This document shows, piece after piece, positions 1-64,000 of a DNA stretch of 64,000 nt. The first letter of the stretch is position 1. Each line of letters starts with the position of its first letter. Origin of the DNA: Octopus sinensis (Eukaryota); assembly GCF_006345805.1 (NCBI RefSeq), contig NC_043018.1, forward strand, positions 11,780,001-11,844,000. Reading direction: 5' to 3'. Position numbers and translations under genes: made by a program. A model generated the notes under the pieces. The model was given only the letters and a program-made list of their open reading frames with translations, ran no database searches and had not been told where the DNA came from.

Positions 1-1160
1 ACCTAAAGACGAAGCTGTTTATTTAAGATCTACACTGGATATAAGTCCTACATTAAACTACTGCTCATCCATCTGAAGTGCTGCTATTACTTCGACTACC
101 TACACATTCTAGATGATATCTAAAATAAGGCCAACTGACCAATTGGTTAGGACTCCCTCACACCCCACTACAACAGCGTTCTCTCTGTCACTCCTACTGT
201 GTCAATAACTGTTTCTACACTTCTGGACAAACAAGTTATATATACTCACCCAAGCCTACAAATACTCTCACCTGCCTTCTCACTTACTCCCATCATGCCC
301 AGGGCCATTGCATGACTTTTAGAGGCCCCCTGCAACTTTTTGTTTCGAGGTCCCATCTCTTCAATCAAAATTCATAATCTATGCACCTTTTATTCATAGC
401 TATATTTTGTTTTATTCTATCTGAAGTTCAATATTTCACGTTATCCCAAAGAACATCTTTAAAAGTACAAGTTAAAATTCATTTAGGGCTGGAACTATCG
501 TATCATTTCATGTTTAGGAAGGCCAACATTTAATTGGGCTGAATATTTATGTGATGGACTCACAAATATCAGAAGACAAGCCTTTCAAAATAACAACTGT
601 GAACTCCATTCTGTTCAGAAATAGCAAGTGTTGTCACTGCACTTATCGCTTAATTTCATTTCCCTGAAACTATCACAACTTATTTTTGTTTGTGCTTTTG
701 CATTAAATAGTGATTTGTAAAAATTGAAAATCTTTAAACAGTTTAGTTCTAAAATAATAATCAAAATAATAATAACTAGCTGGACCCATGAAAAATTCAT
801 GGAAAACATAAAAAATGTAAGCATCTTTAAATTGCGAGCTGGTGCCATGAGAACTGTTTCTATATTGTTACACTTACAGAATATAGAAAGAAGTGGTAAA
901 ACCGATAACTAAATAATCCAACCAAAATATCTGTTATGCAAATGTAAACAGAATGACTATTTAGTACATATTCAAAGAACCTTCTTGGTTTAGCGGTATG
1001 GAATATTCTTCCGGTATTCTTTTACTTGTTTCAGTCATTTTATGTTGACCATGCTGGAGCACTGACCTTTAGTCGAAGAAATCGACCCCTGGACTTATTC
1101 CCTGTAAGCTGAGTGCTTATTCTATCAGACTCTTCTGCTGAACAGCTAAGTTACGGGGAC

Positions 1161-1191
<31 letters not shown>

Positions 1192-2121
1192 AATATATAC
1201 ATATGACGGACTTCTTTCAGTTTTCCGTCTCCCAAATTCATTCAAGAGGCTTTGGTCAACCCGAGGGTATAATAGAAGACACTCTTTAAAGTATTGAATT
1301 TCGTGTAGCCACCTGTTGGCAACTTTGGCACTCATTTTGTAGTGGGTATTACCCATTTTTCTGGGCTCTTTTCACAGCTATACCCCGTTCGAAATTTGCA
1401 TTAATTTTTGTATGAAAAGAAAAAAAAAAGGGAACAGGGCTTGTTTATTGCTTGTAGAGAAAACGTTAAATGTGCCTCAAAAAAAAAACAAAAACACAAA
1501 AAAAACATGGTCTTTCCTCCGAACTACAAGACATGAAGAACTATCAAACAAAGCAAATAAGTATCATGGGTGGGGGAAATAAGAGAGAACTGACACTCGA
1601 TCATTCTAGAACTCCCAGAATAAAAACGTTAACACATGAAAGACCTTTCTTCTATTCATTACTAAATGTCTTTCTCTCTTCTTCATTGTTAAAAGAAAAG
1701 ATCCATCATATTTCAGTCTAATTGTCTTCGTAAATGACTGATGCTTTCCTTCCTCTGTCTCTATTGCTTCACTCCTTTTCTCTTCGGTTAAGAGAGTGAA
1801 GGTGCGTGGCTCAGTTGTTAGGGGTATTTGGCCCACAATCGTAGTTTTGATATATGTGCCAAGGCCACTTTCCAAAACATCAATGCCAGTGCTCAACTGG
1901 TACAATAGGTCATTTTATTAACCTTGGAAGGATGAAAGGTAAAGTTGACAATGGCAGAATTTGAACTCAGAAAGTAAAACTGGAAGAAATTCTACCGAAC
2001 AGTTTGTCAGTGATTCAGTCAGTTAGCAACAACAACAATTACAACCTTTTACAAAATAGGCAATTGAATAAGGGTCCCTGTACAAAACCTTAAAGCATCA
2101 TGTTTTACACTAAATACCTAC

Positions 2122-2202
2122 CTTGGCTTTGTCAGCCAAATTACTGGTCATGAATTCATCAGGAATTCCACGAAACTGTTCCCGGAGTTTTGTCTGAACA
2201 TC
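2122..2202 (-). CDS. SNX8: Sorting nexin-8 exon 7 (DVQTKLREQFRGIPDEFMTSNLADKAK); BAR-domain exons lie beyond the window start
   Basis: 81 nt, phase 0/0, CAG acceptor and GTAGG donor; resembles the SNX8 PX-BAR linker (DVQ.KL.E.....DEF). Confidence 0.9.
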
Positions 2203-2660
2203 CTGTGAGAGGGGAAAATGAAATTAATTTTATCCTTTCATATATTTTAAAATTTAAAAAGAACAAATGGAGGGAAAAACAGGATGTGTGGAATCAAGCA
2301 TCTGTAACTGTGGTCTTCAGGTATTCTTTTCTTTACTCATTTCAGATGGAGGCACCGCTTCCAAGGGCCGTAGCTGATCACAGAATTGACCCCCAGTGTT
2401 TCTTTCAGAGGCTTGTACTTAGATTATCAAACACTATTTATTGGCTAACTCAATTAGAGGACAGCCACACAGCAATGCCTAACCTAAGAAATAATGAAAT
2501 TGTTTGTGTACAATTAAAAAGTAGCAAGAAATTACAATGTAGATTCTTGTTGTTTAATAGCAAGTCAGCTCTCATTGAGCTGATTTATAATCAAAGGCAC
2601 TCCAACCATGAGCATCCTTTAGGTGTACTCACATTATTGTACATCTACATAATGATTCAG

Positions 2661-2974
2661 TGGAGGCACATGGCCTAGTGGTTAGAGCAGCGGACTCATG
2701 GTTGAGGGACCGCAGGTTCGAATCTCAGACCGGCCGATGTGTGTGTTTATGAGAAAAACACCAAAGCTTCACGCAGCTCTGGCAGAAAGTAATGGTGAAC
2801 TTCTGCTGACTCTTTCGCCACAACTTTCTCTCACTCTTTCCTCCTGCATCTTGCAGCTCACCTGTGACGGACCGGCATCCCGTCCAGGTGGGGAACCTAT
2901 ATGCCAAGGAAACCGGGAAACCGGCCCTTATGAGCCAGGCATGGCTCGAGAAGGAAGAAACAAACAACAACAAC
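2661..2974 (+). mobile_element. tRNA-derived SINE with V-domain-like core and (CAA)n tail
   Basis: A box TGGCCTAGTGG, B box GGTTCGAATC, CCTGTGACGGACCGGCATCCCGTCCAGG...GAAACCGGGA. Confidence 0.85.
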
Positions 2975-4045
2975 ATAATGATTCTCTCATAACAACTTTG
3001 GCAAGTACAGTGAAGTGTATGCCTTGCTAATGGGGTCAAATAAGGTGAAAGCCTGAGCACAGTTGTTTCCTCTACTTGCCAAAATAATTAAAATAATATT
3101 AGTCTGTGTTAATTAGTAAACTCCTGTTGTGATTGGGAAACATAACAAAGCAATGGTGTCAATAGTGACAAGGACAACAACAATGACGATGAATTTTCAC
3201 CTATAAACTGCTGAGACATGGCAATCTGTGTTCTTGCACTTTTCCCAGTCATCGGACTGGAGTAAGCGACAATAACTTTAAGACTAAAGTTGCCAACAGA
3301 ACCCAAATTCTGACAGGTACAATGAGAGGCAAAGTAGACCTGGGCAGGATTTGAAATTGGAAAGTAGCCAAATACCAACAAGTATTTTGTTATACATTTC
3401 ACCAACTCTGTCATCCATCGAAATTGGAAATAATAATCATCTACAAGAAAGGACTTCCAGATGAATCAAAGATATTGGTTCTTTCCAAATGATAACAGAA
3501 CAAAGTAAATATATCTACTTTTTAGATCACAAGCTGATATAATAGGGAAAAAGCAGATAAAGTCATTCACCTAGAATAAATATTTTCCCTATAAATTTGA
3601 TTCACCAAGTTACCAGTTATTGTTTTACAATAATGATTATATATATATATATATAAAATATATAGACTGGTAGGAAACAGTAAATAATTGTTTCTAATAG
3701 AGGCACAAGGCCTGAAATTTGGGAATAAGTAGTTAGTTGGATGCCATCATCCCTAGTACTTTTATTTTATCAACCTTGGAAGGATGAAAGGCAAAGCTGG
3801 CCACAACGGAATGTAGAACACAGAATGTAAAGAACAAAGGTCACAAACCATTTTTTTCTGATGCTCTGTGGTTCTGCCAGTTCATCACTTTAAGTGAAGC
3901 AAATAATGACTACCACAACACAGAATTATTATTATTATTATTATTATTGATTATTCAAAGAATAGAGCAAAGAAAATTGTCTAAATGGATACAAGGGTGA
4001 AAAGGAGAGAAAGAAGAGAAAAATGTATTACAGACTTTGACTTAC

Positions 4046-4167
4046 CGAACCAACAAATGTAAGAAAACATTCAAATAACTTATCATTATGCATACGAGGA
4101 TGTCGGCCAATAATGTTAAGGTAGCGACGTAATGACTTCCTGCGATGCTCAATGAATTCACGATTGG
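4046..4167 (-). CDS. SNX8: Sorting nexin-8 exon 6 (ANREFIEHRRKSLRRYLNIIGRHPRMHNDKLFECFLTFVGS)
   Basis: C-terminal PX motif REFIE.RR..L.R.L....RHP; CAG acceptor and GTAAG donor; in phase. Confidence 0.95.
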
Positions 4168-4229
4168 CTGGAATGAAATGGAAAATTGTTTACGATTAAA
4201 AATAAGGAGAAAAAGGATTTCTTTGTTAA

Positions 4230-5060
4230 ATTTAGTACTTATTTTGGGAATTTATCAACGATTGACCATGCAAATGAAAGCACTAAACACGGGCTACATG
4301 TAGCTGTAAATTTCTTTCAGAAAAAATGAAAACGGTAAACAATAAAAGATAAAAGGTAAAAATATGTAAAAATGAGAAACCGCCCCTTAAACTGTTCCCA
4401 TCCCAAAATGAGACAAATAACCAAGAAATCAAACAACTTTATCGCATTTCAGCTTTATAGATATTGATTGCCGTCACTAATGTCTAGGGGTTGATGACAA
4501 TAATATATTAAGATTAGTGGGAATATTTAAACTTTTTGCAGCTGTCAACGCTTTCTCTCTATAGATACAGACAGACATACAGTGAGTGAGGTGGTGGGAG
4601 AAAGAGTGACAGAGAGATGGTGAAGCTGTCAAACGTTATAGAGAGAAAGTGAAGGGAAGGAAGGAAAGAGAGAGATGGAGGAAGACAGGGTGATATGTGA
4701 AAGAGAGAAACGACAAACACTTGTCAAAGTGTGGGTTTTGTTGCCCTAGTAACCACAACTTTTGAGATATGGGTTTCTAACTTAGTCCACTCACTTTGTC
4801 GCATCTTTTTACATGTCCCTGTAAATTTTGGAGACAATCTGACCCCATCTAGTGCCCATTAACCCGTTCCAATCCCAAAATGAAACAAACTTTTCGCATT
4901 TCAGCTTTATAAGTATTGACTAGCTTAAGGTGACCCTCTCTACGCACGGTTGTGGTTGTTACTTTCTGTTTCTTATCGCCACATTCTCCCTCTTTGTTTC
5001 TCTCTCCTTTCTCACTGTGTGTGACAAAAGTTTTCCAGACAATGGACATAGATAAAATAA
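4230..5060 (+). mobile_element. Tandem Helitron/HINE-like relics
   Basis: Repeated end motif CCCAAAATGA..CAAA..TCGCATTTCAGCTTTATA..TATTGA at ~4400-4470 and ~4870-4920, followed by an ACTAGC..GACCC..GCACGG start motif. Confidence 0.4.
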
Positions 5061-5458
5061 GAACAGTAATAAACGAGTGAAGAATGATTATGTAATGTGT
5101 GTGTGTTTATTTGACAAGAAAAAAAAACAAAACAAAACAATCTTGAAACAATTCTTGTTTGGAATGGTGGAATTCAAAAGTTGATAAAAAGCTCCTATGA
5201 TGTCAGCAACAATTAATTCTCTCTCATAGGAATATAGTTTCTAAAATGAATAGAGAAATTTGAAGAATTACTTTGGTCCAGCAGTAGAACATCTGCCATA
5301 TCTACAAGAGATGTGGGTTCATGTCCCACAGGTGGCCTTCAGATTTTTCTCTCAATGATGTTACAAGACAACAGTCTGGTTTGCAAATATTTGAAAAAGA
5401 AAAAAAATTCTTGTCCCTAGAGCCAATGCTTTTGATGGCTGCCGGCTTGGTCTAGACT

Positions 5459-5686
5459 TTAACCCTTTAGCATTCAAACAGGCCATATCTGGTTCAAATG
5501 TTTGATCTATTTTATGTTCAAGCAGGCCAGATCCCGCCTCTCACACCTACCCTACAGTGTCATTCTAAACGTAGACAATCACATCATCAAAATCACGAAG
5601 CTATGAGATAATGCAGAATTAATTTGAAATAATGTGGGTAAATAAGCATTACAATTGATGAATTAAGGTGAATGCTAAAGAGTTAA
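5459..5686. mobile_element. piggyBac-type MITE
   Basis: TTAA-CCCTTTAGCATTCA ... TGAATGCTAAAGAG-TTAA. Confidence 0.8.
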
Positions 5687-7231
5687 AGAATAAAAATTGA
5701 TGACAGAATTGTAACCAAAATTAGAATTTGACTGACAATAGATTAATACCACAAGCGGAATGGATTGAGAGATTGTGTTTTCTGGGCATCTCTCTGCATG
5801 GAGCAATATTATTAGAGCAGAGGCCAAGCCGAAACTGGAACAAAATCTGAGTGTTATCGAGATCAGTAGTTTTTGTCTTTTAAAATTAATTCTGAAGGAT
5901 AAAAATCTAGTTTGAGATACAAATCAGTGGACTCAGAACTTGTTAATAGCAAATATTAATTATTGTTCAAAAGCAAATATCAATTATTGCTCTTTTGGCC
6001 TCTATCAACAAATCTACAATCCATCTGAGTTCAGTAATGTCTGTCAATATGTAGAATAAATTTCTAGAAAACGTTGAGTACTGGTGATGGTGCCATGTAA
6101 AAAGCACCCAGTATGCTCTGTGAAGTGGTTGGCATGAGGAATGGATCTCCAGCTGTAGAAACGAAGCCAAAACAGACTAAGGGACCTGGTGTGGTCCCTA
6201 GCTTTGCTAGCTCCTATCAAGCTGTCCAACCCATGCCAGCATAGAAAATGGACATTAAATGACAATGTGAAAAAAAAACTTTTACTTTTTACTTCTATTT
6301 TAACAAACTAATTAAGGGTGGAAGTGGATTAGTGTCCCTGATCTTTGCAAGCTCTCTCAGGAATATTTTACTCACACAATTGTTTGCAAGAAAGCAAGAA
6401 ATTAATTAGCTACAACAATGTAATTACGTATTTAAAAAAAAAAGAAAGAACTGCAATATATCTACACAATCTGATAATATGATATAATACTTTATGTAAC
6501 ACATCAACCAGTACCAGTGTGTACAGGTCAGAATTTAAGAACAATAGTAAACTCAGGATATCTTAGCAGTTAATTCATAAAAATAACTCCAGGCCTGGTT
6601 GTATCGTTAAGAAATTCACTTTCCAACCAAGTGATTTCAGGTTCAGTCTCACTGTATGGCCCCTTCTGTTATATTCCAGGATCAGTTTGCTGATTAGATT
6701 TGGGACACAGTAACTGGTATGTGTGTGTGTGTGTGTGTGTGTCTCCTTGTTTAGACATCACTTGCTAACTGTAAACAAGCATTACCATCGTATACCATGG
6801 GGCAATAAAAATTCTGGGTTCCACAAGAAATAAAAAGTGAATTAGTTTTTGTGTTTTGAGGACAGCTAAAATGGCCTTCGAACAATGCAGTTACATTTGA
6901 ACAAACGTAATGTAAACTTAGTTGTTCCTAAAAAGACAGCATGGTCTCAGCTGTTCTAGTTGAGTTTGATTTTAGGCCTGCCTGCTCAGGGCTAAACAAC
7001 AACAGCTTAGTAATAGTGAGATCTAACATTGGTACAAGGTCAATCTGACTTTTCTGCACACGATTAGCACCAATATCATTAACCATGAGATGAAAAAATG
7101 ACAATATTCAAATTAAGAATGCTGAAGACTGACAGACAAAACTGGGGCCCTAACATCCGTCATTCAGCCATGATTTCAAAGGAATAAAAAAAAAACCAAC
7201 AACAAAAAACAAAACAAACCAAGACACTCAC

Positions 7232-7349
7232 CGCCCATCATTTTCTTTGGAGGTAACCTGGGGATCATTCGGTAAGGAAACCGCATCATTAACATTTCGT
7301 TGATTACTAAGAAATCATTGTATCGACGTAGAACTGTACTGTGAAATTT
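7232..7349 (-). CDS. SNX8: Sorting nexin-8 exon 5 (KFHSTVLRRYNDFLVINEMLMMRFPYRMIPRLPPKKMMG)
   Basis: PX motifs RRYNDF and FPYRM.P.LPPK; CAG acceptor and GTGAGT donor. Confidence 0.95.
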
Positions 7350-7800
7350 CTGAAAGTAAAACAATATAAAAGTCAAAACTATATATTTCATTGATATTTG
7401 ATTAAGGCCACAAATTTTGAGGTGGAGTGTAAAGGATTTAAATTTGCCTGAAGGTGGCACTGGTGCTTAGTTTATTGATACCAGCAGAAAGACCGACACA
7501 TTTGATGAAAATGAATCAGTTTTTTGTGTTTTTTAGGATAGCTAAAATGGCTCTCCAACAATGTAATTGCTTTTAACAAACATAAGATAATTTGTGTCAA
7601 TTTTTCAATTATGATTTTTCTTTGTATCCTTTGTCTAATAGTACACACTCAGTAAATATTTCTTTCATTATTTTATTGTAGTACTAATCGCCCATTTAAC
7701 CTTTTAGCATTCAGATTACTCTGTCAAATGTGAGGCTTGTTTATTAATATTGTTTTCAATTAATCATACATTATCTTATAGCTCAGAAATTTTTATAGCT

Positions 7801-8620
7801 CATCAAATCTGGTATTATTCCTCAATTAAGGCAATCCTGTAGCTGTTCCCCCAGCCACCCATGTAGACTACTAAATTTCTTTAACCAGTACCCTTGAACT
7901 AAATCTGGTCCCAGGCCCATCCAATTCAGCATTTTTCCTAACACTTTACTCATTAATGCACTAATTAGTCTTAGATTTGGCTACTTCTCATTCACTACTT
8001 CTTCTCTCACTTTCTGTAACCATACTGCATCTCCATTATGATTGACTGGATTATCCCAAATACTACTCCAGAACTTTCTATCTTCTTCTGCGTTAGGTTT
8101 CTCATCTTCAGTACTTTCTTCTCCACTATTTGTTTAATTATAAAATCTCTTCTGGTCTGTCTCAAAATAATCTATTCTGTTGATACTGATCTATTCTTTT
8201 CTTATATCCAGAAAGCTTACCTACTACAGCTATGATATGCTGTTTCAACTCTTCTATGATTGCCCCAAATCCTTTTTCATTGACTAAGTATCTACTTTCC
8301 TAAAGGTGGTGAGCTGGCAGAAATGTTAGCATGTTGGGCGAAATGCTAAGCGGCATTTCATCTGTCTTTACGTTCTGAGTTCAAATTTCACCAAGGCCGA
8401 CAAATTAAGCACCAGTTGCATACTGGGGTCGATTTAATTGACTGCCCCACCACCACCACCAAAAAGTGCCTAGAGTAGAAAAGAATATACTTTCCAAGTC
8501 ATTTCTAGAAGTTGCTTCTGTTGGTAGCTTTTAATGTTGGCAATCGTTTTCTTCTTTACTCATTACTTCCTGCAACTCATCTAAGATCTTCTTTACTTAA
8601 ATTGCTGGTGCCGTTTGTCC
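7801..8620 (-). mobile_element. Decayed R4/Dong-clade fragment of the same family as 58048-59620, interrupted by a SINE at ~8300-8490
   Basis: 7805-8150 aligns by eye with 59270-59610. Confidence 0.75.
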
Positions 8621-9609
8621 CTTCCTTATTGACAGTGGTTAGTGGACATTAAACGATGATGATGATGATGATGATTTGTGAAGAGAGACCAAGAAACAGA
8701 GGCACAGAGTGTTGTTTCTATACACCACTTGAAGTATCTTTCCTCCATGCCGCCTGGATTTGCAAGGTTTGCAATACTGTTGGGACAACTACCCTGGTCC
8801 CACATAATACCTTTTTGCAATCAGGGGATGTATTATTTGAGAAGTAGTAATATAACTTTCATATAATTTTCTGAGGAGAAAGCGACACAACTCGTGATCT
8901 TTGTAAGTCCTCCTATTGAAACCGACTCCTCTGATCTTCAGTTTGAACGTCTGTTGTAATTCAATGTTTGCAGAAGAGAAAAACAAACTATGAATAAAAA
9001 GATTATTGAAAATGTTGATGAAGCTAAAGGGGGAAAATCTTTGGTGAAGCTGAAATCAGGAGATGCCCAGTTTTAAATGACAAAAAGTAAATATCTGTCC
9101 ACTTTTAAGCATAAGATTAAAGCAGGTAAGGTGAAGGTATTATATGGAAAATTCCTTTCATACATATACACAGGCACAAGTGTTGCTGTGTAAGTAAGAA
9201 GTTTGCTTTCCAACTACATAGTTTTAGGTTCAACCCCACAGCATGGCACCTTAGGCAAATGCCTATTACCACAGCTCCAGTCTGACCAAAGAGCCTGGTG
9301 AGTGAATCTGGAAAATGGAAACTGAAAGAAGTGTGTGTGTGTGTGTGTTCATGTCTCCTTGTCTTCACAATATAAAATAGTTGTACATGAATATCACCAT
9401 GTTATAAACAGTGTCATTCATTTCCAATCTTCTGTAAAAACATGTCCAGCTATAGGAAAATACTACCTCATTTGGCAACAGGTGAGGGTCGGCGACAGGA
9501 AAGGCATCCAACTTTAGAAAATCTGTCTCAATGATTTGTAAGCAGGGAAAAGTGGATGTTATGATATTGATGATGCTGATTAAAAAAAAAGGAGAAATAA
9601 AATAATTAC

Positions 9610-9803
9610 CTGGCTTGTGATTTCATATTCAACATGTTTTAATATTAAACCTTTCTTTTCAGGCACCAGTTCCACTTTAATGTTTTCGAGGTCGTACAAC
9701 TCAGAGTACGTATAATTAAGAATTGTGGGAGACATGTCTCGTCTTAAATGAATGCAGAAAGCTTTCAAATCACTTAAATCACCGAGTGTAGGTTTAGGTA
9801 GTT
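9610..9803 (-). CDS. SNX8: Sorting nexin-8 exon 4 (ELPKPTLGDLSDLKAFC...IKVELVPEKKGLILKHVEYEITSQ), start of PX domain
   Basis: TTCAG acceptor, GTAATT donor; VELVPEKKGL.LKHVEYE is the SNX8/Mvp1 PX signature; phase matches exon 3. Confidence 0.93.
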
Positions 9804-9837
9804 CTGAAATTGAAAATCAAAAAGATAATGATAATAA

Positions 9838-10990
9838 TCATTTCTACTATAGACACAAGGGATGAAATTTGGGTGAGGGGAATGCATCAACCCCAGTACT
9901 CGACTGGTACTTATTTTATCAACCCCAAAAGGATGAAAGGCAAAGTTGACCATAGTGGAATTTGAACTCAGAATGTAGCAATGGGCAAAATACTGCTAAG
10001 CATTTTGTCCAGCGCCACCTTAATAATAATTTCAAATATTGCCACAAGGGCAGCAATTTTAGGGGAGTGGATGAGTCGATTATATCAACCCGTGTTCAAC
10101 TGGTACTTAATTTATCGACCCCGAAAGAATGAAAGGCAAAGTTGACCTTGGTGGAATTTGAACTCAGAACATCAAGGCGGACAAAATGCCACTAAGCATT
10201 TCGCTCGTGTGCTAACAATTCTGCCAGCTTGCCACCTTAATAATAATAATCCTTTCTACTATAGGTACAAGGCTTGAAATTTGGGGGAGGGGGATAGTCG
10301 ATTTCATTGACCTCAGTATTTCACTGATACTTAACCATGAAAGGATGAAAGGCAAAGCTGACCTCAGCGTAATTTGAACTCAGACTGTAGCATGGGCAAA
10401 ATACTGCTATTTATTTCGTACTGAGTGCTAATGATTCTGCCAGCTCACCACCTTAATAATGATTGTAGTAGGTGTAGTAGTAGTAGTAGAAGAAAAGCCA
10501 GCAATTTTAAAGAAGTGAGTTACTTGATTAAATTGACCCTGAAACTTAATTGGTTCTTATTTTACTAATCCCAAAGGGATGAGAGGAAAAGTTGATCCCA
10601 GAGGGATTTGAATTCAGAAAGAAGAGCAGCAAGAAATACAACAAAGCATTTTTTTTGATGCTCTACAAGTTTTTGTGGCTTCTTAATAATAATAATTCTC
10701 TACTAAAGGCACAAGGCCTGACATTTGGGGGAGGGGGTGCCAGTCGATTACATCGACTCCAGCATTTAACTGGTACTTATTGACCCTGAAAGAATGAAAA
10801 GCAAGGTCAACCTCAGTGGAATTTGAACTCAGAAAATAAAGTCAAACAAAATAGTGCTAAGCATTTTGCCTAGTGCATAACTGGTACTGATTTAATTGAT
10901 CCTGAATTTGAACTAAGAACATAGCGATGGCCAAAATGCTGCTAAGCATTTCATTCAACATGCTTACCATTCTGCCAGCTCACTGCAATA
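9838..10990 (-). mobile_element. Head-to-tail cluster of ~6 tRNA-derived SINEs (Meta-domain-like) separated by (TAA)n
   Basis: Recurring GGATGAAAGGCAAAGTTGACC..GGAATTTGAACTCAG units, several ending ..CCACCT-TAATAATAAT. Confidence 0.85.
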
Positions 10991-11439
10991 ATAGTACTAA
11001 GCTGCATGCAGTGGTAAGGCTTGTGTTTGGGAGTTGTGCATTTGTGGGGAGGATGGAGTTATCCCTTAATTACCATTACATCCAGGTATGTTCTGACCCG
11101 GAACAGTAGGAGTTAGGGTCAGGGTTTCGTCATACATTAACCTTTCAACATCTTGCATAAAGCAACCACTCTTATTCTCCGCCTCAGCCAAAGAGTTTTT
11201 TTAGTTTTGTGAGTTACAAAGCAAACTCAACTAGTATTGGTGTCATGAAAACATGTACCAAGTACACCTGAAAGGTAGTTGGTGTTCGGAAAGACATCAG
11301 TTGTGGAAAACATACCAAGAGTGACACGGTGGAGCAAGACGGTCCTCCAGCTGGTTTCCAGGCTGGAATGGTTAACCCATACAAGAGCAGAAAAGGTGGA
11401 TAGGTAGGGAAGTGTGCTAGAGTGGAAAATATGTGATAA

Positions 11440-11991
11440 TCTCTTCTATAAAATCCGTTCTGTCTGTCTGTGTGTCTTCTCGGATCTCGGGCATCCTCCA
11501 TCCGGTTGCACTCAAATTTGATATGTAGATACCTACGCTATCAGGGTGTGTATAAGTCTTGAAAAAATTACAAAAATCGATTCCAGGTGAGAATGCGATC
11601 GATAAAGCCGTTTTTGTCCTGCTTTTCTTCCATCAACCTGTACATAACTGCACCTTCCATTTTTTTGTTGTTTTTGTACTGCTTAAAGGCACGTTTCTTT
11701 CCTGCCAAGCTTACTGTTTAAACCACGTTTGTGTTCTCCCAGTGAACAGCCTTATCATTACTGGTACTTTAAACTCCTCGATTGCATATTTGTGTGAATA
11801 AAATCGTTTTTCTTTGGAATAGAAGAAAAGTCTATCTTTATTTCTTCTTTTGCTGGTGTCTCAAATTTAGGCTAAATCAGAGTTTCTCAAAGGGGAGGCA
11901 GGCCTATGGGACAGTCGGACAAGTTGTTTTGAGAAAATTTGGTTTAAATGTTTGACAACTCAGCACCATCCATTGGACGGGGGTTTGCTCG
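11440..11991 (+). mobile_element. Non-autonomous Helitron/DINE-like element
   Basis: 5' TCTATAAAATCCG + GTCTGTCTGT microsatellite; 3' short hairpin (CCATCC/GGACGG) before GCTCGT (CTAG-like). Confidence 0.5.
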
Positions 11992-13619
11992 TGATGTCAA
12001 AACTTCTACTTTTGGCACAAGGCCAGTAATTTTAGGGGATTACATCACTCTCTGGACTGGTGCTTTATTTTAACAACCCCAACAGGTTGAAAGACAAAGT
12101 TGACCTCAGTGGGATTTGAACTCAGAACATAAAGAGCTGAAATGCTAAGCATTTTGTCTGATATGTTATCAATGCTGTCACCTCACCAACTTAATAAGCA
12201 CATCTACAGTTGCAGCTACCTTACGTGTCCTAAGCTACAACTTCTCTATGCCTGTACAGCTATAGCAAGCTAGTGACTCTATCATGCAATTATTTTCCAC
12301 TGATAGAGCTGGCCTCACAGATAATTACAACAACCTTTAACTGACCTTGTTAAAGAAAGTCTAACAACAAAAAGACGAAATATAGACAACTGCTAGGGAA
12401 ATCTCTCTGATATTGCACTGATATGTTAAACTTTGAAGCTTAAAAGTTCAAAAGATAAGAAATGATCACTAAAAGTCATAAGAGTTATGAACAAGAAATA
12501 AAATCAATTTATAAATGGTTTTATTGTTTTCAGTTACTTATTTTATCGTATTATCACATCATTAGTTTTACAAGAGTTTTACAATTGGTTTTAAAAATTA
12601 TTAACAATACAGAGAATATCATTACAATAGTGATAGTGGAGAAACTACCTTTGTGGTATTCAGTTAAAGGTTTGTTTGCTCCGAGTTCAAATCCTATGGA
12701 GATCAATTTTGCTTTTCACCCTTTGGGGGTTAATAAGATAAAGTACCAGTTAAATGCACATGATGATTTAATTACGTAACCCTACTTCTTTGAATGTTGC
12801 CTTGTGCCTACGAGAGAAATTATGACATAAGAGATGCAACGAAGCCGTGCGATTAAGAAGTTTGCTTCCGAACCTGGAGGTTTTAGATTCAGTCCAACAG
12901 TATGAGACTCTGGACAATTGTTCTACTAAAGCTCTAGGCTTACCAAAACCACCGGAGGGAATTTGGTTGCTGGAAACTAAAAGAAACTTATCATATATGA
13001 TGATGATCATCATCATCATTTAGCATCCGTTTTCCATGGTAGCATGGGTTGGACAGTTCAACTGGAGTCTGGGAAGCCGGAAGGCTTCATCAGGCCCAGT
13101 CAGATCTGGCAGTGTTTCTACGGCTGGATGCCCTTCCTAACGCCAACCACTGTGTGTGTTTACATTTTCATTCTGCAGCAGAAGCCGCTCATTACCAACG
13201 ACTCTGCTATTGTTGTTGTTGCTTCAGCCGTCAAACCATTTACTCCTCTTCTGCCTCCAAATTGAAAAATAATCTCTTCTCGTTCTCCTCTTTCCATCCT
13301 TTCCTTTCTCTGAATCATCAGCCTTCTTCCCAGAACCATCTCTCTTTCATGCTTCTTCTCTCTTCTCCCCCCCCTTCCACAGATCATTTTCCTTCTTACT
13401 GGAACTACCTTCGTTCCATGTTTCTCCCCTCGTTTTTCTCTTCTTTCCTCCACTCCATTCTGTCTACTTCCATCAGTCTCCCCCATCAAGTACTTCTAAG
13501 TAAAAGGAAATGAAGTGGTGGTTTCCCCCAACTTTAAAAATAAGATTTGTTTGCTAATGAGAAGAGCATTTCAAAAATGGCAACAAAATGCCAATTAAAA
13601 TCTTTTTACTTTTTCACTC

Positions 13620-13659
13620 TGTGTGTGTGTGTGTGTGTGTGTGTTGTGTGTATATATAT

Positions 13660-13691
<32 letters not shown>

Positions 13692-13739
13692 ACATATATA
13701 TATATATACATATATATATATACCTATATATATATATAC

Positions 13740-13770
<31 letters not shown>

Positions 13771-15607
13771 CATATATATATCTATAACATATATATATAT
13801 ATATATAATATAATATATATATACATATATATATATATATACATATATATATATTATACATATATATATATATATATACATAATAGTCATATATACATAT
13901 ATATATACATATATACTATATACTATATATACATATATATATACATATATACATATATATATATACACATATTACACATATATATACATATATACACATT
14001 ATACACATATATATACATATACACATATATACACATATATATACATATATATACATATATACATATATTATACATAATATATATATATATCTATAAATAT
14101 AATATACATATATATACATATATATACATATATATATATACATATATATACATATATATACATACATTATATACATAATATATATACATATATATACATA
14201 TATATATACATATATATACATATATACACATATATATATATACATATATATATTATACATATATATATATACATATTACACATATACATATATACACATA
14301 TATACATATATATACATATATACACTATATATACATATATATACACATATATATACATATATATACACATATATATATATATACACATATGTATATATAT
14401 ACACATATATATATATACATATATATATATATACACATATATATAACACATATATAATATACATATATATATATACACATATATACACATATATATATAT
14501 ATACACATTATACACATTATATTATATATACACATATATATATAATATATATATATACCATATATCTATATAATATAACATATATATATTATATATATAT
14601 ACCATATATACATATATATATATACACATAATATACACATATATATATATATATACACATAATACACATATATATATATATTACACATATATACACATAT
14701 ATACACATATATACACATATATATATATATATATACCATATATATAATACATATATATACATATATATATATATACCATATATATATATACATATATATA
14801 CATATATATATATATATACACATATATAATATATATACACCTATATATATATATATACACATATATATATATATATACACATATATATATATATACACAT
14901 ATATATATATAATATACACATATAGATATATATACACATATATATATATATATACATTATATACATATATATACTATAATACATATATATATCATATATT
15001 ATACATATATATACATATATATATACATATTATATATACTATATATATATATATATCATATATATATACATATACATAATATATACATATACATATATAT
15101 ATACATATATATATACATATATATATATATACATATACATATATAGTACATATACATATATAATAGCATATATATATACATATATATATACATATATATT
15201 ACACATATTAGACACCTAATATATACACATATATATATAACAACTATATATATACTATATACACATATATATATATAATAATATATATATATACATTATA
15301 CTATACATAATATCTATACATATATATATATATAACACATATATACGTATACATATATATATACACATATATATATATATACACATATATATATACACAT
15401 ATATATATATATAATACATATATATATATTACACATATATATACACATATATATATAACAATATATATATATACATATATATATATACACACATATATAT
15501 ATACATATATATATATATATACATATATATAATAATATACATAGACATATATACATATATATAACATACATAATATATATATATATATTATATATATATA
15601 TATATAT

Positions 15608-15646
<39 letters not shown>

Positions 15647-15668
15647 ATTACACATATATATATACACA

Positions 15669-15703
<35 letters not shown>

Positions 15704-16071
15704 CTATATAATATCCATATAATTTATATATATATATATACATATATATATATACTATATATATATACATATATATATACATATATATAATACATATATA
15801 TACATATTATATATATATATACATATATAATCCTATATATATATACATATATATAGATACATTATTACATATACATAATATATCTACATATATATACATA
15901 TATATATATATACATATATATATACACATATATATTATACATATAATATACACATATATATATACACATATATATATACTATATATATATACATATATAT
16001 ATACATATATAAAGACATATATATATATATATCATATATATACTATATATTATATACATATATATATATAC

Positions 16072-16102
<31 letters not shown>

Positions 16103-16122
16103 CATATATATATACACATATA
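13620..16122. repeat. (GT)n followed by ~2.5 kb degenerate (TA)n/(TATACA)n microsatellite
   Basis: Directly visible. Confidence 0.98.
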
Positions 16123-19100
16123 TCATCATCATCATCATCGTCGTTTAACGTCCGTTCTCCATGCTAGCATGGGTTGGACGGTTCGACCGGGGTTCTGGGA
16201 AGCCAGAAGGCTGCACCAGGCTCCAGTCTAATTTGCAATGTTCTACAGCTGGATGCCCTCCTAACGCCAACCACTCCGTGAGTGTAGTGGTTGCTTTTTA
16301 CGTGCCACCTGCACAGGTGCCAGGCGGGGCTGGCAACGGCCACGGTCAGATTGGTGTATTTTATGTGCACACGGCACGGAAGCCAGTCGAGGCGGTGCTG
16401 GCATCGGCCACGAGTCGGATAGTGCTTTTTACGTACCACCAGACCAGGGATCCTGGCTGGTTCAATTCGATTTCGATTTCGCTTGCCCCAACATGTCTTC
16501 ACAAGCAAAGGGGGTTGGCAAGGGTGCCTGTCGTACGGTCGCATTGGAGTATTTTACGTGCCACGGCCACGAGTCGGATAGTGCTTTTTACGTACCACCA
16601 GACCAGGATCCTGGCTGGTTCAATTCGATTTCGATTCGCTTGCCCCAACATGTCTTCACAGCAAAGGGGGTTGGCATGGGTGCCTGTCGTACGGTCGCAT
16701 TGGAGTATTTTACGTGCCATGGCCCCGAGTCGGATAGTGCTTTTTACGTACCACCAGGCCAGGGATCCTGGCTGGTTCAATTCGGTTTCGATTTCGATTT
16801 CGCTTGCCCCAACATGTCTTCGCAAGCATGGGGGGTTGGATGGGTGTCTGTCGTCGGATGAGGTTCTATATCGACTTCGCTTGCCTCAACCGGTCTTTGT
16901 GTCCAAGGGAGGAAAGGCATTCATAAGTGGGCTGGGCTCACTTGTCCTGCCTGCCTGGTCTTCTCACGTACAGAATATTTCCAAAGGTCTCGGTCTCTGG
17001 TCATTTCCTCAGTGAGGCCTAAAGTTCGAAGGTCGTGCTTCACCACCTCGTCCCAGGTTTTCCTGGGTCTACCTCTTCCACGGGTTCCCTCACTGCTAGG
17101 GATTGGCACTTTCTCACACACCTATCTTCATCCATTCTCGCCACATGACCATACCAGCGCAATCGTCTCTCTTGCACACCACAACTGATGCTTCTTAGGT
17201 ACAACATTTCTCTCAAGTGCTAACGCTCTGTCGAGTATGTACACTGACATTACACATCCATCGGAGCATACTGGCTTCATTCCTCACGAGCTTACGCATG
17301 TCCTCAGCAGTCACAGCCCATGTTTCGCTGCCATGTAGCATGGCTGTTCGTACACACGCATCATACAGTCTGCCTTTTACTCTGAGCGAGAGGCCTTTAG
17401 TCACCAGCAGAGGTAAGAGCTCCCTAAACTTTGCCCAGGCTATTCTTATTCTAGCAGTTACACTTTCAGCGCACCCACCCCCACTACTGACTTGGTCACC
17501 TAGATAACGGAAGCTATCAACTACTTCTAGTTTTTCCCCCTGGAAAGTGACGGAAGTTGTTTTCTGCAGATTTTCGGAGGTTAATGCTCCCGAGCATCTG
17601 CCACATACAAAAACTATCTTCCCAGTTAGCCTACCTTTGACATTGCTGCACCTCTTATGTGTCCATAGCTTACACTGGGTACATCTTATAGAGTTTCTAC
17701 CTACACCTTTTCTACAGATCGAGCAGGGCCATCTTCCTGAAGATATTTGTGGATTGTCTACCTTTCTACTTATTAGTACTTTGGTTTTAGCTAGGTTGAC
17801 TCTAAGGCCCCTTGATTCTAAACCCTCCTTCCACACCTGGAACTTCTCCTCCAGTTCTGATAGTGACTCAGCAATAAGAGCAAGGTCGTCAGCGTAGAGG
17901 AGCTCCCAGGACAGCCTGTCTTGAATTCCTCCGTAATTGCCTGGAGTACTATGATAAATAGGAGGGGGCTGAGTACTGAACCCTGGTGGACCCCAACCTC
18001 TACTTTGAATTCTTCTGTGTACATGTTGCCAACCCTAACCTTACTTACGGCATCTCTGTACATGGCTTGCACAGTCCTCACCAGCCATTCATCTATCCCT
18101 AGTTTCCTCATTGACCACCAGATAAGGGATCGGGGGACCCTATCAAAAGCTTTCTCCATGTCAACGAAAGCCAGGTACAGGGCTTATCTTTGGCTAGGTA
18201 TTTCTCCTGCAGCTGCCTTACCAGGAATATAGCATCAGTGGTACTTTTCCCTGGCACGAACCCAAACTGCATCTCATCTAAACTAACTCTCTCTCTAATT
18301 AGTTGGGCTATGACCCTCTCCGTAACCTTCATTACTTGATCCACCAGCTTGATACCTCTGTAATTATTTGTATCTAGGGCATCACCTTTACTTTGTAGCA
18401 GTTGACTAGTATGCTGCTGCACCAGTCATTGGGTATGACTCCTTCGTGTATCACCTGTTGACTATACGGGTGACTAGGTTATAGCCGACACTGCCAGATA
18501 TTTTGAGCATCTCTGCAGTAATCCTGATGGCCTGGGGCTTTCCCTGTCTTCATGCTTCTAATTGCCTAGCTACCACGGAACTATCAACTCGGATAGCTGG
18601 TCCCTCTGTAGGGTCAACATTCGGCAGACTCTCTTTATCCCATTCATTTTCCTCATTCAGTAACCTTTCATAGTGGCGTCTCCAAGCTTCTCTCTTTGCA
18701 TCCTCATTTAGCGCAAGTGAACCATCCTCCATGCGAACACATTTCTCTCCTACCACATCACGATTCTCTCTCACACACTGTCTTGCAACACGAAATACCT
18801 CAAGTCTTTCATCCTCACGGCGCAGGACATTGGCAAATTTTCTCTTATCTGCTTCCCCTCTGGCTAGATAGACCTGTCTCCTAGCTTCCCTTCTGGCAGT
18901 CTGATACCCTTCCCTGCTACCACCGTTTCTTCCAGGCCTTCCAAGCCTGTTTTTTTTTTGTCTAATAGCCCTGTCAACAATATTGTTCCACCACCACGTT
19001 ATTTTGGGTCTTAAGGGGACTTTGCACCAGCCACAGATCTGGTCAGCGGCTTTCAGCAGGTTGTCCCTCAGAAACGTCCAGTTGTCTTCTACCCCATGTG

Positions 19101-20004
19101 TAGCTATACCCCCTTCCACTTCGTCAAAGGCTTCAAGTAACATATCTCTAAATCTCTGTCCATTCGCAGGGGCTTTAAGCTTCCAGACCCTTCTTCTCCA
19201 TGTTGGTCGTCTTCTAGTCGCCCTCTAGTCCTGATCCTAAAGTCACTAACTACCAGTCTATGTTGTGGGGTGCATTCTTCGCCTGGAAGGTTTTGGCATT
19301 TTTAAGCAGCCATCTTTCCCTTTTTCTGGCAAGGATGTAGTCGATTTGGCTAGTATGCCGGCCCGATCGTAGGTGACCAGGTGGCTTGTTGGTTTCCTGA
19401 AGTTAGTGTTGCAGACCATAAGACTATTCGCATCGCAAACTCCAGCAGCCTGGTTCCCTCCTCGTTGCGGGAACCATAACCGTAGCCTCCATGTACGCCA
19501 TGGTAGCCCCCAGCATGTCGTCCAACATGCCCATTGAAATCACCAGCCACAAAGAGAAGGTCCCTGTCGTTCGTCGATGAGGTGGTCTGCAGTAGGGTGT
19601 CATAGAAACTGTCTTTCTGTCCATCGGGTAGCCCTGGCTGAGGGGCATAGGCCGATATAATGGTTGCTAATCTATTATGAAGCACTATTCTAATCTTAAG
19701 TATTCTGTCACTTACTCTGATTACCTCAATTACTCTATCTATCCATTTCTCAGCGATAATTATACCCACGCCACCAACCCCGTCAGTGTTCCCTGCCCGA
19801 AAATCTTGTACCTGTGTCCCTTGCCTGTGAGGACCCTAGCAGATCCTCCTCTCCACCTTATTTCTTGCATACAACATACATCAACACGTCTCCGTTCAAG
19901 CATCTCGACTATCTCGCCAGACCTACCTTTCAATGTGCCACGTTGAGGGTGCCTACCCTGAGGGTGGGGAGGTGTGGGCCTCTGAGACCTGGGATGAGGG
20001 CCGC
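16123..20004 (-). mobile_element. RTE-clade LINE, near full length, copy 1 (AP endonuclease, RT with LYADD, in-RT PHD finger, repeat-rich 3' UTR, (GAT)n tail)
   Basis: ORF fragments [70 protein letters not shown]; broken by scattered single-base indels. Confidence 0.95.
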
Positions 20005-20153
20005 TATATACATATATATACATATATATATATACATATATATACAATATATATATTATACATATATATACATATATATATATATATCATATATATCATA
20101 TATATATAATACATATACCATATATATACTATACTATATATATATACATATAC

Positions 20154-20184
<31 letters not shown>

Positions 20185-20423
20185 CATATATATACATATA
20201 CAATATAATATACATATATATATACTATACATATATATATATACATATATATATATACATATACATATATATAATACAATATATATACATATATTATACA
20301 TATATATATACATATATATACATATATACATATACAATATACATATACATATATATATATACATATATATATACCATATCAGATATATATATACATATAT
20401 ATATACATATACAATACATATAC

Positions 20424-20454
<31 letters not shown>

Positions 20455-20957
20455 CACATATATATAATATATATACACATATATATTATATATATACACT
20501 TATATATATACACATATATTATATACACATATATATATACCATAATATATATACACATAGATTATCTATATCCATATATATATATATACATATATATAAT
20601 ATATACATATATATACATATATATATACATATATACATATACATATATACATATAATACATATACATATATATACATATACATATTACATATATATATAC
20701 AATATATTACACACATCTATATACATATATATATATACACATTATATATTCTACATATATATATATACACATAGAGATATACATATATCGATATACATAT
20801 ATATATATACATATATATATACATATATATATATATACATAACTATACATATATTACATATACATACATTATTACATATACATATATATACATATACATA
20901 TATATATATACATATATATATTATACATATATATATATATACATATATATATATAAC

Positions 20958-21004
<47 letters not shown>

Positions 21005-21453
21005 CATATATATTATATACATATATATATATATACATATTATATATACATATATATATATATACATATATATATACATATATATATACATATATATATA
21101 CATATATTATACATATATACATATATATATACATATAACATATATATATACATATATATATACATATATATATATACATATATATATATATACATATATA
21201 CATATATATATACATATATATATATACATATATATATATACATATATCTATATACATATATATATATACATATATATATAATATACATATAATATATATA
21301 TACATATATAATATATACATATATATATATATACATATATAATATACCATATATATATATATACACATATATATATATATATACATATATATACATATAC
21401 TATACATATATATACATATATATAATACATATATATATACATATATATCATTA

Positions 21454-21485
<32 letters not shown>

Positions 21486-22459
21486 CATATATATATATAT
21501 ACATTACATATATATACATATACATATATATATACATATATATATACATATATATATATACATATACATATATATACATATACATATAATATACATATAT
21601 ATATACAATATATATACATATATATATATACACATATATATATACACCTATATATATACACATATATATATACACATATATATATATATAACACATATAT
21701 ATATTATACATATATATATACATATATAATATATATATCACATATATATATATATAATATATACATTATATAATATATATACACATATATATATATACAC
21801 ACATATTATATACATATATATATTATTACATATATTATACACTATATATACACATATATATATACATATATATATATATACACATATATACACACATATA
21901 TATATACATATATATATATATACATATATATATATACACACATATATATATAATATATATAATATATATACATATATATAATACACATATATATATACAC
22001 ATATATATATATATATATATACATATATATTATATATATATATATATTACATATATATATATAATATATATATATATACATATATATATACATATATATA
22101 CATATATATATATACTTAATATAATACATATATATATATCCTATATATATATACATATATATATATACATATATATATATACATATATTATATACATATA
22201 TTATCTATACATAATATATAATACATATATATACATATATATATATATACATTATATATATACACATATATATATACATATATATATACACATATATATA
22301 TACACATATTATATATATATATATAATACATATATATATAATATATAATATACATATATATATATATATACATATATATACATATATATATATATACATA
22401 TATATATATACATATATATATATATACATATTAATATATTACATATTATATACACTATA
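20005..22459. repeat. ~2.45 kb degenerate (TA)n/(TATACA)n microsatellite between the two LINE copies
   Basis: Directly visible. Confidence 0.98.
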
Positions 22460-25400
22460 TCATCATCATCATCATCGTCGTTTAACGTCCGTTCTCCATG
22501 CTAGCATGGGTTGGACGGTTCGACCGGGGTTCTGGGAAGCCAGAAGGCTGCACCAGGCTCCAGTCTAATTTGGCAATGTTTCTACAGCTGGATGCCCTTC
22601 CTAACGCCAACCACTCCGTGAGTGTAGTGGGTGCTTTTTACGTGCCACCTGCACAGGTGCCAGGCGGGGCTGGCAACGGCCACGGTCAGATTGGTGTATT
22701 TTATGTGCCACCGGCACGGAGCCAGCCGAGGAGGCGGTGCTGGCATCGGCCACGAGTCGGATAGTGCTTTTTACGTACCACCAGACCAGGGATCCTGGCT
22801 GGTTCAATTCGATTTCGATTTCGCTTGCCCCAACATGTCTTCACAAGCAAAGGGGGTTGGCAAGGTGCCTGTCGTACGGTCGCATTGGAGTATTTTACGT
22901 GCCACGGCCACGAGTCGGATAGTGCTTTTTACGTACCACCAGACCAGGGATCCTGGCTGGTTCAATTCGATTTCGATTTCGCTTGCCCCAACATGTCTTC
23001 ACAAGCAAGGGGGTTGGCATGGGTGCCTGTCGTACGGTCGCATTGGAGTATTTTACGTGCCACGGCCCCGAGTCGGATAGTGCTTTTTACGTACCACCAG
23101 GCCAGGGATCCTGGCTGGTTCAATTCGGTTTCGATTTCGATTTCGCTTGCCCCAACATGTCTTCGCAAGCATGGGGGGTTGGGATGGGTGTCTGTCGTCG
23201 GATGAGGTTCTATATCGACTTCGCTTGCCTCAACCGGTCTTTGTGTCCAAGGGAGGAAAGGCATTCATAAGTGGGCTGGGCTCACTTGTCCTGCCTGGTC
23301 TTCTCACGTACAGAATATTTCCAAAGGTCTCGGTCTCTGGTCATTTCCTCAGTGAGGCCTAAAGTTCGAAGGTCGTGCTTCACCACCTCGTCCCAGGTTT
23401 TCCTGGGTCTACCTCTTCCGGGTTCCCTCAACTGCTAGGGATTGGCACTTTCTCACACACCTATCTTCATCCATTCTCGCCACATGACCATACCAGCGCA
23501 ATCGTCTCTCTTGCACACCACAACTGATGCTTCTTAGGTACAACATTTCTCTCAAGGTGCTAACGCTCTGTCGAGTATGTACACTGACATTACACATCCA
23601 TCGGAGCATACTGGCTTCATTCCTCACGAGCTTACGCATGTCCTCAGCAGTCACAGCCCATGTTTCGCTGCCATGTAGCATGGCTGTTCGTACACACGCA
23701 TCATACAGTCTGCCTTTTACTCTGAGCGAGAGGCCTTTAGTCACCAGCAGAGGTAAGAGCTCCCTAAACTTTGCCCAGGCTATTCTTATTCTAGCAGTTA
23801 CACTTTCATCAGCGCACCCACCCCCACTACTGACTTGGTCACCTAGATAACGGAAGCTATCAACTACTTCTAGTTTTTCCCCCTGGAAAGTGACGGAAGT
23901 TGTTTTCTGCAGATTTTCGGAGGTTAATGCTCCCGAGCATCTGCCACATACAAAAACTATCTTCCCAGTTAGCCTACCTTTGACATTGCTGCACCTCTTA
24001 TGTGTCCATAGCTTACACTGGGTACATCTTATAGAGTTTCTACCTACACCTTTTCTACAGATCGAGCAGGGCCATCTTCCTGAAGATATTTGTGGATTGT
24101 CTACCTTTCTACTTATTAGTACTTTGGTTTTAGCTAGGTTGACTCTAAGGCCCCTTGATTCTAAACCCTCCTTCCACACCTGGAACTTCTCCTCCAGTTC
24201 TGATAGTGACTCAGCAATAAGAGCAAGGTCGTCAGCGTAGAGGAGCTCCCAGGGACAGCCTGTCTTGAATTCCTCCGTAATTGCCTGGAGTACTATGATA
24301 AATAGAGGGGGCTGAGTACTGAACCCTGGTGGACCCCAACCTCTACTTTGAATTCTTCTGTGTACATGTTGCCAACCCTAACCTTACTTACGGCATCTCT
24401 GTACATGGCTTGCACAGTCCTCACCAGCCATTCATCTATCCCTAGTTTCCTCCTCATTGACCACCAGATAAGGGATCGGGGGACCCTATCAAAAGCTTTC
24501 TCCATGTCAACGAAAGCCAGGTACAGGGGCTTATCTTTGGCTAGGTATTTCTCCTGCAGCTGCCTTACCAGGAATATAGCATCAGTGGTACTTTTCCCTG
24601 GCACGAACCCAAACTGCATCTCATCTAAACTAACTCTCTCTCTAATTAGTTGGGCTATGACCCTCTCCGTAACCTTCATTACTTGATCCAACAGCTTGAT
24701 ACCTCTGTAATTATTTGTATCTAGGGCATCCTTTACCTTTGTAGCAGTTGACTAGTATGCTGCTGCACCAGTCATTGGGTATGACTCCTTCGTGTATCAC
24801 CTGGTTGACTATACGGGTGACTAGGTATAGCCGACACTGCCAGATATTTTGAGCATCTCTGCAGTAATTCCTGATGGGCCTGGGGCTTTCCCTGTCTCAT
24901 GCTTCTAATTGCCTTAGCTACCACGGAACTATCAACTCGGATAGCTGGTCCCTCTGTAGGGTCAACATTCGGCAGACTCTCTTTATCCCATTCATTTTCC
25001 TCATTCAGTAACCTTTCATAGTGGCGTCTCCAAGCTTCTCTCTTTGCATCCTCATTTAGCGCAAGTGAACCATCCTCCATGCGAACACATTTCTCTCCTA
25101 CCACATCACGATTCTCTCTCACACACTGTCTTGCAACACGAAATACCTCAAGTCTTTCATCCTCACGGCGCAGGACATTGGCAAATTTTCTCTTATCTGC
25201 TTCCCCTCTGGCTAGATAGACCTGTCTCCTAGCTTCCCTTCTGGCAGTCTGATACCCTTCCTGCTACCAACGTTCTTCCAGGCCTTCCAAGCCTGTTTCT
25301 TTTGTCTAATAGCCCTGTCAACAATATTGTTCCACCACCACGTTATTTTGGGTCTTAAGGGGACTTTGCACCAGCCACAGATCTGGTCAGCGGCTTTCAG

Positions 25401-26347
25401 CAGGTTGTCCCTCAGAAACGTCCAGTTGTCTTCTACCCCATGTGTAGCTATACCCCCTTCCACTTCGTCAAAGGCTTCAAGTAACATATCTCTAAATCTC
25501 TGTCCATTCGCAGGGGCTTTAAGCTTCCAGACCCTTCTTCTCCATGTTGGTCGTCTTCTAGTCGCCCTCTTAGTCCTGATCCTAAAGTCACTACTACCAG
25601 TCTATGTTGTGTGGTGCATTCTTCGCCTGGGAAGGTTTTGGCATTTTTAAGAGCCATCTTTCCCTTTTTCTGGCAAGGATAGTCGATTGGCTAGTATGCC
25701 GGCCCGATCGGTAGGTGACCAGGTGGCTTGTTGGTTTCCTGAAGTTAGTGTTGCAGACCATAAGACTATTCGCATCGCAGAACTCCAGCAGCCTGGTTCC
25801 CTCCTCGTTGCGGAACCATAACCGTAGCCTCCATGTACGCCATGGAAGCCCCCAGCATGTCGTCCAACATGCCCATTGAAATCACCAGCCACAAAGAGAA
25901 GTCCCTGTCGTTCGTCGATGAGGTGGTCTGCAGTAGGGTGTCATAGAAACTGTCTTTCTGTCCATCGGGTAGCCCTGGCTGAGGGGCATAGGCCGATATA
26001 ATGGTTGCTAATCTATTATGAAGCACTATTCTAATCTTAAGTATTCTGTCACTTACTCTGATTACCTCAATTACTCTATCTATCCATTTCTCAGCGATAA
26101 TTATACCCACGCCACCAACCCCGTCAGTGTTCCCTGCCCAGAAAATCTTGTACCTGTGTCCCTTGCCTGTAGGACCCTAGCAGATCCTCTCCTCTCCACC
26201 TTATTTCTTGCATACAACATACATCACACGTCTCCGTTCAAGCATCTCGACTATCTCGCCAGACCTACTTTCAATGTGCCAACGTTGAGGGTGCCTACCC
26301 TGAGGGTGTGGGAGGTGTGGGCCTCTGAGACCCGGGATGAGGGGCCC
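22460..26347 (-). mobile_element. RTE-clade LINE, near full length, copy 2 (almost identical to copy 1)
   Basis: Same domains, same 5' end point and 3' tail; differs mainly by small indels. Confidence 0.95.
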
Positions 26348-26498
26348 TATATACATATATATACATATATTTATCATGATATACATATATATATATATAT
26401 ACATATATATACTATATATATATAATACATATATATACATATATATATATACATAACCATATTATATATAACATATACATATATATATATACATATAC

Positions 26499-26529
<31 letters not shown>

Positions 26530-26770
26530 CATATATATATACATATACATATATATATATACATATATATATACATATACATATATATATATACATATAT
26601 ATTATACATATACATATATATATATACATATATATATACAATATATATATACATATATATATACATTATATACATATATACATATACATATACATATACA
26701 CATATATATATACATATATATATACATTACATATATATATATACATATATATATACATATACTATACATA

Positions 26771-26801
<31 letters not shown>

Positions 26802-27337
26802 CACATATATATATATATATATACACATATATATATATATATACACATATATATATATACATATATATATATACACATATATATATACACACATATATAT
26901 ATATACACATATATCTATATATATACTATATATAATATAGTACTATATATTATATACATATATATATACATACATATATATATACATATCTACATATACA
27001 TATACATATATACATATACATATATATACATATACATAATACATATATATATACAATATATACACATATATATACATATATATATATACACATATATATA
27101 TATACACCTATATATATAATACACTATATAGACATATATATATATACATTATATATATACATATATATATACATATATATATATACATAGACATATATAC
27201 ATATATATACATATACATATATATACATATACATATATATACATATACATATATATATATATACATATATATATATACATATATATATATATACATATAT
27301 ATATATACATATATATATATATACATATATTATATAC

Positions 27338-27384
<47 letters not shown>

Positions 27385-27615
27385 CATATATATATATACA
27401 TATATATATATATACATATATATATACATATATATATACATATATATACATAATATATACATATATACATATATATATACATATATACATATATATATAC
27501 ATATATATATACATATATATATATACATATATATATATATACATATATACATATATATATACATATTATATATACATATATATATATACATATATATATA
27601 TACATATATATATAC

Positions 27616-27678
<63 letters not shown>

Positions 27679-27737
27679 CTATATATATATACACATATAT
27701 ATATATAATACACATAATATAATATATATATATACAT
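26348..27737. repeat. ~1.4 kb degenerate (TA)n/(TATACA)n microsatellite
   Basis: Directly visible. Confidence 0.98.
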
Positions 27738-27901
27738 AGTTTCATCTGCAGGAAGGTGATGGCCTCATTTTTTTTAGGACCACCTCCAAAGGCTCACACC
27801 TTCAATTGAGAGTACTCTATCAACTTGCTGAGGCAGTTGCAAAAAGCCACCAACACCAAACACTGAAGAAAACTGACAAAAGGAGTTTTGCTCCAGCACT
27901 C
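27737..27901 (+). repeat. ~165 bp near-identical copy of the internal mariner segment 29134-29301
   Basis: TAGTTTCATCTGCAGG...TTTTGCTCCAGCACTC occurs at both positions. Confidence 0.9.
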
Positions 27902-28411
27902 CCCCTTCTCTTACACATGTATGTGTGTGTCTCTCTCTCTTCTATATTTCTACCTTAATGCACACCACACACACACACACACACACAGAAGTACTTAAAA
28001 CATTTCATAGGTGATTGTTAAACATTTATTGTTTGCATTATACTCGTTTCAGTGTGCGAAAGTGAGTTGAGGGCATGAAGTATATCCATTGACACTTGTT
28101 GTCGTTTAAACCCAGGTCAACTGTAAGTGAACAATCCTATGATTGCAAGTTCTCCACCTATGGTATGGTTTGCTTTCAATTAATTTTGAAAATAATCAAA
28201 AAATTTGTAAAACTATTAAACTATTATTAAACTAGTATTAGGAACAAATTAACATATTTTAACGTAGTTATCTAAAACTAAAAGCATTTAGCCTAGCATC
28301 AAACTGTTTATAACCTCAGCAGGTATCAAATATAAAAAATAATTACAAAATAATGTGGAAAGGATATCTTTTTTTAAACATATTGAAATAAGTAAACTTC
28401 TGTTGTATGTA

Positions 28412-29631
28412 TGAGGGTGGGCTGAAAAGTTCATAGGCTGACTATGAAGGAGTGATGTTAGAGCTGTGAAATCTTGCAGGCATTCATTTCTCCTCTCTTG
28501 TCATTCATAACTGCATTGTTTCTTTCCAAGTAAACTGACATCTGACTATTTAAAAAAAGACTTCAAAAGTAACTAGTAGCAACTTCTCTTGAAAACAGAC
28601 AAAATTTGGTATCATGGTGTTATCAAGTACCTGCAGAAAAAGGGTTTAGCTCCCAATGATATCTATGCAGATATGGTTGCTACGTTGGGGGATAACACAC
28701 CAGTTTTACCAACATAGCTAAAGTGGGCAGTTGAATTTAGGAGGGTAAGGGAGAGTCTTGAAGACAATCCAAATCTGGACATCCTGCAACTGCCACCACC
28801 AAGGAAAACATTGATCATCTTCATCACATACCGATGGATGACAAGCGACTGACTATAAATCAAAAAGCCAATGGTTTTAGCATATCCTGTGAGAGAGTTG
28901 AATATATTCTCCACAATGAACTTGGTATGACAAAGATTTCTGCTCGGTGGGTGTCACATCTTCTGACACGATCAAAAGTGCCCTAGGCTGATCGCATCAC
29001 AGGAAAATCTGACACTGAGGCAGATCCAGCTGGTTTCCTCAAATATTTCCTCAGCCAGGATGAGTGTTGGCTTCATCACTTTCAACTAGAGACAATCCAT
29101 GCACTTCCTCACCTGCTTCAAAGGAGGCCAAGGTAGTTTCATCTGCAGGGAAGGTGATGGCCTCATTTTTTTTAGGACCACCTCCAAAAGGCTCACACCT
29201 TCAATTGAGAGTACTCTATCAACTTGCTGAGGCAGTTGCAAAAAGCCACCAACACCAAACACTGAAGAAAACTGACAAAAGGAGTTTTGCTCCAGCACTC
29301 AAATGCTTGCTTTCAATGGCTAAACAATGGGTGACATTGGCTTTGAACTTGGTTCATCATCCTCCCTATTCTCATTTGTCCCCAACATGAATAAACACTT
29401 GGGCTGGGAACCAGTATCACAGTGATGATGATGATGATGATGCTATGTCTACTGTCAATGACTTTTTTGACTAACAGGATGAAAGCTTCTTCTGGATCCA
29501 AACACTACAAACAACACTGATGGAAGAACTGTGTGAACTGCAATGGGAACTCTGTAGTAAAATAAACCTTATCTGGTCACAATTCATGAGAGTATCTTGG
29601 TCAGCCTATGAACTTCTCAGCCAACCCTACC
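28412..29631 (+). mobile_element. Decayed mariner DNA transposon with TIRs
   Basis: TIRs GAGGGTGGGCTGAAAAGTTCATAGGCTGAC / GTCAGCCTATGAACTTCTCAGCCAACCCT; transposase relics (MTKISARWVSHLL, SAGKVMAS, VHHPPYS) with stops and frameshifts. Confidence 0.88.
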
Positions 29632-30966
29632 TATGTGTATGTGTGTGTGTGTGTGTGTGTGTGGTGATCAGGATTACCAATGCATAAGCTGTTACACAAC
29701 CAACCTCACTTGACAGTCTACATATTGGTCTTTTGAAAGAAACATTTCAGTGAATTCACTAATTAGAACACTTCAAATGTGAGTTATTAAAATTAGTTTT
29801 TGTATTCCTAAAAGCAGACTTCCTATTAAAATTTACATGCTATAGTTGGCAATGTAGGACAGCATATACACATATTCTATGATGACCTACAAACCATAAG
29901 ACTAAATTTAGGACAATATACACACACATTCTATGACAACCCACACATTATAACCTATATTAACAATAATATACACATTTTATTGTGTCTTGGTCTATCA
30001 TTTAATCTACCCAGCCATTGACTTCCATTTTCTATTGGTATTTTTGCATTTTCTGATCTTCTGAACCTAATGGAACACCTTTATCCCTCAAAGTATTTTA
30101 TCGAGTTCTATAAATCAGTGCTTCACTCAATTTTAACCATTGTCCCCTTTTCTTTTACTAAAATTTTTAATGCCCCTTTGCTACATGCAGCACTGGCTCA
30201 CCATTTGTTAATTAATGCAATATCAATCAGTCCAGTGTAAATTCAGTTCTACATACCAGTTTGATGAAGGTGACTACATATCACAGCCAGCACTCGACAG
30301 GGAGCAAAGGTAACATGTTCAGGTTTGTCAACTTATTCACATTTCAAAGTCTATTTTTATGATTGTTGATAAGCACAAATGTTGATGCAGTTGATTTGAC
30401 CATTCCTTAAAATTGCTGGCCTTGTGCCAAAATTAGAATTGAGATTATCGTTGATGTGTGGATTATCATATTACATTAAAATTTCTTCTTAGATTTAATA
30501 TTTTAATACCAAAGATTAAGAAGAAAAAAAATCACTTTGCATTTACCACCTGCCACTCACTTTCTCCTCAGAACCCATATAAAATTTTCCCTTCCTAGGT
30601 GGCAGGACTCACCCTGTATCAACTGCACCAAAATCCACTCTGAGCCAACAAGTGAGTTTCAACATTGTCACTCTAGAATTGCTAGAAATAGCAACCAAAT
30701 TTCCCTCCAAATGAAACCCAACATTTTAAAATATGAAGGAAATATCGGATAATGCAGTCTCGAGATATACAAAACAAGCAGCACGACATCGTGAAGTATA
30801 TTTGCCATCTAAATGTGGCTGACCCGTATGGGACGATGCTACAGTAGTTTATAGTGCTGCTACTGTTTACATCTTGCTCAGAGATTTATTGTTTCTCTTT
30901 ATTTGAGATCAGCGACAGCTTGTCACTGGAAAAAGCATGAAGCATTTTGCATTTGGAATAACTTCT

Positions 30967-31053
30967 CATCCTTAGCCTGTGATTGTCACACACTGATGAC
31001 AGGTTACCAATCAGAAACCCAGGTCCATGTGTATCACATAAGGCTAGAGATGG
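30967..31053 (+). ncRNA. Degenerate type I hammerhead ribozyme motif
   Basis: CTGATGA 30993-30999, GAAA 31014-31017, stem III ACC-CA-GGT, GTC triplet; long stem I (TAGCCT/AGGCTA, GTGAT/ATCAC, CACA/TGTG); stem II closing pair mutated. Confidence 0.5.
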
Positions 31054-31109
31054 GAACAATGATTTCCCTTCTGGGCACAGACAATGTGTTGTTAGCCAGC
31101 TAGAGATGT

Positions 31110-31868
31110 CTTCCTGGGGCATAGATGATGGTACACTTGCATTTAATGAAGCTGAAAAGAAAGACACTTGGAGACACTACTATGAAAGGTTGTTAAATGT
31201 GGAGAAGGAATGGGACAAGGAAAGTCTGCCAAATATTGACCCAACTGAGGGACCAGCTATCTGAATCAAAAGTACCTTGGTAAATAAAGCAATTAAGGGT
31301 ATGAAGACAGGGAAAGCCTCTGGTCCATCAGGAATCACTGCTGAGATGCTAAAAATATCTGGAGGTGTAGGCTATGGTCTAGTCACCCATATAGTTAACC
31401 AGGTGATACATGAAGGTACCATACCCAATGACTGGTGTAGCAGTACCATAGTTAAATGCTACAAAGGTGAAGGTGACGCCTTAGATAGAAATATTTATAC
31501 AGGTATCAAATTGTTGGATCAGGTAGTGAAAGTTATGGAGAAAGTCATAGCCCAACTAATTAAGGAGAGAGTTAATTTAGATGAGATGCAGTTCTGGTAA
31601 GACAGTTGCAGGAGAAATAGCTGGCCAAAAATAAACCTTTGTACTTGTCTTTTGCTGACTTGGAGAAAGCCTTTAACAGGGTTCCTCAATCCCTTTTCTG
31701 GTAGTCAATGCAGAAACTAGGGATAGACAAGTGGTTGGTGAGAGCTGTACAAGCCATGTACAGGGATGCTGTCAGTAAGGTGAGGGTTGGCAACGAGTAT
31801 AGTGAAGAATTCAGGTTACAAGTAGGGGTTCATCAAGGATCAGTCCTCAACCCCCTCTTGTTCATAGA
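31110..31868 (+). mobile_element. RTE LINE internal fragment (pre-RT/RT)
   Basis: WRHYYERLLNVE, KTGKASGPSGITAEMLK, GVHQGSVLNPLLF. Confidence 0.9.
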
Positions 31869-32634
31869 GACAGATTTTTTCAAAATGTTAGGGTTACGAA
31901 AGAATTGCTTTTAGAGAGTAGAATGGCACTAATTTCACAATTGTGTATAAACTGTAATAAATATCCAAGCACTTTCAGTTCTCAAAATTATAAAGCATGT
32001 TTTATGGTAGAAGCTATAGATGGAGAGAGAGATAAACAGACAAAGAAATAGATAGGTAGAGAGAGGGAGGAGGAGGAGGAGGAGGGATTTCCTTTCAATT
32101 TGGAATGTTTTTTACCATTTATTTATTTAGTTAGTTTTTTTTTTACTATTGTATAGCTATTAGCATGATTTCAAGGATGACCTCTTTTAGGATGGGGAAA
32201 ATAATGAAAAAAAGATGGGGTACAGTCATCACTAAAAGCAATTTTTTTCCTTAAGGTGCCAAACAAAAAATAAAACAAAAATGATAGTTTTCAGTATGCT
32301 GGTCAGTATGTTGGCCACAGGAATTTCTGTCAAAGCCACATAGTTTAACAAAGTTGTACATCATTACCTTCTTTCTCTCTCATTATTACTCCCACCGCCA
32401 CCATCAACACTACTACTTTTAATAAAACATCATCAACTCTCCCTAAATTTCATTGTCTCTCTTTCTCTCCCTCTCTTTTTCTTTCCCTCTCTCTCTTTCT
32501 TCTCCACTGTTCTCACTGTCTCTATGCCTACTATTACTCTCACTTCATCATGAGGAATAGTAGGAGTGTCATTGAATAGTGAGAGAGGGGATGAAAGTGT
32601 GACACACTGACACACAGAAATTAGTTTCCGCATT

Positions 32635-32715
<81 letters not shown>

Positions 32716-33049
32716 ATGTTTGTGAGTGTGTGTGTGTGTATACACACACACACATACATATACGTATGTTTGTATGAACACACACACACACACACAGAGG
32801 AGTGATTCGGGCTCACCAAAATTTCAAATCCAGCATCATCAAGGCTAGGACAAGGACCTACCATGGTGCAGATGTGAACAGTGATCACACAATTTGGTCT
32901 TGATAACACTGAAGCTCAAACTGAAATGGACCCATAAGAAATGAGCCACACGAACGTATATGTGTGCGTAGACATGTATGCTAAAAGATGGGAAACCCCC
33001 AGGAGTGGATAACATCCCAAAACATTGAAGGCCAAAGCTTATCAAGGAA

Positions 33050-33700
33050 CTAACAGTCTCCATAAGATGGCAACCCATTTCGAACCAGAGGTTTGCTGAT
33101 ATTGACCTGTTAGGAATCAGTGAAACAGAACAAGAAAAAGTAAGAGGAGCATATGAAATGTAGAGAGCCGAGGCAAGAGTAAGATCCTGGTTAATAGTAA
33201 GAGTCAGAACACAGCAAGCAACATGATGCTGAACAGAGAGAGAGAGAGAGACTTGATGAAGAGGACACCTTCAAATACCTTGGATCCACTTTGACCAAAC
33301 ATGGCAGATCTCAAAAAAAGTTAACAAGACTCACTTTGCTCTCTGCTGAGCATGGCAAAACTGAACACCACATGGAATAGGAACTCCATTAGTTTTCCAA
33401 CTTTGATCCTTCTGAATGGATGTGTGAGCTGGATTCTTACAGCTGACATGGAAGAAAGAATCCAGGCGTTTGAAGACAGGTACTTCAAAAGGCTGCTATA
33501 CATAATGCGCACAAAGCACAAAACAAACAACTTTGTCAGGCAGCCGCAAGTCAAGAAATACGATGGCAAACAAGGTCACTCTTTGTGCAGGTAAAAAAGA
33601 TGAAAGTTTGCCTGGTCCAATCATGTACCTTGCCACAATTCCTTGTCCAAAAGCATCCTTCATGGCACAGGTGAGAGAAGCAGAGAAAATCCTGGTCTAG
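33050..33700 (+). mobile_element. Decayed RTE/BovB-like 3' RT fragment
   Basis: FKYLGS, MAKLNTTW.RNSISFPT, SWILTADMEERIQAFEDRYFKRLL. Confidence 0.7.
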
Positions 33701-33830
33701 CAACAGGTACTGGGCAGGTCTGTGACTCCTGCTACACTTGACTGAACAGAAACTAGAAGGGGAGACTGACTATGAAAGCATCTAGAGTGGCACCCCAACA
33801 ACTGGCAATGTAAGTTAAGGGTACTTGATT

Positions 33831-33862
<32 letters not shown>

Positions 33863-34233
33863 CACTGAATCTGTGAATTAAAATAAATGGTGTATAATGC
33901 AAAAAATTTAATACAAAAATCAGGGTCGAATTTGTGGGAAGGAGGAGTAGCATTATACTCAAATGTTAAAAAAAAAAAAAAAGAAATAATAAAAATGCAT
34001 CACTGACTTTCCAGTACAAAACATAAGAATTGCATGATATTATTTGAGATCACACTGTACTTGAATAAATATGGTATCAGCTGTGCAACCAATCACCTAT
34101 GCGTCATAAGTTTGTTCAGATCTAATTGAAGTTGCACCACCACTAACAAAGGTTCATCCAACCATGAAGCATGCTTACTTCGCAAACCAGATTAACCAGA
34201 AGAAGATTAGTATCTTTAACTCTTTTTGAATTC

Positions 34234-34290
<57 letters not shown>

Positions 34291-35033
34291 AAGTATGTGT
34301 GCGTGTGTGGCTTCTTGCTTGAAATCATGTAATGATTATAAACAAGTGTCACATCATACATGCAGTGTCCATTTCCAATCTTTTGTGGAAGCATGTTTGA
34401 CCATGGAGAAATATATATATTGCTTGGAAAGAGGTGAGGGCTCATGACAAGAAGGGTAACAGGACATAGCAAACCTGCCACAGTGAATCAATGAATTCCA
34501 TCTGACTCATGCAAACATGGAAAAGCATTAAAATGATGATGATGAAATAATAAAAACCATATTTAGAAACAGTGACAAAACTGAAATGCTTATCATTAAC
34601 TGTTGAACACCCATTTTCCATGCTGGAATAGGCTGAACACTGAAAGATCAACAACAGCCACTACCACTGCTACCACCACCATTCTACCAACTGTCCATGT
34701 TGGCATCGGTTGAATAGGTTGTCCTGCCCTGAGTCAGTCCTGATTTGAAACTACTGCTCTCTTAGACAGGCTGGAAAACAATGTCTCATTCATAGATTTC
34801 CTTTGTGGCATGGTTTCTACAGCTGGATGTCCTTCCTAATGCCAACTGTTTTATAAAGTGTACTGGATGCATTTTATCCTGGCCCCAATATTAGAGAGGC
34901 TGTTATTTCTTTGACAAGACTAAAGAGCTCTCTTGACCCTGTGGGGCCTGTTCTATGCAGTGTCATCAAATGACTAAGAGGATCAATGACAGCAGAATCA
35001 GTATGAGTGGGTGGAGTGAGCAAGGTTACAATG

Positions 35034-35336
35034 TTTGTTCCTTCTCAAGCCATGCCTGGCTCATAAGGGCCGGTTTCCTGGTTTCCTTGGCGTAGAGGTT
35101 CCCCACCTGGATGGGACATCAGTCTGTCGCAGGTGAGCTGCAAGATGCAGGAGGAAAGAGTGAGAGAAAGTTGTGGCGAAAGAGTCAGCAGAAGTTTGCC
35201 ATTACCTTCTGCCGGAGCCGCGTGGAGCTTAGGTGTTTCGCTCATAAACACACTCATCGAGCCCGGTCTGAGATTCGAACCCGCGATCCCTCAACCATGA
35301 GTTCGTTGCTCTAACCATTAGGCCATGTGTCTCCAC
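35034..35336 (-). mobile_element. tRNA-derived V-domain SINE (same family as 2661-2974)
   Basis: Reverse complement aligns along its full length. Confidence 0.85.
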
Positions 35337-35583
35337 AAGGTTACAATGGGAAAAACATGATTGGAGCATAAGGGAAGCAGAGAGAGAGAGAATGCTAAGA
35401 GTAATCGAAAGCAGACAGTAATGGCAGCTATGCCTGTTGGTGGGAGAGAGTTGAGCAATAGTAAGAGAGAGTGACGGATGTCTAATAGTGAGGGGAAAAG
35501 TATAGAGAGTGACGGATGTAAGTGTATCAGACAGAAACACATCTGCTAGTGTCCAGGTTAAACAAGCGACATGGTGCAGTGGC

Positions 35584-35629
<46 letters not shown>

Positions 35630-35859
35630 AGTGATGGGCAGATGAATAACAGAGAGCATTGAGATGAGTGACAGAAACAAAGGCAGGGAGCATCAGGGAT
35701 GAATGAGATGTGAAGGGGTCAATAAAGCAGGGAGGGAAGGAGAGACAGATGGAAGCTTGACATTAGGAGAGAGACCCAAATAAGATATGTCAATAAGTTT
35801 TATTCAGCCAGCTCCACACATCACCAATCATCATAGTGTTTTGTTATCTCTTTTGTATC

Positions 35860-36350
35860 AATTCATCCCATGCTTTCCTGCATCCCCCTCTTCTACAGGT
35901 TTCATCTGCTTTGAAAGATTTGCACCTATTTGTACAACTGACATCATCCAAACTCATTATATGCCTGTACAAGCACAGACCTCTCTCATGCCTACTATAA
36001 TAACCCCTTTTATATCCAAGATTTTATCTCAGCTCTCTTGTGCTCTGTCATTTATGCACAAACAACATTACACATACAGTAGAGCATGCTCACTTTATGG
36101 CCACTGCCTCTGTGAGTCCCAATGCTTGAAAGGAACTCAGTCACTTTGCCTCCACGAGGCTCAACTTTTTCACAAAACCACTGCATTCAAAGCCCACGTC
36201 TCACTATGCAGAACTGCAGGACATAACAAGAATCATACAATCCATTTTTCACACGAAGAGAAAACCTTTTGTTGCCAACAATATGATTAGCTCCCTGAAC
36301 TCTCCTATCCACTCCTCTTGCTCTTATAGTCCCACAACAGTCACTTTCAC
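35860..36350 (-). mobile_element. Highly decayed RTE-like 3' fragment
   Basis: Resembles the RTE C-terminal nucleotide pattern seen elsewhere in the window. Confidence 0.4.
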
Positions 36351-37589
36351 TGTTAATTAGGTCTGTTTAATAACAACAGCTGTCAATAATTTCTAGAGAA
36401 TTAAGAGCAGTTTTTTGTTTTGTGTTGGCAAAATATTTCAGCCTTTTTGTTACTATATTTCTAATCAAAATACATCCCTTAATGTGTTTCAATTAAATTC
36501 TAAAATAATCATGAATTTAGATTGGTTTCATATAACATCTCTAATTTTCTTTTTTATTTATCAACATCTGTAATTTTTGGAACACAACTTAACAAAGGGT
36601 TCTTAAATCTACTGCATAATTTTTGTCTCAAAGTGACTCTCATACAAGTAAATATAAAATTATTTCAATGTTGTTTACACATCACCATAGAAAATGGGAC
36701 ATATGATATTCAATTGGGTTTACAGAAAAACTTAAATATAGGTGAATTGTGTACATTAATGAATTATCAGTTGAACTTAAATGCGCATGACAGGTGTAGC
36801 AATAAAAGTAAAAATAGAATGAAATTCTGGAATATATCTTCGACGAAAACTAGAAAGTGAAATACATACACCAAATAAATACACAAAAAATATATATAAT
36901 GACTCACAATACAAATTACTCAAAATTTGTCATTCACTGTGCAGGTAAATTAAAATTACAGGTAGAAAAAATAAAAACAAGGTAAATTTGAAAAAAATAT
37001 ATTTATAAGATCAAATTATATCATCATCATCATTTAACGTCGGTTGTCTATGCTGGCAAGGATTGGATGATTTGACTGGGCTGACAAGATGCACCAGACT
37101 CCAGTCTGATTTGGCAAGGGTTTCTACAGCTTGATGCCCTTCCTAACATCAACCACTCTGAGAGTGTAATTGGGGGGGGGGCTTTTACGTGTCACTGGCA
37201 CAGGTGCAGATTTACATGACAGTGATATTTGCCATGACTGCGATTTTGCTTGGCTTGATGGGTCTTCTCAAGCATGACATAATGCCAATGGCCTTGGTCA
37301 TTGCCTCTGTGAGGCCCAATGCGTGAAAGGAACTCAGCCACTTTGCCTCCATGAGGCTCAACTTTTTTACACTAGGCACAAAGCCTGAAATTTTTTTTTG
37401 TTGGGAGCAGTCAATTAGATCAACCCCAGTATGCAACTGCTACTTAATTTATCGACCCCAGAAAGATGAAAGGCAAAGTTGACCTCAGCGGAATTTGAAC
37501 TCACAATGTAAAGACAGACAAAATACCACCAAACATTTCACCTAGCATGCTAACGTTTCTGCCAGCTCACTGCCTTTCCATGAGGCTCA

Positions 37590-39285
37590 ACACTCGAAAG
37601 GAATTCTGTGAGGCTCAGCATTCAAAAGATGTTCTTTACTTGCCACCAGCACAAGTGCACTTGGCTTCCTCTCAAGCAGAGCACATCGCCAAAGGTCTCA
37701 GTCACCAGTCATTGCCTCTGTGAGGCTCAAATTTCAAAGATCATGCTTCACCACCTCATTCCATGTCTTCCTGGGTTTGCCTCTTCCACAGGTTCCCTCT
37801 ACAGTTAGAGATCAGCACTTCTTTACACAGCTGTCCTTGTCCATATGCATCACACGACCATACCAGCACAGTTGTCTTTCTTACACACCACATTTGATTC
37901 CTCTTATGCCTAATTTTTCTCAAGATGCTTACACTGTCGAACATGCACACTGACATTGCACATCCAGCGAAGCATACTGGCTTCATTTCTTTCAAGCCTA
38001 CACAAGTCCTCGGCTATCATAGCCCATGCTTCACTGCCATGTAGCATAGCTATTTGCACACAGGCATCAAACAATCTGCCTTTCACTCTGACAGTGAGGC
38101 TCTTTGTTGCCAGCAGGAGCTCTCTGAACTTTGCCCAGCCTAATCTTATTCTCACAGCTACACTCTCGGAGCATACACCTCCACTACTAAGTTGGTCACC
38201 TAGATAAAGGAAGCTATCTACTACCTCTAGCTTGTCTCTGCTGACAGTTGATGGACTCTATTTTCTGCACATTTTCAGCATTTATTTTACTTGTGCATCT
38301 TCCACATACAAAAGTTAGTTTCCTTGTTAACCTTCCTTTGATATTGCTGCATCTTTTGCGAGTCCAAAGCTTACACTGGGTGCATCTTATGGAGTATCTA
38401 CCTACACATTTTCTACAGATTGAGCAGGGCCATCTACCTGAAGGGATTTATGATTTGTCTGCTTTCCTACTTATTAAGACTTTGGTTTTTGCTAGGTTAT
38501 CTAAGGTCCTTTGATTCTAGACCTTGCTTCCATACCTGGAACCTCTTCTATAGTTCAGGTAGTGATTCAGCTATAAGAGCAAGGTCATCAGCATAGAGGA
38601 TCTCCTAGGCGCAGCCTGTCCTGAATTCCTCTGTTATTGCCTGGAGGACTATAATGAACAAAAGGGGGCTGAGCACCGATCCTTTGTGGACACCTACTCG
38701 TACCCTGAATTCTTTGCTGTACTCATTGCCCACCCTCATCTTACTGGTAGCATCCCCTATACAAGGCTTGAACAGCTCTCATCAACTACTCATCTATCCT
38801 CACTTTCCACATTAACCACCAGATAAGGGATCAGGGGACCCTGTCAAAACCTTTCTTCGAGTCAACAAAAGCCAAGTACAGAGGTTTATCTTTGGCTAGG
38901 TATTCCTCTTGCAGTTGCTTTATAAGAAAAATAGCATTGGTGGTGCTTCTACCTGGCACAAAACCAAACTGCATTTCATCTGGACTAACTCTCTCCCTAA
39001 TTAGTTGGGCTATGATTCTCTCCATGATTTTCATCACCTGATCCAACAACTTAATACCTCTGTAATTATTTCTGTCCAAGGCATCACTTTTACCTTTGTA
39101 GCAGTTGACTATGGTGCTACTACACCAGTCACTGTATGACCTGATCTACAATACAGCTAACTAGACTATAACCCACACCACCAGATATCTTAAGCACCTC
39201 AGCAGTGATTCCTGATGGGTCGGGGGGCGTTTCCTGTCTTCATATCCTTAATTGCTTTATCTGCCAGGGTACTGTTGATTCTATA
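37590..39285 (-). mobile_element. Older, 5'-truncated RTE LINE of the same PHD-bearing family
   Basis: NNYRGIKLLDQVMK, QFGFVPGRSTT, WPCSICRKCVG..CTQCKLW, RIRLGWAKFREL. Confidence 0.9.
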
Positions 39286-39299
39286 CTACCTATGAACCT

Positions 39300-40358
39300 G
39301 TTGAAATCGAAGTTCACAAATGAAGTGCTATTTCCCTCCATGTGGTTCTGCACAAGGAGATAGAAAGTTAATTTGCCTCTTGTCACTGAATGGGTTTGCT
39401 AGCAAATTTCTGCTGCTGGATTACTTCATTGCTTATCTTTAATTTTCCTTTCTTTTGTTATCCAACAAAATTCCTTGCATACTTGTAACCACTGTAGTAC
39501 ATGGATATACGTTGCCACGGCTTCTAAATCCACCACAAATTTGCCCCCCCCCCCAAAAAAAAATAATATACAACCCTGGATACAGTATGGAAGTGATCAA
39601 AGTTTAGTTCTCTTTATGCTGGTGTCTCATATGTAGGTACTGCATTTATTTTTAAAATTGGGTCCTTGTCATAATACTGAAAACATACTGGTCTCCAAAA
39701 GGTTTGTCACTGCTCCTGTAGTTTGTAATTCTGGCAAGCCTTCTTATCCCCATAATAATATTAATTGCAAAAAATGCTCAGATTTCATCTCATTATTTAT
39801 ATTCTATGTAACAATGTTTCTGCAGTAACTGTTTTGAACCAGCTAAGAAGAAAAAATATAAAAAAAATAATTCAATGGTTTGTCTCCAGGGAAAGATTGT
39901 GATGAGGTCCAGTGTCTTAAAACCATTAAGAAAAACAGGTAGAAATCTATTTTGTTTGTTGCTTCTGGAGTTATTGTCAGAATTGCTAGTATTATTTTCA
40001 GAAATTGAAATACGTGATTCATAATCACATAGATTTTGTGTTCATCATCTAAACCTTATTTTCCCAGGTCTTCTGTTGAAAACCATTCAAATTCTGATTG
40101 ACCACTTGACAACATGAACCTGTATTCATTTGGTGTTGTAGAAACAATTTTGGAAAAAAGTATCCAAATGATGCTGGATCCTGTAACTCAATTGTCTACG
40201 AAGTGAAATAACATGTTTTCATGATTGAGCTAACACGATTAGTGCTGAAATTCTCATTTAAATAAAAATAGGTTATTTCAGGCATGTATGAACTGGCTGG
40301 TAATACAAGCTCTTGAAGTTTTGGGGCATCTATAGGTGGTTAGTAACTAAAGGGTCAA
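39300..40358 (-). mobile_element. Decayed piggyBac transposon fragment
   Basis: Minus-strand translation EI*AFFAINIIMGIRRLARITNYRSSDKPFGDQYVFSIMTRTQF*K*MQYLH (PGBD-type); terminus TTGACCCTTTAG near 40358. Confidence 0.7.
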
Positions 40359-40488
40359 TAATCCAGAGGTTGTCTATCATCTGTGCCAATCTTTTGGAGT
40401 TAAAATAACAATAAGAAAAAGTAGAAGGAGAAGAAAACATAAGAAAAAAATGATGGTAGGGAAAGAAATGAATTTAGAAAATTCTTAC

Positions 40489-40621
40489 CCTGTCCAGAGA
40501 AAGTTTCCAATAATTTATCACTAACTGGTTTACCATGCTGAGCAAAAGCAGTCAGTGCTAGAGCTTTATAAATCCCACTTCGAGATAAAAATCCTGTTTT
40601 TATATCAACAGCATCCCAAAT
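40489..40621 (-). CDS. SNX8: Sorting nexin-8 exon 3 (IWDAVDIKTGFLSRSGIYKALALTAFAQHGKPVSDKLLETFSGQ)
   Basis: TTAG acceptor, GTAAG donor, 133 nt open in phase; IW..VD...G.L....Y.AL pattern like an EH/EF-hand domain. Confidence 0.88.
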
Positions 40622-43521
40622 CTAACAAAGAGATGAAAAACATTATAAATAAAGAAAATCAAAATTTTACAAGAATTTGATCATTTCAACAGAATTAACT
40701 CAATAGAAGAGTAGTAGACTAAATGCCAAAAATAAATTCAGCACTGACCTTCGGCATTCACAGTTTTATTCAGAACTAACTTTGCTTTTCATACCATCTA
40801 CAGTTGACTAAATAAATACTAAGTCCTAATGAGGTTCAATCAGTACTCTTCCTTGAAAATGTGTTGCCCCATAAAAAAAAGAAATCCTAATTGTCGTCGT
40901 CATCTTAATGGGGGAATGGCAAACATGTGGAGAGTTAAAACTATTTCTTCATCACTTTAATGTCCACTTTTCCATGCTTGTATGGGACAGCCAGTATTTA
41001 AGGAAACAAACTATGGCCAGCTGCCCTTCCTATCACCAACCACCACCGGTTTGCAAGCCATGTAATATATCTTTGTGGCTAGACATGTTTTTACAGAAGA
41101 ATCAAAACCAACAACACAACTTGTATAATGGTGATGCTTGCTTAGAACTATTATGCAATATCAAGATATGGGGATATAAACACACACACGCACAAATTAT
41201 AATAATGAAGTCAAACGAAATGGTGATATTTTGAAGTCATTTAATGCATCCATTTCAAGTCTGCATAAAATATCAAGTAGGGTGAGCTTTATTTAATTAT
41301 TTTCTTATAAATATAGCAACAACATGTGCAAACGAGTGTTTTATAAGCTGAAAACGAATGTTCCAGAAAGATATTACTTGTATGACTAGACAAGATAAGG
41401 AAAAGTTAAATTAAGCTAATAAATAACTTATTTAATAAGGGACCACGATGTTCGGTTTCACTTTCCTATAAATCTGTGGCCTTGAAGCATAATAAACCAT
41501 TATGTCAGTTTTATAAAACAAATCAAGTTCAGCAGTTGTCAATGTTGTGTCAAGTGGTACTCAGGAAATGAATTCGTCTTTTATGCTTCTTCACAGAAGC
41601 ATAAACAAACATTTATATGAAAGTCATTGAGTGAGAAGTATATTCTCGCGAGCAACCATGCCCTCAATGAGCACTAATATCCTCCAACATTGTTTACAAG
41701 ATTTCCTTTTCTGCCTCTCATAAAAATCGCTATTCTAACCTTCGTGTCTTGAGTTCGAACGCGAGCGAGGCTGTTTGTGGTGCCTTTGACGCAATATGGA
41801 AAGGAATTTGATAAAAGGCTTCAGCTGACATGAAACAACTTTACAGAACATTATAACAATGCAAGGTTCGAGTTAAAAGGTTATGTCAACAACCTTACAT
41901 AAGCCACTTGTCAAAGGCAAAATAAACCTTCATCGCTATTGTCATCAAAACAGAAATAAATTCTTTTTAATAGCATTATTTTTCAGATTAGAGTCAAAAC
42001 AATTTTTAAAATCGTATTTATATTTTAAAAAATGTTTGCATCTACATTTTTTCAACGATAAAGAAAAGATGAGGTTAATAGTACGAAAAAAATTATAATC
42101 CTTTTGACAACTCATTTAAAAGTTTTTCAAGTCAATATATTTTCACAACTCAATAAGCTTTGTTTATTAATCGAGATTAAAAAAAAAAAGGACCCTGAAA
42201 TATCCAGTTGACGTTTTTTTCTTTTTCTATAGGAAACTAAAAACCAGAATTATGTACAGACAAAAGAAGCAATTGTTAATAAAGAAGATGTTTAACACAG
42301 AGTCAACCATGAAAATGCAAAGATGATCAAAGACATTCCAGCTGTGACCATCTTGATTTTTAGAGGTATCAACGTTTACATTACCCAATGTAACCCCTTT
42401 TTTAAGATGGTAGGATGCAAAGAAATATGGCTGTTGTTTCTGGTAGGTTGATCTACCACGTAGAGGATCTCTCTCTAATTTTTACTTAAAATTCTGACAC
42501 TACAATCGCGTAATTACAAACTTTTCACAGTTAATCTGCAGATCATTCAAATTACTCTCAAGATTTAGCTGTCGGTGACTTTGCTTTGATTTTTCTGTCA
42601 AATAAACACGAAATAAAAACATCAGCGATGATTTTGCTTCTGACATTCATCATATTTCAATTAACGAACAACCATATGTCAGAGCACGTGTGTTTGTGTG
42701 TGTGTGTGTGTGTGTGTTGTGTGTGCGTGTGCGAGCGCGGGGCTGCAGCCACATGCTTCTTCTTCTTCGTGCTGTGTAATAAGCGAGCTACACGTTGCAG
42801 AAATGGTATTTTTGCAAGTAAGCATAACAAAAATAAATATATAACAAATGCTATGACTGAAAGTCCGATATTGTTATCTAACTATTCCTCTCCCTGACAT
42901 CCACACACACACACACACACACAACACACATCCCTTTTACACTTGTTGCTAAGTGATTCAACGTTGAATTAGAACCCAACAAACTGCAATGGTTACTTTA
43001 CAAGACAGGAAGTTACTAAGGCTATCTATTTACAACACACACACACACACACATAAACAAACAAAGAAAAAAAAGGTTGCTTGCATAATCTTTCGTAGAA
43101 TGAGTTGCTGCAATAAAACATCATCAACCTTGCCAGCGGGAAACGCCCACTGTTTTGAAATCGTGTTATATCCTTCCATTGACAATATAATAAACACCCA
43201 AACTGTAATATTACACATATAGAGAGGCTATACCTACATATATCCTACATTGACATTTGTCTAATGACCCAAAATATTAGTTTGAGGTACACGACTATAT
43301 TTGAAAAACATACCCCCCCCCCCTCTTTGCCATAGACTCTTTTAAATTTACAATTTAATTCGTTAGGTGCTATAAAATTTAAAATTCAAACAGTGTGTTT
43401 TGCTTCCTTTTAATATTATTCCATAGATTTCAGTGTTAAACCCACAGATGTCTCAGAGCAGACTCTGCACTATAAGTACAAAGGTAAGAGGAGAGGGAGA
43501 GGATAAATAAATATTGGTTAC

Positions 43522-43646
43522 CTGTGTGATTGTTTCGTTTGGAAGATTGGATTTCGCGAAAATACTGAGGAAAAGCTCTCTGTCGACCCGCTCTTGACTT
43601 GGAGCTATGATATCGTAAATTTCTCTATACAAAGGGGGAACAGAAC
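43522..43646 (-). CDS. SNX8: Sorting nexin-8 exon 2 (GSVPPLYREIYDIIAPSQERVDRELFLSIFAKSNLPNETITQ), first half of an EH-like domain
   Basis: CAG acceptor, GTAACC donor, 125 nt, restores phase 0. Confidence 0.88.
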
Positions 43647-43918
43647 CTGCTGTAGGTGGCAAAAAGAAAACAAAAAGATCAGTTTGTTGTCATTCAATAA
43701 TAAAACAGGTATTTGTACATCAGGTAGACACAGACACTCACGATTTCATTCTGTATGGGTGTGTGTGCACATTCAATGGGGATTTGTAAGCAACAAGTCG
43801 TCTAGTTTATGAATGACAAATGAAAGAAAGATGTGTTTATGTTCACAGTAAAATCATTTCTGGTGATCTCAGAAGAAAACAAGGGAAATCTTCATTCGGC
43901 CGAAGCCCGACAACTTAC

Positions 43919-43940
43919 CACACGACAGGTCCGACGACAT
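43919..43940 (-). CDS. SNX8: Sorting nexin-8 coding exon 1 (MSSDLSC-G)
   Basis: ATG at 43940-43938; 22 nt, then GTAAG donor; phase 1 joins exon 2 to form a Gly codon. Confidence 0.8.
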
Positions 43941-44100
43941 CTTGAACGTTAAATATCATGTGATTGAGAAAATGCTTTTAGCTCAACATTTTCCCCCACC
44001 GCTTCGCATTTTCTGCTTAAAGTGCTTATTTTGCTTCTTTGCATTCTAAATTCCCCATACATCATATTAAATACATTGCAATTCATTTCATAGGTAAATA
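43941..44100. promoter_or_regulatory. Putative shared (bidirectional) promoter / 5' UTR region of SNX8 and IQCE
   Basis: Immediately upstream of the SNX8 ATG; plus-strand donor-like TAG|GTAAAT near 44093; unique, repeat-poor sequence between divergent genes. Confidence 0.45.
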
Positions 44101-44420
44101 CCGCTTCAGTGCTGAACAGCTTTGTCTATACCTTATATTATATACACATGTATGTATGTATGTATATCTATATATATACATATATATATGTATGTATATA
44201 TGTATGTATTTTCCTGTGTTCGAATAAGAAAGCGTCACTGAAAGTTGTAACCATGGAATAGAGATTATCAAAACATTTGAAACGAGGGCAGACTTGTTTA
44301 CCTGTCCTTCCTAAGAGAAAGTATTACATATTCATTTATCATTATTTTAAGTCACAACCGATAAAATATTTCTTGATTTTATTTGTTCCAGGATTTATTA
44401 TTCTGTGATTTCGTTTTAAG

Positions 44421-44541
44421 TTGTTATCTATATTGAGAAGAAGAAGAAAGAAATCCTCCTCTCAGGAACCATGCATTGACGTATTGACCTCAACTATCGC
44501 TGCTTTCGATCTGCAACGCACCTGTTCGTTTTCAATCAAAG
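44421..44541 (+). other. IQCE: Putative non-coding 5' UTR exon of IQCE
   Basis: TTTTAAG acceptor at 44420 (alternative CCAG at 44391) and AAAG|GTAAC donor; no frame continuing into the IQCE ORF was evident. Confidence 0.3.
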
Positions 44542-45352
44542 GTAACTCGGTTTACAGTGAATTCTTTACACACATTTACGTGTATCATAACAGAAGAAAA
44601 GAAAGAGGTTAGTAGAAACATTTAGGCTACGGTTTCAATTCTTGGTTGAAAATTCAGGAACTATTTCATAAGAATATCTCATACCTACACAAGTGTCCCC
44701 CACCACCACCCCGCCTTTCCTCTTAACCTCCTGAAAAATGAATATCGTATAATGAAATTCGCTTCAGGTGCTGTAGGTTCCGATTATATTGGAATTTATT
44801 GTAAGGAAAATTTTTCCGGGAGTAGGGAGAGGAGTTTCGGAAAATTCACAAGAGACAGCTTTCTTTCCTCATAACTTTCAGAAGAATGAAACTTTTAATT
44901 TAAAAAATAATAATAATAACAGAAAAAAATGTGATGTGTGACAGCCACCAACTTTTTTTCGTTTTTGCATATTAAATTTTGATATAATTGAAATCTACAC
45001 TCTCTGAAAGTTATTTGCAGGTATCATTAAAAGAAAATGCCAATTTTTTTTTTTTTTCAAGTTATGAGGAAAGAAAGCCGACTCCTCTTTCCACCCCGGG
45101 AAAAAATTTTCGCTATAAATTCTAATATAAGCGGAATGTGCACCATCTGAAATTTTGTAAGGAAACAAAATCGATGGGGCTCACTTGTGTAGTAGGTATG
45201 CCTATCATCATCATTTAACGCCCCTTTTCCCTGTTGACATGGGTCGGACGCAAACAGCAAACTGAATACACGTTGATGATTGGTTAAAAATTACCTAAAT
45301 GCGACAACTTTAACATGAAATAACTTCTAAAATACGAAATTTTGTCAAAAAT

Positions 45353-45507
45353 GGACGATCCTTCGGTATAGGTACCGTAAGTGGCTTGTTTACATTTCTG
45401 AAGATAACAGAAACCCTTTTCTCTCACGCCTAACCCTAACCCCCCATATATATAAAAAAAAAACACTTTCTTGAAATGTATCCGGTACCTATACCGAAGT
45501 TATGCCC
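45353..45507. mobile_element. Short MITE with 17-bp perfect subterminal inverted repeats and internal CCTAACCCTAACCC
   Basis: CTTCGGTATAGGTACCG 45361-45377 / CGGTACCTATACCGAAG 45483-45499; AAAAAT direct repeats on both flanks. Confidence 0.65.
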
Positions 45508-45599
45508 AAAAATGTTCTAAATAAACCGTGTTCGGCATGAGAAATTACAGCAGTATACGAAGTTTCAAATTGTTTAGTTAAAAAAAAATTAATTAACAA

Positions 45600-46845
45600 A
45601 TCTGGGAGCCAAACTGAATAGATCCACTACCTGGGCTCCATGTCTGTTTTGGTTTGGTTTCTATAGCTGGATGCCCTTCCTAACACTAACCACTATATTG
45701 TGTGTATTGGATGCTTTTACACAGCATGACAGCCTTTATATGGCACCAGCACCCAGGATTCTGCGAGACTAGGATCACTCAGCTGAAGAGGGATGCAGCG
45801 GACATGCTTGAATGCAAGGACAACCACAATTTTACACCAGGTCTTGGTCCTTTGTCAGCCCCTCTGTGAGTGTCTGAAGATCCTTTCTCACCACTTCATC
45901 CCATGTCTTCCTGGGTTTACTCATTCCACAATTAGAGATCGGCACTTCCTGATGCAGCTGTCCTCATCCATATGCATCATATGACTACCAGCACAGCCTT
46001 CTCTCATGCACTCTACATTTGAGGCAGCATCTACTCAGTTTTTCTCTCAAGTCACTTACACTCCGTCATATATACACAATGACATTAACCATCCAGTGGA
46101 GTACTGTAAATCTTCAAGTATAGTCCACCCTTAAGTATAATACGCAGGGGATTTTTAGGGGGCTGTACCTCTGAAAAATCTAAACCTTGTGTATAATATG
46201 CATTCCTTCTCTAACTTGAGTTGTGCATAATTAAGCCAGCAGCACCTAGTCGAACAAACACTTCCGCGCATGCGTAATACAATAATGGTGATGTTCTTAA
46301 CTGTTATATGGGAATGTAAATATGTTTGCAAATTGTTTTTGTTACATGTTATTCTGTGTTCTGAATACTTTTATTTTAATAAATGTTGCTTACTGCAAGT
46401 TATGGATGATTCTTTTATGACTTCATTGCTTTCAGACTTAGCTTAAGGTATTTTCGCGCCTGACATCACAAAATGCATCTGAAAAACATTGCCGGACATT
46501 GCTTAGAAAATAATTTTCATTTTTAACCTTGTATATAGTACGCACGAGGGATTTTGACCTTTAAATTTTGGGGAAAAAATGCGGATTATACTTGAGGATT
46601 TATAGTATGCTGGGTTCATTTCTTTGAAGCCTTTGCATACCCTGTGTAGTCACAGCGCATTTCTCACTGCCATGTAGCATAGCTGTTCCTACACAGGCAT
46701 CATACAATCTGCCTTTCACTCTGAGGCAGAGGCCCTTTGTTATTAACAGAAGGAGTAACTTGTTGAATTTTGCCCAGCTCTTTCTTATTCTAGCAGCTAT
46801 ACCTTCAGAACAACCTCTCCACTACTGCTAACCTGTCACCTAAGT
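45600..46845 (-). mobile_element. Decayed RTE 3' fragment interrupted by a MITE
   Basis: 46610-46845 aligns with 17270-17505; tail-like sequence at 45650-45750. Confidence 0.75.
46104..46605. mobile_element. Tc1/mariner-pogo type MITE with TA target duplication
   Basis: TIRs CTGTAAATCTTCAAGTATAGTCC / GGATTATACTTGAGGATTTATAG; TA on both sides; splits an RTE fragment. Confidence 0.85.
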
Positions 46846-46857
46846 TATATATACATA

Positions 46858-47474
46858 TGTAGTGGGCTGGACGTGGTGTGCCATATCAGGTCAATATGAT
46901 GTAGTGTATAGATGTAATGCTTCAAGGTTCTCATGTCGAAGTACCAGTAAACATCGAAGAATCAACACCAAGAAGGAAGAAATATTATTTACATGTTTAT
47001 TTGCTTGCCTGATAGATAGTTAAAGAGAGAATAGCAATTCTAGTGATAGTGACAACAAGGTTGGCTTGCTGGTTAGTAGTTTATCGTGTAGAAAAAGGTT
47101 GTCTGTCAGTAGAGAGTGAAAGAGTAAGGAATGCTTGGTGCTGACAAGAAAGGAAGAAAGGATAGAGGTGGCATCGGCTTTCTTGCAGCCAAGGAAAGTG
47201 CTGCTCTTGGTCATGGCTGACACAAAAGAGCAGTTGTTGCTCATTGGTCATGGCTGACACATAAGAGCAAGGGGTAGGAAATTCTCTGTTATATAGACTA
47301 TGGTCAGTAAATAAAAAAAGATTGACCTTTCCTTGACCAGCACAAGTCCTAGGGGGGTCAAGTGTTTCCTCATCAATCATCTGGTGTGGAGAGGATTTCC
47401 CTGCTTGTTTTGACAAGCAACAAGCAGGTGGATTTGGTTTCAAATCTCAGGCAGGGTTAAGCTAAATCCCTACT
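46858..47474 (-). mobile_element. Possible solo LTR inserted in TA-rich sequence
   Basis: TGTAG...CTAC(T) termini; minus-strand TATATAA (~47290) upstream of AATAAA (~47000). Confidence 0.4.
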
Positions 47475-47639
47475 TATATATATATAACATCACCATCATT
47501 ATTTTAGCATCCACTTTCCCATGCAATTATGGGAAAATGGCTCATGTGAATATGGGTGGGTGTAATATTACAATAGCAATTTTGATCTCATATTTTGAAA
47601 CTTTCTACATTTAAAATATTTTCTGTGACTAGGTGCAAA

Positions 47640-47670
47640 ATGAGTTCCAGACCAATTTCACGGAAGAAAA
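47640..47670 (+). CDS. IQCE: IQCE putative first coding exon (MSSRPISRKK); exon starts at 47633
   Basis: CTAG acceptor at 47632, AAAATG start, GTAAGT donor; phase 1 matches the next exon (A+CT = Thr). Confidence 0.65.
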
Positions 47671-48229
47671 GTAAGTAGATTTAGAGCTCCTCCCTTTTTT
47701 ATTCCTATTTATTTATTTTGTATTGCAATTGGTGAACATCACTTTATTGGTTTATTGCATTTCTGGCGGTAAGATGGAGAAGAGTATCAGTAACTCAGTA
47801 CAGAACAAATATTGCAAAGAACTTTATTTGAAAAGCACTAATTTTTCAGTTTCCCCATTGATGAAATAGTTATCCATCCCTCTATACACACACCCACCCA
47901 TTCATCCATCTATCCACCGCATACATGTATTAAGAAGATAAGAAATGGATCCTTTCTTTCAGAATTAGAAGCCAGTCTTGCACAGAAAATATTCTCAGTA
48001 GTCTTGGTAGCTGTTCATCATATTCATCACAGCTAAGCAAACTGACACGTAATGCACCGACAACTGCTTCTTATTGTGCACAGATAAAGCCATGTGATGA
48101 AGACGTTTGCTTTGCATTCACCTACTTCCAGTTTTAATCCCACTTTGTGAAACCTTGTTCAAGTGTTTTCTGACTGGACCTGTTTGGGTGAAATTGAGTG
48201 AAGGAAAACTATGCAGAAGCCTCACCAGT

Positions 48230-49890
48230 CACTGGTCGAGAAAATTAAATGTATCAGACTCATTATGAATGCAAACTAGCTAAATTTTCATGCTGACTTC
48301 AAAATTTCACTCCTTTCAGTTTTTCAGTAGATACATGCAAATATTTACGTAATTGTATATCTGAAATCATTAACTTTATAAATAAGGACATTGTTTTCAG
48401 AAAGTAATGAGTTAAAAATCATCACTATCATTCTACAAAGAGTAAATGCACAAAAAATGGGTTAGGAACATTGGGATTTGGATTTCCTGCAGTGTTCCTG
48501 CTCTGGTTGATCATGGTAAAGTGTCCAGCAGTAGTCAGCCAGTATACTGCCATTCCAGAAGCCTTGGTACCATTTCTCCATAGCACTAATGTCCTAGTGA
48601 AATCTTTCACCATGTTCATCAGATACTGCTCCAAGGTTATCTGTGAAGAAATGCAGATGGGAGTCCAAGAAGTGAACTTTCAGTGACATGTGGTAACCCA
48701 TTGCTGAGTAACATTTCAGAAGGTTTTTGATGCCATTCTTGTAGTCCATTGCCTTCATGTTGCCCAAGAAATTCTCAAAGATCCAATTGAAAGCATTCCA
48801 GACAGGCAATTCCAGTTCATCCAGTGTTGTTTTGAAGTTGACATCTTTGAGTACTTCTCTAATTTGGGGTCCAACAAAGATACCCTCTTTCAACTTCACC
48901 TGTGTGATTTTGGGAAACTTTTCTACAATATACTCAAACCCTCTGGCATTTCTCTTCCCTAGTGTCTTTACAAACTGCTTCATCAGTCCAAGCTTTATGT
49001 GCAAAGGAGGCAATAAGACATTACATGGAGCTACAAGAGGTGTATTCTTGATGGTAGACAGTCCTGGCTGGTATGATGTTCTTGTCTGCCAGTTTGATTC
49101 CGAATAATGTCTGTCAGTTGCCCAACTATCCCATAGACACAAGAAACAACAGTATTTTGTGAAACCCGACTGCATTCCCATTAACATTCCAATGACTTTT
49201 AAATCTCCACATATTTTCCAAGAGTATCTTTCATAGGCAATGACATGAAGTAAAAGTTCCATATTCTCATATGAATCATAGGAATGGAGGGTTTCAAATT
49301 ACCATTATGGAGAAGTAGAGCTTTTGAACTTTGCTTTGAAGAGTTGATAAACAAATGTCACTCTGCAAGATAATGATTTTGTGATAAACATTTGAAAAGT
49401 CCATTGATGTTATTGCAAAAGCAAAGCGGACCTTCAAGAGAAAAACATATTTATAGAACCACATTTCTCTGCTGAAAATAAGTTATACGAACACCGTGCT
49501 TTAGCAGATACTTCTTCAGTCTTGATGCCAACAAGAGATAGGTCTCTGACGAGGTCATTCAGTTAAAGTTGGGAAAATTTCTGAGGTTCAAAGCTATCAT
49601 CATCAGCCACATAATCTCCTCAGCAGCACTATTGTGACAGTCAGCATCATCATCTGACGTTTCAATACCATCATCTGGTGGAACTGGAATTGGCAGACTT
49701 CCATTGTGAGGCACAGGTCTTGTTGCAGAATCCAAATCGGGATACACAATTTTGTGTTTATTCTTCAGAGAAAATCCTGTGACATTTACTTTGCAAAAAT
49801 AACAGTCATTAAAATGGTCTTTCGGCTCCCTCCATATCATTGGAATGGCAAAACGCATGGATTTCTTATTATTGAACCAGTCATTCGACG
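48230..49890 (-). mobile_element. 5'-truncated Chapaev(3)-like DNA transposon (CMC/Transib-related transposase relic)
   Basis: FAIPMIWREPKDH..DCYFC, ICGDLKV, TKYCCFLCLWDS, LPPLHIKLGLMKQFVK, KEGIFVGPQIR, SLKVHFLDSH, GAVSDEHGERFH; terminus ...CCAGTG at 48230. Confidence 0.75.
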
Positions 49891-50360
49891 TCTCTGCCTC
49901 CCCCCCTCTTTGTTTCTCTGTCATTCATTCTTCCCCCTCAGTCTGTTCCACTCATATAGTCTCTCTCTCACTCTCCTCTTATACCTCTCCCTTGTTTCTA
50001 TTTGTCTCTCTTTTTCTCTTTTCTTTCTCTATCTCTCTTTTCATTTTACTTTCCTCTTTTTTTCTCTTTTATTCAGCCAAAATAAAGTCCTTTTCAAGAC
50101 CAGACAGTGCCCCTACAGATAAAACTGCTCCTGATGTATGGCTCACTTCTCTTAAGAACAGCAATGGTAAAAGACTCACATTCTCTTTCTTGTACACTAT
50201 ATTCCCACCCTCCCTACCTGTTTACCTCACCAAACAGGGCAATAATAAGGGATTCCAGATGCCACAGGAGTGCTATACACTCTTTTGTTGTTATTCCTAG
50301 CTATTTATTATCTTTAGCATCATTTATATATATATATGTATGTGTGTGTATGTATATATA

Positions 50361-50407
<47 letters not shown>

Positions 50408-50611
50408 CGGAAATTTTACATGACTGTATCCGAAAATTTCTTCATACAACTTGATCAAATATCCAATATGAACTATATGTAGACATGCATAAATTCTATA
50501 GGTTTAAAACCTTTCATCGGATCTCCATGAATCGAACTTTCTTCAATGCAGTTAATCTTACAACCTCTTTTGTATCTACCCCTTTTGATGTTTGGGAATT
50601 CTCTGATATTT

Positions 50612-50699
50612 TTTCGGCTGACGAGTACGAGCCATCTGTATTCACTGCATTTTTTGTAGCTTATTAAAGATGTCCTCGTACGAAACGATCGTATCGAGA
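50612..50699 (+). ncRNA. Type I hammerhead ribozyme motif (Penelope/retrozyme-like, palindromic stem III)
   Basis: CTGACGA 50618-50624; stem II GTACGAG/CTCGTAC; GAAA 50682-50685; stem III ACGATCGT; GTA cleavage triplet ending 50693; stem I TTTCGG/TCGAGA. Confidence 0.75.
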
Positions 50700-51052
50700 T
50701 TTTAATCCATTCTTGTTGCTTTTTTCCTATATATTTATATATATATATTAATAATATATTATTATTAATATATATATATATATATTAATAATATACTATT
50801 ATTAAAATTAGGAAATCAATATCAGAAAACTCCTCAGAAAGATATACACGTGTGAAAAATAATTGTTGTATTAAAAATATATAAATAAATAAATATAAAT
50901 ATGTATAAAAATATATGTAAATATGTATAAGTATAAATATATAACGTATATGACAGTTTAAAAGTTTAGAAATAAGTATTTAAAGCATCTTACGATCATC
51001 TCACAGAATTGTTGGCCCTATAATGGAATCCTATATTGATAAGCATTTATAG

Positions 51053-52326
51053 ACACACACACACACACACACACACACGAAGCTATTGGATGTGTGAATG
51101 TCAGTTTGCATACCCAAAAGTGTGTGAGCAATGATCGAAACCAGTGGTGCATGTCCGGCCCATCTGAAAGTACCCGTGATGCATCAGGCAATACGTTGAT
51201 CTTGAGAAGGCCTGTTGAGTCAAGTGAAACCAAAATCGTAGCTGTGGCCAGTGGCCCCTGACTGGCTTCCATTCTTGTGGCATGTAAAATGTATCATCCG
51301 AATGTGGTTGATGCCAGGTTCACCTGACCTGCTCCCATGCTGGTGGAACGTAAAAAGCACCATCTGAACGTAGCGGATGTCAGTGACCCTTGAGTGTCTC
51401 CCATGGTGGTGGCACGTTGAAAGCACTATTCAAATGGGATTAATGCCTGGCCCGCTTGACTGGCTCCTGTGCTGGTGGCACATAAAAAGCATACACTACA
51501 GTCTCGGAGTTGTTGGCATTAGGAAGGGCATCCAGCTGTAGAAACAATGCCAGAGCAGATTGGAGCCTGGTGCAGCTGCTGGTTCTCCAGGCCTCAGTCA
51601 AACTCTCCAACCCATGCAAGCATGGTAAATGGATGTTAAATGATGATGATGATATAGATATATATGTATATATATAAATACATATATATGTACACACACA
51701 CACACACACACACGAAGCTATTGGATGTGTGAATGTCAGTTTGCATACCCAAAAGTGTGTGAGCAATGATCGAAACCAGTGGTGCATGTCCGGCCCATCT
51801 GAAAGTACCCGTGATGCATCAGGCAATACGTTGATCTTGAGAAGGCCTGTTGAGTCAAGTGAAACCAAAATCGTAGCTGTGGCCAGTGGCCCCTGACTGG
51901 CTTCCATTCTTGTGGCATGTAAAATGTATCATCCGAATGTGGTTGATGCCAGGTTCACCTGACCTGCTCCCATGCTGGTGGAACGTAAAAAGCACCATCT
52001 GAACGTAGCGGATGTCAGTGACCCTTGAGTGTCTCCCATGGTGGTGGCACGTTGAAAGCACTATTCAAATGGGATTAATGCCTGGCCCGCTTGACTGGCT
52101 CCTGTGCTGGTGGCACATAAAAAGCATACACTACAGTCTCGGAGTTGTTGGCATTAGGAAGGGCATCCAGCTGTAGAAACAATGCCAGAGCAGATTGGAG
52201 CCTGGTGCAGCTGCTGGTTCTCCAGGCCTCAGTCAAACTCTCCAACCCATGCAAGCATGGTAAATGGATGTTAAATGATGATGATGATATAGATATATAT
52301 GTATATATATAAATACATATATATGT

Positions 52327-52350
<24 letters not shown>
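51053..52350 (+). repeat. Apparently exact 635-bp tandem duplication of an RTE 3'-UTR-derived element bounded by (CA)n
   Basis: Three ORF end coordinates recur offset by exactly 635 nt; each unit ends with an RTE-type (GAT)n tail. Confidence 0.93.
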
Positions 52351-52357
<7 letters not shown>

Positions 52358-53848
52358 TACATATTTAAAAAATTTTTAATAGGGTCTGAAAATACTTCAA
52401 AAATACAAAAATTATGCAAGATAATTGAGCTTCATACATAAAAATGAAGCTTTGCTAAATTCTAATGGGGTATATTTTGAAAGGTGTTTGTTTTTAATTG
52501 AACAATTTTTGTTAGACATTTCTTTGATCTCTTTGTACAGAAAATACTGTCTTACTGAAAAAAGTTGATCAGAACTTGGCATATAACAGTACTTCAGCAT
52601 ATCATCGGCAAGTCATGGCTTTTGGGAAAACAAGAAAAATGCCAGAAATCAATTCTCGTATGTTTTACCATTTTAGTTTTCTTTTGTTCATTCTGTTGTT
52701 TGGTTTTCGTCATTCTTTTTTGTTTTTGTTCTTGCAGTGTTGGGGGAGGCGATTGTGGTTGTGGCAGCAGAAGGGGTGAGTGCCTTGGATTGTATGTTTG
52801 GCATAAAACAAAGTCAAAAGCATTCATGAATAGTCATCATTATTCTGTTTTATCCTCGTTATTTTAACCCCTTAATAGGTCAATTATTTGGACATGGTGT
52901 TTCATTTCAGAGCATATTTTTTTTATTTCATTTTTTACACGGTGCCATATTTTACAATCCTGTAAATAATAATAATAATGGTATTTATCCTATAAGCTTT
53001 TCAGTGCAATTATAATCACTTTATTATTTCATTTCCTTATCTATGTAAGCACAGTTTCATCTTCCATGCCGTATGTTTAAGAGAAAAAAAACTTGAGATC
53101 CCTTTGCTCGATCCCTCTTTCCCTCTCTTTCACACTCATTTATTATTGTCACTTATTCATTTATCTAATCCTGTCGCAGTTTGGCTGACCAAAAACTGCT
53201 GGTCATGGCTCTAGTTGAGAATCCAAATTCCCAACTCTATCTCATTCTTATCGTTAACATTTTATCGCACCAGTCGTCTGAGTTTTTGCTGTTTCATGGT
53301 GTGCCTTCCCACCCCCACCAGTGGCTGAGGGGAAATTAGTAAAGTATATAGAGAGGTAGGGGAGAAGATGGAGTGAGGGTTGAGTAGGGGGTCAGAATAG
53401 CAGTTGTTAGTGGGGCAAAGGAATTGGGTTGGTATTGGAGGGGAGTGTTATGGTATGGAGAGGTGTTTCTCTATAATTGAAGAAACAAACCAGTTACTGA
53501 TTAAGGCCGGAGGAATCAGCACAATTGTAGAAAATATTCAAAAAGGCGTTTAAGACAGTTCTCTACACTTGGATGTCTGATGTTGACTGTGCTATGTGGT
53601 ATACATGTCTCTGTGTATGTGTCATATGCATGGTGTGTATGCATGCATGCAAACACACACACACATGATGTGCTTATGTACATAATCCATTTAGAATGAC
53701 TAAATATTAGTGATATAGTGGAAGTGGGATCAGTTTAATTAACCAGATTCTTCCCTTACAAATTCTACCCTTCCCAAATAATAGAAATCTATATTTATCT
53801 TTATTTATTCCCTTAACCCCATCATTTATCTTCTTTCTGTGATTACAG

Positions 53849-53922
53849 CTCGAATGGCTGCAGGAACCCCTTTGTATAAGAGTAAAGAGGAATATTATGA
53901 TGAAGAGCTGCGATTAAGAAAG
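53849..53922 (+). CDS. IQCE: IQCE exon (TRMAAGTPLYKSKEEYYDEELRLRK)
   Basis: Resembles vertebrate IQCE GTP.Y..KE..YDE...L.K; TACAG acceptor and GT donor. Confidence 0.88.
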
Positions 53923-54169
53923 GTCGGTGTCTATGGTTACCTTTTTTTATTGTTTTGTTTTGTTTTCACTCTTGACACTCCATCAATACTATTTTTATCT
54001 CTCTTCCCAGCTTTGTCCCACACACTCTTTTATGATGCAAGTAACCCTGTACCTCCTCCTCAGCAAATCATCTTTTTGGTTCTGGCCCTTTCTTTCATAA
54101 TTTAACCCCCCCCCCGTTTCTTAGCCTAAAGCCATCTTCCTTACTACTTTAGTTTCACTCAGTTGAAAG

Positions 54170-54395
54170 GAATCTTAGTCTTGCAAGCGGGATGGCAACT
54201 TCACTAGTGCTGGTGCCATGAAAAAAGCAGCCAGTACACTCTATAAAGCAGTGGTATTAGGAAGGGCATCCAACCATTGAAATCATGCCTAAGCAGACAT
54301 TGGAGAATGCTGCAGTCCTTGAAGCTAGCGGATCTTGTTAAACCATGCAACCCATGCCAGCACGAAAGATGAACATTACAAGATGATCACGACAA
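54170..54395 (+). mobile_element. Short element carrying the RTE 3' tail (SINE-like or heavily truncated LINE)
   Basis: GGAAGGGCATCCA...CAACCCATGCCAGCA...GATGA tail shared with the LINE; similar copies at ~6080-6265 (+), ~13005-13150 (-), ~37020-37210 (-). Confidence 0.7.
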
Positions 54396-55376
54396 AGAGG
54401 ATGAGGTTCAGTTGCTTGGTGAGATACACCTATGGAGGCTCATAGCCACTGCACCCAAAATGATTCACAATTTAAATATCATTTGGTATTATGTTGTCCA
54501 AGGAAAAAATATCGTTAAAGAAAGTTATCTTATAGACTGGCATCCTATACAGGAGATTTATCACTCACCTGCTGAACCCTAAAATCACAAAGCAACGAGG
54601 GCACCTCTATATGATTGCTTGTCCTGTTAGAGATAATAACCAAAATCTCTTTCATATTCTACCTTACTGTCCAAAAAAGAAAGGATAAGATGGATAATGT
54701 CGTCCTACTATATTGCAAAAGCATTAACTGTTAAATCAGAACTAATCCCTGAAACTGTCTTCCCACTGGAAAATGGAAAGACAGTTTTATTAAATAGCAC
54801 CTTTGTGGCCAATCCTGTTTCTTAAATGACTTGGGTGGTAAGAACAGTGCTTTATCAAGTAAATAGATTACAAATAAATATAATTAGTAATAGATATAGT
54901 TCATAATTGTAATGAATCTCCATTGGTTATAATAATGAGTGGCTGAGTATTCCACAGACATGTGTAGCTTTAATGTAATCCTCAGGTAGAACCAATGTGA
55001 TGCAGTGTGACAAGGCTGGACTTTTAAATTACATTTATAATCCATCCAATGGGCTTCCACACAGTTTCCATCATCTTAGTCTGACTCACTTGGCAAGAGT
55101 TAATCTGAGACTATGGTAAAGGAGACACTCTTGCTCAAGATGCCATGCAGTGGTATTAAATCTGGAACCTTGTGTTTCTTCAGGAAACTTCTTAACCATT
55201 CAGCTATACTAGGTCCATTAATGTAATTACAGTGCCGATAAATCTAATACACTAGTTTTAGTCCAGTTCAGTCAAGTCTCTTTCTACCCAAATATGATGG
55301 CTCTCAAGTATCTATACCCTGATAAGATGGCTCTCAAATATTTATTTTTTACTTTTTAATCTTTCTTTCTTGTTAG

Positions 55377-55454
55377 GAAATTGGATCACTGAAGCAAGAA
55401 AATTCTACGCTGAAAACTAAACTGCGCCGTTTGGAAGAAGATAATCTTAAGAAG
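55377..55454 (+). CDS. IQCE: IQCE exon (EIGSLKQENSTLKTKLRRLEEDNLKK)
   Basis: TKLRRLEE.N coiled-coil motif of IQCE; TTAG acceptor and GTTAGT donor; 78 nt. Confidence 0.92.
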
Positions 55455-56490
55455 GTTAGTTGGTTGCTATCACTGCCATATCCCTGGTTATGTCTCAGAG
55501 TCTGAGGAAGACCGTTCTGCAGTTTCTTATTGTGTAACCTGCACAAATGATTTGTTTGTAGTGATTAAATGTTTTCAGTTATACATTAGCTCACTCGCTC
55601 CTCCTTCAAAGTTCAAAGTGTGCCACAATTCAAGTGTTGAAGTCATTGCAGAGTTGAAGTGTTTTGCGCAAGAACACAATGAATCACTGGATCCAGGAAT
55701 TGAAACCATGATCTCATGACTGTGAGTGCAACACCTCATCCACTAGCTCATGTGTCCTGCCCACACACTGAAAGGAAATGAATGGACAATGATGATTCAA
55801 TATATGCTGTATTTGTTTCAATAACATGGCAGTTCATGCATCTTGTCATATAGAACCAGCGGCCATTTTGTGAGGCACCCAAACTTCTGGTAGAATAAAG
55901 ATTGGCTGCTCAAGTTCAAACCCTAAAAACTTTAGCTGTATCAATAGTAGGAGGGATTGAAAAGGAGATTTAACCAATCAATCGTCTCTAATATAGTATC
56001 ATCAACCCATTTTTAAAAAATGGGTGTGGTCAACATCTTTCTATCTTAATCATAATCATTTACAGCTAGGCAACAATTTACAATTATTTAGATAACATTT
56101 GACCTAACCTCCGACACAAGAGAATCTTTTAGCTGTCACACAAACATTAAGAAATTATTATAACACAAATTAATTGAAGTTTCACTAATAAATAATAATA
56201 ATAATAATAATAATAGTCAACAGTCAGCAGCTGAAGACATGGAAATATGAATAGAAGCCAACAGAACAACTGAAAAATAACTTTTTGATTATTTTTAAAA
56301 ACTTGGAATTTCCATAATTATCTATAATTTTCTGTGAGTATTTAAAATTTTCTTGAATATAATTCAATGATTCAAGTGTTAGACATGAATCAATGAGCTC
56401 CCTGGGAAGAAAAATTAAATCTGAAATCATCACCAAACAGGATGTAAGAAACTGCAGAAAACTGAATGAAAATTGTTTTTAAAGTCAGTC

Positions 56491-56544
<54 letters not shown>

Positions 56545-56569
56545 AACCCCCCCCCCCAGATATATATGA

Positions 56570-56850
56570 AGACCTCATTTAAGGATATGAATACAATTAA
56601 GAGTATGAAGACAGGGAAAGCCCCTGGCCCCAATCACCACTAAAGCACTTAAAATATCAGGCAGAGTGGGATATAGCTTGGTCCCCTATATAGTTAATCA
56701 GGTTGATCATGAAGGAGTCATATCCAACAACTGGTGTAGCAGCATCACAGTCGACTGCTACAAAGGTAAAGGTGACTCCTTAGACAGAAATAACTACAGA
56801 GGTGTCAGATTGCTGGACCAGGTAACAAAAGTCACAGAAAGGGTCATATC
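56570..56850 (+). mobile_element. RTE LINE internal fragment
   Basis: KTGKAPGP, CYKGKGDSLDRNNYRGVRLLDQVTKVTERVI. Confidence 0.85.
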
Positions 56851-56967
56851 TATTCCTGTGTCTGGTGAGGCATCACAAAACTCCAGCAGCTTTGTACGTT
56901 CCTAATTTCTGAAGCCAAAGCTGTAGCCACCATGTACACCTTGAAATCCATCAGAGTGTTTTCCAAC

Positions 56968-57526
56968 ATGTCTGGAAAGTTCATGCCAATTTATAGTAGC
57001 TTACCTTTTCACTTATTTTAGAACATGGTTGAGTCCATAAAACAGGATTTGACTACACCTCCATTTAGAGTACAGTTAAGCTATCTTTTTGTGGAAGAAG
57101 GTTTATGTTCCTATAACCTGTGTTAATTCTGTAACCCTTTAAAATGGAAGATAAAGTTCATTTTCGGCACTTGATGCTTTGGGAACCAGACAAAAATTGC
57201 TGAAGCTCGGCTGGGATGTGTTACCCCACCCTCTATATTCACCAGATATTGCTTCTTCGGATCTCCATATATTTACGTCTCTCCAGAATAGTCTTAATGG
57301 TAAAAATTTCAATTTCTTGGATGACGTAAAAAGATACCTTGATGAATTCTTTGCCATGAAACCACCTCAATTCTGGGAAGAGGGTATTTTCAAGTTAAAG
57401 GAAAGATGGAGACGCATTGTGCAACAAAACGGTTCATATTTGGTTGATTAAAAATGTAATGGCAAGTATTTATTGACCTTTTTCTTTCCTTTAAAAATCA
57501 GCACAAACTTTCCAGACAACCCAATA
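56968..57526 (+). mobile_element. Internally deleted mariner element
   Basis: TIR-like TGTCTGGAAAGTTCATGC / GCACAAACTTTCCAGACAACCCAATA; N-terminal MEDKVHFRHLML fused to C-terminal WDVLPHPLYSPDIASSD...GIFKLKERWRRIV. Confidence 0.85.
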
Positions 57527-57666
57527 TATTATCAATTTCTAACTAAAAGGGATTTTCTTGTGACCCATAGTCACCCAAGAATTTAATTACATCATGTCCT
57601 AACTGGACAGCCTCTAATTAAAACAGAACTAAATGAAACATAATTTTCATTCTAAATTTCTTTCAG

Positions 57667-57702
57667 GAAAAAGAAATTGCTGCCCTCCTTGATACTGGAA
57701 AG
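57667..57702 (+). CDS. IQCE: IQCE small exon (EKEIAALLDTGK)
   Basis: 36 nt, TTTCAG acceptor and GTAAAG donor; matches the IQCE I..LLD segment. Confidence 0.85.
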
Positions 57703-58047
57703 GTAAAGAGAAAACATTTGTTAAATTTTAGTGCATTTGGTAGACAGAAATTGAAAGACGTCCATCATGTATATGATAGTAATCAGAAAATCAAGTGTAG
57801 GATTCAATGCTTTGTAGGACAAACTGCTGGGTATGCAATCATGCACTTCCCTCATGAATGTCCCGCAGTAAATGCAACAGTTTGTGTTAAAGCTCCAAAT
57901 ACATACATTTTTCCCATTATGCAAATTACCAACAACCCTCCCCCATATCCCACAAAATAGCAAGGGACAGACAAAGCATCTTATCAAGGATATTTTTACA
58001 GGTGCACTGAGCATTCCCATGACTGTGAACCTAGTGAATCTGTTGGA

Positions 58048-59620
58048 TCATAACACTTGCTGCTCTTGTAGTTCTGTTGGGTTTTTCGTTTCCCTATGTC
58101 TTGCTGTGACTCTAGCAGTTCTTAGTAAACTTTCTTCACTATTATCTACATAGGAGTTTATATCTACTCTAGCTAACTCCACCCAGTCTTCTACTGATAT
58201 TAACACTCCTCCACCCTCCTTTCTAGGTAGGTATAATCTTGCTACTCCTGCCCTTGGTGGAGTCCTCCATTCATATTGAATTCCTTCTAGCTTTGCTAAT
58301 TCAGCTTTTGTCCAATCTGCAAAAGCTGAATATCTAAGTAACGATACTGCCCAAGTATTTACAGCCTTCACTAGATTCGAACCATTTAGCATTGACTTCA
58401 TTAGCTTCCTCACCCTTCTGATGTACTCCTTCTCAATTTTCGTTTTTATTTCTGTAGTTAGTACTTTATCAGATTCTAATACTCCTAGGTACTTAAAACT
58501 CTCTCCCCCTTTCCATGATTTTCATGTCTGGCCATCTGGTAATTGAATGCCTTCACTGTTGGCTACCTGACCCCTTCTCATGACTAATACTGCACATTTA
58601 TCTATGTCAAATTCCATGGCTATAACTTTGCTGAAGAGTCTTACACTATGTATTAAGGAATCTAACTATTTTTCATTCTTACTAAAAAGCTTCAGATCAT
58701 CCATGTAGAGCAAATGGTTAACTTTTCCCTTACTATTTCTGAACTGACACCCTGCTTTTGCCTTAATATTAAACTGAGGGGATTAGACATAAGACAAATA
58801 TTAAAGGGGACAACAAGTCCCCTTGGAAAATTCCTCTTTTGATATCAACTTTGCCTAAGTGTGTGTCACCTGAGTAGGGATCTACCTTCCATTCCTTCAT
58901 GCTACAGCTAATTAATTCTCTTATGTTGCCTGCTATACTGAATATACTCAGACATTCACGCATCCATGAGTGTGGGATCATGACATAGGCTTTCCTATAA
59001 TCTATCCTTTCTATTGTTAGATTTTCTTTCTAACCTTTGCTTCATTTAGAACTGCTTTGTCTATGTATAATAGATCAAGCGTTCCTCTAGCCTTCTTCCT
59101 GCAACCTTTTTGTTCTTCTGGCAGTAAATTCTGGTTGTTAAGGTGCTCGTAAATGCTTTCTGAAAGCATTCCTGTTAACAGCTTCCACACTAATGGTAAG
59201 CAAGTGATTGCTAGCTGTATTACCCTTGCTCTTATCCTTCATAATGAGTATTGTCCTCCCTCTAGTCATCCAATCTGGTATTATTCCTCCATTAAGGCAA
59301 TCTTGAAGTTGTTCCCTCAGCCTCCCATGTAAACTACTAAATTTCTTTAACCAGTACACTTGAACTAAATCTGGTTCTGGGCCCTTCCAATTTGGCATTT
59401 TTCCCAATACTTTACTTATTAATTCAATAGTTGGTCTTAGACCTGGTTGCCTTTCATTCATTATTTCTGTCTTCACTTTCTGTAACCATACTGCATCTCC
59501 ATTATGATTGACTGGATTGTCCTAAACATTACTCCAGAACTTTCTAGCTTCTTCTGCATTAGGTTTCTCATCTTCAGTACTTCGTTTTCCACTATTTATT
59601 TGGTTATAAAATCTCCCATT
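58048..59620 (-). mobile_element. Decayed R4/Dong-clade non-LTR retrotransposon RT fragment
   Basis: PNWKGP.PD....YWLKKF, PDWMTRGRTILI.KD, IPHSW, RGIFQGD.LSPL.F, LLYMDDLKLF, VKAVNTWAVSLLRYS. Confidence 0.85.
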
Positions 59621-59924
59621 AACAAATCTCAAGGTTTCAGATTAATCATACCAACGTTACATGCCCACTTTAAGAAAAATTGATGGCACAGAAAAAACCC
59701 CACAAAAAGCAAAGGGATTGTATCTTAAAAAAAAATGGTGAAATGGGGAATGTGTCACTCAATCATATTTCCTTTTCAGAAATTATTTGTCCTTTGCTCT
59801 GTGGGTAAAAAAAAGGCATTTTAGATTGGGAAAAAAACAAGCACACTGTCTTGTTGATGTTGTAATAATCATGAAATATTGAGTATAAGAAAATTTTTAC
59901 TTTTTTTTTTGCATCTTTTGATAG

Positions 59925-59975
59925 AACGAGGAATTTCGGAGAACCTTAACTGATCGACGATCAGAATCCTTCATT
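59925..59975 (+). CDS. IQCE: IQCE exon (NEEFRRTLTDRRSESFI)
   Basis: 51 nt, polypyrimidine tract + ATAG acceptor, GTAAGT donor; F.RTL motif. Confidence 0.87.
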
Positions 59976-60636
59976 GTAAGTTGTTACTATTTAAATATTT
60001 GAATAATTGAAATATCTAAGATTCATTCTAAAATTTGCAATGATTTATATGTGATAAATGTTCAACGTGTCAATTCACCCAGCTATCATTATACTGCAGT
60101 CTGGGAATTCCATGAACAGTTCCACTGTGAGGTGGGAGAGGCACGATAATTGAATGGGTAAGGAGTTCACTTTGCAACAATGAAGTGCCAGGTTTGATTC
60201 CACATCCCATATTGTGACATCTTGGGTGGAGGTCATTTTTTGTAGCCTGGAGTCAACCCAAATTTTGTGAGTGAAACAGAGTGGCATGAACCTGTAGAGA
60301 AGGTTGTCAGGTGACTTCTGCTGTTATTCAAAAGCTACCATCATGTTACACACTGTTTCTGATTGAAAGTTTTATCTAAAGCACACATATCTGTAGAATG
60401 CTCAGCCACTTAGATATTAATTGAGGAGATTTAAGTTGAATTCTCATCAACACTCAACAGAGATTCACCACTAATTATGAAACATTGCTTCCCCAGACTA
60501 ATTAATTAACAGACACAAAAATAGTTAAATCAAGGAAAGAACTTCTTAACTACAAAGCCCAAAATTTACCACCCCATCACATTCACTCACAAACTATTCC
60601 AACTTTAATTTCATCTTCTTTATTTTCATATTACAG

Positions 60637-60707
60637 GTTATTTCAAATCTCAAGCATAAAATTATGAAACTAGAAGCACAACTTAAAGCCAAGGAAACTG
60701 CCTATTT
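60637..60707 (+). CDS. IQCE: IQCE exon (VISNLKHKIMKLEAQLKAKETAY-L)
   Basis: TACAG acceptor, GTAAG donor; VI..LK..I.KLE.Q...K motif; phase 2. Confidence 0.9.
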
Positions 60708-61829
60708 GTAAGGAAAATTTCACTCCTCAACTATTATCTGTGTGCACATATACACACACATGCATGCATGCACGCACACACACACACACACACACATGTA
60801 CACATACTTCTTCCCTTTGGACTTGCCTATTTTCCCATTTTAAAAAGAAGAGCCCATGCTCAAAACATAAAACAACTACTCTCTTCCTTCTCCAAGCATC
60901 GTATTAATATTTTGCTTGTGCTACGTCCTCATGTCTGTTTTTTCTTTTTCCTTTTTCATTCTCTTTTTTAATTAATTGTATGCACACACACACACATCAT
61001 CATCATCTCTCTGATATAACATTTGGTTTCCATGCTGGCATGGGTTGTAACTGAAAGAGAATAGAAGAGAGAGAGAGAGTAGGTAATGATCCTAGAAGGA
61101 TGAGGAAATGGTAAGAGGAGAGAATGTGGGAGTATGGCAGGGAAGGGATTAGTGATGGCTGTCATTGAGAAAAACAGGAATAAATTCAAAAAGATGTAGT
61201 CAGAAGATCTGAGGGAAATGGGAGAGGGTTAAGAAAAAGGGAGGAACAGAGTTGGAAAGGTCACAGTGTGGGTTGTGTTTGGGAGTATCTAAGCTAATCA
61301 ATATTATAAGAGGTGAGTGTATACAGATGTGAAGGATAGGGTTCAAGAAGGGAGAAACAGACTACTGTGTTTGAACACTCAACCGCTCAAAGTGAGGGAC
61401 AAAAAGTGCATGGAAGCTTTTTGGATGAACTTTACTTGTAACACAATGGTCCAGCTTTTTCACAAACTGCATCATGTTGACTCTACCTAAGTATTACATT
61501 AAGGATACAAATAACTGTGGAATACTCAGCCAGCTACACTATAGCTCATTGAGTAGGTAGTTCAGTTGATCAGACAACTAGAATATTAACTGTGAAAATG
61601 GAAGTGACTTCCATCATTTACAGTCTTTCTGACATTAAAATCCAACTTGCCCGGCACCAGTCTTAGTTCTAAGATACAAACTTCTTGTTTTAGAGAAATC
61701 CAATTTGAAACTTTCCATCAAACTTTTCTGTTAATATGTAATTTATGTTCCAAACACTCGCTTGATTGTAACAAAGCCAGTTTCTTTCAACAGAAATATG
61801 GTAACAAAAGCATTGAAATAAAATAAATG

Positions 61830-62075
61830 CGCCCCTTTAAAGCCTAGCCAGGCTCATGGGCCCAGTTTCCCGGTTTCTATGGCTATATGTTCCCCAGCTG
61901 GATGGGACGCCAGTCCATCGCAGTGTTACTCATTTTTGCCAGCTGAGTGGACAGGAGCAACATGAAATGAAGTGTTTTGCTCAAGAACACAACGCATCGC
62001 CTGGTCTAGGAATTGAAACCACAATCTTATGCTCATGATGCTGACACCCTAACAACTAAGCCACGCGCCTCCACT
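61830..62075 (-). mobile_element. tRNA-derived SINE with V-domain-like 3' part (related family)
   Basis: TGGCTTAGTTG A box, GGTTTCAATTCC B box, CTGCGATGGACTGGCGTCCCATCCAG. Confidence 0.75.
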
Positions 62076-62257
62076 ATATAAAGTGATCTAAATTAAAAGC
62101 TTCCATTAAAATTTCCATCAAAATTTATATCCCAAACAGTATCTTAATAATGTCAAAGTTATTTCATAAAATTCTTCATTATTTTCAAAATTAACTGAAA
62201 CAGTGTTTTTCAACAAAAATAGGGTAACAAAAGCATCAAACTTTTTAAATACTTTAC

Positions 62258-62547
62258 TGTTATGGCGAGAGTCATTGACACCCCCTTGTAAGAATGGACT
62301 AGCCGGACTCATATAAGTAGCAGCATGTTTCACTGATTGGGCAAATGAGAAAATCGCAGGAAGTCATAAAGCATCGTTTGAGAGTTCCTGGAATCACAGG
62401 AAATTGTTGAGAGATTGTTTTGGAGTTGTTACATTGTTTGGCAGAGTACTTGGGGATATATCAAGTGGAGACAGTTTGTATCTTCCCCCGTTTCGTAGTA
62501 TTGTACATTCCACTGTCATAGGGTGCAAAAGTGACGTACAGTAATCA
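62258..62547 (+). mobile_element. Possible short solo LTR
   Basis: TGTTA...TAATCA termini, CTTTA(C/T) on both flanks, TATAA inside. Confidence 0.3.
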
Positions 62548-62596
62548 CTTTATAAAACTTACCATTTTGAGAACCAAACTTCTTTCTTTGTGTCAG

Positions 62597-62704
62597 GAAA
62601 CTGAAGAGCAATTTGAAAACCACCAAAGTTGAAGAACTACAAGTTCAGGTAGAAACACTTCACCAGGAAATTGTACGTCTACAGAATTGCAACAGTGAAC
62701 AGAA
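62597..62704 (+). CDS. IQCE: IQCE exon (KLKSNLKTTKVEELQVQVETLHQEIVRLQNCNSEQ-K)
   Basis: KTT..EE.....ET...E..RLQ motif; TCAG acceptor and GTAAG donor; phases match neighbours. Confidence 0.92.
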
Positions 62705-63611
62705 GTAAGAATAAATTACTGAAACATAATGGTTTGTGTATTGGTTGTTTTTTTTTTTTCTGCTCTGGATTCAGCCAACTGGAAATAGCAGTCAAATTTC
62801 TCTCAAAACACACCTGACTGTCTCAAATATAGAAGAACATATTGAATCATGGTATCTAAGACATAATATGTTTGCAAAAAAACAAAAAGCCAGACATGGC
62901 TGAGATTAGAAACAATGAAACTATAAATATTAGTAACTCTATCTCTGTCTGTCTCTCTCTCTCAAAATATACCCCAGGTTTTAATTAACACCTGGTTTTA
63001 TATGCTTATGGAGTGAAAATAACAGACTATCAGCTCATGAATTGCGAGTTCAAATCTACTGCTGGTATTTTACTGTTCTTTTCAAAACACTATTCTGAAT
63101 TGCCACAGTTCTAGAAATCAGAAATAGGTACAGGATTGCTGGGGAGTGTTACCTTTGATGAATTGATGCCCTGTCCAGCTTAAGATGTATCTGTCATCTA
63201 CTTCACACATAAACATTGGGCAAATCACTGACTCTAATGAGTCTTTCAGGGCTCAAGATATATATTTTTTATATATATTTGTTTTCAAATCTGAACCATT
63301 ACTGTTACCAAAATGTTCAACAATATCTTATTCAAGCCAACAAGAGAATGTCTATATGATTGCTTGACCTGCTAGAAATAGTAACCAAATGTTGCTCAAA
63401 TCATACTCCTTTTAAAAAAGGAAGTGCACATTGATCGTCCTGGAAATACAAAAGGATGAAATGGTCAAGATTGAAACGTTTTTAATCATAGATGTGCTCA
63501 GTGAGAACTGACCTGGTGTTAAATGACAAAAATATATGTTTTGACCTCTCCATCTTTCATCTTTGTTCAAAGTGGAAATATTGTGTCTTACTCTTTAAAA
63601 CTTATATTTAG

Positions 63612-63811
63612 GTTCTTTAAAAAAGAGAGTGGGAACAGTACGAAAATGAAAGCATTGAGTGACACTGTTCTGTGTTTGAACCAGACTTTGGAACAACTTC
63701 GAAATGAAAATCAGTCTTTGAAAGAAGATTTGGTTGAAGCTCTTGAAAACACAAGCCAAAACAAGGTTTCGAAAAGTTTGAACCAAAATAAAACTAACTC
63801 TGAAACAATCA
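63612..63811 (+). CDS. IQCE: IQCE exon (FFKKESGNSTKMKALSDTVLCLNQTLEQLRNENQSLKEDLVEALENTSQ...); gene continues beyond the window
   Basis: ENQSLKEDL motif as in vertebrate IQCE; TTAG acceptor and GTAAGT donor. Confidence 0.9.
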
Positions 63812-64000
63812 GTAAGTATTTCTGGTGCTTATGTATGGTCTTTACTTTTTTATTTTCAGTTTTCTCATTTCTGGAATGGTTTATTTACACGGATGCCCAA
63901 ATGTATTAGATTACACCTAAGAAAAATCAAAATCCATTTATCTATTTAAACAAACTTACTCCATCATGCAAATTGCTAATTTTCCCCCACAATGATATAA

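What the first reader, a model, noticed from the sequence alone, without database searches (positions are those of the whole stretch)
50612..50699. Canonical hammerhead ribozyme fold in the sense strand of an IQCE intron
Seen: all core elements occur in order. Stem I 5' TTTCGG, core CTGACGA, a perfect 7-bp stem II (GTACGAG/CTCGTAC, extended by CATCT/AGATG with an inner CTGCA/TGTAG hairpin), GAAA, a self-complementary stem III ACGATCGT, a GTA cleavage triplet, and stem I 3' TCGAGA. It lies in a ~320-bp unique island (about 50408-50730) between two TA tracts. Known: type I hammerheads with a palindromic, nearly loopless stem III are typical of Penelope-like elements and retrozymes, and they tend to cleave as dimers. 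Inference: this is a non-autonomous PLE/retrozyme unit. Being sense to IQCE, it would be transcribed in the pre-mRNA, where it could self-cleave or cleave in trans with other copies.
Basis: partly seen in the sequence, partly recalled or inferred. Interest (0 to 1): 0.75.

Follow-up and report, generated by a model that had tools for sequence, protein, structure and literature searches.

The report
Penelope retrotransposon tail carrying long-armed hammerhead
This is the cut-off tail of a young, protein-coding jumping gene (a Penelope-like element with hundreds of near-identical copies) that landed in an octopus IQCE intron; it carries a hammerhead ribozyme motif predicted to cut RNA only when two copies pair, so it likely does little to the host gene.

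Summary
The hammerhead is there as described (50612-50699). It is the only hit in the window (0.01 expected per shuffle) and lies in the sense strand of an IQCE intron (50167-52540); Rfam does not detect it.

The 320-bp island is neither unique nor a retrozyme. It is the 5'-truncated 3' end of a 4.7-kb Hydra-clade Penelope-like element (RT plus GIY-YIG, pLTR-ORF-pLTR) inserted in (TA)n; 335 exact motif copies exist. Sister families give compensatory changes in stems I and II and in the 58-nt long arm.

A single copy is predicted almost never to take the active fold; two family copies form a favourable double hammerhead. This copy has a U next to the cut site where 334 others have C: a private change or an assembly error.

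Copies do not end at the cut site. They end about 37 or 154 nt beyond it, and head-to-head pairs combine one end of each kind (21 of 21).

Known kind (Craig 2021 lists an octopus Hydra hammerhead); a new, longer family. The scan noted similar elements elsewhere in this genome. No cleavage data.

The parts
50077..50166 (+). IQCE coding exon upstream of the insertion (protein residues 12-40)
   Evidence: AG/GT ends; tblastn of P0023 100% over 29 aa
50167..52540 (+). IQCE intron (2,374 nt) that holds the insertion
   Evidence: GT and AG ends; next exon 52541-52656
50325..50407 (.). Left (TA)n tract, part of the insertion target
   Evidence: TRF; Hydra-clade elements insert in (TA)n (PMC8557442 section 11)
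50408..50410 (-). CGG at the left junction; possibly a 3-nt stub of an inverted 'long' end (inferred; too short to prove)
   Evidence: Family match starts at 50410; long ends read (TA)n-CGGTTAAG when inverted, and short inverted stubs occur in L183, L195 and L136
50410..50730 (+). 5'-truncated 3' end (pLTR part) of a Hydra-clade Penelope-like element; 'short' end type, about 37 nt past the cut site
   Evidence: 98-99% identity to family copies; upstream continuation in longer copies leads to the GIY-YIG and RT ORF; end type
50612..50617 (+). Hammerhead stem I, 5' strand
   Evidence: covariation among sister families
50618..50624 (+). Catalytic core CUGACGA
50625..50682 (+). Long stem II arm (58 nt): 7-bp basal helix, middle helix, apical hairpin
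   Evidence: fold; apical hairpin 92.9% paired with 3 of 7 pairs changed on both sides, middle helix 84.3% paired
50683..50693 (+). GAA, palindromic stem III (ACGAUCGU) and GUA triplet; predicted cut after 50693
   Evidence: 8-bp self-duplex -10.0 kcal/mol
50694..50699 (+). Stem I, 3' strand; T50694 gives G-U at pair 2.1-1.1 where the family has G-C
   Evidence: 1 of 335 exact-context copies; all contig depth at this place reads C in four runs
50728..50805 (.). Right TA-rich tract, part of the insertion target
   Evidence: TRF

Best explanation
The motif is the hammerhead of the end repeat (pLTR) of a young, protein-coding Hydra-clade Penelope-like retrotransposon, left here as a 5'-truncated 320-bp copy in an intronic (TA)n tract, and it is predicted to cut only when two copies pair through the palindromic stem III, so this lone intronic copy is likely a near-inert passenger. 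Shown: element anatomy, copy number, clade motifs, covariation, end positions. Inferred: in full-length pLTR-ORF-pLTR transcripts (or between two transcripts) two motifs form a double hammerhead and cut about 210 nt upstream of the start codon, releasing unit-length RNA. Inferred: insertion is by target-primed reverse transcription from uncut RNA at two fixed internal sites, about 37 and 154 nt past the cut site, one for each nicked DNA strand, which gives head-to-head copies with one short and one long end. Untested: any cleavage.
For: Parent element: L055 has a 483-nt direct repeat (99.4%) at both ends of a 1,105-codon frame; unit length 4,723 nt. Hydra motifs RWR, DKT, CxCx5C, CxxC..E and CxH are present, as defined in PMC8557442 section 11. 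22 relatives at E<=0.001, 21 of them 35-42% identical and about 620-760 aa long, best from Argonauta hians. Covariation on 22 motifs (window, one family copy, 20 sister-family copies): 84.8% of cells paired, 12 of 23 pairs changed on both sides, slid controls 33-51%; unguided RNAalifold recovers stem I and the apical hairpin. Stem III varies as a palindrome: by hand count, 93 of the first 100 listed matches have a Watson-Crick outer pair (AATT, ATTT, CTAG, CATG, TATA). Energetics: forced monomer is 4.4-4.7 kcal/mol above the best fold, P 1e-4 to 4e-4; for 92-nt pieces the family double hammerhead (-60.4) equals the best dimer fold and beats two monomers by 6.0. Ends: of 59 junctions, 30 short, 25 long, 4 run into the ORF; of 3 genome matches with a non-C after GUA none is an end. 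Inverted pairs: 21 short+long, 0 like+like, p=4.8e-7. This fits the two RT start sites, both-strand nicking and use of uncut RNA shown for an anole element (PMC11167929) and the lack of monomer cleavage for a schistosome motif (PMC4209133).
Against: No Rfam hit. No cleavage was measured. With 101-nt pieces the best dimer fold was not the double hammerhead, so the energy result depends on the piece chosen. RNAalifold did not recover basal stem II, whose inner pairs shift register between families, and the sister motifs were chosen by a pattern that fixes the core. Only 1 of the 20 sister loci had a PLE protein hit within 2 kb, so their link to coding elements rests on homologous tails. None of the 10 long copies examined has a clean full-length frame. 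3 of 7 matches are inversion junctions within about 3 nt of the cut site, a weak hint that cut RNA is sometimes the template. No reference tree was built, so clade membership rests on motifs and a by-eye comparison.
Confidence: 0.82

Rival explanations
1. The island is a non-autonomous retrozyme monomer that replicates as a small circular RNA.
For: About 320 nt, non-coding, type I hammerhead, high copy number; retrozymes are reported to derive from PLE pLTRs (bioRxiv 10.64898/2026.07.22.740005).
Against: 5' ends are ragged, from about -175 to beyond -2000 nt, and run into the endonuclease and RT frame. Close pairs are head-to-head, not head-to-tail arrays. No fixed unit ends at the cut site.
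Confidence: 0.04
2. The intronic copy cuts IQCE pre-mRNA, alone or in trans with family transcripts, and so tunes IQCE expression.
For: Sense orientation in the intron, 526 nt from the donor; a window-plus-family double hammerhead is still 5.7 kcal/mol below two monomers; an intronic self-cleaving ribozyme in Cpeb3 is reported (PMC10919898, search listing only).
Against: Monomer active fold about 1e-4; G-U at the cut site lowers that pair's probability from 0.98 to 0.48 and puts the double hammerhead above a rival dimer fold; the pair is G-C in 20 of 22 aligned motifs; the copy is young and shows no sign of retention; anole RNA-seq showed no ends at the cut site.
Confidence: 0.07
3. The motif serves mainly as an RNA dimerisation module: the palindrome and swapped stem I strands hold two element RNAs together so that both nicked DNA strands are primed, with cleavage secondary or late.
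For: Strict short+long pairing of inverted arms; copies derive from uncut RNA; double hammerhead is the best dimer fold for family copies; the anole protein is predicted dimeric and its ribozyme mutants still insert in vitro.
Against: One RNA with two start sites explains the pairing equally well. Naiad elements form inverted insertions without canonical hammerheads. 15 of 20 unpaired copies show no second arm.
Confidence: 0.12

Closest known systems
Hydra-clade Penelope-like elements and their hammerheads, including Hydra-1_Obim of Octopus bimaculoides (Craig et al. 2021, PMC8557442; seen: abstract, passages, section 11, supplement part 2 and passages)
   Same: C-terminal GIY-YIG, DKT, CxCx5C, CxxC and CxH motifs, (TA)n target, sense type I hammerhead near the 3' end with a near-loopless stem III, pLTR and inverted 5'-truncated copies, tail at one end only.
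   Different: Unit 4.7 kb against 2.1-2.7 kb for complete listed families; two Asn-rich stretches (roughly 145 and 215 extra residues); 3' UTR about 1.46 kb; 44 nt between the stem II strands against 3-9 nt loops in the listed Hydra motifs; tail about 117 nt against 30-40. The motif and RT differ from Hydra-1_Obim by eye, so it is another family.
Minimal and palindromic-helix-III hammerheads of metazoan PLEs (Cervera and de la Pena 2014, PMC4209133; seen: parts 1-2 of 4)
   Same: Long helix II (7 bp), short helix I, palindromic helix III, mostly scattered single copies from truncated elements, some close pairs on opposite strands; monomer inactive, dimer weak in their tests.
   Different: 8-nt palindrome and a three-helix arm with a covarying apical hairpin; very low variation within this family.
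Poseidon element of Anolis carolinensis (Frangieh et al. 2024, PMC11167929; seen: parts 1-2 of 4)
   Same: Two RT start sites that define the tail, AT-rich targets, copies made from RNA not cut at the hammerhead.
   Different: Other clade; there the start sites lie inside the ORF and the ribozyme overlaps the start codon, here both lie upstream of it. Activity there is shown in vitro; here it is inferred from genomic ends.
Animal non-LTR retrozymes (bioRxiv 10.64898/2026.07.22.740005; seen: part 1 of 5)
   Same: Type I hammerhead, relation to PLE pLTRs.
   Different: No tandem units; belongs to a coding element; ragged 5' ends.

Membership tests
Type I hammerhead ribozyme | Core CUGANGA, GAA and NUH in type I order with helices I-III | tested here: met
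Type I hammerhead ribozyme | Compensatory changes in the helices among homologues | tested here: met
   12 of 23 pairs changed on both sides over 22 motifs; none within the near-identical family
Type I hammerhead ribozyme | Match to an Rfam hammerhead model | tested here: not met
   no hammerhead family at E<=1; the long arm and loopless stem III may explain it (inference)
Type I hammerhead ribozyme | Mg2+-dependent self-cleavage after NUH | not testable with these tools
   folding only
EN+ Penelope-like element | One ORF with RT and C-terminal GIY-YIG endonuclease | tested here: met
   Pfam GIY-YIG E=0.0011, below the curated cut-off, on the 463-aa piece; no Pfam hit on the long frame or three relatives
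EN+ Penelope-like element | pLTR (partial tandem) and inverted 5'-truncated copies | tested here: met
   483-nt direct repeat in L055, 205 nt in L060; inverted pairs
EN+ Penelope-like element | Hammerhead in the pLTR, sense to the ORF | tested here: met
   stem III 208-217 nt before the start region in 6 of 9 matches
Hydra clade | RWK motif and DKT in place of DKG | tested here: met
   DKT exact; RWR in place of RWK, as in 2 of 10 aligned relatives
Hydra clade | CxCx5C linker, CxxC and CxH near the C-terminus, no CCHH | tested here: met
Hydra clade | Insertion in (TA)n | tested here: met
   window and nearly all of 55 terminal junctions
Hydra clade | Generally short (<3 kb) | tested here: not met
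   4,723 nt; described as typical, not as diagnostic
Hydra clade | Groups with Hydra references in an RT tree | not tested
   reference proteins were seen only as text in a supplement and compared by eye
Non-LTR retrozyme | Non-coding tandem units each with a hammerhead | tested here: not met
   single arm here; parent encodes RT and endonuclease; pairs are inverted
Non-LTR retrozyme | Circular RNA joined at the cut site | not testable with these tools
   only contigs were available

The most novel reading that the evidence does not exclude
Octopus Hydra-type elements use a long-armed double hammerhead as a pairing device as well as a cutter: two uncut element RNAs dimerise through the palindrome, and the enzyme starts one cDNA on each nicked strand of a (TA)n target at two fixed sites 117 nt apart, which is why every head-to-head insertion has one short and one long end. 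More than 14,000 long-armed motifs in this genome would then be the record of an undescribed ribozyme variant tied to a two-strand priming mechanism.
Probability: 0.15. Interest if true: 0.7.

Novelty: new variant of a known kind. Interest (0 to 1): 0.33.

Why it matters
For IQCE it likely matters little. Its value is as a clean test system for two open questions about Penelope-like elements: what their hammerheads do, and how the inverted insertions with a tail at one end arise. This family is young (96-99% identity), has a defined parent element, two sharp end sites and a strict short+long pairing rule, and belongs to a genome-wide set of at least 14,174 long-armed and several thousand short-armed motifs that Rfam missed in the one case tested. 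A model of the long-armed motif would improve ribozyme and repeat annotation in cephalopods.

Tried and rejected
Rfam scan: no hammerhead hit, only TA-repeat matches. Retrozyme reading: rejected on ragged 5' ends, coding parent and inverted pairs. Ends at the cut site: none among 3 matches; of 7 matches, 4 are point changes and 3 are inversion junctions, too few to call an enrichment. could not see such ends because its pattern required the downstream letters. Spliced leader: all 9 start-region matches keep an acceptor-like AG before the start codon and none looks spliced. Covariation inside the family: none to count; the 20 older copies fetched gave only 3 loci with the motif, all family type. 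Target-site duplication: not definable in TA tracts. RNA: no RNA holder listed; contigs of two runs guessed to be RNA cover the island with C at 50694, but they can come from any copy and cannot show ends. Presence or absence of this insertion in other individuals stays open: no contig bridges it. Cross-family pairing through the shared palindrome: considered and rejected because stem I sequences differ between families. The first pairing tally had edge and chance miscalls and was replaced. The protein atlas gave no result. Literature searches found no paper on this family or on long-armed octopus hammerheads; Repbase, Dfam and the library of PMC13282606 (passages seen; 31 recently active Penelope-like families listed without clade or ribozyme) were not checked and may hold it. 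One search found nothing usable on a G-U pair at 2.1-1.1, so its effect on rate is not sourced.

Full report
Observation. A descriptor scan found this as the only type I hammerhead on either strand of the window; 100 shuffles gave 0.01 loose and 0 strict hits per window. Rfam returned no hammerhead family at E<=1. The host gene is IQCE: an exon just beyond the window is 100% identical to a protein named IQ domain-containing protein E-like from Octopus sinensis, and 88% to the O. bimaculoides one; the first maps to nine + strand exons in the window. The motif lies in the sense strand of the 2,374-nt intron 50167-52540.

The island is a repeat. A genome search with 50408-50730 gave 923 candidates; the 40 scored are mostly 96-99% identical over the full length. 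The 3' half of the motif has 335 exact matches against 0 for the reversed control. Only the window copy has T at 50694, and all 29 aligned copies have C. In four laid runs all contig depth at that place reads C; contigs drop rare variants, so the T is either private or an assembly error.

The parent element. Upstream of the island, longer copies continue through an AT-rich 3' UTR of about 1.46 kb into a GIY-YIG frame and then an RT frame. L055 shows pLTR-ORF-pLTR with a 483-nt repeat at 99.4% and a unit of 4,723 nt. None of the 10 long copies examined has a clean full frame; L055 has a changed RT motif and a shifted C-terminus. The protein carries RWR, DKT, CxCx5C, CxxC..E and CxH, the marks of the Hydra clade. 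Its relatives are about 700-aa proteins at 35-42% identity, the best from Argonauta hians. Two Asn-rich stretches and the long UTR account for the extra length. Craig et al. list an O. bimaculoides Hydra family of 2,507 nt with a different hammerhead; by eye its RT is related but distinct. No tree was built.

Structure under selection. The family is too young to show covariation. The genome holds many related motifs: 1,955 with the same palindrome and a shorter arm (control 2), 3,086 with other stem III centres (control 141) and 14,174 with arms of 45-72 nt (control 191). In one search, 93 of the first 100 listed have a Watson-Crick outer pair in stem III (hand count; copies, not independent events). 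I aligned the window, one family copy and 20 sister-family motifs picked from the first 100 rows for similar arm length. The named structure is 84.8% paired, with 12 of 23 pairs changed on both sides, against 33-51% for slid controls. The apical hairpin is 92.9% paired and the middle helix 84.3%. RNAalifold recovers stem I and the apical hairpin but not basal stem II. Pair 2.1-1.1 is G-C in 20 of 22; the window is the only G-U. The sister loci share the downstream tail; only 1 of 20 had a protein hit within 2 kb.

How it likely works. As a monomer the core is predicted to mispair; the active fold lies 4.4-4.7 kcal/mol above the best fold, with probability 1e-4 to 4e-4. For 92-nt pieces, two family copies form a double hammerhead at -60.4 kcal/mol, equal to the best dimer fold and 6.0 below two monomers; two window copies reach -54.8, above a rival at -58.0. 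With 101-nt pieces another dimer fold won, so this is support, not proof. It agrees with the inactive monomer and weak dimer reported for a schistosome PLE motif. At pLTR-ORF junctions stem III sits 208-217 nt before the start region in 6 of 9 matches, so a cut would set the 5' end of unit RNA (inference). There is no second palindrome in the part of the gene examined, so the intronic copy would need a partner in trans.

Ends. Of 59 distinct junctions, 30 end 36-43 nt past the cut site, 25 end near +154 and 4 run into the ORF; nearly all terminal ones abut (TA)n. That pattern could not see ends at the cut site, so I searched for them: 3 matches with a non-C after GUA, none an end, and 7 lacking the G, of which 4 are point changes and 3 inversion junctions. 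Copies are therefore made from RNA not cut at the 3' hammerhead, as shown in vitro for the anole element. In 25 inverted loci, 21 pair one short with one long end, 2 pair a short end with a long end over-measured into TA-like flank, 1 runs into the ORF and 1 has three arms and was not counted; none pairs like with like (p=4.8e-7 for 21 of 21). Among 20 further copies without a second match, 4 have an inverted arm at the junction, all of the complementary type, 1 has a short stub by eye, and 15 show none. The simplest reading is that both nicked strands prime, one at each site. The window copy has a short end, and the CGG at its left junction may be a 3-nt stub of a long end; a substitution or small deletion would look the same.

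Known or new. Hammerheads in PLE pLTRs, dimer dependence, tails and two start sites are published, and Hydra elements are known from octopus. Searches found no description of this longer family or of the long-armed motif; repeat databases and preprint supplements were not seen. Earlier notes of this scan describe long-armed Hydra hammerheads and two-ended inverted insertions in other windows of this genome; none matched this sequence. I tested both points on this family and they hold.

Verdict. A real hammerhead motif in an ordinary truncated retrotransposon copy. The interest lies in the family, not in an effect on IQCE. Interest 0.33; new variant of a known kind.

Noticed in passing
window 43522-43649 (-) and 44240-44539 (+): An expressed exon of another gene lies on the minus strand (it resembles sorting nexin 8; name recalled, not tested), head-to-head with a candidate first exon of the + strand gene seen in one contig.
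   Followed up: partly
window 13651-16854 and 20005-23198: Two 2.4-kb (TA)n blocks, each followed by a 156-158 bp tandem repeat and RTE-like LINE frames, repeat at about 6.35 kb spacing: a tandem duplication or an assembly artefact.
   Followed up: no
L055 3301-3354: A branch-point-like CTTAAC, pyrimidine run and CAG lie 5-6 nt before the element's start codon in all 9 start-region matches; possibly the acceptor of a 5' UTR intron, donor not found, no spliced copy seen.
   Followed up: partly
L056 7243-7661: The element's 3' UTR holds an old imperfect duplication of about 243 nt (76% identity) just upstream of the hammerhead; it explains the 72-80% secondary hits.
   Followed up: no
L055 frame, about residues 480-640 and 710-930: Two Asn-rich low-complexity stretches absent from 700-aa relatives; the Argonauta relative has a shorter insert at the first site.
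   Followed up: partly
genome-wide: Roughly 19,000 pattern matches to hammerhead-like motifs from many families with several palindromic stem III centres; ranges and patterns overlap little but were not de-duplicated.
   Followed up: partly
L004/L005 and L006/L024: Whole insertions with identical flanks occur twice (1.6 kb and 27 kb apart): later duplications or assembly duplicates.
   Followed up: no
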